From Eledone cirrhosa (taxonomy: Eukaryota), in assembly GCA_964016885.1 (NCBI GenBank), contig OZ024746.1, forward strand, positions 54,188,001 through 54,252,000: DNA of 64,000 bases. The letters are read 5' to 3'. Below the pieces are notes generated by a model, which saw only the letters and a program-made list of their open reading frames with translations, did not search any database and was not told where the DNA came from. Shown one piece after another: positions 1 to 64,000 of the stretch. Position numbers and translations under genes: made by a program. Position 1 is the first letter of the stretch; the number at the start of each line of letters is the position of its first letter.

Positions 1-134
1 TACCATAACTTGTTCAAGTTACATGTGTCGTCTTCAGACGGAGACTCTCGGTCCAGTTTTAATTCAGGATCCTTTCCTGTGTCCTTTTCTAGTTAGCTTT
101 GTGGAACTTTATGCTAGAATATATATATATATTT

Positions 135-700
135 CTAGCGGTCTCTGTCCCTCATCATCGCTGCCATGTCCAGCGTCTCCAGTGCTTAGTGCATCAACAT
201 AAGTTAACCTCGGTCTTCCTCTTCCAGTGTGTCCATGCAGGGGCTCCCACAGGACCACTGAGTGCAGTGTCAACTCTGGATGTCGGTGAGCATGTCCAGC
301 TAAACTCAATCTCTTCTGTGTCACTTTCGAGCTGACTTTTGGGAGGCTCCCGTACAGCTCTGAGTTCCTCATCCTCAGTGTATCTGAGAAGATTACTAAT
401 ATAGGCGGGAAGCCGCTAGAATTGGTTGAGGACTTCCTGTATTTGGGAACAAAGATTGGGAATACGGAAGATGATGTGTTCGAGAGGAAGATCAAAGCCT
501 GGGCGGCGTGCCACAGCTTGAGATCGGTGTGGAAATCGGACCTTCGTAAATACCTGAAGATCCGCCTCTTCGTTGCTGTAGTGGAATCTGTGCTGCTGTA
601 CGGGTCTGAGACTTGTACACTGACCAAGAAACTCACTCAGATGGTGGATGGGTGCTACACGAGAATGCTGAGGATGACTCTGAACATTAATCAGTATGTA
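135..700. mobile_element. RTE-like LINE fragment with 5' inversion (3' part on minus ~135-385, upstream RT C-terminal part on plus ~385-700)
   Basis: Plus strand encodes LELVEDFLYLG...AVVESVLLYGSET...DGCYTRMLRMTLNINQY. Minus strand encodes the adjacent downstream part, RMRNSELYGSLPKVS...RLSLAGH..RHPEL...GRGRPRLTYVD. Homologous copy at 23863-24461. Confidence 0.85.
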
Positions 701-725
701 TATATATATATGCATATATGTATGA

Positions 726-770
<45 letters not shown>

Positions 771-1175
771 TTCACTATGGTGCCACCATTATCAAAGAGT
801 TGTATACAGCAGTCACCATTCTTTCCAGTAATTCCAACGTTTGATATGTGATCTGTGGTTGTTAATATTTAACAGATTACGTGGTTAACATTTCTGTTCA
901 GAGTCTTTGATGCGCTCTTCCTATATATAAAATGTTATATATAGATAATATATATTACATATATCTATGTACAAATGTATATTTATAGAATTCATATATA
1001 TATATATATATAAATATTATATTATTTATTCATGTTCATACAGGGAACAAAGGCGCATATATGGGTGTGTGTTTATATGTATGCATGTATATATATTCAA
1101 TATTTATATATAAATATATTTAGAATATATATATATACATATATATTCAATATTTATGTATAAATATATTTAGAA

Positions 1176-1281
<106 letters not shown>

Positions 1282-1579
1282 ATATATATAATTTATTCAT
1301 TCATATTCTACTCTATAACTCTATAACGTCTGCTGATGTCAGGATCTGACTTTTGAAGTGTGTGTATAAAGAATTATGGATGGCTCCAACAGTCAGAGAC
1401 CTTCAGATGTTATAACCTAGGCTACTTCGGTTTATCATTCTACTCCGTTATGGCTCTCACTCAGTTATTGTTGTTGTCGCTATTTGTTTTTAGCTCAGGG
1501 TTGTCCGATTTCAGAAGCCCCATGATCAAACGAAAAGAAAATTATTGAATATCATCACAGAACCAACAAACAAAATTAT

Positions 1580-1720
1580 TTGGAAATATAATGAGAAGAA
1601 GGGTGTTCCTGGAACATCTGGTAACGACAGGAAAGCTTATAGAAAAATAAGAAATACAGGCAGGCAACTATTCAAACTGATTGATGGGTTAACGTCTTGT
1701 CTAGCGGCTTGTGGCTTATC
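1580..1720 (+). mobile_element. degraded LINE 3'-end fragment (related pieces at ~3670-3950 and ~4120-4250)
   Basis: Translates roughly as FGNIMRRRVFLEHLVTTGKL...GRQ...DGL, a typical LINE ORF2 C-terminus, with stops and frameshifts. Confidence 0.5.
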
Positions 1721-1839
1721 GTAGTATCGTTGTAGCTTATGCTAGTGCAGCTGTGGTGTATTGTATGGTAGTGATTGGGGTATTGTATGGTAGTGTTGCT
1801 GTGGTGTATTGTAGTGTTGCTGTGGTGTATTGTAGTGTT

Positions 1840-2590
1840 TGGTGTGTTGTATGGTAGTGTTGGTGTAGCGATTGCTAGCGTTGCTATGGTGTATGGTAGT
1901 GTTTGGTGTGGTATATTGTAGTGGTTGGTACGTTGTATGGTAGTGTTGGTGTAGCGATTGCTAGCGTTGCTCTGGTGTATGGTAGTATTTGGTGTGGTAT
2001 ATTGTAGTGGTTGGTACGTTGTATGGTACTGTTGGTGTAGCATATGGTAGCGTTGCTGTGGTGTATGGTAGTGTTTGGTGTGGTATATTGTAGTGGTTGG
2101 TACGTTGTATGGTAGTGTTGGTGTAGCATATGGTAGCGTTGCTGTGGTGTATGGTAGTGTTTGGTGTGGTATATTGTAGTGGTTGGTACGTTGTATGGTA
2201 GTGTTGGTGTAGCATATGGTAGCGTTGCTGTGGTGTATGGTAGTGTTTGGTGTGGTATATTGTAGTGGTTGGTACGTTGTATGGCAGTGTTGGTGTAGCG
2301 TATGGTAGCGTTGCTGTGGTGTATGGTAGTATTTGGTGTGGTATATTGTAGTGGTTGGTACGTTGTATGGCAGTGTTGGTGTAGCGTATGGTAGCGTTGC
2401 TGTGGTGTATGGTAGTGTTTGGTGTGGTATATTGTAGTGGTTGGTACGTTGTATGGCAGTGTTGCTGTAGCGTATGGTAGCGTTGCTGTGGTGTATGGTA
2501 GTGTTTGGTGTGGTATATTGTAGTGGTTGGTACGTTGTATGGCAGTGTTGCTGTAGCGTATGGTAGCGTTGCTGTGGTGTATTCTAGTGT
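1840..2590. repeat. 86-bp GT-rich minisatellite, about 8.5 copies
   Basis: TTGGTACG recurs at 1925, 2011, 2097, 2183, 2269, 2355, 2441 and 2527, an exact 86-bp period. Confidence 0.95.
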
Positions 2591-2714
2591 CTGGTGCGTT
2601 TTATGGTAGTGTTGCTGTGGTGTATGGTAGTGTTTGGTGTGTTGTATTATAGCGTTTGGTGTGTTGTATGGTATGGTAGTTTGGTGTGTTGTATGGTATG
2701 TCAGGCTGACCTCG

Positions 2715-2885
2715 ACTACTACTAGTAACATGTAACCGAGTACAACCTATCCCGGGTCGTTGGCAACTAAACCGGTAACACCACCAAGCTTGGTGAGGAG
2801 GGTGTTATTTGGACATCCTTCGGGATGAAATACAAGACCCGGCAAAGGGCGGAAGAACTCAGCAGACTCAATGGCCATCCAAATA
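2715..2885 (+). mobile_element. dispersed repeat, with a homologous inverted copy at ~45325-45500
   Basis: TAACATGTAACC..GTACAACC..GGGTCGT..CTAAACCGG..TTGGTGAGGAGGGTG matches the reverse complement of 45325-45500. Confidence 0.7.
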
Positions 2886-4289
2886 GTAGTTTTCTTTTGT
2901 TTTGTTTTTTTTCACCTGGGAGTGAATGGCTCCCAGTTGTTGTCACAACACATTTCTAAGAGAGGGAAACTGTGAAAAGAAAAAAACAAAAAAACTGCGG
3001 CTTCGGAAACATTCGATGATGCTGACCAGTTCTCCTTTTCGGGAAGTGTTTTTGATGCTCAGAGCGAGGGATTGGTCGAGTGCAAGGCCTTTCCCCACTT
3101 AAAAAGCCTTCAAAGCATAAGAATTGCTCGTTCAGGTTATGCTACAGGTTCGTGTGGCTGGCCGTAACCTAAGAGTACACCATTTTATGTAATCTGACGA
3201 GCGATTGCAATGCTCTTATCAGAGTTTGCCGCCATCATGTTAGTGTGGGTACAGCACATAGTAGTGTTTTTGTGGTATGTGGTAGGGGTTGGTATGTTGT
3301 ATAGTAGTGTTGGTGTTGTGCATATTACTTATTGGTATGTCGTCTGTTTCTCGTGGTGCAGCGTATGGTAGTTATGGTAGGTTTTGTGTTGTATGGCAGT
3401 GTTGGAATGGTGCTTGATAATTGTTAGTATAAAGTATAGTAGTGTTAGTGTGAAGTATGATAGTGTTGCTGTGATATATGGTAGTCTTGTGTGAAGCATG
3501 GTTGTGTTGATGTGGTAAATGGTATTTGTTCGTGTGAGGCTTGGCTGTGTTGTTGTGATGTATGGTAATGTTGGCGTGCTGGATGGTATCGTTTGTGTTT
3601 CATGGTAGTGTTGAGTTTTTGTTGTGTTGAGTTGTATCATAGCATTGGTGCTGTAAGTTATTGCTGGTGTTATCTTTCGCTATGTAAAGGAACAAGAGTT
3701 CGCTGGAACATCTGGTTACAAGTGGAAAAGAAATAACGTCAGGCAAAGATTAAAATATATGGATGGTTTAACATCTTCGCTTGTGGAAGAAACGCCAACA
3801 ACTATAATCCTGATTGATAGGGACCGTACGAAATGAATTTATAAACAAACTTCTTTAGGAATAGTATGACGACGAAGAGAGTCCCTGGAACATCTTGTAA
3901 TAAAAGAAAGGATTATAGGCGGAGGAAGTAAAGACAGACAAAGGTAATCTGCTCTACAGCAGGAAACTACAAAACAATCTTAAAAACTCCAAAAGAGTGC
4001 TATAGATGCACTATGATATAAAGTAGTTATATCATTCTAAAATTGCAAATTTGAACAAATATCTGTCTATTTGTAAAGATACTATAGATATCATTTTACT
4101 AAATTATTACAGGATGTTAAAAGTTAAAACTGATGGTTGGTTTAACATCCTGGTTAGTGACAGAAAGGGCCATAACGACTATCCAGATGTTTAGAGACTG
4201 TACGAAATGCCGAGATATGATCGATGGCACTTGTTGCAGAGCATGTCATCTAATTGATTGATTTATTAATTGATTAATGATGAAAAGCA

Positions 4290-4625
4290 TTCAAACCACA
4301 GCGAATCCATCGGTTTCCCTTCCAGATGTGAGCTGGATCTCCGTCAATTCCAGTTGTATGATCAACTGAATAGCTTGCTTGTGAAATTAACAAGTGGTTG
4401 AGCATCCCATTGATATCTAACTGATATTTAACAAAGCTCCCACATCATTTCAGCATGACACAGTGTGGTTGAAACTGTGAAGAATAGGTACAATTAATAT
4501 TTTTTTCAGGCGGAATGGACTGGAGTGATGTGAAATAAATCATCACACTCAAGGACACAACGTGCCACCGAGAATCGAAATCATGACTGTACGTTCTTGA
4601 ACTGACCATCCTAACCACTAAGCCT
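4290..4625 (-). mobile_element. tRNA-derived SINE (family 2), degraded
   Basis: Minus strand begins GCTTAGTGGTTAGG...GATTTCGATTCTC (A/B-box-like). Similar to 45590-45945 and to the head at 33988-34060. Confidence 0.65.
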
Positions 4626-5009
4626 CTTTGCTTGCTCTGGGATATATTGTATTTAGAAATACGTCATATGTCTCTCGCTTCTTTAGTATAGTTAAAGGAT
4701 GGTGTGAAGGAGATTTAGTTAATAATTCTAAGGTCGAGTGACGAGATAGTTTCTTCTTCATTAACATGATTTAGTTTTTGTTATTGGTGATAATGATGAT
4801 GATGATGATGATAATGATGATGATGATGATCGTGGCGTGGGTGGCAACGAAGATATAAATGCTTTATAAACGAGATTATATCAAATGTTATTTGACTTTC
4901 TAAAATCTTTATTCATATATATATACACACCCATATACATATATATATATACACCCACGCACATATATACATACAAATACGTACACACATCTCTCTCTCT
5001 TTCTCTCCC

Positions 5010-5048
<39 letters not shown>

Positions 5049-5489
5049 ATATATATATAATTATATATATATACACACACACACATATATATATGTATAT
5101 ATATAAAGCTATATATATATATGGCAAATCTATATAGACACATATAATATATACAGACACGCAAACATGGACACAGAAAGATGCATATATATATATATAT
5201 ATGCATCTTTCTGTGTCCATGTTTGCGTGTCCGTATATATTATATGTTTCTATACAGATTTGCCATTTCCTTGTTCCTTATCATAGGCAGTGAATTATTG
5301 AAGCAACAGTGTATTTTCTCACCCTCTTTGTTCCTACTGTCAAGAATTTATCAGCTCTGATTTACGCTGATGACTCAAACCACACTCTGTGAGATTCGTG
5401 ATTATCTTTGCAGCCACTTCTAAATAACATTCCTATATAAGAAATCATTATTATAGATGTTCATTGTTTCAATAGTAAACAGTATTATC

Positions 5490-6270
5490 ATAACAACAGC
5501 AACAACGGCGACTTCAATAACAGCACCAGTAAGAACAACAACAACAACAATCAGGAACAGCAACAACACAACCACCACCACCAACACCACCACCACCAAC
5601 ACCACCTACAACAACACCACCTACAACACCGACACCACCACCACCACCACCACCACCACCACCAACACCACCCCCACCAACACCACCGCCACCACCAACA
5701 CCACCTACAACAACACCACCAACAACACCACCACCACCACCACCACCGCCACCACCAACACCACCAACAACAAGACCACCAACACCACCACCACCACCAC
5801 CACCACCACCACCACCACCACCACCAACACCACCTACAACAACAACACCTACAACACCGACACCACCACCACCAGCACCAACACCAACACCACCACCGCC
5901 ACCACCACCACCACCATCACCACCACCAACACCACCACCACCAACACCACCACCACCACCACCACCACCTACAACACCGCCACCAACACCACCACCACCA
6001 CCGCTACCACCACCAACACCACCACCACCACCAACACCACCACCACCACCAACACCACCACCACCACCAACACCACCACCACCAACACCACCACCACCAC
6101 CACCACCACCACTTACACCACCACCACCAACACCACCACCACCGCTATCATCACCAACACCACCACCACCACCACCACCACCAACACCACCACCACCAAC
6201 AATAACACCACCACCACCGCCACGACCACCAACACCACCACCACCACCACCACCAACAACAACAACGACG
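5490..6270. repeat. (ACC/AAC)n trinucleotide microsatellite, about 780 bp
   Basis: Direct reading; it generates the poly-Thr and poly-Gly ORFs in the track. Confidence 0.95.
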
Positions 6271-6276
6271 ACAAAA

Positions 6277-7230
6277 AAGGTTTCTGATTTTGGCAAAAGC
6301 CAACCAAATTAGGGAGGGGTAAATCGATTAAATTAATTCCAGTATGTTTCTGGTATTTTATTTTATCGACCCCGTATGGATGAAAGGCAAATCTAATATC
6401 GGTGGGATTTGAACTTCAAATATTAACGGCCGTAGCTCCATGCCACGAAGCATTGTGTCCGATGCTCTACCGTTATTGCCAATCCACCACCATAATAAAA
6501 ATAGTTTCTTGTTTAAGCACAAGGCCAACAATTTGGGAGTAGAAAGTCGATTAAATCGACTCCAGTACATTATTGGTACCTTATTTTATTGACACCGTAA
6601 GGATGAAAAGCAAAGTTGACCTCGGTGGGATTTGAACTCAGAGCGTAAAGGGGCGTAACCCTATGCCATAAAACGTTGTTCGGCGTTCTAATGAAATTTC
6701 CTATCCACTGCCCTCTTAATGATAATAATTGTTTCTACTTTTGGCACATGGCCAGCAATTACCCCAGTCCATTACTGGTACTTTATTTTATCGACCCCGT
6801 AAGGATGAAAGGCAAAGTTAACCTCGACGAGATTTGAACTCAGACTGTAAAGGGACGTAACTATGCTGGAAAGCATGGCGTCCGACCCTCTACAGATACT
6901 ACCAATCCACGCATCTTAATAATAATATTTGTTTCTACTTTTGTCATAAGGCCAGCAATTTTTCAGTGTATTACTGGTACTTTATTTTATCGTCCCCATA
7001 AGGATGAAAGGCAAAGTTAACCTCGGCGGGATTTGAACTCATGATAATAATAATTGTTTCTACTTTAGGCACAAGGCCAGCAATTACCCAGTGCATTACT
7101 GGTACTTTATTTTATCGACCCCGTAGGGATGAAAGGCAAAGTCAACCTCGGCGGGATTTGAACTCAGATCGTAAAGGGACGTAACTATGCTGGAAAGCAT
7201 GGCGTCCGACCCTCTACCGATACTGCCAAA
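6277..7230 (-). mobile_element. cluster of five SINE family-1 copies in tandem
   Basis: The core TTTTATCGACCCCGTAAGGATGAAAGGCAAAGTTAACCTCGGCGGGATTTGAACTCAGA repeats at ~6360, 6585, 6787, 6985 and 7110. tRNA-like head with B-box GTTCAAATCC on minus. Confidence 0.9.
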
Positions 7231-9320
7231 TAATAATATCAATATGTCTGTCTGTCTGTGTAACCGCATGCATTTCTACATTTTACAACCGATTTGCACC
7301 AAATTTTATACGTAGGTTTCTGAAGTCTTATTACGTGTCGTAGGCCATGTTATTTTTCCGTACATCGATTATTGGCCCCCAACCCCAGGGCCAGATAACC
7401 CCTTAAGCCCCTCGCTTGGAGTCAGCAGTACTACTGCATAAAGGCCCCATAATTCCTGCAGTTTGCCTCCCATCTTCACAAAAATTAATATTTTGTTTGG
7501 TTATCGCCTACAAATATATATGCAGGCTTACACTTGCTTAGAGATTCGGGTAGGGGACCCCTTGGGGGGCAGTAAACCGACTTGAATGTTGAAGTTGATA
7601 TCATCAATGCAACAAAACGTCATTACTTCTTGAGTTGGTGTTTGGCTTTCACGAAGCGAGACGTATTGGTTACCCATGGCTTATAAAGGAAGGAAACTCA
7701 TGAACTTTTACTTGAACTTATCACCCCCCCCCCCCCCCCCCCCCGACTTATCTATTGAAGTTCACATTAACACTGTATTAGTACCTGATAACTTTTGAAG
7801 TTTACATTCGATTTAACTTTACAGGACACATTGGTTAACCGTTGCCTAAAGATGATGTTGAAGACACTGTCTATACCCGGAACAAGCAAGGGGAACCCCA
7901 GGGAGCAGAAAGCCCCGGCGAGTCATTTATTGAATTTGGTTATTGTAATGCAGCAAAGCGTCATAGCTTCGATAATTGGTAGTCCAATAAAATGAATTTC
8001 GGCTTAGTTGATATTCATGTATTACAGATGAAGATACACTGAGGCATATTTACCTTCATTTCAATTCAGCAAGAGGACCCACTCGGGGACAATGAGCCTA
8101 ATTCATTAACCTATAAAAGTTCAAACTGCCACAATAAAAAAGCACCACAACCTCGGGAGTTTATACTTGATGATTCTTACAAATACTGAACGAAATGGTT
8201 GCCTGCCTTAGGATAAAGCACCACACATTCATTATCATTTGAATTTTTCAAGGGAAACCCCTAGGGGCTCACTTCCCTCCTGGTCGCAGCAAAGCATTTC
8301 AACTTCTGTAAATAAAAGTCAATTTAAACGAAAGTTGACGCATCGGTTACTCATGTCCTACAAATGGAGTAGCAAATTTTTAAATCCCCTGACTTAACTT
8401 TAATTTGTTTAGTTAACTTTAGGATGATTGAATTGAATTTTGCACCCGGTTGTCACCACAATTAAGTGCGGAATGGGCAGTTAAAATTTTTTCCTTGAAC
8501 TTTGGCGACATTTCACACTCCTAACCAAGAAAGCGCGATTTAACGCAGGTGTACATTTTAACGCCTACTGTATGTGGTTTGTGCTATTTCACATTCATGC
8601 CTAAACTGTGCGAATGATTGATTAGTTTTTGCACGCGGTTGTCTCCTCCGTTTAATTACACCTCAATTAAGTGCGAAATGGCGACCTCTGGCCAACCAGA
8701 CATCAGTGAGCTGTGTTCAGTAGATTTCATCACACTTATTTGTATTATCTAACCAATCAGACAAGTCGAGTGTTGTTCATTGAGCGAAATCACTCCTATT
8801 TATATCAGTCAAGTCCAACCTAGGATCACACTTCTTTTTTGGCTTTTGACAAGTGGTAGGGTTTTTTTACATGCGTACTCTCATAAGCTACCCCATGTTT
8901 CTGAAACGCATGTTTCTTCAACATTTGTCACCTTAAAGGAGGTATAGTTAATGTGTTTGTGATCATAAGGTTCCAGTTTATCATGCTGTGATTTTTCGGC
9001 CATTTTTGCCTGTATCCTTTCAATGGTTAGTACTTACTTATTGCTATGTTCGAACTGAACAAACATACTGACACTTATATACCTACCACTGTAGCCACAC
9101 TATTTAATTTCCTTTATCACAGGTAGTTCGTATGCTGCGTTGCCCCTAAATTAAAACCTGAAATTTGACTGGTACACAAAATCTTGCAAAACATACCCAC
9201 TTTCTCAGACCACATAGATTTATCCCATTTTTTCACAAGTTATATCCGTGTTTAGATTTGCTTATTTAAACGTTATTTGTCCACTATTTATCGTACTCAC
9301 TGGTTAATTTTCTAAAAACA

Positions 9321-12300
9321 ATGCTCCCCGAGAAAAGAACTTTCATTGGTCGATTATCTAATGATGCATGTGGGTCTAAGCTAAGGCGTCTCACCGAAGA
9401 TGTAAATGCGACTGCGATCAGGCTCTCACAGAATGCTGTGCCGACGGCTGCTGCAAGAGCGGAGGAGGATGACAGTCGGCGTGAACTTCGATGGAACAAA
9501 GATGTTGCCGCGACTGCTGCTGCACGCGCTCGAGAGTATGGAAGACGACGTACCGTTCGACGAAGGAGGGACGCGGCTGCAACATCCGCTGCTCGCGCTC
9601 GAGAGGATGGAAGACGACGCGCCGTTCGACGAAGCAGGGACACCGCTGCCACTGCTGCTGCACGAAATGCTGAAACCATAGAGGAACGACGTGGTCGACT
9701 TCTGCAAAGTGAACAGCGGCGATTATCGTTACGTGGCATTTCTAGGTGGCAATTCACGATGGTTGTTGAAGGCCTTTAACTACGACCCCTCCTCCGACTA
9801 CGCCGTCCATGCAGATATTCAAATTGGGGAAATGACCTCTAATTGGCAGTTTTGTCGTACGAAAAAGTGGCCAGGGGAGAGAGATGGAATGTGCTGTTCA
9901 AACGGTATAGCTAGACTACCACCTATTCACGACCCTCCGGAGACATTGCAACTCCTTTTGACAGACACGACGGAGGAATCAGCAAAGCTTCTGCGTAATA
10001 TCCGCCGCTACAATTCCGTATTTCAGATGACATCCTTCGGAGCAAAGTTTTCCCCGGAACGTGGGTTTATGCCAACTTTCAAGGTCCAGAGGCAGATCTA
10101 CCACTTGATTGGGTCTATTCAGACTTTGGCAGAAAAGGATCCTCAATTTCTTCAGTTATACTTCGTTGGAAACTATCAAGAGCAGGCAGAGATGCGAAAC
10201 TCTATTTCGTCCGAAACTAACATTGAAACCATAATAAAACTTCAAGAAATGCTTCATGATAAAAACAGCTATGTTCGCAGTGTCAAGTACGCTTTGGAAA
10301 GAGCCACCGACACAAATTTAGTGTGGTCATACATGCTGACCGAAGGCCTTCTTGAGAACACGCTGGTCGGTTCAACGCACCAACATGTAATGAGATTGCT
10401 GCGGTTATTTGTGCTGAACAGCACTGAGACAGCACATTACAGCGTATCAATGAGACACACAGGTCCTATGATGAACTCTAGTATCCATTGCTATTTGTCA
10501 ACGGCGAGGACGGATACCATTTCGGCATTCCTCAACATTCAGCAGGCAAGGGTGAGGCACATCTTAGCAAAACTGTCACTTGCATGGATTTCTACGCTTT
10601 CCGATTTATGGTAAGGGACGATTCATTCAACCATCTACACCAGGGGTTGGCAACCTTTTGGAGAGAGAGGGCCAAACAGCTATGCAGTGTCATGGAGGAG
10701 GGCCATGTTATTAAATATGTAAATAAATGTTCTGGAGGTTTAAAGAAAAACAAGGAATTTAATATAATTTTATTTTAACAAGGCCCCTTATTTTACTGCA
10801 GGAATAACAAAAAAAAAAAAGAAAAAAAATACAAACACATTCAACAAAAAAAAGAAGCAAATTCCTTATTTTTCTGCAGGAATAACAGAAAAACATCTAC
10901 TATCACAATCAACAAAAAAAAGAAAAGCAAATTCCTTGCTACAAACGAAATACAGTTAGAAATGGTAAATGATTTAATGAGACACTTGTTTCTGCTTATT
11001 GTGCGATAACTTCTCCACATCAGGTGAAATATTTGTCGATGACAGGAGCAAAACATCATCCAGGTGGTCGTCACGCAACCTTGTTCTTAAAAAGTTGTTC
11101 ACAAGGATATGTACTTCCAAATAATGATATCATCAGTTTCACATTAGTCAAGATGTTTTTATATTTTCCGCTTGGATATATATATTTCTTGTAGAAGCAA
11201 ACACATTTTCCGAAGTGCTCAATGAAAAAATAACTAAGTGTCTAGCCATCGTTAAAAGTTCGGCACTCCAAATCCACTTTTCTTTTCTTAGCTACCATGG
11301 GCTTGTTTTTGTTCAAACAAAAAAGATTTATGGAAAGGAAAAAGAACAAAAAGTATAATAATCAGAATGAAGAAATATAAAACAGTGAAAACAAATGTAA
11401 ATGCAAATACAGTAATGCGATAAAATATGATAATTGTGAATAAATTATATAAAACCAGGTTTCTAACGACGTTGTTAGATCAGGGTTGCCATTTGTTTTT
11501 TTAAACCACTTTTGGCCTAATTCTAATAATAATAATTCATACAGTTTATCACAAATAATTAAATAAACTTTATTATCGAATAAAGATACCTATTGTATAG
11601 TTGTTATACCACCAGACAACAAACTCAAATGAAAATACTCTGGGGAGGAGGGAACGAAGTAATTTTTCCAAGTTTACCTTGTGCCGGGGTCAGGCAAACG
11701 AAGACAACAATAATTCACAAGTGATTTTATTGAATGACAATATGGGTATAAAAGCGAGTCATGCGAACCGTAAGGAAGTATACCTTCCAATCGTTGACGA
11801 AAATGTATACTTCCAGCCAACATTTGTGTTTGTTGACTGGAACAAAAACACATACATGAAATCACAGGAAATAATAATACAGGTGAAATAATGCTTGGCG
11901 GAAAGCTCAGAAAAAGATGGATAAGAGGAAATAATAATAAATGGAAAATATAATAAGGTTACAAAGGTATCTGTAAATATATACGGTATTAGCTGCGATT
12001 TGTGATGGACATCAGGTCGGCACAACCTTGAAGTGAACTACTGTATCTGTATTCGATACTAATTAGATAATTAGTGTCCAGTGTAAGATGGCAGGTCGGA
12101 CAAAAATCACTCAAGGGCCGGATGTGGCCCGCGGGCCCGGGGTTGCCGAGCCCTGATCTACACCGTTCTCGGGACCTTTTCCAACAATTTGCTGTTGATA
12201 TGGCCGTTAAAATGGAGTCCGAGAGATTATGGTTCATTAAATTAAATCAAAAGAAAATTCGATCTGAATGCTACATTCATCTACGCGATGGAATTAACAA

Positions 12301-13510
12301 CGACGTATCTCCAGACAATTTAGGGCAAGTGTGTATTTTGCCTTCAACGTTGACAGGTGGACTCCGATACATGCACGAGAGGACTCAGGATAACTTACGT
12401 ACGACATTATGGGCACCCCTACCTTTACATAACGTTTACATGCAATCCCAAGTGGAAGGAGATTACAAACGAACTGTTCCACGGTGAAGCGCCAAGACAC
12501 AGGCATGATCTCATAGCAAGAGTGTTTCGCTTGAAATTATCCAAATTAATGGATTTATTAAAGAAAGGACAGGTTTTGGAGCCTGTCAAGTGCGACATGT
12601 ACACGGTTGAATGGCAGAAACGAGGGCTGCCGCATGCCCATATCTTGATTTGGTTGGTTACAAAAATCAGTTCAAAGTACATCGACAAATTCATTTCTGC
12701 CGAACTACCTGATCCGTCGATTGACAAGGACCTCTTCTCTATAGTCACATCAAACATGGTCCATAGTCCTTGCGGACATGGACTCAATATGAAGTCCCCG
12801 TGCATACACAACGGAAAGTGTGCAAAACGATATCCCAGGCCGTTTTTACAGGAAACACAGACTGGCGGTGACGGAAACTACACTCACTGCCTGGTGGCAG
12901 GACGGCCCATTCTGCCTTCAGGCTTCCTCTCAACGTGGCATCATCTGAGACACCTACGTGCAACATCAGCAAGTCTTCCGGAAAAGCACTGGTGTTAAAG
13001 CGCTGACTACTAATTGTTTGGGACGAATGCACAATGGCCCGCAAGGCGGCTTTCGAGGCATTAGACCGGTCACTCAGAGACATCTGGGACTGTCAAGAAC
13101 CAATGAGAGGTGGCACTTTCCTGTTATCTGGGGACTTCCGACAGACTCTTTCCAACGGCACGCGTCTGGTCGTCCAAAAGGCGATGCCTCATGCTATTGA
13201 GGCAACAATACTTACATTATGTGGTAAGGGGGATACTGTCTTCATACCAAGGATACCTCTCATTCCATTCGGAAAAGACATTCCCTTCACATTCAGAAGG
13301 CTGCAATTCCCTCTCCAGCTCAGTTTCACCATGTCGATTAACAAATCACAGGGTCAGACGCTGACGGTCGTAGGGCTTAATTTAGAAGAACCGTGCTTCT
13401 CCCATGGTCAACTATATGTTGGCTGCTCTCTAGTGGGAAGCCGACATAACCTATTTGCTTTTGAAACTCACGAGAAAACCCAAAATATAGTTTATAAGGA
13501 AGTTTTGTAG
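9321..13510 (+). pseudogene. Helitron Rep/helicase pseudogene (frameshifted, internally deleted, interrupted by hAT)
   Basis: N-terminal R/A-rich repeats; Zn-finger-like FC..KKWPGE..GMCCSNG; YNSVFQMTSFG; LFQQFAVD; YITFTCNP; HUH motif VEWQKRGLPHAHIL; PIF1-type motifs GRTAHSAF, IVWDECTM, SGDFRQ, SINKSQGQTL, FSHGQLYV; ends NIVYKEVL*. Confidence 0.93.
10641..12155 (-). mobile_element. non-autonomous hAT (Charlie/Buster-like) DNA transposon nested in the Helitron
   Basis: TIRs CAGGGGTTGGCAACC and GGTTGCCGAGCCCTG (13/15 match). 8-bp TSD ATCTACAC at 10633-10640 and 12156-12163. Minus-strand transposase C-terminal remnant MISLFGSTYPCEQLF...NISPDVEKLSHNKQKQVSH* at ~10974-11133. Confidence 0.93.
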
Positions 13511-13888
13511 GCACCCCATCCGCCAACAAGTAATCGCTGTTTTCTTAATGTATAAGTGCTTGCATTTGCAGTATCTGTGTGCTAGTTTTGTCCTTTTGAC
13601 AATGCCACGTACGCCTGTGAGGTTGCTTTTGCTATACGTTATATATGTTCAATGTCTCCGTTTCCGCATTTATATGTTGCTATTACGCTTTGCTATCGAT
13701 GTTCCGTAGTTTTAACCTAATTAATCTACTTTTCTCTACATCTTATTTAAACATTCTTTTGACATTCCAGCGTGATCTTGCCAAGCCCGTTTTTGTGGCC
13801 ACCGACTGTTACATGCTTTTCTAGGTTACAATCTCAAATAACAATCAAAGCAAATACGACACACCAAAGTGGTGTGAAGGACTTCTTA

Positions 13889-14185
13889 TGGGCCACCACC
13901 TCTAATCGGAGTCAACTTTGATGACAGCTCTGCCGCTGGGACTTTTAAGAGTGAACGTTAAAAGGTCCTCTTCAGGGCCACCAACTATAAATTGTTATCG
14001 GTGGATTCGTCTTTGCTGGCAGCACCGCCACTGAGACTTTTAAGAGTGAACGATCCAAGGCTCTCTTTAGGGCCACCAACTTTAAATTGTTACCATCGGA
14101 TTCGTCTTTGCTGCCAGCACCGCCGCAGATATATTTCAAAGCGAACGTTCAAAGGCCCTCTTTAGGGCCAACACCTATAAATTAT
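13889..14185 (+). repeat. Helitron subterminal tandem repeat (~85-95 bp, about 3 copies)
   Basis: GGGCCACCAAC..TAAATTG...GAGTGAACG units start at ~13889, 13974, 14069 and 14163. Confidence 0.8.
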
Positions 14186-14689
14186 TACTTTTATAGTCGT
14201 ATTTTACGGAAGTCTTTCGGTTCATTTGAACGAATACTCCATTGAGAGTTATACCGGGCAACGCTGGGTATCTCTGCTAGTATTTGATATAATTATTCCG
14301 TCAGATAAAAACATAGTAAAACCATTTGAAAAACTACACAAATACCAAGACCTAGAAATGTAGTGATTGAATGAATGTGGCACCTTATAACGTAAACAAT
14401 CTCACTCATCATTATAGCTTGATAAGATAAGTATGTGAAAAACAACTTAACAATATCCCTGGCGAACAATCTATTCAGGAAATTCAAAAAGTAGTATTGA
14501 TTGCTATGACATACATACTACGAAAAGCTATCTCTATCTAAATATGAATCACAGAGTACTAATAAATTAACATGACATTCCTTAAAAGTGGCCTTTCGTG
14601 AAGTAATTCATATTATATTTTATTTAACCCAACGTACAAGAAACAGCTTTTAGTCTCATTCTCTCTTATATACATATATATATATACAC

Positions 14690-15075
14690 AAGGTCCGTAC
14701 ACAAAGGAACCAAACTTTCACTGTCAGTGCCTCCGTCTTTCACGTTCTCCTCATCTATTGCTGTTGTGAGCAAGTGGGTGCCCACGCACTAGGCACCTCG
14801 CGGCCCCGGTGGACAGAGCAGAGAAGGCGTTTCCAAGGAGGATGATAAGGGAGACATGCTGGAAGAGCCATTCAATCTCGCGAGCTTCACACCTGCATTT
14901 AGCCAACTTTGTGCCGATGGTAGAGAGCAGGGAGGTGGCCCTTGGGTCAAGGTCACCAGAAGTTTCCACAACCACGGGTTCGACCACCCACCTGTCGGAA
15001 AGCGACCGATATTTGGAGAGTTTACCATCCTCAGTGCAAAGTGCAGCCAAGCTTGGGTTAGTCGCAGACTGCACC
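14690..15075 (-). mobile_element. 5'-truncated CRE-like non-LTR retrotransposon (restriction-like endonuclease C-terminus)
   Basis: KLSKYRSLSDRWVVEPVVVETSGDL...EAREIEWLFQHVSLIILLGNAFSAL matches the K..KY...PxxxETxG...LxQxxSxxxxxGNA pattern. The 3' end abuts a TA tract. Confidence 0.75.
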
Positions 15076-16006
15076 AGATTACCGCTAGTTAATTCATTTA
15101 ACTTGCTTTATATTTCATATATATCCAACACCAAGTTATATGTACCGATGCATATATTTATTCTTGTAAATAGTGTATCTTGCTCAAAGATAAAACGCTC
15201 CACCGGTAACTGAACCCTTGACATTAGTGTAAAGCGCCATAAAACCTACACATTGAACCACGTGCTTTCATAGATGATTCTGTAAGTACTGAAAGAATCA
15301 CAGTAGTAAATTACTTCATCTTTTGTTTCACGAATTCAAAAGTATTTGAATTTTTGCTTCATTAATTAGCAACATTAGACTAATTAGTAATAATAAAGCT
15401 TCACATTAATAATTAATAAGTGATCGTAGCTGTTGGTTGGCAGTTTCTTTTGTTATTTTTGTGTGTTTTTTTCTTCTGGTAGGGGTGATTGTGGTGAGGG
15501 CTGGTCTTGTTTTCGTGGTGGCGGCGGTGGTGGTGGCGGTGGTGGTGGTGGAGATGGTCGTCATCACCGTATTACTGGTGTTGTTGTAGTGATGGTGTTG
15601 GTTGTTATAGAGATTGTTGTTCTAACAGTTGCTGTCGTACTTATAGTTATCACCGTTGTAGTAGTGATTTTTGTTGTGTTGGAGGTGGTGCTGGAGGCTG
15701 ATTCCATTTTCATATTGTTTATGGTGGTGGTTGTGGTGCTGGTGGCGGTCATCTTATTTACTGGTGTAGTGGAGGTTGGTGTTGCTACTGTTGAGGGGGT
15801 GATAGGAATAGGAGGAGGTACTCTTGAGGTGGTGGTGGTGGTTGTAATGATGGTAGTAGCTGCGGCAGTGCTGGTCTGCCTCTTTCCCACCACTTCATAC
15901 AGCACACAGACACAGGCTGCGCCATTCAAACCGCTCTCTCTCTCTCTCTCTCTCTCCACACCCTTGTATACATATATATATATATATAAACACACATACA
16001 CACACA

Positions 16007-16147
<141 letters not shown>

Positions 16148-16379
16148 CATAAAACTTTTCATTGCGTGTATCAGCACCTCAACAATCACCACCACTCCTG
16201 CTACCACCACAGCCACTACTATATTAAGCAAGTTTCTATCATTGATATGTCTCACATAAGATTGCCTTATATTAATTCCTATTTAATTATATGCTTCTCT
16301 AATGACAGCCATGTTGATGTGTTTGTTGTTGGTTGTTACTGGTTTTGGTAATGTTATTGATGTTGATTGTTATGATGAT

Positions 16380-17430
16380 GATGTTGTTGGTGTTGTAATG
16401 GTGTAGTCATGCTATTGTGGGTGTTGTAAGTTGTGAGATGTTGTTGCTGGTTGTGAAGATCATTCTGTTGTTGTTGTAATGGTGTGGTATCAGTTGTGAG
16501 ATGTTGTTGCTGGTTGTGAAGATCATTCTGTTGTTGTTGGTGTTGTAATGGTGTGGTATCAGTTGTGAGATGTTGTTGCTGGTTGTGAAGATCATCCTGT
16601 TGTTGTTGTTGTTGTTGTAATGGTATGGTATCAGTTGTGAGATGTTGCTGGTTGTGAAGATCATTCTGTTGTTGTTGGTGTTGTAATGGTGTGGTATCAG
16701 TTGTGAGATGTTGTTGCTGGTTGTGAAGATCATCCTGTTGTTGTTGGTGTTGTAATGGTGTGGTATCAGTTGTGAGATGTTATTGTTGTTGGTTGTGAAG
16801 ATGATCCTGTTGTTGTTGTTGATGTTGTAATGGTGTGGTATCAGTTGTGAGATGTTATTGTTGTTGGTTGTGAAGATCATCCTGTTGTTGTTGTTGTTGT
16901 AATGGTGTGGTATCAGTTGTCAGATGTTGTTGTTGTTGGTGTTGTAATGATGTGGTATCAGTTGTGAGATGTTGTTGTTGTTGTTGGTTGTGAAGATGAT
17001 CCTGTTGTTGTTGTTGGGGTTGTAATGGTGTCGTGATGCAATAGAGTGTGTTGTAAGTTGTGAGACGTTGTTTGTGGTGATAATATTGTTATTGTTGTTG
17101 GTTGTGATGCTGATCATGTTGTTGGTGTTGTAATGGTGTATTCATGCTATTGTGTATGGTGTCAGTTGTGAGATGATGTATGTTGTGGTGCTGTTGTTAT
17201 TGTTGTTGGTTGTGATGCTGATCTTGTTGTTGGTGTTGCAATGGTGTAGTCATGCTATTGTGTATGGTGTCAGTTGTGAGATGATGTTTGTGGTGGTGCT
17301 GTTGTTACTGTTGTTGGTTGTAGCCTTGTTTTAGAAGGCCTCACAGTTGTGGCCATCGTGGCCATGTTGTTGTTGTAATGGTGTGGTATCAGTTGTGAGA
17401 TGTTGCTGGTTGTGAAGATCATCCTGTTGG
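16380..17430. repeat. ~60-66-bp minisatellite with variable (GTT)n
   Basis: GTTGTAATGGTGTGGTATCAGTTGTGAGATGTTG..GGTTGTGAAGATCAT repeated about 10 times, degenerating toward the 3' side. Confidence 0.9.
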
Positions 17431-17502
17431 ATCACAATGACTGGAACGCCAAGTGGTTAGTAGCATGTGCCTAAATCTGCGTATATATATATATATATAT
17501 AT

Positions 17503-19734
<2,232 letters not shown>

Positions 19735-19876
19735 AAGTGAGAAAAACCACAGACCCACCATCTCAACTCTACTTTTGAAAAGCAGAAGAACTGCGAAACC
19801 GGTAAAGGAACCAAATAAATATATAGATTTTTTAAAAATAAGACTCCAGTTGCATTTTCGATTTCAGCTTTTTTTC

Positions 19877-19951
<75 letters not shown>

Positions 19952-20108
19952 TATGAATGCATATATATTGTATGAACATACATAAACGTACATACGTATG
20001 CTTATACATGTATTGAATTTTTTTCGTGCATGCATGATTCATCATATAACACCAAGAGAAATTTAATTATTGTTTTGTATTTTCTCATCTCAATTCGTTA
20101 GAACGAGA

Positions 20109-20228
<120 letters not shown>

Positions 20229-20297
20229 CAGCCGTGCATACACACATATACATGTCAATATATATGTATAAATATATATACATATATCTTTATATGC

Positions 20298-20344
<47 letters not shown>

Positions 20345-20769
20345 TACATACATACATACATACATACATACATACATACATACATACATACATACATGTA
20401 TATGTGCGTTTGAATGTGTGTGAGTGAGAGAGCGTATGGATGTGTGTAATTCTATATGAATGATATCAGTTCCTCACCACAGTGTCTGCACCCATTCTTC
20501 ACCAGCATGGATATCAAAGGATATCAACTCATGTATTATATCTTAATTATGTATGAAGCTAATTCAACGAAGACCCGGACAAACACATGACTTCACTTTA
20601 TTCACTGTATGATTCTGTTCTGCATATCATAGCATTGTATCTCTGTCACTCTGTGCGTATGTTAGTATGTGTGCTTGTTTGTATATGTATGTGTATGTTG
20701 GATAACTGCACGTGATTCTCCTCTGAATATCATGCAATTGAGTCACTATAAATGTGTTTATTCGTGTGC

Positions 20770-20960
<191 letters not shown>

Positions 20961-21168
20961 TGTTTGTGCACGCATGTGTGTTTGCTTATTTGCGCATGCA
21001 CACGAGAGAGGAGAGTAGGAAGAAAAAGATATGTCTCATGTATGTACATGCATTGTACACACACATATATGTACATGCATTGTACACACACATATATATA
21101 TAACCTTCGGGTATGCAATCCAGAGAAACAAAATACTTCGCACTCGAATTTCCGATATAACCTCACAG

Positions 21169-21230
<62 letters not shown>

Positions 21231-21233
<3 letters not shown>

Positions 21234-21824
21234 TTGCTCCGCTATTTTTAATATTGTTCTGGTATCTCAAATTAGTACCATCGAACCACAAATATTATAA
21301 ACACCTTGCATATTTCTACAAGTACATACTGCCTGTTGAAGTATTCATCCACTTTTATAATTTTTCTCCCTATGTAGAGAACAAAACGTTGAATAATGCT
21401 GCTAATTTTAGTGGCAACATCAACACGTTTATAATAAACAGCTATTATCTACGACCTGATTTTGCGTGTGTGTCATTTTAACTGCTTGACCGCATGCGTT
21501 GGGCAGGAAGCGAAATATTTACTTACTGTAGGGCTGGCAACCTTATAGTGTGGAAATAAGCTGTCTGAAGATTCATTTCTTTCCATTGGCAATTCTCTGG
21601 ATTTCCAATCTTTTGGAATGATGAAACCGTCGGTAACATCAATAGAACAGGTGATTATTTAAATCGTTTTTTAATTTATTTAGAGAATTGTTTGATAACC
21701 GCTTGCTCCGCTATTTTTAATATTGTTCTGGTATCTCAAATTAGTACCATCGAACCACAAATATTATAAACACCTTGCATATTTCTACAAGTACATAGTG
21801 CCTGTTGAAGTATTCATCTACTTT

Positions 21825-21828
<4 letters not shown>
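21231..21828 (+). mobile_element. partial-tandem repeat (~128-bp direct terminal repeats) inside (TA)n, Penelope-like architecture
   Basis: GCTTGCTCCGCTATTTTT...CTTTTATA at 21232-21358 and 21701-21828. Internal CTGAAGA...GAAAC motif at 21565-21627. Confidence 0.6.
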
Positions 21829-21861
<33 letters not shown>

Positions 21862-22058
21862 GCTTGGTGGTCACCGATCTGTCAATCTCATGAAAAAATT
21901 ATACATCTCATATGTATTTTGTCTGAAGAGGGCATGTTTTGCTTTATGTTATACATATAACTTTACATTTTCGAAATATATACAATAAAATAAATATAGA
22001 TGATATAAAGTATATATCTTTCGTTTATTACTATTATTATTACATATATTGATATAAA

Positions 22059-22280
22059 GGGCGGTGGATTGGCAGTATCGGTAGAGAGTCGGACACCATG
22101 CTTTGCAGCATAGAGTTACGGCACTTTATAATCTGAGTTTAAATCTCGCCGAGGTTAACCTTGCATTTCATCCTTACGGGATCGATAAAATAAAGCACCA
22201 GTAACGTAATGGGGTCGATTTAATCGACTTTCTCCTCCCCAAAATTACCGGCCTTATGCTTATATAAGAAATCATTATTT
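22059..22280 (+). mobile_element. SINE family 1
   Basis: GGGCGGTGGATTGGCAGTATCGGTAG head, B-box-like motif and the shared core. Confidence 0.9.
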
Positions 22281-22326
22281 GTCATTCTATATATATGTAA
22301 ATAATATTAATAAAACATTATATATA

Positions 22327-22610
22327 CTAGCAGAATGGCCCGGCGTTGTTCGGGATTTGCTCTCGGGTTGTTATATATTTGATATATATTTATCCTTATC
22401 GAGCCTCGTGAAATAAATACGTTTGTTTATATTTTGTTATTGCGTATGCAAAAATATCTGTACACGAATATATAATTATATATATATATAATAAAATAAC
22501 AGATTGAACTTTAAGCAAAGAATCGCTCATTTCACCCTTAACGGGATCTTCTGAAACTAAAAAGAACAATCTGTGTACCGCAGAAGTAAATATTTTGAAA
22601 ACCGTTACAC

Positions 22611-22649
<39 letters not shown>

Positions 22650-22941
22650 GCTACGTCATAATGTCGTAATGCAGACAGCCATACATACAGACACATATTA
22701 TAAGGGCGCAACTTATATCTATGTATCTACCTAAAAAGAGAAACACTAAGAGTTATAGAGAGAGATCGCTAAATCGCCTAATACGGTCCGTAGGGCATTG
22801 GAAATTTGGAATTTGCTCAAAACACTCACAGGACCATAAGTATTACATGTGTAAAGTTTGAAAACCATCGGTTGGGTGGTTCTCGAGTTTTAGTGATCGG
22901 ACAGACAGACAGACAGATATTCTCTGTTTTAGATATATAGA
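22327..22941 (-). mobile_element. non-autonomous Helitron
   Basis: Minus strand reads A|TCTATATATCTAAAACAGAG...CCCGAACAACGCCGGGCCATTCTGCTAG|T. Same termini as 23655-25127. Confidence 0.85.
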
Positions 22942-23654
22942 TATATATAATCGCAGGCATGGATGTGTGGTTCAGGAGCTCGCGCTGCAAACGCAGTATT
23001 TCTGGTTCAGTGTTTTCTACCAGAGCAAATATTTGACGTATGTCTTTTGAAGGAAATTCGGTAAAAGGAAACTGCAGAAACGCATGTCCACATCTCTCCG
23101 TTGTCTGCGCAAAATAGAATAGAGAAATGAAATGCAGCATTGATGCTACTGTCATGGTTACTGAATGTGTTGCTAATGTGAGGTTACTTAAATCGAAACA
23201 ATTGATTTGTCGCAGAATAAATGTCCCCTGGAGGTTGCTGTAGAATTTCGGTTTAAATGAAGAATTTTTCTATTAGAAGTTGATTAATAATGAAACTTGG
23301 AATAAATACCAAAAGGATTTGTGACAAAGACTCTGTCATATCATTAGATTTTGGGGACAATGAAGGTTGTTAAAAGAATTTAAGTCTTCACCAAGTATTG
23401 CTATAGGCGAAAATTCCCCGATCGCTTTTGCTGTACACACACTCGCGAAGTATATCTATTATGCACGTAAATGAGTGTCTGTATACAAACTCAAGCACCC
23501 ATATACGCATATATATACGTACAAAAGAGAGTTTCAGTAGAAAGTGAGCAAATGTCACCGAATATGTAGAAAAATCAAGAAGCAGCTGTCAGGCATTCTC
23601 ATTGGCCACTTGTATAGCTGTGACGTGAACAGAGTTAAAATATTCATTTGATTA

Positions 23655-25127
23655 TCTATATATCTAAAACAGAGATATCTGTCTGTCTGTCTGACTCCCT
23701 AAAACTCGAGAACCACCCAACTGATTTTTTCAAACTTTACACATGTAATACTTATGCTCGTGTGAGTGTTTTGAGCAAAAAATATTTCAAATTTCCAATG
23801 CCCTAGGGACCACATTAGGCGAAAAACCGCATATTTTAGGCTTTAAAGGCATTTTTTAGGCACATTCTAGGGCGGGTAAAATTCCTGAGATCCATGGACG
23901 AGTTCTCTCCAGCGGTCTCTGTCCCTCATTATCGCTGCCATGTCCTGCGTCTCCAACAGACCAGTGTCTGTCCTTAGGGCATCAACATACGTTAACCTTG
24001 GTCTTCCTCTTCCAGTGTGTCCATGTAGGGGCTTCCACAGGAGCATTGAGTGCAATGTCAACCCTGGATGTTGGTGAGCATGTCAGTCTCCTCTGCGTCA
24101 CTTTTGAGCTGACCTTTGGGAGGCTCCCATACAGCTCTGAGTTTAGGAAGGCCTTTGATTCTGTGGACCGTCACTGCCTGATGAAGATCTTACAGGCTTA
24201 TGGAATCCCTAAGAAGATAGTGGACCTGATATCACTGCTCTACACCAACACCAAAGCACAAGTCATTACACCTGATGGGATGACAGAGTTCTTGAGATAC
24301 TGGCTGGAATGCTCCAGGGAGATACATTGGCTCCCTACCTTTTTATCATCGTAGTGGACTATTGTATGCGCCTTGCACTGTAGAAACACTAGGACTCTGG
24401 CTTTACCGTAGCACGGGCTCAGAGCAGGAGAGTTAAGGCGAAAAAGATATCAGATGCTTAATTTTAGGCATAACGGAACAATAATCCAGGCGATTTCTTC
24501 AAAATTTGCATTACTTATGTCGTTTAAAGTATTTTGAACAAAAAAGATTTTCTGATTTGTTTGCCCCAGGGACCGCATTAGGCGTAAAACCGATTTTCTG
24601 AAGCATTTTTGTTGCGTTAGGGCCTGTATCTCGAGAAGTACCCAACCGAATTTTTTGAAACTTTGTATATGCATTACTTATGTTTCACAAATTTTCCTAA
24701 CTGAAAAAGATTTCAAACATTTGCCCGGGGACCGCAATGTTTAACATTTTGGTTGCGTTAGGGCCTGTAACCTTAAAGGTATCCAACTAAATTCCTTCAT
24801 GCTTTCCACCACAGCAGTTCCACATGCTTACTGCTCTGTAACTATTGTTTTCATTGTACCATAGCACAACAAATACATGTTCGGTTTGTCGAATGCGTTT
24901 TTATTTAACCCTATCGTCTTGGCTTTCGTGGGTTGAACATGTTACTCTCAGGCACCCAATTAAGTTAAACCCCTGGTAATCTACGACGAATTTTTTTTAT
25001 AAGCACAAAATGTAGACACCATCCCCAGGCTGAGGTATACCGTTCTTCTCTGTACTGTTTCAGAAAGGAGGGATAAACATGCCAATCTATATTTAGAATC
25101 CCGAACAGCGCCGGGCCATTCTGCTAG
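23655..25127 (+). mobile_element. non-autonomous Helitron (same family) carrying a LINE insertion
   Basis: 5' end A|TCTATATATCTAAAACAGAG; 3' hairpin CCCGAACAGCGCCGGG followed by CTAG|T. Confidence 0.88.
23863..24461. mobile_element. RTE-like LINE, 5'-inverted insertion with candidate TSD
   Basis: Minus-strand 3' end NSELYGSLPKV...GRGRPRLTYVD...WRELV. Plus-strand RT piece FRKAFDSVDR...LQGDTLAPYLFIIVVDY. TTTTAGGCA occurs at 23854-23862 and 24462-24470. Confidence 0.85.
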
Positions 25128-25142
25128 TTGTACATAAACAAA

Positions 25143-25512
25143 AGGGCGGTGGATTGGCAGTATCGGTAAAGGGTCGGACGCCATGCTTTGCAACACAGAG
25201 TTACGGCCCCTTGGGATCTAAGTTCAAATCTTGTCGAGGTTAACTTTGCCTTTCATCCTTACGAGGTCGATAAAATAAAGTACCAGTCACGCACTGGAGT
25301 CGATTTAATTGACTTTCCCCTCCCCGAAAATAGATGGCCTTGTGCCTATATAAGCAACCACGGTGAATTGGCAGTATCGGTAGAAGGTCGAACGCCATGC
25401 TTTGACGCATAGAGTTACGGCCCTTGCCATTCTGAGTTCAAATCCCGCCGAGGTTAACTTTGCCTTTCATCCTTATGGGGTCGATAAAATAAAGTACCAG
25501 TAATACACTGGA
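25143..25512 (+). mobile_element. two tandem SINE family-1 copies
   Basis: Heads at 25143 and ~25360, both with the shared core. Confidence 0.9.
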
Positions 25513-26529
25513 CAATTTGTTCTGATCTTGTTCTGTCTACTTCCTCTTGTCATATGAAATTAGGTAGACCGAAGCCTTTTGGAAGCCCGCCTGTTCGAAT
25601 ATACTTGTAGTCTAAAGGTTCAGCTTTGTCACACTTAATGTTTTTCCAGACTCTCCCTGATAATGAAATGAAGGTTAATTCCTTGAGCATGCTATTCTAT
25701 GATAGATAACATGTAATCCAAAGCTGACGGATATCAATTCCTCTGAGAGAGAGAAGAACAAAATGCAATCTGGTATTTAGTTGTATATATTTACGTACTG
25801 ATTTTAAATCCTGCTGTGTTTGTCATTGTGTTCTTCCAGCACCGAGAAATAAATGTATCATAATGATGCCGAAGCACCAAGGTTGGGCATATGCCAATAC
25901 ATGGAATGATATATATATATATATATATATATACTTTTTACAATTTTACCTATTCAAGCCATCCAACTGAGGCTATGCTGGGGTATATATATATGTATAT
26001 ATATATAAACGGAAAAAATGAAACGAAATTTCATTTCCCACTCTTAGTACGGCTGTTACTTAAATATAAGTATGTACACGTACATACATATATGTATACA
26101 GACGTACAGTAGTTTGTATATATATATATACATACATGCACACATATATATATGTACGTATGGATTCACCGAACATTTATTATAATGCTCGGTATGTTTG
26201 TAAACAAACATCCCGTATTAAGCTGTAGTGTCTAGCAACCATCGTTGCTCGTTTGTTCAACACTGACAAAGGAACGCTGTACTAGTTTCAAGCTTATTAG
26301 CTATCGTCAGCAACGTATACCTTCCTGCCAGATTGTTGAACGTATATACTTACCTTATGCATATTAACGGCTGAGTAGCCCAATTTGCATATCGAGTGGG
26401 TTAATCGGCCGGGTGCACTGAAAACGATAAACGGAAAAAATGAAACGAAATTTCATATCCCACTCTTAGTACGGCTGTTACTTAAATATAAGTATGTACA
26501 TACATATATGTATTCAGACGTACAGTATA

Positions 26530-27380
26530 TATATATATATATATATATATTTGTGAAATGGGTGGTGTTTGAAATTCAGATGTGCACGGTTAAATGGTAG
26601 TAGACGTGGTCGGACGGACATGAACGTTCACACAACTATGTAAAAAGTGCCAAGGAAGCAAATAGACGAGGTTTCAAATCTCTAACTTGAAAAATGAGGT
26701 CCCTGGGGCCCCAATGCTATCGCGTTCGGTGAGTTATTTCCCCCTGTTCTAATACTTGGATGAGTTATTTACAATTTCATACACATTTTAAAACTCATCA
26801 ACGTTCTTTCGCTGTTAACATACAGTACCAATAATTTGAAAAATATTATTGAAAGTTTATTATAAAGAAGCAGTTTCAGGAAAAAAAATAGAAATATGCA
26901 CTTGGGGCTGGACGGTGTACAATGAGAAATGGCGCGACGTGAAAAGCGTTGTTTATTAACAACGAAATAGCAATGTCGATGATATGCAAGTTTGAAAATG
27001 CAGATTAATAAACTGTTGCCTTCTACAGTACGTTTCATTTTCACAGTACCGTTTTATGAAATCTATTCTGCAGTACGGTCACTGTTTTCCCTCAAAAGAA
27101 ATAAAACCCTTAAATTGCGAAGAAGGGACGCGTGTTTTTATTTTAATTCATGTTATCTACCACTAACAGTAAGTAGTATATTTCAAATTGCATATCATCG
27201 ACATTGCTATTTCGCTGTTAATAAACAACGCTTTTCACGTCGCTTCACTTCCCATTGTACGCCGTCCATCCCCAAGTGCATATTTCTATTTTTTTTCCTG
27301 AAACTGCTTCTTTCAATAATATTTTTAAAATTATTAACTTAATAAAAAGTGGCCCCGGGTGCAACCGGGCTCAGCTGCTA
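26530..27380 (+). mobile_element. non-autonomous Helitron-like element with a long internal inverted repeat
   Basis: 3' CCCGGGTGCAACCGGG hairpin then CTGCTAG|T at ~27354-27381. Internal arms ~26830-27000 and ~27180-27335. The 5' end is uncertain. Confidence 0.7.
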
Positions 27381-27689
27381 GTATATATATATATATATAA
27401 GAAAGTAAGGTTTATTTTACAAAATGAAAAAAAGAACGAGGTGTCCTACACGAGGGAAAGTATAAGGAAAAAAGATGAAATCGAAAATGCAACTGGAGGC
27501 TTTTTAAAAAAAATATATATTTATTTGGTTCCTTTACCGGTTTCGCAGTTCTTCTGCTTTTCAAAAGTAGAATTGAGATGGAGGGTTTGTGGTTTTTCTC
27601 ACACATGTGCGAAACCGGTAAAGGAACCAAATAAATATATATTTAAAAAAAAAAAGACTCCAGTTGCATTTTCGATTTCATCTTTTTTC

Positions 27690-27818
<129 letters not shown>

Positions 27819-27883
27819 CGAAGGAAGTGTGGTAAGGAGCCATAACGCGAAGATGGGCCATAACGCACCAGAGTACATATACA

Positions 27884-27954
27884 TCCTCGGTAGTATAGTG
27901 GTAATATCCCCACCTGTCACACGGGAAACCGGGGTTCGATTTCCCGCCGGGGAG
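27884..27954 (+). tRNA. tRNA-Asp(GTC)-derived copy, probably a pseudogene
   Basis: TCCTCGGTAGTATAGTGGT...CCCACCTGTCACACGGG...CCGGGGTTCGATTTCCCGCCGGGGAG follows the canonical animal tRNA-Asp. The anticodon stem has two G>A mismatches and the D region is one base short. Confidence 0.88.
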
Positions 27955-28006
<52 letters not shown>

Positions 28007-28366
28007 GTATGTTACTGCCCAACGCCTGACCTCACGCCGTTTCAACGTAGAGAGGAGTAAAAGTTGGAAAGAACAAACATTTTAGTGTGTGGATGTGTGA
28101 AGTTGAGGTATTCAATTCATTTATATATAGGAACAGGTGAAGACTTCAAAAACATCATCTTTATCAGTTCCCTTGTCATTTTAGTTTGCATTGCTTCTAG
28201 AACGTAACCTTATTATATAATGAAATCGCCTGATGAGATTATGACACTGGTTGCGTTGAATCACGTGACCACTCTCATCATTTAAATATGTATCACAACC
28301 TCATAAATAAAGGACTTTAACATCTACAACTACTTCGCATTTTCTTATTCTTTCTCTCTCTCTCAC

Positions 28367-28397
<31 letters not shown>

Positions 28398-28484
28398 CTC
28401 TTTCTCTCTCTCTATATATATATATATATAAATACATATATATATATATATATATTTATAAAACAAAGACGGTGTGGTAGGATA

Positions 28485-28519
<35 letters not shown>

Positions 28520-28561
28520 CTCACGTAGAGTTTGCTCGACGGTTCCACACAACGGAAAATA

Positions 28562-28596
<35 letters not shown>

Positions 28597-28604
28597 TATA
28601 TATA

Positions 28605-28820
28605 TATAGGAATAGAGTGAGGCTGAGCTCCAGCCGTTGCGATAGTTAGATCCGAACTAACTCGGCAGTCTTGGTTAGTTCGGATCTAGCTGTCGAAACG
28701 GCTGGAGCTCAGCCGTCGGGGTCCTGACTCTTTTCCTATTACCCACTCTACTACCCTAAGTATTGAGTACTCTCGTACGTTATGGTCCACCTGGTTCCTT
28801 ACCACACTTTCTTTGATTTA
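28605..28820 (-). mobile_element. Penelope-like dispersed fragment family with fold-back (other copies ~27817-27875, 41340-41495, 44090-44282, 47226-47420)
   Basis: Shared block AACGAAGGAAGTGTGGTAAGGAACCAGGTGGACCATAACGCACCAGAGTACTCAATACT...GCCGTTTCGACGGC, always next to (TA)n. The Penelope assignment is an inference. Confidence 0.55.
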
Positions 28821-29192
28821 TATACATATACATACAATGCGTATATATACAGTCAGTTAATGAATAACCTTACAGATGATACCCGTTTCAAAAATCAATG
28901 TTTTACGTGACTCGGATACTCAGTATTAAACATGGGGATTAAATATTAAATTCATCAACGTATAGTGTGATTACAAATATAGTATGATGAAATGAGTGTT
29001 CGACCTGTCTCTCTTAATATGTATATATAACAGGAAATCATCGGGCTTTCCTCATGATTTCCTCCGAATAAAACAGTTCTAGTGCAGTGGAAGCTATTTC
29101 TATATTAAATATTTATACTCTGCTATGTATTAAGTACCTTACTTACTGTGGTTACCCCCAAGTGAACCCAACACACACACACACACACACAG

Positions 29193-29266
<74 letters not shown>

Positions 29267-29327
29267 ATATATATATATAAATATATATATATAAGAGTGG
29301 GAAATGAAATTTCGTTTCATTTTCTCC

Positions 29328-29380
<53 letters not shown>

Positions 29381-29824
29381 TACTAACACTCGCGTATATA
29401 TTTCTCTATATATATTTAAACATTCTGAATTTGCTTTCATACTCGCTTGTCACATTCAAATATTCATTTAAAGCGTGGAAACAAAAGCTGATAAAAACGT
29501 GAATACCAGTAAAATACCAGGGGACATGATTTGGACGAAAATCCTCTGACAACTGAGTGTTCAACAACCGGCTTTATGTTAACGTCTGAATTAATCAACG
29601 TTAATACAAAGACTCTCAGCAGGTGGATTGAAAAGGTAATAATGTCAGACGTTTGCGAAGGTGATGTAACATAATGTAATCTCTCTAGTTTGCAATCGGC
29701 CCATGCTGATTCAATTTAGCAGTACGTCTTTCAATATGCCTTAACTGGCCTTTCACTGAATTAACATTAATATGATATCAGTTTTATAATGACGTGTCCA
29801 CATCAACCTCTACATGTGCACTCT

Positions 29825-29872
<48 letters not shown>

Positions 29873-29949
29873 ATGTATGTATGTATATCTATCCAATTCT
29901 CTCTCTCACTCTCTCTCTCTGTCTCTCTCTCTATGTATATATAAATACC

Positions 29950-29992
<43 letters not shown>

Positions 29993-30115
29993 TTATATAT
30001 ATTTATGAATATGTATATATATATATAGAAATATATATATATGTATGTATATATATATATTTATATATATGTATATGTATATTTATATATATGTATATAT
30101 ATATAAATATATATA

Positions 30116-30156
<41 letters not shown>

Positions 30157-30415
30157 GTATATATATATAAATATATGTATATATATATATATATATACAC
30201 ACATATATACATACATATATTCGCTACGTACGTGGATTACACCACACACGCACAACACACACATACACATACATACACACACATACACACACACATATAT
30301 ATATTATATATTGAAACCATTATCCATGCATACTGATCACTTGTTTGGCAATGTGAACAGGTAATTGATGATGATTATGAACATTATAATAATGTTAGTG
30401 ATGATGATGATTATA

Positions 30416-30459
<44 letters not shown>

Positions 30460-30599
30460 GATTGTTATGGTGAATAAGGACATAACCATCATAATAGTGA
30501 TAGCGATGATGATAATCGGTAATAGCTCTAAATAAAAATGTAGCTGTATATGAAATTGATTTTTATCTGGAATATTCCAGTTCAAAGCGCATGTCCTAC

Positions 30600-31430
30600 C
30601 ATTGCGCCTGGGTTGTTTCCCCTTATAGTGTGGGTTCGAATCGACGAAACCTATGTTCAGTTTCAGGTCTTCTGCAATGAAAATATGCGTTAGGTCTCTC
30701 TTTCTGGCCTCTTTTCAAACCTATTACATGTCCTTCATATTTCCACAGCATAAGGGACAAAAGGTTTACTGATAGTATAATTAACATCATAGAGATACTG
30801 TTTCCTTGAAATATACCCCTACGATATTCTATTTTCTCAATGAGAATATAATCCCCATTCTTCAGGGTAGTGGCCCAGGAAGACGATAGGTTCTCTATGG
30901 CTCTAATTATGGTATTTAGCGAGTCGAAGGGCCTCTAGTATCTAAGAGTGGGGAACAAAATCGACTGCTTTCCTGTCGTCCAACCAATCTGTAACCAAGT
31001 TCCTCCTATGTCGCTGCACCTCTGACATAGCGGTTTTGTTAACTAGGAGTTGCTGAGCAGCCCCCAAATTCCTTTCTTCCCAGTCGCTTGCTCATCTGTA
31101 ATGACATTGTTATAGGAACAATAGTTCGTTTGGGTGATTTCAGCCACACTGTATATTTGTTGAATATCTTTTCTTTACGCCATATTTTTTTCCAAAAGGA
31201 ATCTGTCATTCTGGAACGGGGCTTCAGTGACATGTATTGATTTGCTCCTTATGTCACTATAGATGGTTTGTTTTCGGCTGAATATTTTATTAATCCTTTT
31301 CTTTTCAGCCACTTTCTTCTGATATCGGAGTTTCTCGCTAACAGCTCTTAATACTTGTTTGAAATTGATCAACTTGTATTGAAGAGTTCTACATGTACTA
31401 TCTCCAAACGTCATTCCTATATTGTTTTTC
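30600..31430 (-). mobile_element. degraded R4/Dong-like non-LTR fragment
   Basis: LRYQKKVAEKKRINKIFSRKQ..IYSDIR and FWKKIWRKEK.FNK...WL resemble the pre-RT region of R4-clade ORFs; many stops. Confidence 0.55.
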
Positions 31431-31453
31431 ATTGTTTTGTTGGTAAGGTGTGT

Positions 31454-31509
<56 letters not shown>

Positions 31510-32313
31510 GACCCTTTCTCTATATAAGCATATATCTTTTAAGTTTGTTTATATATATATATATATATACATATAAACAAACTTAAAAGATATATGCTTA
31601 TAGAGAGAAAGGGCCATATATCGTAAGAGAACCACGGTATATTGCATTTTTATCAAACACATATTCAATAGAAGAATATGTACACGGATAGAATCGCAAG
31701 TGAAGCCTTATAGCGAATGTTCATATATGTTTACGATATATGGCCCTTTCCCTCACTCTATAAACATATATCTTTTAAATTGATTTTTATGGTTCTAGAT
31801 AAAAACTATTGAGCTTACTCATTGAGAAACACAAAAGTCTAATCTTCTCTGTTATGTTTTTATTTATCATTTGTATATATATATATATATATATATATAC
31901 AAATGATAATAATATATATATATATATATATATATATTGGTAAAAGGAAAAGAAAATGCTGACAAATTGTTCCCAGTGAAAAATAGTTTAATTAGGAATA
32001 AGTAAAAATTAGTAATAAGTATTGGTTAGTATTCAGTTTTAGTTTTAAGTTTTTACCGGTTGCGCATTTCTAATGCTTTTTAAAAATAATTTTGAGATAG
32101 AGCGCCCGTGATGTTTGCTCTCACGGGCGCTCTATCTCAAAATTATTTTTGAAAAGCATTAGAAATGCGCAACCGGTAAAAACTTAAAACTAAAACTGAA
32201 TACTAACCAATACTTATTACTAATTAAACTATTTTTCACTGGGAACAATTTGTCAGCATTTTCTTTTCCTTTTACCAATATATCACAACTCGTGTGTTAC
32301 ACCTCTATTCTTT

Positions 32314-32444
<131 letters not shown>

Positions 32445-32794
32445 TATTAGGATTGGTGGTTTGAAATAAAGCATACGGTATAATTGCCAAATGTAGTTGT
32501 CATACATTCATGTATACATCGCTATTTCAGAGCACCAATCTTAATACCTAATTTTTGCTGGACCGGCAATCGCTCTGTATAATCAGTTCCTGATTATTAC
32601 TGGAATTCTATAAGAATCCTGCTTCTATAATCTTCGGCGAAAGCGGGAGTATGCTGCTCTGATGATCGCCAACAGCGTGAAACAGACAGTTTGTTAGCTT
32701 CTTTCGCCGAAGAAAAGAAGTGACATAATCACTACTTTAAAACTGATAGCGTAACGTCTTCAAAATGTTTTTAATTAAGCATACGGTATATTTT

Positions 32795-32838
<44 letters not shown>

Positions 32839-35423
32839 CTATAAGCATTGTCATATGACCGAGAGTGTTTCGTCGGTCTTCAATCTTTTTTTTCTACTTT
32901 TGAAATATATAATGGCATTTTATTTTGTTGTTGTCTGTATTTGTTAACATTTCTATAATATCCAAGATAATACTTTACAGTTGTTGCTAAGGAATATAGA
33001 CAGACGAGGATAATTTTCCAAAATGTAGGGACTTTAATTTGCCGTAAATATTCACCTCTGATTTCGTAGATAGCATCAAAATTTCTTTATTCGATTTATG
33101 CTTCATAATTGTTTCTACTTTTGGCACTAGGGCAGCAATTACCCCAGTGCATGTGGATAATATGCATTCAGTTTTTCAATTAAATGAAATATCTGCTCTT
33201 TGAATGATTATGTATATGTCGGAGGATTCCATAGCAGACCTCCCAACATCTAAAAACCCAAACAGAGAGTACCATGCAAAAAAGTGCCTCGAAACGGGGA
33301 GAAATGAGGCAAATGGGGAGATTTTACATAATGATTTCTAGTATAGGCACAAGGCCAGTAATTTGGAGAGAGGGGAAAGTCGATTAAATCGACCCTAGTA
33401 CGTTACTGGTGCTTTATTTTATCAACACCGTAAGGATGAAAGGCAAAGTTAACCTCTCTTGGGAAAGTCTCACTAAGGATATATTCTAACTGTTTAAATT
33501 CTTTACTTTGTCAGCAAACGGTAGATTTACTGATTGACAGTATTTTGACGTTGATGGTTAACGTTACTGCGACATGTAGCTGTTGAGGTAATGTTTGTTG
33601 TGACACATAGTGTTAAATTTGCTGCCGGCATGGCTATTTCAAACACAATTTGTGTAGTGATGTTGTTTGTTGCTGATGGTCAGACGACCATAAAGTGTAA
33701 TAACATAGCAGCCTGTTGCGACACGTGCTGAGTGAATGTCTGATATAGGAGAATGCTCACTTAGTGTTGTTATTTGTAAGGGTTTCACACATTCACTATT
33801 GTTTTGAAGAAATGTTTGTTATTTTTACGTTCGGCAAACGTTGCAGGTGAGCGTAATATTTTGGTTGTGAAATAAGTTAGCTCTGGGTGGGGTTCGTCCT
33901 AGCGTAGCTTCATTCTGTTATATAACGGACAGAAGGATCTATTTTACCATTTTATAACAATTAAATTGGTCTTTATTGAATTTATGAAGGCGCATGACTT
34001 AGTGGTTAGAGCATTGGGCTTGCAATCGAAAGTTTGTGAGTTCGATTCTCGGACTCACAATGCGGCTTTGCAGATGATCAATGCAAATTGACAATGGAAA
34101 GGTGCTCCCACTTGAGTTAGAAGAGAACTATTGACCTTCAGGAGAAGCAGCGACGGAGAGATTCGAGATTATTGAGTTCGTAACTCCTAGAAAAATGCGA
34201 TTCATAGTTTCGGTTCCTTCTATAACTAACATGATTCTGTTTACGTATATCATTGTTTGTTTTTCTTTTGTTCTTCACTATTGTTGTTGATGTTAAGGTT
34301 GGGTTTGTTATGTTCCGCCATGTAGTTTGTAGTAATTCCTTGTAAGGTGAATTCAATTTTAGATGGATCTCTCAAGGGGTTAGAATAAAAGGTGTCTTCA
34401 ACGAATGTCATCAGAAGAGTGTCCAATTATTCAACAAAGTCAGTGATTATGGCATCATTGTTGGAGATAGTATTCATCTTAAATTGCATGAATAGGCACC
34501 ATGTCATATATGTAACAGCTCGCGTAGAAAATGATATATATATGTATGTATGTTTTAATGTATGCATATATGTGTGAATGTATGTATGTATGAATCTATG
34601 AATGTATACATGCGCAATATGACGCAAAAACGCAGTATGCAAAACCACAATGGTCGAATATATTAATAATTATAATATCGTTTCAGAGAAATTAATTCAT
34701 GTGAATAAACCTATCACATTTGCCACCACCTTCTTCCACCAATATAAACAGAACCACCACCATGTACCACTGCCACAATCACTACCACCACTACAACCAA
34801 GAAATGCCCGTGCACCACCAAGACCAACAGGAAATAATCATGTATATCCACAACGAGAAGATATCCAGCCACGGTTGATGGCCTTCATCATATGATAATG
34901 TTGAGAATTTACGAGTTACGGATTAATGGGAAATGAAATGGCGAAGAGGAAAGTAAGCGATTAATGTTGTGGGCGATGAGGACAGACACGTGGATTCATT
35001 ATATATGCAGCACAGTTACGTCCCTTTACGGACTGAGTTCAAATCCCGCTGAGGTTAACTTTGCCTTTCATCCTTACGGGGTCGATAAAATAAAGTACCA
35101 GTAATACACTGGGATAATTGCTGGCCTTGTGCCAAAAAGTAGAAACAATTATATATATATAACAAATGGTTTATCGCTCCAATGTCTGCAGTTCTGTTGA
35201 CATGCCAACACAATAGTAAGAATGACAGGGTCATTCTACTGAGATAGGTTTAAAGAGGTTGTTTGCATAATTGCAAACGAATCGAATATTATTATTAATA
35301 TTCGAAAAGCTCAGATTACATATATATAAACATGTGTGTGTGTACACACAAATTGAAACGCTATACAATTTGTTTTTCCATATATCTCGTTGAGAAACAA
35401 CTAGTATTATTTACATGTATATA

Positions 35424-35822
35424 AGGGCGGTGGATTGGCAGTATCGGTAGAGGGTCGGACGCCATGCTTTGACGCATAGAGTTACGGCCCTTGCCATTCT
35501 GAGTTCAAATCCCGCCGAGGTTAACTTTGCCTTTCATCCTTACGAGGTCGATAAAATAATGTACCAGTAATATACTGGGTTATTGCTGGCCTTGTACCAA
35601 AAGTAGGAACAATTATTTACATGTATATAAGGGCGGTGGATTGGCAGTATTGGTAGAGGGTCGGACGCCATGCTTTTCAGGATAGAGTTACGCCCTTATA
35701 CGATCTGAGCTCAAATCCCGCCGAGGTTAACTTTGCTTTTCATCCTTACGAGGTCGATAAAATAGAGCACCAGTTATGCACTGGGATAATTGCTGTCCTT
35801 GTGCCTAAAGTAGAAACAATTA
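35424..35822 (+). mobile_element. two tandem SINE family-1 copies
   Basis: Heads at 35424 and 35630. ATTATTTACATGTATATAA precedes each copy, and a variant follows the second. Confidence 0.92.
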
Positions 35823-36052
35823 TTTACATATATATATAGAACGACAAATAGTAAAAGTACTTACCTAAAGAAAGAAATAAGTCAATAATGCATAAAGTTC
35901 ACATGTACGGCCGTTTCATGAACATTCGAAACATTCTAGAACATGATTCTTAACACCGATTTAATGATTGGGCTCAATTAGGCAGTATTGCCTTGATTCT
36001 TTCTTTAGATGAGGACATTTATTATTTGCAGTTCTATATATGAATATGTACA

Positions 36053-36242
36053 TAATTGTTTCTACTCGTGACACAAGACCAGCAATTACCCAGTACATTA
36101 CAGGTACTTTATTTTATCGACCCCGTAAGGATGAAAGGCAAAGTTAACCTCGACGGGATTTGAACTCAGACCGTAAAGGGACGCAACTATGCTAGAAAGC
36201 ATGGCGTCCAACCCTCTACCGATACTGCCAATTCACCGTCCT
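36053..36242 (-). mobile_element. SINE family 1
   Basis: Reverse complement of the shared core and head. Confidence 0.9.
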
Positions 36243-36409
36243 ATATATGTATATGTACATAATACTAGTTGTTTTCCAATCGTATATCGTTTAAATTTGT
36301 GTAAACTATTGCTCTGAAAATAATGTTCAATGAGCTTTCTTTGTTGAGAACTTAATCAATATATTATTCATACGTATAGATTTAGCCTAATTATAATGAA
36401 TATATATAT

Positions 36410-36597
36410 ATTGTTTATACTTCAGGCACAAGGCCAGCAATTAAACCAGTGCATTACTGGTACTTTATTTTATCGACCCTGTAAGGATGAAAGGCACAGT
36501 TAACCTCGGTGGGATTAGAACTCAGAACGTAAAGGGCCATAACACTATATTGCAAAGCATTGTGTCTGACACTACCGATACTACCAATCCACGCCTA
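36410..36597 (-). mobile_element. SINE family 1
   Basis: Reverse complement of the shared core and head. Confidence 0.85.
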
Positions 36598-36823
36598 CTA
36601 AATATATATATTATGAAGAGTCGGGACCAGGCGGCTGAGCTCTTGCCGTTTCAACAGCTAGTCCCTGACTCATTGCCGAAGGGCTTGCGGGATTTATATA
36701 TATATATTTATATATGCGCCTGTGTGTGTGCGTGTGTGTGTAAGTATGTGTGTGTGTGTGTGTGTGTAAGCATGTGTATGTGTGTATGTGTGTATGTATG
36801 TATGTGTGTTTGTGTGTGTGTGT

Positions 36824-36870
<47 letters not shown>

Positions 36871-37329
36871 TGTGCTTCTGTGCGACTAGTCATTTGAAAA
36901 CATCGCTTCAGAATTATTAGGTCTCGGATTCGATCCTAAGAATATAAATGATATGAAGATAAGCCTTGACCTGGTTACGACCTTCTCGAAAGATACAGGA
37001 ATCTAGTTTCACGAGGAGAAATGATCCTATATGATTGTAAAGCGAGGAAGAACTTGAAGCTAATCTAATTTACATTTCTATCAATGGCGTGGCTGTTTCT
37101 CTAGTATCTAACGAGCATTGATATAGCTACATAGGACTGGACGAAAATATAACACACGAATAAGAAACATATGGTCTTCAGAACTCTCAGTGGACAAAAA
37201 ATCAGTGGCTCTCACAGTAATGTATTTGTTTGACACCAAAATCTGGACTTCTTGACTGGACACTAGATGAGATCCGAGACATTGATGTTGAAACCTAAAA
37301 CGTTCTAGCCGGCACAGAACATTCACACA

Positions 37330-38450
37330 TCAATAGTGACATAGAAAGCCTCTAGCAAAAACGTAAACAGAAAGTCAGGGGCTTAACATAAAAAAATAGC
37401 ATTTGAGGGTCACACTATATATCCCGACATCGACAAAACACCAAGCGTTCAAGCGCATCTATAGACCAGGTATGTCAACATGCGGCATATAACATCATGA
37501 GAGTTGGGAAGGAGCTCCTAGAAATAAATCCTCTTTGCATGATAATGAAAATCTCTCACATGAGGAAAATGCACATCAATATCGCAACGAATCCAAGGAT
37601 AAAAAGCTGCATCTTCATTAGCAAACAAATTATGCATGGTTACGTTGCCAGAAAGCTTCAAATTGAAAGTATTTTTGATAAGTACAGTACTCAATATTGG
37701 ACCAACCACCTGTATATTAGCTTTCACCTTGAACGATGTTTTTTGCAATCCAAGTTCAGGATATAACAACGAATTACCTGATGCATAAAATAGATAGGGA
37801 ACAATGAAATACCTGATGCAAAAAGAGTTAGGACTGCAAGCAAAAAAAAAAGATGACAACATTAGTTGATTCTGAGGAATAAACATTGAAGTTTTCACGC
37901 ACATCATAAGTAGATGTCCAAAGATGTCATCAAGATACTATATACTATATGAGGCATGATGTAGTGGCCAAAACATGAGGCATGATGTAGTGGTCAAAAC
38001 ATTATATAATGCAATCCGTAGAATAACAATATAAAACAAACTCCGTGATGTGTAAAGCATATGCATACATAATATGAAAGACTACTGATGCAATTTTCCA
38101 ATCAAAACACCAATAAAATGCAAATGCATATAACAGACATTGTGATATGGGACAGCGACGAAGGCATATACAGTAGTGGAAATCATTGCCAAGTCTAATG
38201 ATTAGCGAAAAGAAAAATATTTTTGATGAATTTATTAGGAACATACAGATACTCAACCCTGATTATATCTTTAGATTTGTAACTGTGATCATTGGGGCTT
38301 TTGGATATTTTATTAACTGCGTCATTACAATTCTTGAAAAGGTGGGCTTTGCTGAACAAGAAAGGGCACGGCTGGTTAGGAAGTTGGAAGTGTAATTAAT
38401 TAATGTAACTGCAAAAATAAGTAACACATTTCAGAAATTCAACATGTAAT
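37330..38450 (+). mobile_element. degraded R4/Dong-like non-LTR 3' region
   Basis: HIISRCPKMSSRYY..RHDVVAKT (zinc-knuckle region followed by RHD), then VIIGAFG and LVRKLEV..TAKI...F..F. Followed by (CA)n. A 26-bp tandem duplication sits at 37949-38000. Confidence 0.7.
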
Positions 38451-38528
38451 AACAACATATTCACATATTCACATAGAGAAGCATATTCACGTACGAATAC
38501 ACACATTTAACTCAAAACATACCTGCAC

Positions 38529-38684
<156 letters not shown>

Positions 38685-38899
38685 GTATAATACCTAGTTT
38701 ATGTCTAAATTTCAAAGAAATTGTCATGTTTCTGTGCTAGAACACTTTCTATCTATTGGGGGAAAATTCATAAAACTATAAAAGCAGAAGAACATACATA
38801 ATGTACATACATATACACACTGTAGTAAACTCTCCCACGCTCATGACATATCAGCTCTCCTTGGTCGCCAACACTTTCTGGTTGTTCCAAGTCCAAGCC

Positions 38900-40030
38900 T
38901 TTCCTTTCATCCCCTTTTAACCTTTTATAATTTCTTCAGGCTGTTTTAAATTATACTTTCCCTTCACATAGATATTTCTTCCACTGTGTTCAATCATTGT
39001 CACCTCGTTTCCGGTCTTCATCGGATGCCAGCTTTCATCAAATATGTTTTCATTGTATAAGGCGGACATTTCCCATCTCTCAGTTCATCATCATGGAGTT
39101 GTTTCAGTAAGCCAGTCCTCCATTCTCACCATATGTTCCACCTATCGGAGCCGATTTGTTATGATAATTGACTCGAAATTGTGACAATGACTTCTTTCAA
39201 GGACTTCAACACCACTCACATATATCCTCTAGTGTAGACCCAAAATTCGACGAGGACACTGTTGCTGAAAGCATTCGTGCTGTTTTATATGCTTCTGTGC
39301 GTATCACAAACGTACAGAAGATTACAATACGCAAGTCAGTTAGACCTAAACCGAAGCCATAGTTGCTTTTCCAAATTTTTGCATGTATTCCTCGCTTTTC
39401 TGATTCTTGATGTTTCATTGTCATGGGTATACAGTACACTTAAGATAATCTTAATATGCACAAACATGTCCAACACTGAGTTTATTATCATAAAGTCTTA
39501 TGTCCGGTTCTACATATGGTTTTCCTGGTGCTAGCTGTTACATGGTCACTAACCTTTTCAAGCTGATTGTTAAGCCAAACGCATAACGCATGCTGCTGAA
39601 GAACTCCATAAGCTACTGTATATCTTCTACCAGATGGAAACAAAATCACAGTCATCTGCATACTATAATTCTCTCAACAGTGAGTAAATAACCATAGTAT
39701 TGGTACGAAAGCGTCATATGTTGAACGGAATCCTGTACATATGTTCAAATACCTGATGTATATCCCATGTGGACAGTCTATGAAATGCCAGTATGAAATT
39801 TGTAGAAATATGTTTTTTTTTCACTTCATCTCTACAGATTTCATACTTGACGAACCAATACAACTGTAAAGGACAGTGAAAACTATGTTGTCTGTGTTAT
39901 GTTGCTCTGATTAACGCCATGCCTTACAGCAATATGTTCTGACACACTTCCACCAATATTCACACAGGGTTTCAAGTCATCACCAAATTGCCGCAAGAAT
40001 GCCAAGAATTTGTTCCGGCAGGCAATCTGT
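38900..40030 (-). mobile_element. old degraded LINE RT fragment
   Basis: Minus-strand YADDCDFV motif at ~39645-39665; the rest is heavily decayed. Confidence 0.5.
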
Positions 40031-40306
40031 TCAAGTACATACCAAAGAGATTCTCTATTAACTGTGCCTAACTCTCTCTCTCCCCCTCTCTCTCTCCCTC
40101 ACTTTATATATATGTATGCACACACACACACACACACAACATATATATATATATACACACAGACACATACATATATATACACATACAGACACACATATAT
40201 GTATAATTTATACGTTTAGATAACGAATAACCCAGCCGCTTTCCACTCATTCCATGAAATTACAGAAATTGCATGTTGTAGATATGAATCCACAATTCAG
40301 TGTGTA

Positions 40307-40382
<76 letters not shown>

Positions 40383-40743
40383 AAAAATATACACACACAC
40401 AAATTACCCTATATGTATATACAGATATAATTTTTTCGTACATTTCGGCTACTCAGCGCACTTCGAAATATATATTTTATTTAACAGCACAAACTAGCGC
40501 TAATTATCTGGAATTAGTAGTTCTTTTTAGAATACTACCAAGAGAACATAAGTCCATTAAATACCTGATTCCATATGGTTGTTTGGATTATATACACAAC
40601 TTCTTAAAATGGCCCAACTAGATTTCAAAATCGATGAAATGTGTTTTCTATTTACAAGGAAAACCCATTGTCTGGCATGTTTACATGCCTACGTATGAGA
40701 AATGTGTAAATTTAAATACACACTGGCGTGTATATATACACAC

Positions 40744-40813
<70 letters not shown>

Positions 40814-40907
40814 GGGATGCCAACATCAATGGGTCTGTTATTTTTATCTAAAGTACATTTTTCCAGTTCCACCAGGTAGTCCCTTCAATCTATCTTATAT
40901 CTCATTC

Positions 40908-40946
40908 TTTCTTCTGATGAAGGACTAGCGTCCGAAACGTTAGGAC
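40908..40946 (+). ncRNA. minimal (Penelope-type) hammerhead ribozyme motif
   Basis: TCTT-CTGATGA-A-GGAC TAGC GTCC-GAAA-CGTT-AGGA: conserved core, 4-bp stem II, palindromic AACGTT stem III and a 4-bp stem I. Confidence 0.65.
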
Positions 40947-42519
40947 CCTCTTCCTGCTATTTCAAGCGTTAACCTAATATATTCCTTCCATATGCTGTCC
41001 TGATTGTGTTGTTATTTCCGTTTACCTTTCACATACATAGATACATACATATATATATATATTTGGTCGTTTTGGAAGCCTCAACAATGCAGATGGGTAA
41101 ATCTCCGAGTAACAGAATCCGGTGGTGAAGAGAGAGATGTAAGCGGAAATGTATAATGAGACGTATAGTGTGTAGAGGAACGTAGGAAAGAGCGTAAAAA
41201 TAAAAATAATAACACGAGATAGAGTTACCTTGGGAGAGATTTAATTGTCCCTATATTTCGGATTTCGAATTCAACAACTGGGGGGTTGTCCGATGGGGAA
41301 AGTTATCTGTCGGAGACGAACGGTACGTGGTCTCTGTTGTCCGCCGTTTGTGTTTCGGTCCAGAAATAGCCGTCGAAACGGCTTTAGCTCTGCCGTCGGG
41401 GTTAAACATTTTCCTATTACCCACTCTACTACCCAAAGTATTGAGTACTCTGGTGCGTTATCGTCTAGCTGGTTCCTTACCACACTTCCTTCGTTATATA
41501 TATATATATACATACATATACACATATATATATATATCCTTGTGTGAGTGTATGTGTGCATTCATTCATTCTCATAGGATTTCTGTGTACAGAGTGAGTA
41601 ATTGTAAGAATTTGTACATGATTCTATTCATGGAGATAATTTTAGTTCAAAGACTGTCATAATGTCGTCATTAAATCTTACTTTTAGTTTTATTAAATAA
41701 ACTTGTTTCTGAATAAATATTTGAAACACATACATACATGCACTTATATATATATATGAATCAAATTTAACCAAGCTATCTGTGTATAATCCGTTTAGCT
41801 ACGGACGTTATCACTTCACTCGATCATTTTACAAAAAACTTATGTTATAAATACGAACTTGTGATTCACAGTAGACGCTATTCATTAATTAGTAGATAAA
41901 CGGCTTAGTGTGGATACTATGTATAGACCTGAACCGTAACTGTTTCTATGCTATACCATGTTTACAACTGTTGCATCAGCAGGTCATGTAATATTTGCAA
42001 ATATAACGTAACCAGGACTGACGCAACGTTTCATAATCGGGATTTCAATCCTAATACAATCGGGAGATTTAAGCTCGAAACTGGTAGAGTCGAGCTGGCA
42101 CATCCTAATGAAGATGATAGCAGTTTTATACTGTAACAGAATCACGTAACCTTATAAAGAAGAGGGCAACTGAAATCAGCCGTTAAGGGGGAAAGCAGTT
42201 TTAGTGGTAAATTCAAATAACTGAACAGTCGCCGGAGCACTCAACTTGGTTGATTATGTGAATAACTTGGTGAGGCCAGCACGTGGGACCCCATTTGCTC
42301 ACCATACAGAGAGATGGAGAAGGCGAGAGAGATGGAGGCGATGACAGTGGGATTTCGGCTCTTCCATTTTCGGACCTTATCCTTGTAGTTGTGTACATTA
42401 TCTCTAGTGTTCATATACATCCTCCACCCACACATATACTATCTCACATAATATCGAATCTATGAGATTTTGTATATAAAGAATTACTAAAAGAGAAAAG
42501 CAAAATATGTACAAATCGA

Positions 42520-42710
42520 AATAATTGTTTCTACTTTTGGCACAAGGTCAGCAATTACCCAGTGTATTACTGGTACTTTATTTTATCGACTCCATAAGGA
42601 TGAAAGGTAAAGTTAACCTCGGCGGGATTTGAACTCAGAATGGCAAGGGCCGTAACTCTATGCGTCAAAGAATGGCGTCCGACCCTCTACCGATACTGCC
42701 AATCCACCCG
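42520..42710 (-). mobile_element. SINE family 1
   Basis: Full head and core on the minus strand. Confidence 0.9.
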
Positions 42711-43005
42711 AAATAATACAAAACAATACTGTTCAACGTACGATGTGTATGTATATGTGTGTGTGTGTGTGTGTACGTGTATTTGTGTGTGATAGATACT
42801 TAGACAGAAAAAGAGAGTTAGGGAATGGCGTATATATAAATATACTTTTTTACTCCTTTTTTGCTCCAGCCATCCGGCTAAGGCAATGCTGGGGCAACGC
42901 CATTGTAAAATTCATTTCCATACATGAGCTCGAGCGATATGCGAACTCTCGCTCTCCCGTTTACTAGACTGGCGCGCTAACCAACTAAGCTATGGAGCCA
43001 ATTAT

Positions 43006-43072
<67 letters not shown>

Positions 43073-43166
43073 CATATATATATATACGCCATTCTCTAAC
43101 TCTCTTATGTCTAAGTATATATCACACACAAATACACGCACACACACATATATACGTATACACACA

Positions 43167-43215
<49 letters not shown>

Positions 43216-43260
43216 TATATAATTAAATATATATATATATATATATATATAAATATACAT

Positions 43261-43309
<49 letters not shown>

Positions 43310-43330
43310 TATATATATATATTATATATA

Positions 43331-43380
<50 letters not shown>

Positions 43381-43406
43381 TAATTATATATATATATTAT
43401 ATATAA

Positions 43407-43463
<57 letters not shown>

Positions 43464-43486
43464 TACACACACACATATATATATGT

Positions 43487-43590
<104 letters not shown>

Positions 43591-43788
43591 GTAAAGTATT
43601 TATCAAGATCATCGTGATAACTTAGTGTTTAACGTATGCTCTGTCTGCTATGAAAAACATCGGTCCCTTGGGGAACGCTTTGTTGTCGTAGTGTGGTCAA
43701 CAATGTAGAAATGACAGTCAATGCAGACACCTACAGACATACACACGCACACGTACACACACGCACGCACACACACTCACGTACACAC

Positions 43789-43834
<46 letters not shown>

Positions 43835-43900
43835 GCGCACACACATCTATACGTCAACGTATATCTACCTACATATCTACCTATACATATGCATCTAGAT

Positions 43901-43931
<31 letters not shown>

Positions 43932-44051
43932 GAGAGATATCTATTTACACGTTGATTCATAAACACAGATGTCGAGTACACACACACACTGACGCGCATC
44001 TATGCGTCAACGTATATCTACCTACATATATATATATACATATACATCTAG

Positions 44052-44091
<40 letters not shown>

Positions 44092-45059
44092 CGAAGGAAA
44101 TGTGGTAAGGAACCAGGTGGACCATAACGCACCAAAGTACTCAATACTTGAGGTAGTAGAGTGGATAATAGGAACCAGTAAGACCCCGACAGCTGAGCTC
44201 AAGCCGTTTCGACGGCTAATTCAGAATTAGCCGTCGAAACGGCTTGAGCTCAGCTGTCGGGGTCTTACTGGTTCCTATTATATATATATATATATATATA
44301 TATACATGGAGATATATTTATATACACGTTGATTCATAAACACACATGTCGATTAACATGCGTCAATTTATAGACACATGTATATATATATATATATATA
44401 TACACACCGATTTATATAAACACATATCTGATACAAGCTTCTATTTACATGTAATTATAGACACATTTCTACACAAACAGCAATATACACTATTCTCACA
44501 GGTCTATATACACCCAACTGTATAGACACATATTCGCAGAACCATCCAGAAAGATAACATGTACCTTGTAAACATAATTAAAGATTAGGTCATCTTCTGT
44601 GTACGGCTCCATGTGAATACAATAGCAGTAATATACAGACATGATTATATATATATTTATACATATACAAAAAGCTGCATGCATACATACCTACACACAT
44701 ACATATATACATACATACACACATGCATGCATGCATACATACATACCTACACACATACATATATACATACATGCATGCATACATACATACATACATACAT
44801 ACATACATACATACATACACACACACATACATACATATATACATACATACATGATGGCTGCCCCCTCGTTATCGAATATGGCCATTGCACAATATACCAT
44901 TATTAATAATTATTAATTAATTCTGAGTTCAATTCTGAATTCAAATCCCGACTGACGTTAACTTTGCCTTTCGGGGTCGATAAAATAAAGTACCAGTAAT
45001 GCACTGGGATAATTGCTGGCTTTGTGCCAAAAGTAGAAACAATTAATTAGTTCTATCGT

Positions 45060-45290
45060 GCAATGCCTGTGCATGAAGATATTTTTTAAAGTGAAGAAAG
45101 ACTGTGCACTGAGCCAATCCCACTCTCTGAGCGACAGTAACTATAACCCGAAAAGAAGAAAAGATCAACATCATCGGTAACTACTGAGCCGCAGGTTTTA
45201 TATCGGATTTATCCCAGTTTCCTGAGTTGCCTTCTCCTAGAATACTGCCCTGACAAAGGCTAGGGGTCCTTCCTTCCCAGTCGTTTAACC
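45060..45290 (-). mobile_element. RTE 5'-UTR-like fragment
   Basis: Minus strand CCTAGCCTTTGTCAGGGCAGTATTCTAGGAGAAGGCAACTC resembles the conserved RTE 5'-UTR motif. Confidence 0.5.
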
Positions 45291-45589
45291 GCGCGGTACA
45301 TGTGTATATACATATTTACATACTTTCGGATGACCGTTGACTCTTATGAGTTCTTCTGCCCTTTGTCAGGTTTTGTTTTTTGTCCTGCAGGGTGTCCAAA
45401 ATCACCCTCCTCACCAAGTAAACTTGTTGGGGTTGCCGGTTTAGTCGCCGACGACCCGACCATGCGACAGGTTGTACTGGGTTACATGTTACCAGTAGCA
45501 CACACATACATACATACATTCATACATACATACATACATACATAAATATATAAATACATGCATGCATAAATACATACATACATGCATAA

Positions 45590-45945
45590 ATGGACTAGTC
45601 TTGACTGGAATGGACTGGAATGGCACCCCGTCAGTTACGACGTTGATTGTTCCAATTGACCCGATTTACAGAACAGCCTGCTCTTGAAATTAGTGTGCAA
45701 GTGGCTGAGTATTCCACAGACACATGTACCCTAAACATAGTTCTCTGCGAGATTCAGCGTCACACCGAAACATGACTAGGTTGGCCCTTCGAATTATAGG
45801 CACAACCCATATTACCCAGCTGAGTGGACAGGAGCATCGTAAAATAAAATAAAGCATCTTGTTCAAGGACAGAAAGCGCCGCTGGGATTCGAACTCACGA
45901 CCTTATGGTTGTGAGGCGAATACCTTAACCCCAAAGCCACGCCCG
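45590..45945 (-). mobile_element. tRNA-derived SINE (family 2)
   Basis: Minus strand GGGCGTGGCTTTGGGGTTAAGG...GTGAGTTCGAATCCC (A/B boxes). Homologous to 4290-4625. Confidence 0.8.
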
Positions 45946-46340
45946 TTTACATACATACATACATACAGAGTGAAAGTCAAATCGCATCGGAGTAAAAACG
46001 TGTTACCGATGTTGTTATTGCTGATGTAACCTTAGACAGCTCATCATAGTAGTAAGTAACTTATATGTCATACCACACATTGTGTAGGTCAGTTTTCTGC
46101 CTACTTGAGTTTGATTGGCATATCATAATTTGTGATACCGTGTTAGTCAACCTGCAGAACATCACATTTTGGCACTGATGCCGCATGCCTAATCCAGCTG
46201 TGTTGGAACTTAAATTTGTTATTTCCATGAGTATGACGTCTACTATGACTTACTAGCCCAGCCCTTGTTATGCATATATGCTATCGCACCTCACATGTAA
46301 GAGTCTCTTTCGCCTCCCGCTATGAAATCAGATTAACATC

Positions 46341-46401
<61 letters not shown>

Positions 46402-47418
46402 ACGTCTTGATTCTACGAACCAGGTTTTCCTATCGTAGAATCAAGACGTATCTGAGGACCTTGCGATTTTCAGAGTCAGGTTAGATCATCACATCGATCG
46501 TGCCTCGAGCTGGTCGCCAGAGAAACGATTGTAATATGTCCAATGAATTCCATTCGCGCAACACTGATTCTCCTTTTTTCTGTGATATCATACTCTGCTC
46601 CATGAAAGCATCGAGTGCTCATACAGCCTACTGCATATATTTTTCCCCGCTGTGACCCGTCTATTTCGTTCTTACTGCTTCCTCTTTCTCTATATCTTTA
46701 CCCTCTCTAACAGTCACTCTCTCTGTTAGCCTCTTCCTCACCCTTCACTCACTCACTCTCTGCTACTACCTCTCCTACTTCCTCCCGTTTGACCTGTGCC
46801 TAATTCTTTTCTCTCGCACGCTTGACCAGGCTGGTTCCCCTTTTCTCTCTCTCGTCTACGATTAAACAGAACTTATGTTCACCGAATTCACGGACTGGAC
46901 TCCTTCATCCCGTTTGACCTGTGCGGAATTCCTTCCTTGCTCACATTTCGACTAGGTTTGATGGTCTTTATTCTCTCTCGTTTACGATTTCACCGAACTT
47001 ACATTCATGGAAATCTGGGACGTGACTCTTTCTTCCTCACTTTTCGTTGCTTTACCATCTTTGTTTGTTTACACTCTCGCTCGTTCCCCTTATTTACGTG
47101 TCCCAACGACTTTCTTTAGCCGTTGCTCGCACCAACCGGAGGTATATGGTCTTTAAAGCGATGAAATACCAATGATGGTTGGAAGATCACTGATGAAGGA
47201 CTAACTTTATTCATATATATATATATATAGGAAAAAGTATGACACTGACGGCAGAGCTCAAGCCGTTTCGATGGCTATTTCTGTCCAGAAAAAGCCGTCG
47301 AAACGGCTTGAGCTCTGCCGTCGGGGTCATACTTTTCCATATTTCCCACTCTACTACCCTAAGTATTGAGTACTCTGGTGCGTTATAGCCCATCTACTTC
47401 CTTACCACAATTCCTTTG

Positions 47419-47510
<92 letters not shown>

Positions 47511-47604
47511 CAGATTAAAGTTGAAGCAAGAATCGCTGCTTTCACCCTTAACGGGATCTTCTTTCGAGCCCTCTTTGGATTTTAGTCTTCAAATTTATTA
47601 TTAT

Positions 47605-47635
<31 letters not shown>

Positions 47636-47639
47636 GCTG

Positions 47640-48560
47640 TTCTGGTCACTTTAGCATAGGCCATTAACTTCAGTCAATGTTCCTTAACACTAATAACAAT
47701 CAGAACCGTGTTCTATTTGTCGCAAGATTTTACCATGTATCATGATATTATTGACCTTCTTCAGGGCCCCTTTCATGCACTAATTAAAGCGTTTGTGTGT
47801 ATTGCAGTGCAGGGGATTGCTCCATAAAACCAGAGCCTGAAGTTCTCTTGGCGTACTAAGTGCCCTCGCCAACAGTGACGCTGTTTCATGATCATTGCCT
47901 CGATGATTGGCGGACAGGCTCACTGCAGCACATCAGTATCTGGTGTATGAGACCTCAATGAGATTTTGGAGGATAGATTGCAAGCTTTGTTTGTGGAATT
48001 GTTCCAGGCGCAGGATATATCCGCAGTATGTTGGACATGTATTACATCCATTCAGAAAGGCTTGCAAGCACAGATGTTTGGTACACTTAAACTTTCGTCT
48101 GGACACTGATATCTAACAGATTTTCTCCAACTTAGCAAAATAATCCCAAGCTTTAGACAACCGGTATCTGACATCTTCATCAATGTTGCTGGTTCTTGAG
48201 AAAGTATTAAAACCCAGAGAGATAAACTTATGCACAACCTTGATAGAGATGGATGGTGGATTATATGGCTCTCCGGTTGCAGGCTGCTACGTTACTATCG
48301 TCATTTTCAGGTTGATTGTCTGCCCCAGCTCATTCCCGCTGCCAAGAAGCAGGCCATCAGAAGTTGAACGTGTTCTTATGTTTGGCTAACAAGATCACTG
48401 TCGGCAGCATAAAGAAGGTCATGCATCAGTGCCGTAAATATTTTTGATGCAGCAAGGAATCGATTGAATGCAGAGACGTCTAAATGTTTAACAATAGGCC
48501 TGAACGGAAAAACGGAAGAACATTCGAGAATTAGTTCAGCAAATTGAAAAATCAACAACA
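47640..48560 (-). mobile_element. degraded RTE-like RT fragment
   Basis: Minus-strand MHDLLYAADSDLV (a decayed YADD motif). The 47640-47800 segment is paralogous to 56645-56790. Confidence 0.55.
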
Positions 48561-48779
48561 GTGCTGAAACATATCTGTCATTTAGCAAGCATCTGTATGT
48601 GACAGCTGATATGACTTTGGGCTATGCGGAGAAAAATTATCTGGACTGCCTGCTGTGAATGAATCATTAGACAACCTGTAGCTATTAAGGGACAGGAAAT
48701 AATGTCTGTACATGTTCTTGTCTTATAAGTGGGCTGGTGCAGTGTGAAATTCGAACAGCAAAAGATTTATGGTGGCGCG

Positions 48780-48980
48780 ATCAGGCGCATCCCAAACAAA
48801 CCTCGTCTGAAAGACGAGATGCTAAATCCTTATACACCGAAACGCGCAGTGTATGACATACCCGGAGTTATTGCGCCACTGTGGTCAAAAGATGGAAACG
48901 ACCGGTTGCCTAAGCTCGACAAAATTAAGATAAGATGGAACGATCATTATAACAACATCTTAAACCATGGTTTAACATCC
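48780..48980 (+). mobile_element. old RTE-like LINE, left part (continues at 56820-57300)
   Basis: PLWSKDG...KIKIRWNDHYNNILN, the linker that precedes the RT domain. Confidence 0.6.
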
Positions 48981-48987
48981 TCATATA

Positions 48988-48991
48988 TATC

Positions 48992-49067
<76 letters not shown>
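48988..49067. repeat. (TATC)n microsatellite 5' of element A
   Basis: Direct reading; further tracts at 53007-53048 and 56349-56465. Confidence 0.97.
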
Positions 49068-49068
<1 letters not shown>

Positions 49069-49217
49069 ACGATGGACACATGTGCTGAGCTCGCTCGGTA
49101 AGTTTCGTTTAAATTTATCCGGAAATTGTGAACTGCAAACTTTCATTTTTGTACCATTTTGTAGAGGGACTGCCAGGTCAAATTTTGATCTGGTCGGTCT
49201 CTCAAAATATTCTGCGC

Positions 49218-50251
49218 CATACTCACAGATTCCCCCTGCCACTGTCACAGCAGCAGATGTAAAAGGCAGAGGTCAGCCAGAGGAAGAATTGTCTTCACCT
49301 GTTGACCGACCACTAGATGTAGCCACAACTATACAAGAAACTGAAAACAACAACAACAACAACGACAACAACAGCAACAATAAAGACAACAAAAACAACA
49401 ACAACACAAACGTCACAAGTATCCACACACCAAACGAGAAAGACAACAACAACAACAAAGATGAAAGCAACTCAAACGACGAGAAACAAAACAATACAAA
49501 CACCAACAACGAAAACAAAATATCTTTTGCACAAACGGCTAAATTATCAGTCACGTATGTGCTTGAAGATATTTCAAAAGCAAAAGAAATGCTGGAAAAA
49601 GCCAAGAAATATGTATCTTTTGGCGAAAACGGTTCGTTTTCTATAAATTCACCTCCAGAACTAAAAAAACAGACGGAATTACGAACTGTCGTATTCCGTA
49701 CAATTTTAAATAAAACAAAAAAACCAGCACAACCATCTCAAGCTGAAATTCAGTTAGTACTGAAAGAAGCGATGAGAGACATCACTTTCATACAAAAGGA
49801 TAAACTCTATGGGAGTTTATCCATATTGATGAAAGACGAATTGGCGGCGAAAAAATACTCTGTGTCGCCAATTCGTTCCACACACTACACCTTCTTCCCC
49901 ACCTACATGGGTAAAAAACCCCAGAGAATATGGATAACCACCATTACTAACCGGTTTCCTAAATTTAGACGAGGACAACCTCATTTCAATAGGGAAGGCA
50001 TCCGGCGACGCGTTCAGTGGAACGAGCATAGAAGTTCTGACACAAATAAGGCCAGAACGTATCGCCCAAATCCCCGAGCGCGTCATGCTGGATGACCGTA
50101 CCCACCTCAACATTATTGTGGAGGGTAGGCGTCCCTCCTGTTACCTCTGTGGCAATAGAGGTCACCTGAGGGCTGCCTGTCCCCAGCTCACACAGAAAAA
50201 AACACTGCTACCAACACCAACACCACCCCAACAACAACAACAAAAACAACC

Positions 50252-50285
<34 letters not shown>

Positions 50286-51024
50286 AAACCAACAACACCA
50301 CCACCACCACCACAACAACAACAAAAACAACAACAAACACGTGAAAAAACAACACAGAATACTGTCCCACCCAATCCCTCCCCACCGAAAACAAATACAG
50401 AAACACACACACCGCAAACACTACCAGAAAACATACCCCTCCCACCCAACAAGGAAGACGAACCCTTTCGTCGCAAGACGAAAAAGATCCCTTCCAACAA
50501 GTAAAAAGAAAGAAGAGGAGACGCACCACAGACACACATGTTAACTTTAACCCTCCCCAAGAGAACACAAACTACACACAAACCACCCCTCCCTGTCACA
50601 CAACACTAACTGCTACACAAAAAAAAGACCTTACAATATACATACATGAACACAGACAACAAAGAACTACTGAAAACAATTTCAGCAAACCCTTCGGTCC
50701 AAACTGAAGGGCCTAACTTTATAACTGCTGTGGGACTACCTCATTTAAAAATGATTAAAGTCCCAATGAACTTTTACAAAACACTGAAGATAAATTTCAC
50801 GGACGACGTGCCCCCCCCCCCCCTGCGCCAAACCAATCAACCGCGTCCTCCTAAAAAAAATCACCCCCAACCCCACCCCACCCCACCCAGACACCCACTC
50901 AACCACAAACACCCCAACCACACAACACACTGATGCCCCTTCACTTCCACAACCCCCCCCCAACAATGCATCCCCAACCAGCATGGAAATTGAGCGGCCC
51001 GTTTCTCGGGACGCAGAGAGGTAA
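49218..51024 (+). pseudogene. ORF1 (gag-like) of copy A, frameshifted and missing its start
   Basis: Pieces homologous to copy B ORF1; CYLCGNRGHLRAAC zinc knuckle; a 115-bp deletion relative to B removes the ATG; ends MEIERPVSRDAER*. Confidence 0.85.
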
Positions 51025-51048
51025 GTGCCTTTTCTCCTTACCACCAAC

Positions 51049-52740
51049 ATGGCTGTGCTAAGAGTAGGGTGTCTAAATGCGCGTGGCCTGGGCTCATCTT
51101 GGAAGCAAGCAATGCTTCTAAATGACCTCAGGTCACAATCTATAAATGTGATGGTTATCTGCGAGGCCCGGATCAGCAGCATGCGGCAGCTAGCCCCCAC
51201 CTTTGACGACTTTGAGATGCACGCATCTCTCTGTCAGCTCGGAGGTGGGGGTGGGGTTGTCGTTCTGCTGCAAAAACATCTGGGCCTTGCAACACAGATA
51301 GTTCACTTGGACCCAGGGGGTCGACTGGTGGTGCTGGACCTTGGCAGTGGTGAAGGTAGAGCTTTTAGGCTGGTAGCCGCATATGCCCCTTTTGGGACAG
51401 AGCGGCCCGACTTTTTCCAGCGTCTGGAGTCTTTTCTAGGGATGTCCCGTTCCCTGCTTTTAGTGGGGGACTGGAATGGTATCCTGGATGCACGTTGGGA
51501 CTATGCAGGGGCATGTCCCGATAGAGAGGGGTGCAACAGCCTCAAGGGGTTACTCGGCCGATTTGACCTGGCCGATAGATTTCGACTAGATTTTCCGACG
51601 GTGCCAACCTGGTCTTGGTCAAATCGCAGCGGATCATCTAGGTCGTACCTAGATAGGTTTTTAGTTAGAAATAAGGACAGGGACATTTTAAGTTGTCCAG
51701 AAATGCTCATGGTTGGCTATTCAGACCACAAGTTGGTGACCTGCATGGTCAACCTTGATAGAACGCATAGACAGGGCCCCGGTTACTGGAAGCTCAACTT
51801 GTCCTTGCCGGCAAGCAGAGCTTACAGGGATCAGATTAGTACGTTAGTTAAGGAACGGTTGACTGGAGCGATCATCAACAGTAGGTGGTGGGTATCTCTA
51901 AAGAGAGAGATTAGAGTAGTCTCGATAGAATTTAGTAAGGTTCTAGCTGCGGATAGGAATAGGAAGGAAAGGGAGCTAATAGATAGAGTAAAGACCGAGA
52001 AAAGACCGAGAAAACTGGGCGCCTGGCACACTGAGTGTGCCCAGGCGCTCACCGCCCTCTGGCAGGCGGATCCGGTTGTCAGTGGAGACTCCACCGCAAC
52101 ATTCTATAGAGGGCTGGTACGCAGCAGATGCGACGACGCCCTCGGAGAAGCCCTAGACACGGAGGAGGACAAACTGGCCAGCCTGTTCGGTAGGACATTC
52201 AGCCCGGGACCTATGGACAACTTCCAGAAGTCCCTGGCCTGGCAGTGCTACCGAGGGGCTCTACCCGTTCGAGAAAAGCTCTACAGACACGGCCGCCCGG
52301 GTAGGGACCCCGCCAAAAAGATCTGTCCCAGATGCGTGTGCGACGAGGAAACCGTTGCACACGCATTGGTACACTGCTCGGGCGTAGCCGATCTGTGGGG
52401 CTATGTCGAACAACTGCTGTCAAGGGTGGGACCGATCCGGTTGACCACCGAGTCTATTGTAACGATCAAGCCGCCTCCCCCCTTCAAAGATGAAGGAGAG
52501 GCGGTGTTTCTGTGCGTAATAGCCATGGTGAAAGAAGTTGTATGGTGGACGCGTCTGAAAGGACTGAGGTCAAGCACCTTTCTCTCAGGCCAACAACTGG
52601 TCCGTTTCTTCCGATATCATTTCGGAAGAAGGATCAGGATGGAGAGAGAGGTGCTCCACCCCAGTCGTTTTTATGAAAGGTGGGTGAAAGTGGCGAGAAT
52701 GGCCCGTGTGAATGGGCCTTCTCTTTACATAAGCCTGTAG
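51049..52740 (+). CDS. RT-less ORF2: APE-like endonuclease fused in frame to the C-terminal zf-RVT-like domain (563 aa)
   Basis: APE catalytic motifs LNARGL, ICEAR, AYAP, VGDWN, SYLDRF and YSDH, then GPGYWKLN; C-terminal CPRC..EETVAHALVHC. No QGxPLSP or YADD; the ORF is uninterrupted. Confidence 0.88.
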   Translation: MAVLRVGCLNARGLGSSWKQAMLLNDLRSQSINVMVICEARISSMRQLAPTFDDFEMHASLCQLGGGGGVVVLLQKHLGLATQIVHLDPGGRLVVLDLGSGEGRAFRLVAAYAPFGTERPDFFQRLESFLGMSRSLLLVGDWNGILDARWDYAGACPDREGCNSLKGLLGRFDLADRFRLDFPTVPTWSWSNRSGSSRSYLDRFLVRNKDRDILSCPEMLMVGYSDHKLVTCMVNLDRTHRQGPGYWKLNLSLPASRAYRDQISTLVKERLTGAIINSRWWVSLKREIRVVSIEFSKVLAADRNRKERELIDRVKTEKRPRKLGAWHTECAQALTALWQADPVVSGDSTATFYRGLVRSRCDDALGEALDTEEDKLASLFGRTFSPGPMDNFQKSLAWQCYRGALPVREKLYRHGRPGRDPAKKICPRCVCDEETVAHALVHCSGVADLWGYVEQLLSRVGPIRLTTESIVTIKPPPPFKDEGEAVFLCVIAMVKEVVWWTRLKGLRSSTFLSGQQLVRFFRYHFGRRIRMEREVLHPSRFYERWVKVARMARVNGPSLYISL

Positions 52741-53267
52741 GTGGAAAAGAGGAAGGAACGAGGGCACACACCCTCTCTGTGCTCCTGAGGAGAAGGGTTT
52801 CACACTTTTTTCGGGGGGGGGGGGTGCGACCCCCCAAGGCGCCTCCTCTCTATTGAGGATTTTGTTATAAATTTTTTTTTTGTTATATTTTATTTTATTT
52901 TTATATCTTGTTATTGCCTCCTCCTTATTGAGGACGCCTTTTTGTGTAAACTCCCCCCTTTGTACTTGTCCCACTTTTGATGCCCTGGTGGCAAATAAAA
53001 GAAACATATCTATCTATCTATCTGTCTATCTATCTATCTATCTATCTCTACGATGGACACACGTGCTGATCTCGCTCGGTAAGTTTCGTTTAAATTTATC
53101 TGGAAATTGTGAACTGTAAACTTTCATTTTCGTACCATTCTGTAGAGGGACTGCCAGGTCAAATTTTGATCTGGTCAGTCTCTCAAAACATTCTACGCCT
53201 TTAGGCGAAATAGTGTTGTAAACATTTTATCTTTCGAAAAATTTCGAAAAATCCTATTTTGAGAAAA

Positions 53268-55179
53268 ATGGCTGAAGCATCTTCACCAACAATCAAAGAA
53301 AGAAAAGGGAAGTCATACTCACAGCTTCCCCCTGCCACTGTCACAGCAGCAGATGCCAAAGGCAGAGGTCAGCCAGAGGAAGAATTTTCTTCACCTGTTG
53401 ACCGACAACTTGATGTAGCCACAGCTATACAAGAAACTGAAAAAAACAACAACGACAACAACAGCAACAATAAAGACAACAAAAACAACAACAACACAAA
53501 CGTCACATATGTAGTAAACACTTCCTTTCGTAAAGAAAGTGAATTTCACACAACAAAAAATGAAAATAACAGCCCACAACAGACACCAAAAAATACAGAA
53601 AATGAAAAAATTGAAAACACATCCAACAATACCAATCAAAAGGAAAAAAATGTCAACACAAACACCAAAGAAAATACAAAGAGTGACAACAACAGCAACA
53701 TTTCTTTTGCTGATACCGTAAAAAAAATGGAAATATTTCAACTTTTGGATTTAACCAACGCGAAACAAAAGTTGGAAGATGCTAAACAATATGTGACTTT
53801 TGGACCCAATGGGTCATTTAGCATAAATTCACCACAAGAACTAAGGAGAGAAAATGCCCTGAACACAGTGGTTTTCAGGACAATCTCAAATGCATCAAAA
53901 ATACCAGCTCAACTATCTCACAGTGAGATTGAGCTAGTATTAAGGAACCACATGGATAACATTTTATTTATTCAGAAAGCCAAACTTTTCGGCAGCATCT
54001 CGGTGCTAATGAAAAACAACATAACAGCACAAAAATATTCCATCGCGCCCATTGTGTCCACCCATTTTACATTTTTCCCTACATACATGGGAAAAAGAAC
54101 GCAAAAAATAAAAATTACATGTATAAGACCCAACGTAGATATTTGGTGGATACTTTATGGCCTAATTGACCTTGAAGAAGACACTTTGATCTCAGTAGGA
54201 AAATCCTCCAGAGATATATTTAGTGGGACTAGCATCGAAATTCTGGTGCAGATGAGCCCAGAACGTATAATGAAAATCCCACAGACAGTACCTATGGATG
54301 GACAGACCTACATAAACATTTCGGTTGAGGGTAGGCGGTCCGCATGTTACCACTGCGCAAGCAGAGGTCACCTAAGGGCTGCCTGTCCTCAATTGACAAA
54401 AAAACCCCCACTTTTACCAACACCACAAATAACAACACAATCACCACCACCACCACCACGACAACAAGAAAAATCAACAGAGAACCATATTCCACCCAAC
54501 TCCTCCCCACCCAAAACAAATACAAAAACACACACAGACACTACAGAATCCCAAAACATACCCCTACCCATCAACACGGATGAGGAACCCCTATCGACGG
54601 CACCCAGCGGCGATGAGGAGGAACCCTTCCAACCCGTGAAAAGAATAAAAAGAAAGAACCGCATGAACAAAAACGAAACAAACACACAAACACCAGCACA
54701 AACAGCACAACAATCACAAACAAAAGTTCCCCCTCCCGAAAACAAAACACCCACAACAAAGAGAAAACACGTGCAGCAACCACAGACAAAAACAAACACA
54801 ACACAGGAAAAATACACATACACTTACATAAACGAAGAAAATAGAACACTGATGGAGACCATCAGAAACAACCCTTTGGTCAAAACCGAAGGGAAAACTT
54901 TGGATAGCTCCAACAAAAACAAAAAAATGAACCTAAAACTGATCAGGGTCCCTATAGGAACTTATAGATCCCTAAAAGACACATTTGTAGAGGACGTGGG
55001 GAATTCCTGCGTGAAACCAATCAACCGCGTCCTCTACAAAGGCCCCCCCCCCACCCAAGTCATCCCCACCCAAGTCATCCCCCCACCAGACAAACACCCC
55101 AAGTCCCCCCCCCAGACCCCCCCACCCCCCCACCCTCATGGAAATTGTGCAGCCCGATACCCGGGACGCAGAGAGGTAA
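53268..55179 (+). CDS. ORF1 gag-like nucleic-acid-binding protein of copy B
   Basis: Long open frame from MAEASSP with the CCHC knuckle CYHCASRGHLRAAC. By homology to copy A, the natural end is probably MEIVQPDTRDAER* (TAA 55177-55179), with a 1-nt shift in a poly-C tract; the track extends it to 55280. Confidence 0.82.
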
Positions 55180-55203
55180 GTGCCTTTTCTCTTCACCACC
55201 AAC

Positions 55204-56104
55204 ATGGCTATGCTAAGAGTAGGCTGTTTAAATACGCGTGGCCTGGGCTCAACTTGGAAGCAAGCAATGCTTCTAAATGACCTCAGGTCACAACGTATAG
55301 ATGTGATGGTTATTTGCGAGGCCCGGATCAGCAACGTGCGACAGCTGGCCCCCACCTTTGATGACTTTGAGATACACGCATCTCTCTGTCAGTCCAGAGG
55401 TGGGAGTGGGGTTGTCGTTCTGCTGCAAAAACATCTGGGTCTCGCAACACAGATGCTACAATTGGACCCGGAGGGTCGACTAGTGGTTCTGGACCTTGGC
55501 AGTGGTGAAGGCGGAGCGTTTAGGTTGGTAGCCGCCTATGGCCAACCTGTTCGGTAGGACATTCAGCCCGGGACCCATGGATAACTTCCAGAGGTCCCTG
55601 GCTTGGCAGTGCTACAGAAGGGCTCTGCCCGTTCGAGAAAGGCTCTACAGACACGGGCGCCCGGGTAGGGACCCCTCGAAAAAGATCTGTCCCAGATGCG
55701 TGTGCGACGAGGAAACCGTTGCACACGCATTGGTACACTGCTCGGGCATTGCTGATCTGTGGGGCTATGTCGAACAACTGCTGTCAAGGGTGGGACCGAT
55801 CCGGTTGACCACCGAGTCTATTGTAACGATCAAGCCGCCTCCCCTCTTCAAAAACGAAGGAGAGGCGGTGTTTCTGTGCGTAATAGCCATGGCGAAAGAT
55901 GTTGTATGGTGGACGCGCCTGAAAGGACTGAGGTCAGACACCTTTCTCTCTGGCCAACAACTGGTCCGTTTCTTCCGATATCATTTCGGAAGAAGGATCA
56001 GGATGGAGAGAAAGGTGCTGCACCCCAGCCGTTTTTATGAAAGATGGGTGAAAGTGGCGAGAATGGCCCGTGTGAATGGGCCTTCACTCTACATCAGACT
56101 ATAG
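55204..56104 (+). pseudogene. ORF2 remnant of copy B (N-terminal part of APE joined out of frame to the C-terminal zinc-knuckle domain)
   Basis: MAMLRVGCLNTRGL...LVAAY joined at ~55540 to ANLFGRTFSPG...CPRC..H..C. Confidence 0.88.
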
Positions 56105-56348
56105 GTGAGGAAGATGAAAGACCAAGGGAGCACCCCTTCTCTGTGCTCCTGAGGAATAGGGTTGCACACTTTTTTCGGGGGTGTGTGCGACCCCCCAAGG
56201 CGCCTCCTCTCTCTATTGATTAATTTATTTTTTTATTTTATTTTATATTTTGTTATTGCCTCCTCCTTATTGAGGACGCCTTGTTTTGTAAACTCCCCCC
56301 ATTGTACTTGTCCCACTTTTGATGCCCTGGTGGCAAATAAAAGAAACA

Positions 56349-56447
<99 letters not shown>

Positions 56448-56605
56448 TTACCTATCTATCTATCTCTATATATATAGTAATAAGAATAAATGTGAAGACT
56501 AAAATCCGAAGAGGGCTCGATAGGGATAATATATATATCAAAATATATAAAACCATAGAGCAAATTCTTTGCTTAAACTTTAATCTGTAATTTTAATAAA
56601 TATCT

Positions 56606-56644
<39 letters not shown>

Positions 56645-56819
56645 ATCGCGTCACTTCAGCATAAGCCATTCACATCAGTTCATATTCCTTAACATTGGAA
56701 ACAATCAGATTTCGCAAGATTTTTCCATGTTTCATTGACCTTCTTCAGAGTATCCTTGAGGCATTAATTAAAGCTGTTTGCTTTTGTATCCCAACCTGAT
56801 GGAAAACATGGAGCTGTTT

Positions 56820-57300
56820 CTCGTCATTAACTAATTGACAGTCCACCCACATTAAAATAGATTAAGGTAGCAGTCAAACAAATGAACATTGCCAAAACAT
56901 CTGGAAGATACTGTATAGGGGCTGAAATAGTTAAGAAAAGAGGTGCTAAATTCAACAATCTTTTGCATAACATATACTACCAAGTGTGGTTGAAGGATTC
57001 GGTTCCACAGGAGTGGCGTGGAGTCATTCTTGACTCACGCTTCAAGACGAGTCACAAAGATGTTGTGACAACTACCATGGGATCTCTTTACTATCAGTTC
57101 TTGACACAGGGCTGGTTTGATATCATTCTCGTCCCCCTCTTCTAGACAAGTCACACAGATTTTGTGACAACTACCATGGGATCTCTTTATTATCAGTTCT
57201 TGGTATAATCGTTGTCTGGGTTCATGTTAATCATCTACTGAGTCATGTATTACTTAACATTCTGCTGGAATCTCAGTGTGGTTTCTGTAATGAACAGTAG
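56820..57300 (+). mobile_element. old RTE-like LINE, right part
   Basis: PPTL..IKVAVKQMNIAKTSG..CIGAEIVK...VW....VPQEW, followed by a duplicated DNYHGISLLSV-like segment and ESQCGF. Confidence 0.7.
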
Positions 57301-57501
57301 ATATAATACTCTGTGCGAGGTCTTGGACACCGTAAAGCGGCAAGTCTTTTGGGATATGCCTCGAACTTAGGAGGCCTTGAGAGGTTTATGGGAATTATGT
57401 AGGAACTTAACATCTTCCTTTTAGTTGGCTGCTAGAACATTACTCTGCCATCATCTATGCAGTTGTATCATTCAAAGCATTTACAAACACTGATGGAGGG
57501 C

Positions 57502-57603
<102 letters not shown>

Positions 57604-58017
57604 AGAGTATTGAAGTTTGTTTGAAACATTGTGGTATATGAAAACTCTGGCTTTCAAACTTCACATGTGTATATATATACATATATATATACATATTGTT
57701 ATACTTGGGGAGGGTCATACTTGTGTAATAATATTGCCAGAATTAATAACAAAACACACTCACTGTTTGGTTGGTTTTCGTTTCTGTGTCTTTCATATCG
57801 GTTAATTTTATTTATTCGGTCCTCAATGTTACCATTGACTGACCAACGGTCAAAAATACAGATACAATATAGACACAAACACATATATATATAGTCTAAC
57901 AAAGTTCTTTCGTTGCACATCTGCAACATAGTCAGTGGTGCTATAATGTTTCCTCCCGTTGCATTGTATGCCTACGCCATCTTTATTTAGTCTGTTTATT
58001 TATTTATGTGTGTGTGT

Positions 58018-58884
<867 letters not shown>

Positions 58885-59107
58885 CGAACAAAGGGAATGC
58901 CCTTTAACACCTGTCGTAACTATTTGCAGGATGTCAGATATATCCGTGGTATGAGAAAGGCAGAAAGTTGGACGGACATCCTGTCTTAAGAGCAACTCTC
59001 CATGTTCGTGTTCGGAAAATGACAAGACGTACATGCATAGATAGATATACATACAATTAAAATCTTGTGTAAATGTCTATGTATATTTTGAGAGAGAGAG
59101 AGAGAGA

Positions 59108-59184
<77 letters not shown>

Positions 59185-59349
59185 GGAGAGAGAGAGAGAT
59201 GTTTATAACATTTATATCTATATCTATATCTATATCTATCTATCTATCTATCTATTTATCTATCTATTTACCTATCTATCGATTACTCTGATGTGCACAC
59301 GCACACACACACACACACACCCCACACGCACACATGCACACACACACCC

Positions 59350-59387
<38 letters not shown>

Positions 59388-59679
59388 TCCTCTCTAATCA
59401 GGCGCATGAAATCTAAGTTTCCCATCGATCTTGCACGCACCCTCTATCACCGTGTACATTCTGAAGCGTTTGGCCATCACAAGACCATGGATTCTAAGGT
59501 AGCGCAATACATGTTACCTGTACGAATATTAGTAAATACTAATGCCGTATATATACTATATGGTTATAAGTATGCATATAATCAATGTCAAGATGTACTC
59601 ATGAATTTGAAATAATTTTATTATTTTATCATCTCTTATATATCTATTACCCTTTTATCATCAACTCTTCACTCACACA

Positions 59680-60080
59680 CTTACACACCCACACACATGT
59701 ACACTCTCACACACACACACATGTACACTCACACACCCACACACATGTACACTCACACACCCACACACATGTACACTCACAGACCCACACACATGTACAC
59801 TCTCACACTCACACACATGTACACTCTCACACTCACACACATGTACACTCACACAACCACACACATGTACACTCTCACAGGCACACACATGTACACTCAC
59901 ACACCCACACACATGTACACTCACAGACCCACACACATGTACATCTCACACTCACACACATGTACACTCACACACCCACACACATGTACACTCACAGACC
60001 CACACACATGTACACTCTCACACTCACACACATGTACACTCTCACACGCACACACATGTACACTCTCACAGGCACACACG
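59680..60080. repeat. 24-bp CA-rich minisatellite
   Basis: CACACACATGTACACTC recurs about every 24 bp, roughly 16 copies. Confidence 0.92.
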
Positions 60081-60979
60081 TGTAAACAAAATTACATATG
60101 TGCACGCATTCACCTACTTTCAGACACGCACCCACGCATACACTCAGGCATTCACTCACACAAACATGCAAATAGACACACTATTACTATGAGAAACATT
60201 TGCCAGCATAGACTGTCTTCGCTTGGTCACTTGTGTTGCTAGTAATAGTAGCTAAATCTTCATAAAACCTCCTTCTCCCACCTGAACATAATTTATCAAT
60301 TTACCTCTGTTGTTCTATGCTTGCACCGATAATATCACCTGCATCACAACCATCATCACCATGGCTGTCATAATAATCTTCCTATCATTACGTCACTGCT
60401 ACTACATCACAAGCCCTATACCTTCTTTGCCGCCCCATCCATGCCATACACCGCCTATTTGAGAATTTTCTTTAAACCGTAACGACCATGAATAGAATCA
60501 CTGCCTTGGGCGCCACTACGACGACGATGACGACGATCGCCAGTACTACCACCAACACCACCATACCCAGCACTGTCACCGCAACCACCACCACCACCAC
60601 CACCACCGCCACCGAAAACAACAACAACACACCCCACCCATCCCTAACACCAAAGAAAACACCTCTACCAACGACAACGCTATCCGAATAATAACCACCT
60701 CTACCACCACCTACAACAGCAGAACCACCACCAAGCATATATACAAGCACATCTCCAAATATACGTCAATTCATATATAAATATATATATAAATTCATAT
60801 ATAAATTCATATATAAATATATATATATATGAATATATATATATATATATATAAAATTTCAGGTTATCAATAATGTAGTGATAATATATCGTTACGTTAG
60901 AGATGAACAATATAAATATATATAAATTCAAATATATATATATATAAATTCATATATAAATATATATATATATATATAA

Positions 60980-61035
<56 letters not shown>

Positions 61036-61294
61036 TTTCACGCTTCCAAAATACACATCCATTCATAAACCTATTTATACATGCACATTTTTAAATACAT
61101 ATTCATTCATAGATTTATGTATAGATGCAATCCCCAAAATATATATCCATACTTAGACGTATGCATATATATATATATATATATATAAATGCAAACTATC
61201 GAATATACATCAATTCATTGATACATATCTACATGTACACGTCCAAATATATATCCGTTCATAGGGGCATATATACATTGATACACACAGACAC

Positions 61295-61348
<54 letters not shown>

Positions 61349-61497
61349 AAGCTTGTTGAATCCCAGCAAATTAAATATGACCTCTGCATATATATATATA
61401 TATGTATATATTTATATATATATATACGCATAAACATATGACATATATATGTATGTATATTTATATATATATATATACATAGAATACTTTTATATAC

Positions 61498-61535
<38 letters not shown>

Positions 61536-61629
61536 TATATATATATATATAATGTATGTATGTATGTATATATATATATATACATTTATATATATATATA
61601 ATGTATGTGTATATATAATATATGTATAT

Positions 61630-61684
<55 letters not shown>

Positions 61685-62505
61685 ATGTGTGTGTGTGTAT
61701 GTGTGTGTTTACATGTATATACCACTGACATCAGCAGTTTTTTTTTTATATTTATTGACGTCAGATGCAGGAATATAATTACTGTTAGCGAAAACTATTA
61801 GCAAGTGTTGAGAATGTCTTAAGTAGGCTTGTAGAGAAATTACACTGTAGCTAAATGTCTCTATACATTAACTCTCTTTTCTCAAGTATGTTCTGCTCAA
61901 AATATCCTCAAGCTTCATGCATCACCCCCACCGCAGTTGCCGCCACCATCGCTAATAAACATCGCAGTACCGCATTCGCCACCAAAGGCACCACCACCAC
62001 CACCACGATTACCACAGCAGTATCAACAACAACTACAACAGCCGCTAGACGTTTCCTAATTATTCCTTGTTAACATTTACTCCTGCTCTTCTGTACTTTG
62101 TACTTTACAATTTCAGATCTTCTAGCCATCGTTTTCTTCTATTTATCTGTTGCCTGTATAAATATTTATCTGAAGTCTTGTCTTATTTGAGTCCTGCTCT
62201 AGACGTATTGCACCACACTACACTCCAATGCTTCACAACACTCCACATTACATCGCTCTATATGCCATCATACCGCACTACATTACATCATACCACAACA
62301 AACTTCACTATAGTATAGAATTCTACACAGATTTTCTCAAATCGTGAGTTGTGGCCATCACAGAGGTCGTGAAGAAACCTGCCATTGAAGGATTTCTGAT
62401 ATCTATATTTTTGCTAAATTTAAAAAAAAGAAATGACTAAGTTTCTATATTTAATTCCAGCTTAGCTTCTCCCCAGGACCATTTCTATTCATTAATATTA
62501 TAAAA

Positions 62506-62690
62506 GGGCGGTGGATTGGCAGTATCAGTAGAGGGTCGGACGCCATGCTTTCCAGCATAGTTACGTCCCTTTACGATCTGAGTTCAAATCCCGCCGAGGT
62601 TGACTTTGTCTTTCACCCTTACGGGGTCGATAAAAGAAAGTACTAGTAATGCACTGGGTAATTGCTGGCCTTGTGCCTAAAGTAAAAACA
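62506..62690 (+). mobile_element. SINE family 1 with 15-bp TSD
   Basis: ATTAATATTATAAAA at 62491-62505 and 62691-62705 flanks a full-length copy. Confidence 0.93.
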
Positions 62691-63196
62691 ATTAATATTA
62701 TAAAATCTTTATAGTTCGCGTGAAGTTTCACGGAAATATGCGTTTTATCTGAAGCATTCGAGAAGTTTTCCTCTACATCACAGTGATCTAAACCATTCTG
62801 CTATATAGTATATACACGGAGATTGATGCCAACTAATGATAGAGCATTTAAACCTCCATTCGAATAGCATAGTACCGACTGATGAAATTCTCAAGAAGCA
62901 CATGGCTATATCGTTCAGGAGTTCGCTTTCCAAAGGCTTGGTTTCTAGATCATTCCTACTGCATTGCATCTTACACAAGGGAAGTTCTTAACTGTTCGAC
63001 CAAGCAACGACTAGACAACTGATAATAAACGCTGAGAAACAACACATATTAATTCAGCTGGAAGTAGTATTATGTATAGAAGTTGCCTAAAGATTCTATG
63101 TTTATATTTGATTAATAATTATGTCAGGATAGTAGGATTAGCTCGGTAGCACACCGTGTAAACAACATCTACCAGACGCCATTGATACATACATAC

Positions 63197-63246
<50 letters not shown>

Positions 63247-63253
<7 letters not shown>

Positions 63254-63596
63254 TATGTACACGTACATACATATATGTATACAGACGTACAGTAGTATGT
63301 ATATGTATATACATACATGCACACATATATATATGTACGTATGGATTCACCGAACATTTATTATAATGCTCGGTGTGTTTGTAAACAAACATCCCGTATT
63401 AAGCCGTATTAACAAACGAGCAACGATGGTTGCTAGACACTACGGCTTAATACGGGATGTTTGTTTACAAACACACAGAGCATTATAATAAATGTTCGGT
63501 GAATCCATACGTACATATATATATGTGTGCATGTATGTATATACATACTACTGTACGTCTGTATACATATATGTATGTACGTGTACATACTTATAT
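63247..63596. repeat. ~350-bp fold-back palindrome of a dispersed repeat (unfolded homologue at ~26007-26270)
   Basis: Arms ATAAGTATGTACACGTAC...CCGTATTAAGCCGTA and TACGGCTTAATACGG...GTGTACATACTTAT. Confidence 0.9.
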
Positions 63597-63759
63597 TTAA
63601 GTAACAGCCGTACTAAGAGTGGGAAATGAAATTTCGTTTCATTTTTCCGTTTATATATATATATATTTATGTGTGTGTGTGTGTGTGTGTGTGTGTATTT
63701 GTATTTGTCGATACAAATATTTACGTATAGACATATATATATATATATGCATACATGTT

Positions 63760-63869
<110 letters not shown>

Positions 63870-64000
63870 AACATGTATGCATATATGAAACTAATGATAT
63901 ATACATATATACACATATAGAAACATACCAAATGTATCTAAACATTTCTGTCAGATATGTATATCCGTCAATATACGAGACAGATAAAGCATTTCCCCCT

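Follow-up and report, generated by a model that had tools for sequence, protein, structure and literature searches.

HAL1 and Drosophila HeT-A are multicopy families that lack reverse transcriptase (RT), and each has one common derived structure. ORF1 with zf-CCHC instead of Transposase_22 is a trait of the Tx1 clade (PMC5203782). Microsatellite-specific Tx1-clade elements include Kibi in (TC)n, Koshi in (TTC)n and crocodilian Tx1 families in (TTCC)n/(TTTC)n, and a target preference was accepted there when it was seen in more than 20% of flanks (PMC4494074). (TATC)n was absent from the targets given for Tx1 elements in the passages of that paper considered here. Tandem SINEU-3 copies around a target duplication were interpreted there as the outcome of sequential insertion rather than as a subfamily.

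Here, we analysed a pair of elements, A and B, in 64,000 nucleotides of Eledone cirrhosa DNA (the window). The pair resembled HAL1 and HeT-A in that RT was absent, ORF1 was retained (in B) and the order was head-to-tail. However, every RT-less structure here was single-copy, as judged from the junctions of A, B and a third copy, L223. The parent (TATC)n family shared two ORFs, an APE-RT ORF2 and a strong preference for one microsatellite with Kibi and Koshi (PMC4494074). The target differed from theirs, and a kinship would rest on these features. SINEU-3 elements are SINEs in a Mariner target (PMC4494074), whereas full LINEs of different subfamilies were found here in a microsatellite. In contrast to human LINE-1, the (TATC)n family had a putative CCHC knuckle rather than Transposase_22 in ORF1, no poly(A) tail and a sequence-specific site.

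Results

Elements A and B were arranged head-to-tail between (TATC)n tracts (Table 1). The preliminary description had reported the two elements, their common 5' start (TACGATGGACAC) and 3' end (AATAAAAGAAACA) and the (TATC)n on each side, and these were borne out by alignment and TRF. Identity between A and B was ~65% in the ORF1 cores and 90.5% in the 3' parts. The Pfam search of the ORFs of both elements found no RVT_1 in A ORF2 or in B, in agreement with the reported absence of RT motifs. The zf-CCHC matches in ORF1 of A and of B were weak (E 0.0009 and 0.009, under the Pfam cut-off), and neither Transposase_22 nor RRM was matched by Pfam in the two ORF1s. Neither of the ORFs next to the pair (48729-48965 and 56861-57142) had a match in Pfam or an informative one in PDB.

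Table 1. Positions in the window of elements A and B, their parts and the surrounding repeat tracts
Feature	Position	Strand	Description	Basis
(TCTA/TATC)n tract, 5' target flank of A	48992..49068	+	19.2 copies, 100%	TRF
Element A	49068..53006	+	3939 bp; internally deleted copy of A-type subfamily, 5' and 3' termini both retained	
A: deletion	49217..49218	+	115 bp, takes out ORF1 start codon	Alignment
A: ORF1 remnant	49218..51024	+	One putative CCHC knuckle	ORF list, Pfam, alignment
A: ORF2	51049..52740	+	563 aa	Pfam, ORF list
A: deletion junction	51990..52011 (join 51990/52001)	+	11-bp direct repeat AAAGACCGAGA, 10-bp templated insert	
(TATC)n spacer, A to B	53007..53047	+	10.2 copies, 94%	TRF
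Element B	53049..56348	+	3300 bp; internally deleted copy of B-type subfamily, 5' and 3' termini both retained	
B: ORF1	53268..55280	+	670 aa, open	ORF list, Pfam, alignment
B: ORF2 stub	55204..55557	+	117 aa	ORF list, Pfam
B: deletion junction	55539..55543	+	4-5 bp microhomology (T)GGCC, out of frame	
B: C-terminal ORF2 remnant	55541..56104	+	zf-RVT, different frame from stub	ORF list, Pfam
(TATC)n tract, 3' flank of B	56349..56465	+	29.2 copies, 96%	TRF

ORF1 of element A was further disrupted by frameshifts, which came from the loss of 26 bp near 49943 and from single-base indels near 50462 and near 50618. The private deletions besides the RT loss measured 115, 26 and 6 bp; when 34 complete near copies were screened, none was flagged for the 115-bp deletion at the ORF1 start. 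A ORF2 contained Exo_endo_phos and zf-RVT (Pfam), and a complete APE continued in the same frame into the C-terminal zf-RVT part. RT was gone, the protein was 582 aa shorter than the intact ORF2, and ~1.75 kb of ORF2 sequence was missing at the junction. The breakpoints (ORF2 nt 914-2678) lay near those of L223 (942-2696). In B, a frame shift near 55054-55127 made ORF1 read through the usual stop position. The B endonuclease was broken off after ~112 codons, ahead of the GDWN and SDH motifs, its continuation was out of frame, and ~2.53 kb of ORF2 was missing. Both termini of the autonomous partner were present in A and B, as expected of a non-autonomous family. An intact conserved ORF, another trait of such a family, was not found, with A ORF1 startless and frameshifted, the B APE cut and the end of B ORF1 shifted. 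The pair had been proposed to be protein-coding, which held for the open A ORF2 and B ORF1 and failed for A ORF1 and the B endonuclease, whose defects the preliminary description had overlooked.

The expected autonomous relative was present in the genome. The family was ~5.7-5.9 kb long, with a putative CCHC knuckle in ORF1 and, downstream, an ORF2 composed of APE endonuclease, RT and a C-terminal zinc finger, which is the L1-group layout (Pfam, ORFs). The intact ORF2 was 1145 aa long, with RVT_1 at E 4e-25 (Pfam). Its best PDB match was human LINE-1 ORF2p (8sxt) with E 3e-47 across APE and RT; R2 gave E 2e-21 or weaker. The closest named homologue was an Argonauta hians protein (66%), and no named Tx1 protein was found among the homologue matches, nearly all of which were unnamed. 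The proposed L1/Tx1-group identity was upheld by the Pfam layout, the PDB match and the target preference. By these sequence features, the parent is a putative microsatellite-targeting LINE of the L1/Tx1 group, similar to Kibi and Koshi. We found no paper naming a (TATC)n-targeting parent family, which may already be deposited in Repbase or Dfam.

About 1050 5' ends of the family were present in the genome, and 118 were read (80 in position order and 38 more) in a sample that favoured exact matches. Both ORFs were open in 8 of the 118. Among the 80 position-ordered 5' ends, 72 extended to the ORF2 C-terminus: 58 were colinear, 10 had another ORF2 deletion and 4 had less than half of the RT core. 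Most of the RT was retained in 68 of these 72. No two ORF2 deletion junctions were alike among the 80, and many sampled copies had lost 3' parts or other pieces. A 23-mer of the RT region had 17,268 genome matches, compared with 2,598 for a 23-mer from the start of APE and 1,052 for a 5' UTR pattern, these patterns differing in breadth. Since the RT region had the most matches, there was no excess of RT-less copies.

A and B belonged to two separate ORF1 subfamilies, both RT-bearing. The nearest RT-bearing relatives were L148, L140 and L142 for A (97.1-97.7% identity) and L145, L143 and L150 for B (97.1-97.5%). The two ORF1s were strongly diverged because each element nested in a different RT-bearing subfamily. 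An A+B clade was rejected by the AU test (p-AU 1.2e-6), and the RT-less copies were polyphyletic in the tree, where 5 RT-less rows required 5 changes. Tandem duplication of one element was ruled out, with ORF1s 65% alike and the subfamilies separate. The earlier statement that the pair was not a simple duplication was therefore correct, and the different sizes of the ORF2 deletions agreed with it. Because A and B came from different subfamilies, the insertions would be successive. A chimera of two subfamilies was ruled out for A, both halves of which were 97-98% alike to the same L140, L142 and L148.

The association with (TATC)n extended to other copies, as had been suggested. At least two TATC units lay within 40 bp upstream in 71 of the 80 position-ordered copies and in 30 of the 38 further copies; the same was true of only 71 among 5000 40-mers drawn at random from the window with the elements excluded. 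TATC was present in the downstream flank in 30 of 33 copies, and GATA occurred in the 40-bp upstream flanks of 0 copies, indicating a single polarity. The TATC context exceeded chance, and the upstream value (71/80) passed the 20% rule given in PMC4494074. By analogy with that paper, we infer that APE would determine the (TATC)n specificity. Another 3' end of the family lay at most 300 bp upstream in 31 of the 80 copies. A six-copy array on C1 was ruled out as a case of sequential insertion; it had arisen through segmental duplication, in tandem, of a sister copy that is truncated, with repeats 99.7-100% alike.

The genome-wide junction searches comprised A, B and L223, leaving out the junctions of L114, L172, L185 and L187. 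Junctions A and B each had 1 match in the 3.0-Gb genome with at most 1 mismatch allowed, and the L223 junction also had 1. The undeleted form at the B breakpoint, used as control, had 4324 matches. In BLAST across each junction, the window itself was the only one of 40 scored matches to span both sides. The preliminary description had named unique junctions as the result that would count against an RT-less family moved in trans. Each junction occurred once in the genome while the undeleted form was abundant, so that the proposed family was not supported, and the rejection of the A+B clade also spoke against it. We aligned 16 junctions. Eleven had no insert, and 8 of these showed at least 3 bp of microhomology (null 5.7%); inserts were present at the other 5, and 4 of them copied nearby sequence as judged by eye. 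GT-AG was absent at junctions A and B, which made splicing an unlikely source of the deletions. None of the records listed from 4 public runs with the same species label bridged junction A, and 269 raw reads from these runs reached 51990 and continued into undeleted sequence. Junctions A and B were therefore known from the assembly alone. No RNA record was among the matches listed. The missing bridge in public contigs and RAD reads proved nothing either way.

Discussion

These results suggested that A and B are very probably copies of an abundant RT-encoding LINE family of the L1/Tx1 group, each of which lost RT by its own unique deletion, likely through microhomology-mediated end joining after insertion. 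The RT-less pair likely reflects ordinary decay of the genome rather than a new non-autonomous family. The microhomology and templated insert at the junctions were as end-joining repair would leave them. In the proposed sequence of events, the parent APE would nick the microsatellite and reverse transcription would be primed there, and every insertion would be flanked by TATC on both sides. Since TATC would be left on either side, later copies could settle beside earlier ones. The insertions of A and B would have been successive, and each copy would then have lost RT in a single event, without later spread.

Microhomology does not separate repair after insertion from a template jump, in which RT skipped forward at a short microhomology during insertion and each copy was born RT-less once, with the same parent family and no derived one. 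Microhomology or a templated insert at 12 of the 16 junctions, the retention of both termini and TATC flanks, and the near coincidence of the L223 and A breakpoints would suit such jumps. We consider this origin unlikely, and the further private deletions of A as well as the 3' or other losses in many sampled copies fit a general decay of resident copies. A mis-join in the assembly between high-copy repeat copies would explain why junction A was unbridged in the listed public records and why the raw reads passed into undeleted sequence. However, these runs may derive from an individual other than the one assembled, and contigs or RAD reads readily miss a junction that is single-copy amid thousands of copies. 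A homologous mis-join would also connect equivalent positions, whereas the positions joined here lie 1.7-2.5 kb from each other, with a templated insert of 10 bp, and comparable private deletions were found at many other loci. An artefact is thus highly unlikely.

A non-autonomous, protein-coding, RT-less family targeting (TATC)n and mobilised in trans would account for the kept termini, the autonomous partner, the open frames of A (APE-zinc finger) and B (ORF1) and a double RT loss that is uncommon by chance. Single genome matches for the A, B and L223 junctions, the polyphyly of RT-less copies, the broken A ORF1 and cut B APE and the 23-mer counts (of patterns differing in breadth), with no RT-less excess, make such a family extremely unlikely. 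It is very unlikely that two-ended RT-less copies are a regular by-product of retrotransposition, arising by template jumps with a hot spot at A and L223. In that case, some copies, for instance B, whose ORF1 is nearly whole, or A, whose APE-zinc finger fusion is in frame, would be transcribed in other individuals and mobilised there in trans, as a HAL1-like family at birth within (TATC)n.

If RT losses were independent, ~0.09-0.16 pairs of RT-less neighbours would be expected genome-wide (upper bounds 1.8-2.4). An adjacent pair in which both copies lack RT was thus not common by chance, and such neighbours sit poorly with decay. The in-frame deletion of A, with its complete APE and its breakpoints near those of L223, is a further observation of this kind.

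While the RT-less pair itself is probably ordinary decay, the analysis yields a side product of modest value, a large and recently active L1/Tx1-group family in the Eledone cirrhosa genome with a strictly one-way (TATC)n preference and head-to-tail piling. It offers an additional APE specificity open to assay, and its many near-identical copies form a record of the deletion spectrum of the genome.

Structure of the two elements

The head-to-tail pair of RT-less elements within (TATC)n, as given in the preliminary description, was confirmed. The window corresponds to G000:C6:54188001-54252000. Elements A and B were 94% alike over the first 151 bp and 90.5% over the last ~830 bp, and their ORF1 cores aligned at 65%. 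(TATC)n tracts lay upstream of A, between A and B, and downstream of B. RVT_1 was absent from both by Pfam. ORF2 of A encoded 563 aa with Exo_endo_phos and zf-RVT. B retained an endonuclease stub of 117 aa, in which the APE ended ahead of the GDWN and SDH motifs, and its zf-RVT part sat in a different frame. ORF1 of A had lost 115 bp including its start and carried a 26-bp deletion and 1-bp indels, and ORF1 of B was open for 670 aa with a frame shift close to its end. The splice-donor consensus GTAAGT was located in the 5' UTR, where it was conserved across subfamilies, and again in both elements at the ORF1 stop, where a pyrimidine run comes next, immediately ahead of the ORF2 ATG. Spliced or ORF2-specific transcripts are possible from these sites.

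Coordinates of features in the window
Feature	Position	Length	Remark
Element A	49068-53006	3939 bp	
Element B	53049-56348	3300 bp	
GTAAGT	49098-49103		5' UTR
GTAAGT	51021-51026		overlaps ORF1 stop
GTAAGT	55176-55181		overlaps ORF1 stop
Helitron remains	9682-10614		no Pfam match
Helitron remains	12354-12998		Helitron_like_N, E 2e-29 (Pfam)
Short ORF	48729-48965		flanks (TATC)n block
Short ORF	56861-57145		flanks (TATC)n block
Tandem SINE-like units	6562-7166; 35406-35836		periods 125-206 bp

The RT-bearing parent family

The 3' part of the elements matched many loci in the 3.0-Gb genome, and the RT motif AYADD(V/M) was found with long ORFs in 14 of 20 longer genomic stretches. An autonomous relative, as had been proposed for the pair, was found. 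One natural copy (L040) was 5688 bp long, and another (L047) carried an open ORF2 of 1145 aa with Exo_endo_phos, RVT_1 (E 4e-25) and zf-RVT by Pfam. ORF2 was open for at least 1100 aa in 13 of 118 sampled 5'-bearing copies, and both ORFs were open in 8. Compared with RT-bearing copies, ~1.75 kb was missing in A and ~2.53 kb in B, and both gaps covered the whole RT. The best solved relative of the L047 ORF2 was human L1 ORF2p (E 3e-47), with R2 proteins at E 2e-21 or weaker, and the closest named homologue of the RT was an Argonauta hians protein (66%), which makes an octopod host likely. The parent falls in the L1 group and is a microsatellite-targeting L1/Tx1-group LINE, likely of the Tx1 clade. 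In other assemblies, a large set of ORF2 relatives (P0002-P0043; ~1150 aa, ~40% identity) was observed, with some clusters of hundreds.

The sampled copies (L152-L231, L113-L151) comprised several subfamilies with a common 5' UTR start, ORF1s 65-70% alike and differing 3' ends. The B type joined its own ORF1 to an ORF2 near the L047 type, which suggests ORF1 swapping.

Uniqueness of the deletions

The pair had been proposed to represent a non-autonomous RT-less family mobilised in trans, for which HAL1 and HeT-A are the known comparison systems. This was not supported. The 25-mers across junctions A and B each matched the genome once, at the window itself, versus 4,324 matches (one mismatch) for the undeleted 24-mer at the right breakpoint of B, a pattern whose 23-base version hit 50 of 86 colinear copies. 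The BLAST search of the junctions (401- and 281-bp queries; 40 scored out of 3273 and 4737 candidates) showed no second locus spanning either one.

Two samples of copies were consistent with this. Sample 1 held the 39 copies nearest the A 5' UTR, less one duplicate of L113 (n = 38): ORF2 was colinear in 28, carried another deletion in 5, lacked RT in one (L114) and was without its 3' part in 4. For sample 2, 80 copies were taken in order of position from the first 100 matches listed for the 5' UTR, all of them exact: 74 of 81 on C1, where the other 7 were already in sample 1, and the initial 6 of 19 on C2. ORF2 was colinear in 58, flagged for another deletion in 10, and absent or without its 3' part in 8; less than half of the RT core remained in 4 (L185, L187, L223 and, borderline, L172). 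Deletion junctions differed from copy to copy throughout both samples. The deletion in L223 (ORF2 nt 914-2678) was near that of A (942-2696) but distinct, and its junction was unique genome-wide. A 5'-truncated copy (L052, G000:C18:18716828-18717028) started in (TATC)n within 1-2 bp of the A right breakpoint, either by chance or at a hot spot.

With one mismatch allowed, the 5' UTR, APE-start and RT 23-mers matched 1,052, 2,598 and 17,268 times. These counts, and that of the 24-mer above, were rough because the patterns differed in breadth (86, 65 and 79 of 86 colinear copies) and the RT 23-mer also caught sister families. No excess of RT-less copies was seen in them.

Origin in two subfamilies

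A was 97.1-97.7% identical to L148, L140 and L142, and B was 97.1-97.5% identical to L145, L143 and L150, all with the RT region. A tree was built from a 540-nt C-terminal segment with 45 of 105 rows (5 RT-less, 8 chosen near relatives and 32 random; the row labelled L114 represents a copy next to the RT-less element rather than that element itself). A fell within a 99-supported group with RT-bearing copies, and B fell in a separate group. The RT-less label required 5 changes for 5 rows. A clade of A and B was rejected (p-AU 1.2e-6). The pair was therefore not a simple duplication, as had been noted, and its diverged ORF1s were those of two autonomous subfamilies.

Loss of the RT region

Junction A showed an 11-bp direct repeat (10-bp templated insert) and junction B 4-5 bp of microhomology; GT-AG was absent at both. 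Among 16 aligned junctions, 11 had no insert, and microhomology of at least 3 bp, with lengths read by eye, occurred in 8 of these 11 versus 5.7% for random deletions. Inserts occurred at the other 5, and 4 of them copied nearby sequence by eye. Microhomology with templated inserts is what microhomology-mediated end joining (by polymerase theta) typically leaves, and A and B probably each lost RT in this way. A template jump of the RT during insertion, a less likely course, would look alike. Taking post-insertion loss and template jump together, A and B are very probably privately deleted copies of the ordinary autonomous family, and loss after insertion is in itself probable.

The expected number of double RT-less neighbour pairs genome-wide was 0.09-0.16 (upper bounds 1.8-2.4), taking 3-4 of 72 copies as RT-less and 4 of 80 as having a 5'-complete neighbour downstream. 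Such a pair is uncommon, yet this one was chosen from a scan for oddities. Contigs and RAD reads under the same species label broke off at junction A and continued into undeleted sequence, and none of the records listed bridged it. These runs may come from an individual other than the assembled one, and the evidence for the junctions is the assembly itself. No RNA dataset containing the sequence was among the records listed.

Association with (TATC)n

The proposed (TATC)n association held for the sampled copies of the family. In sample 2, 71 of 80 copies had at least two TATC within the 40 bp preceding them, as did 30 of 38 in sample 1, and the corresponding downstream figure was 30 of 33. For comparison, this held for 71 of 5000 40-mers from the window and for 12 of 456 taken from the distal flanks. 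The polarity was single, with no GATA orientation in the flanks of the sampled copies. Upstream of 31 of 80 copies a parent-family 3' end lay no more than 300 bp away, and for 18 of 38 the distance was at most 150 bp. Adjacent 5'-complete copies were often of different subfamilies (L221, L228, L178, L139/L185), as with A and B. The APE would nick the microsatellite, target-primed reverse transcription would follow there, and later copies would insert sequentially at TATC left beside earlier ones.

Two copies (L021, G000:C1423, and L125) were inserted within other family copies at single TATC/CATC sites; the 3' end of L021 bore roughly three TATC units, a hint of a short element-made tail. Six copies of a 5'-truncated sister element stood in tandem at G000:C1:4.22-4.26 Mb (L232-L236); they shared the same flank and were 99.7-100% alike over 1200 bp, representing a recent segmental tandem duplication or a satellite-like array.

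Tx1-clade targets include (TC)n, (TTC)n, (TTCC)n and (TTTC)n in the sections of PMC4494074 considered here, where specificity is set at 20% of flanks and tandem SINEU-3 copies are read as sequential insertions, not a subfamily. Tx1 is treated as an L1 subgroup, with RRM/zf-CCHC ORF1s linked to it, in PMC5203782. For Octopus vulgaris, 13 recently active L1-Tx1 families are described in a main text that does not contain the word 'target' (PMC13282606). None of the titles and abstract openings listed in literature searches concerned a family specific for (TATC)n; such a family may be present in Repbase, Dfam or the supplements of PMC13282606.

Other features of the window

The short ORFs flanking the (TATC)n block had no Pfam or PDB support. 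We take them to resemble fragments of a decayed LINE of the RTE type, in which case the microsatellite could sit within an older element. The tandem SINE-like units look octopus-like.
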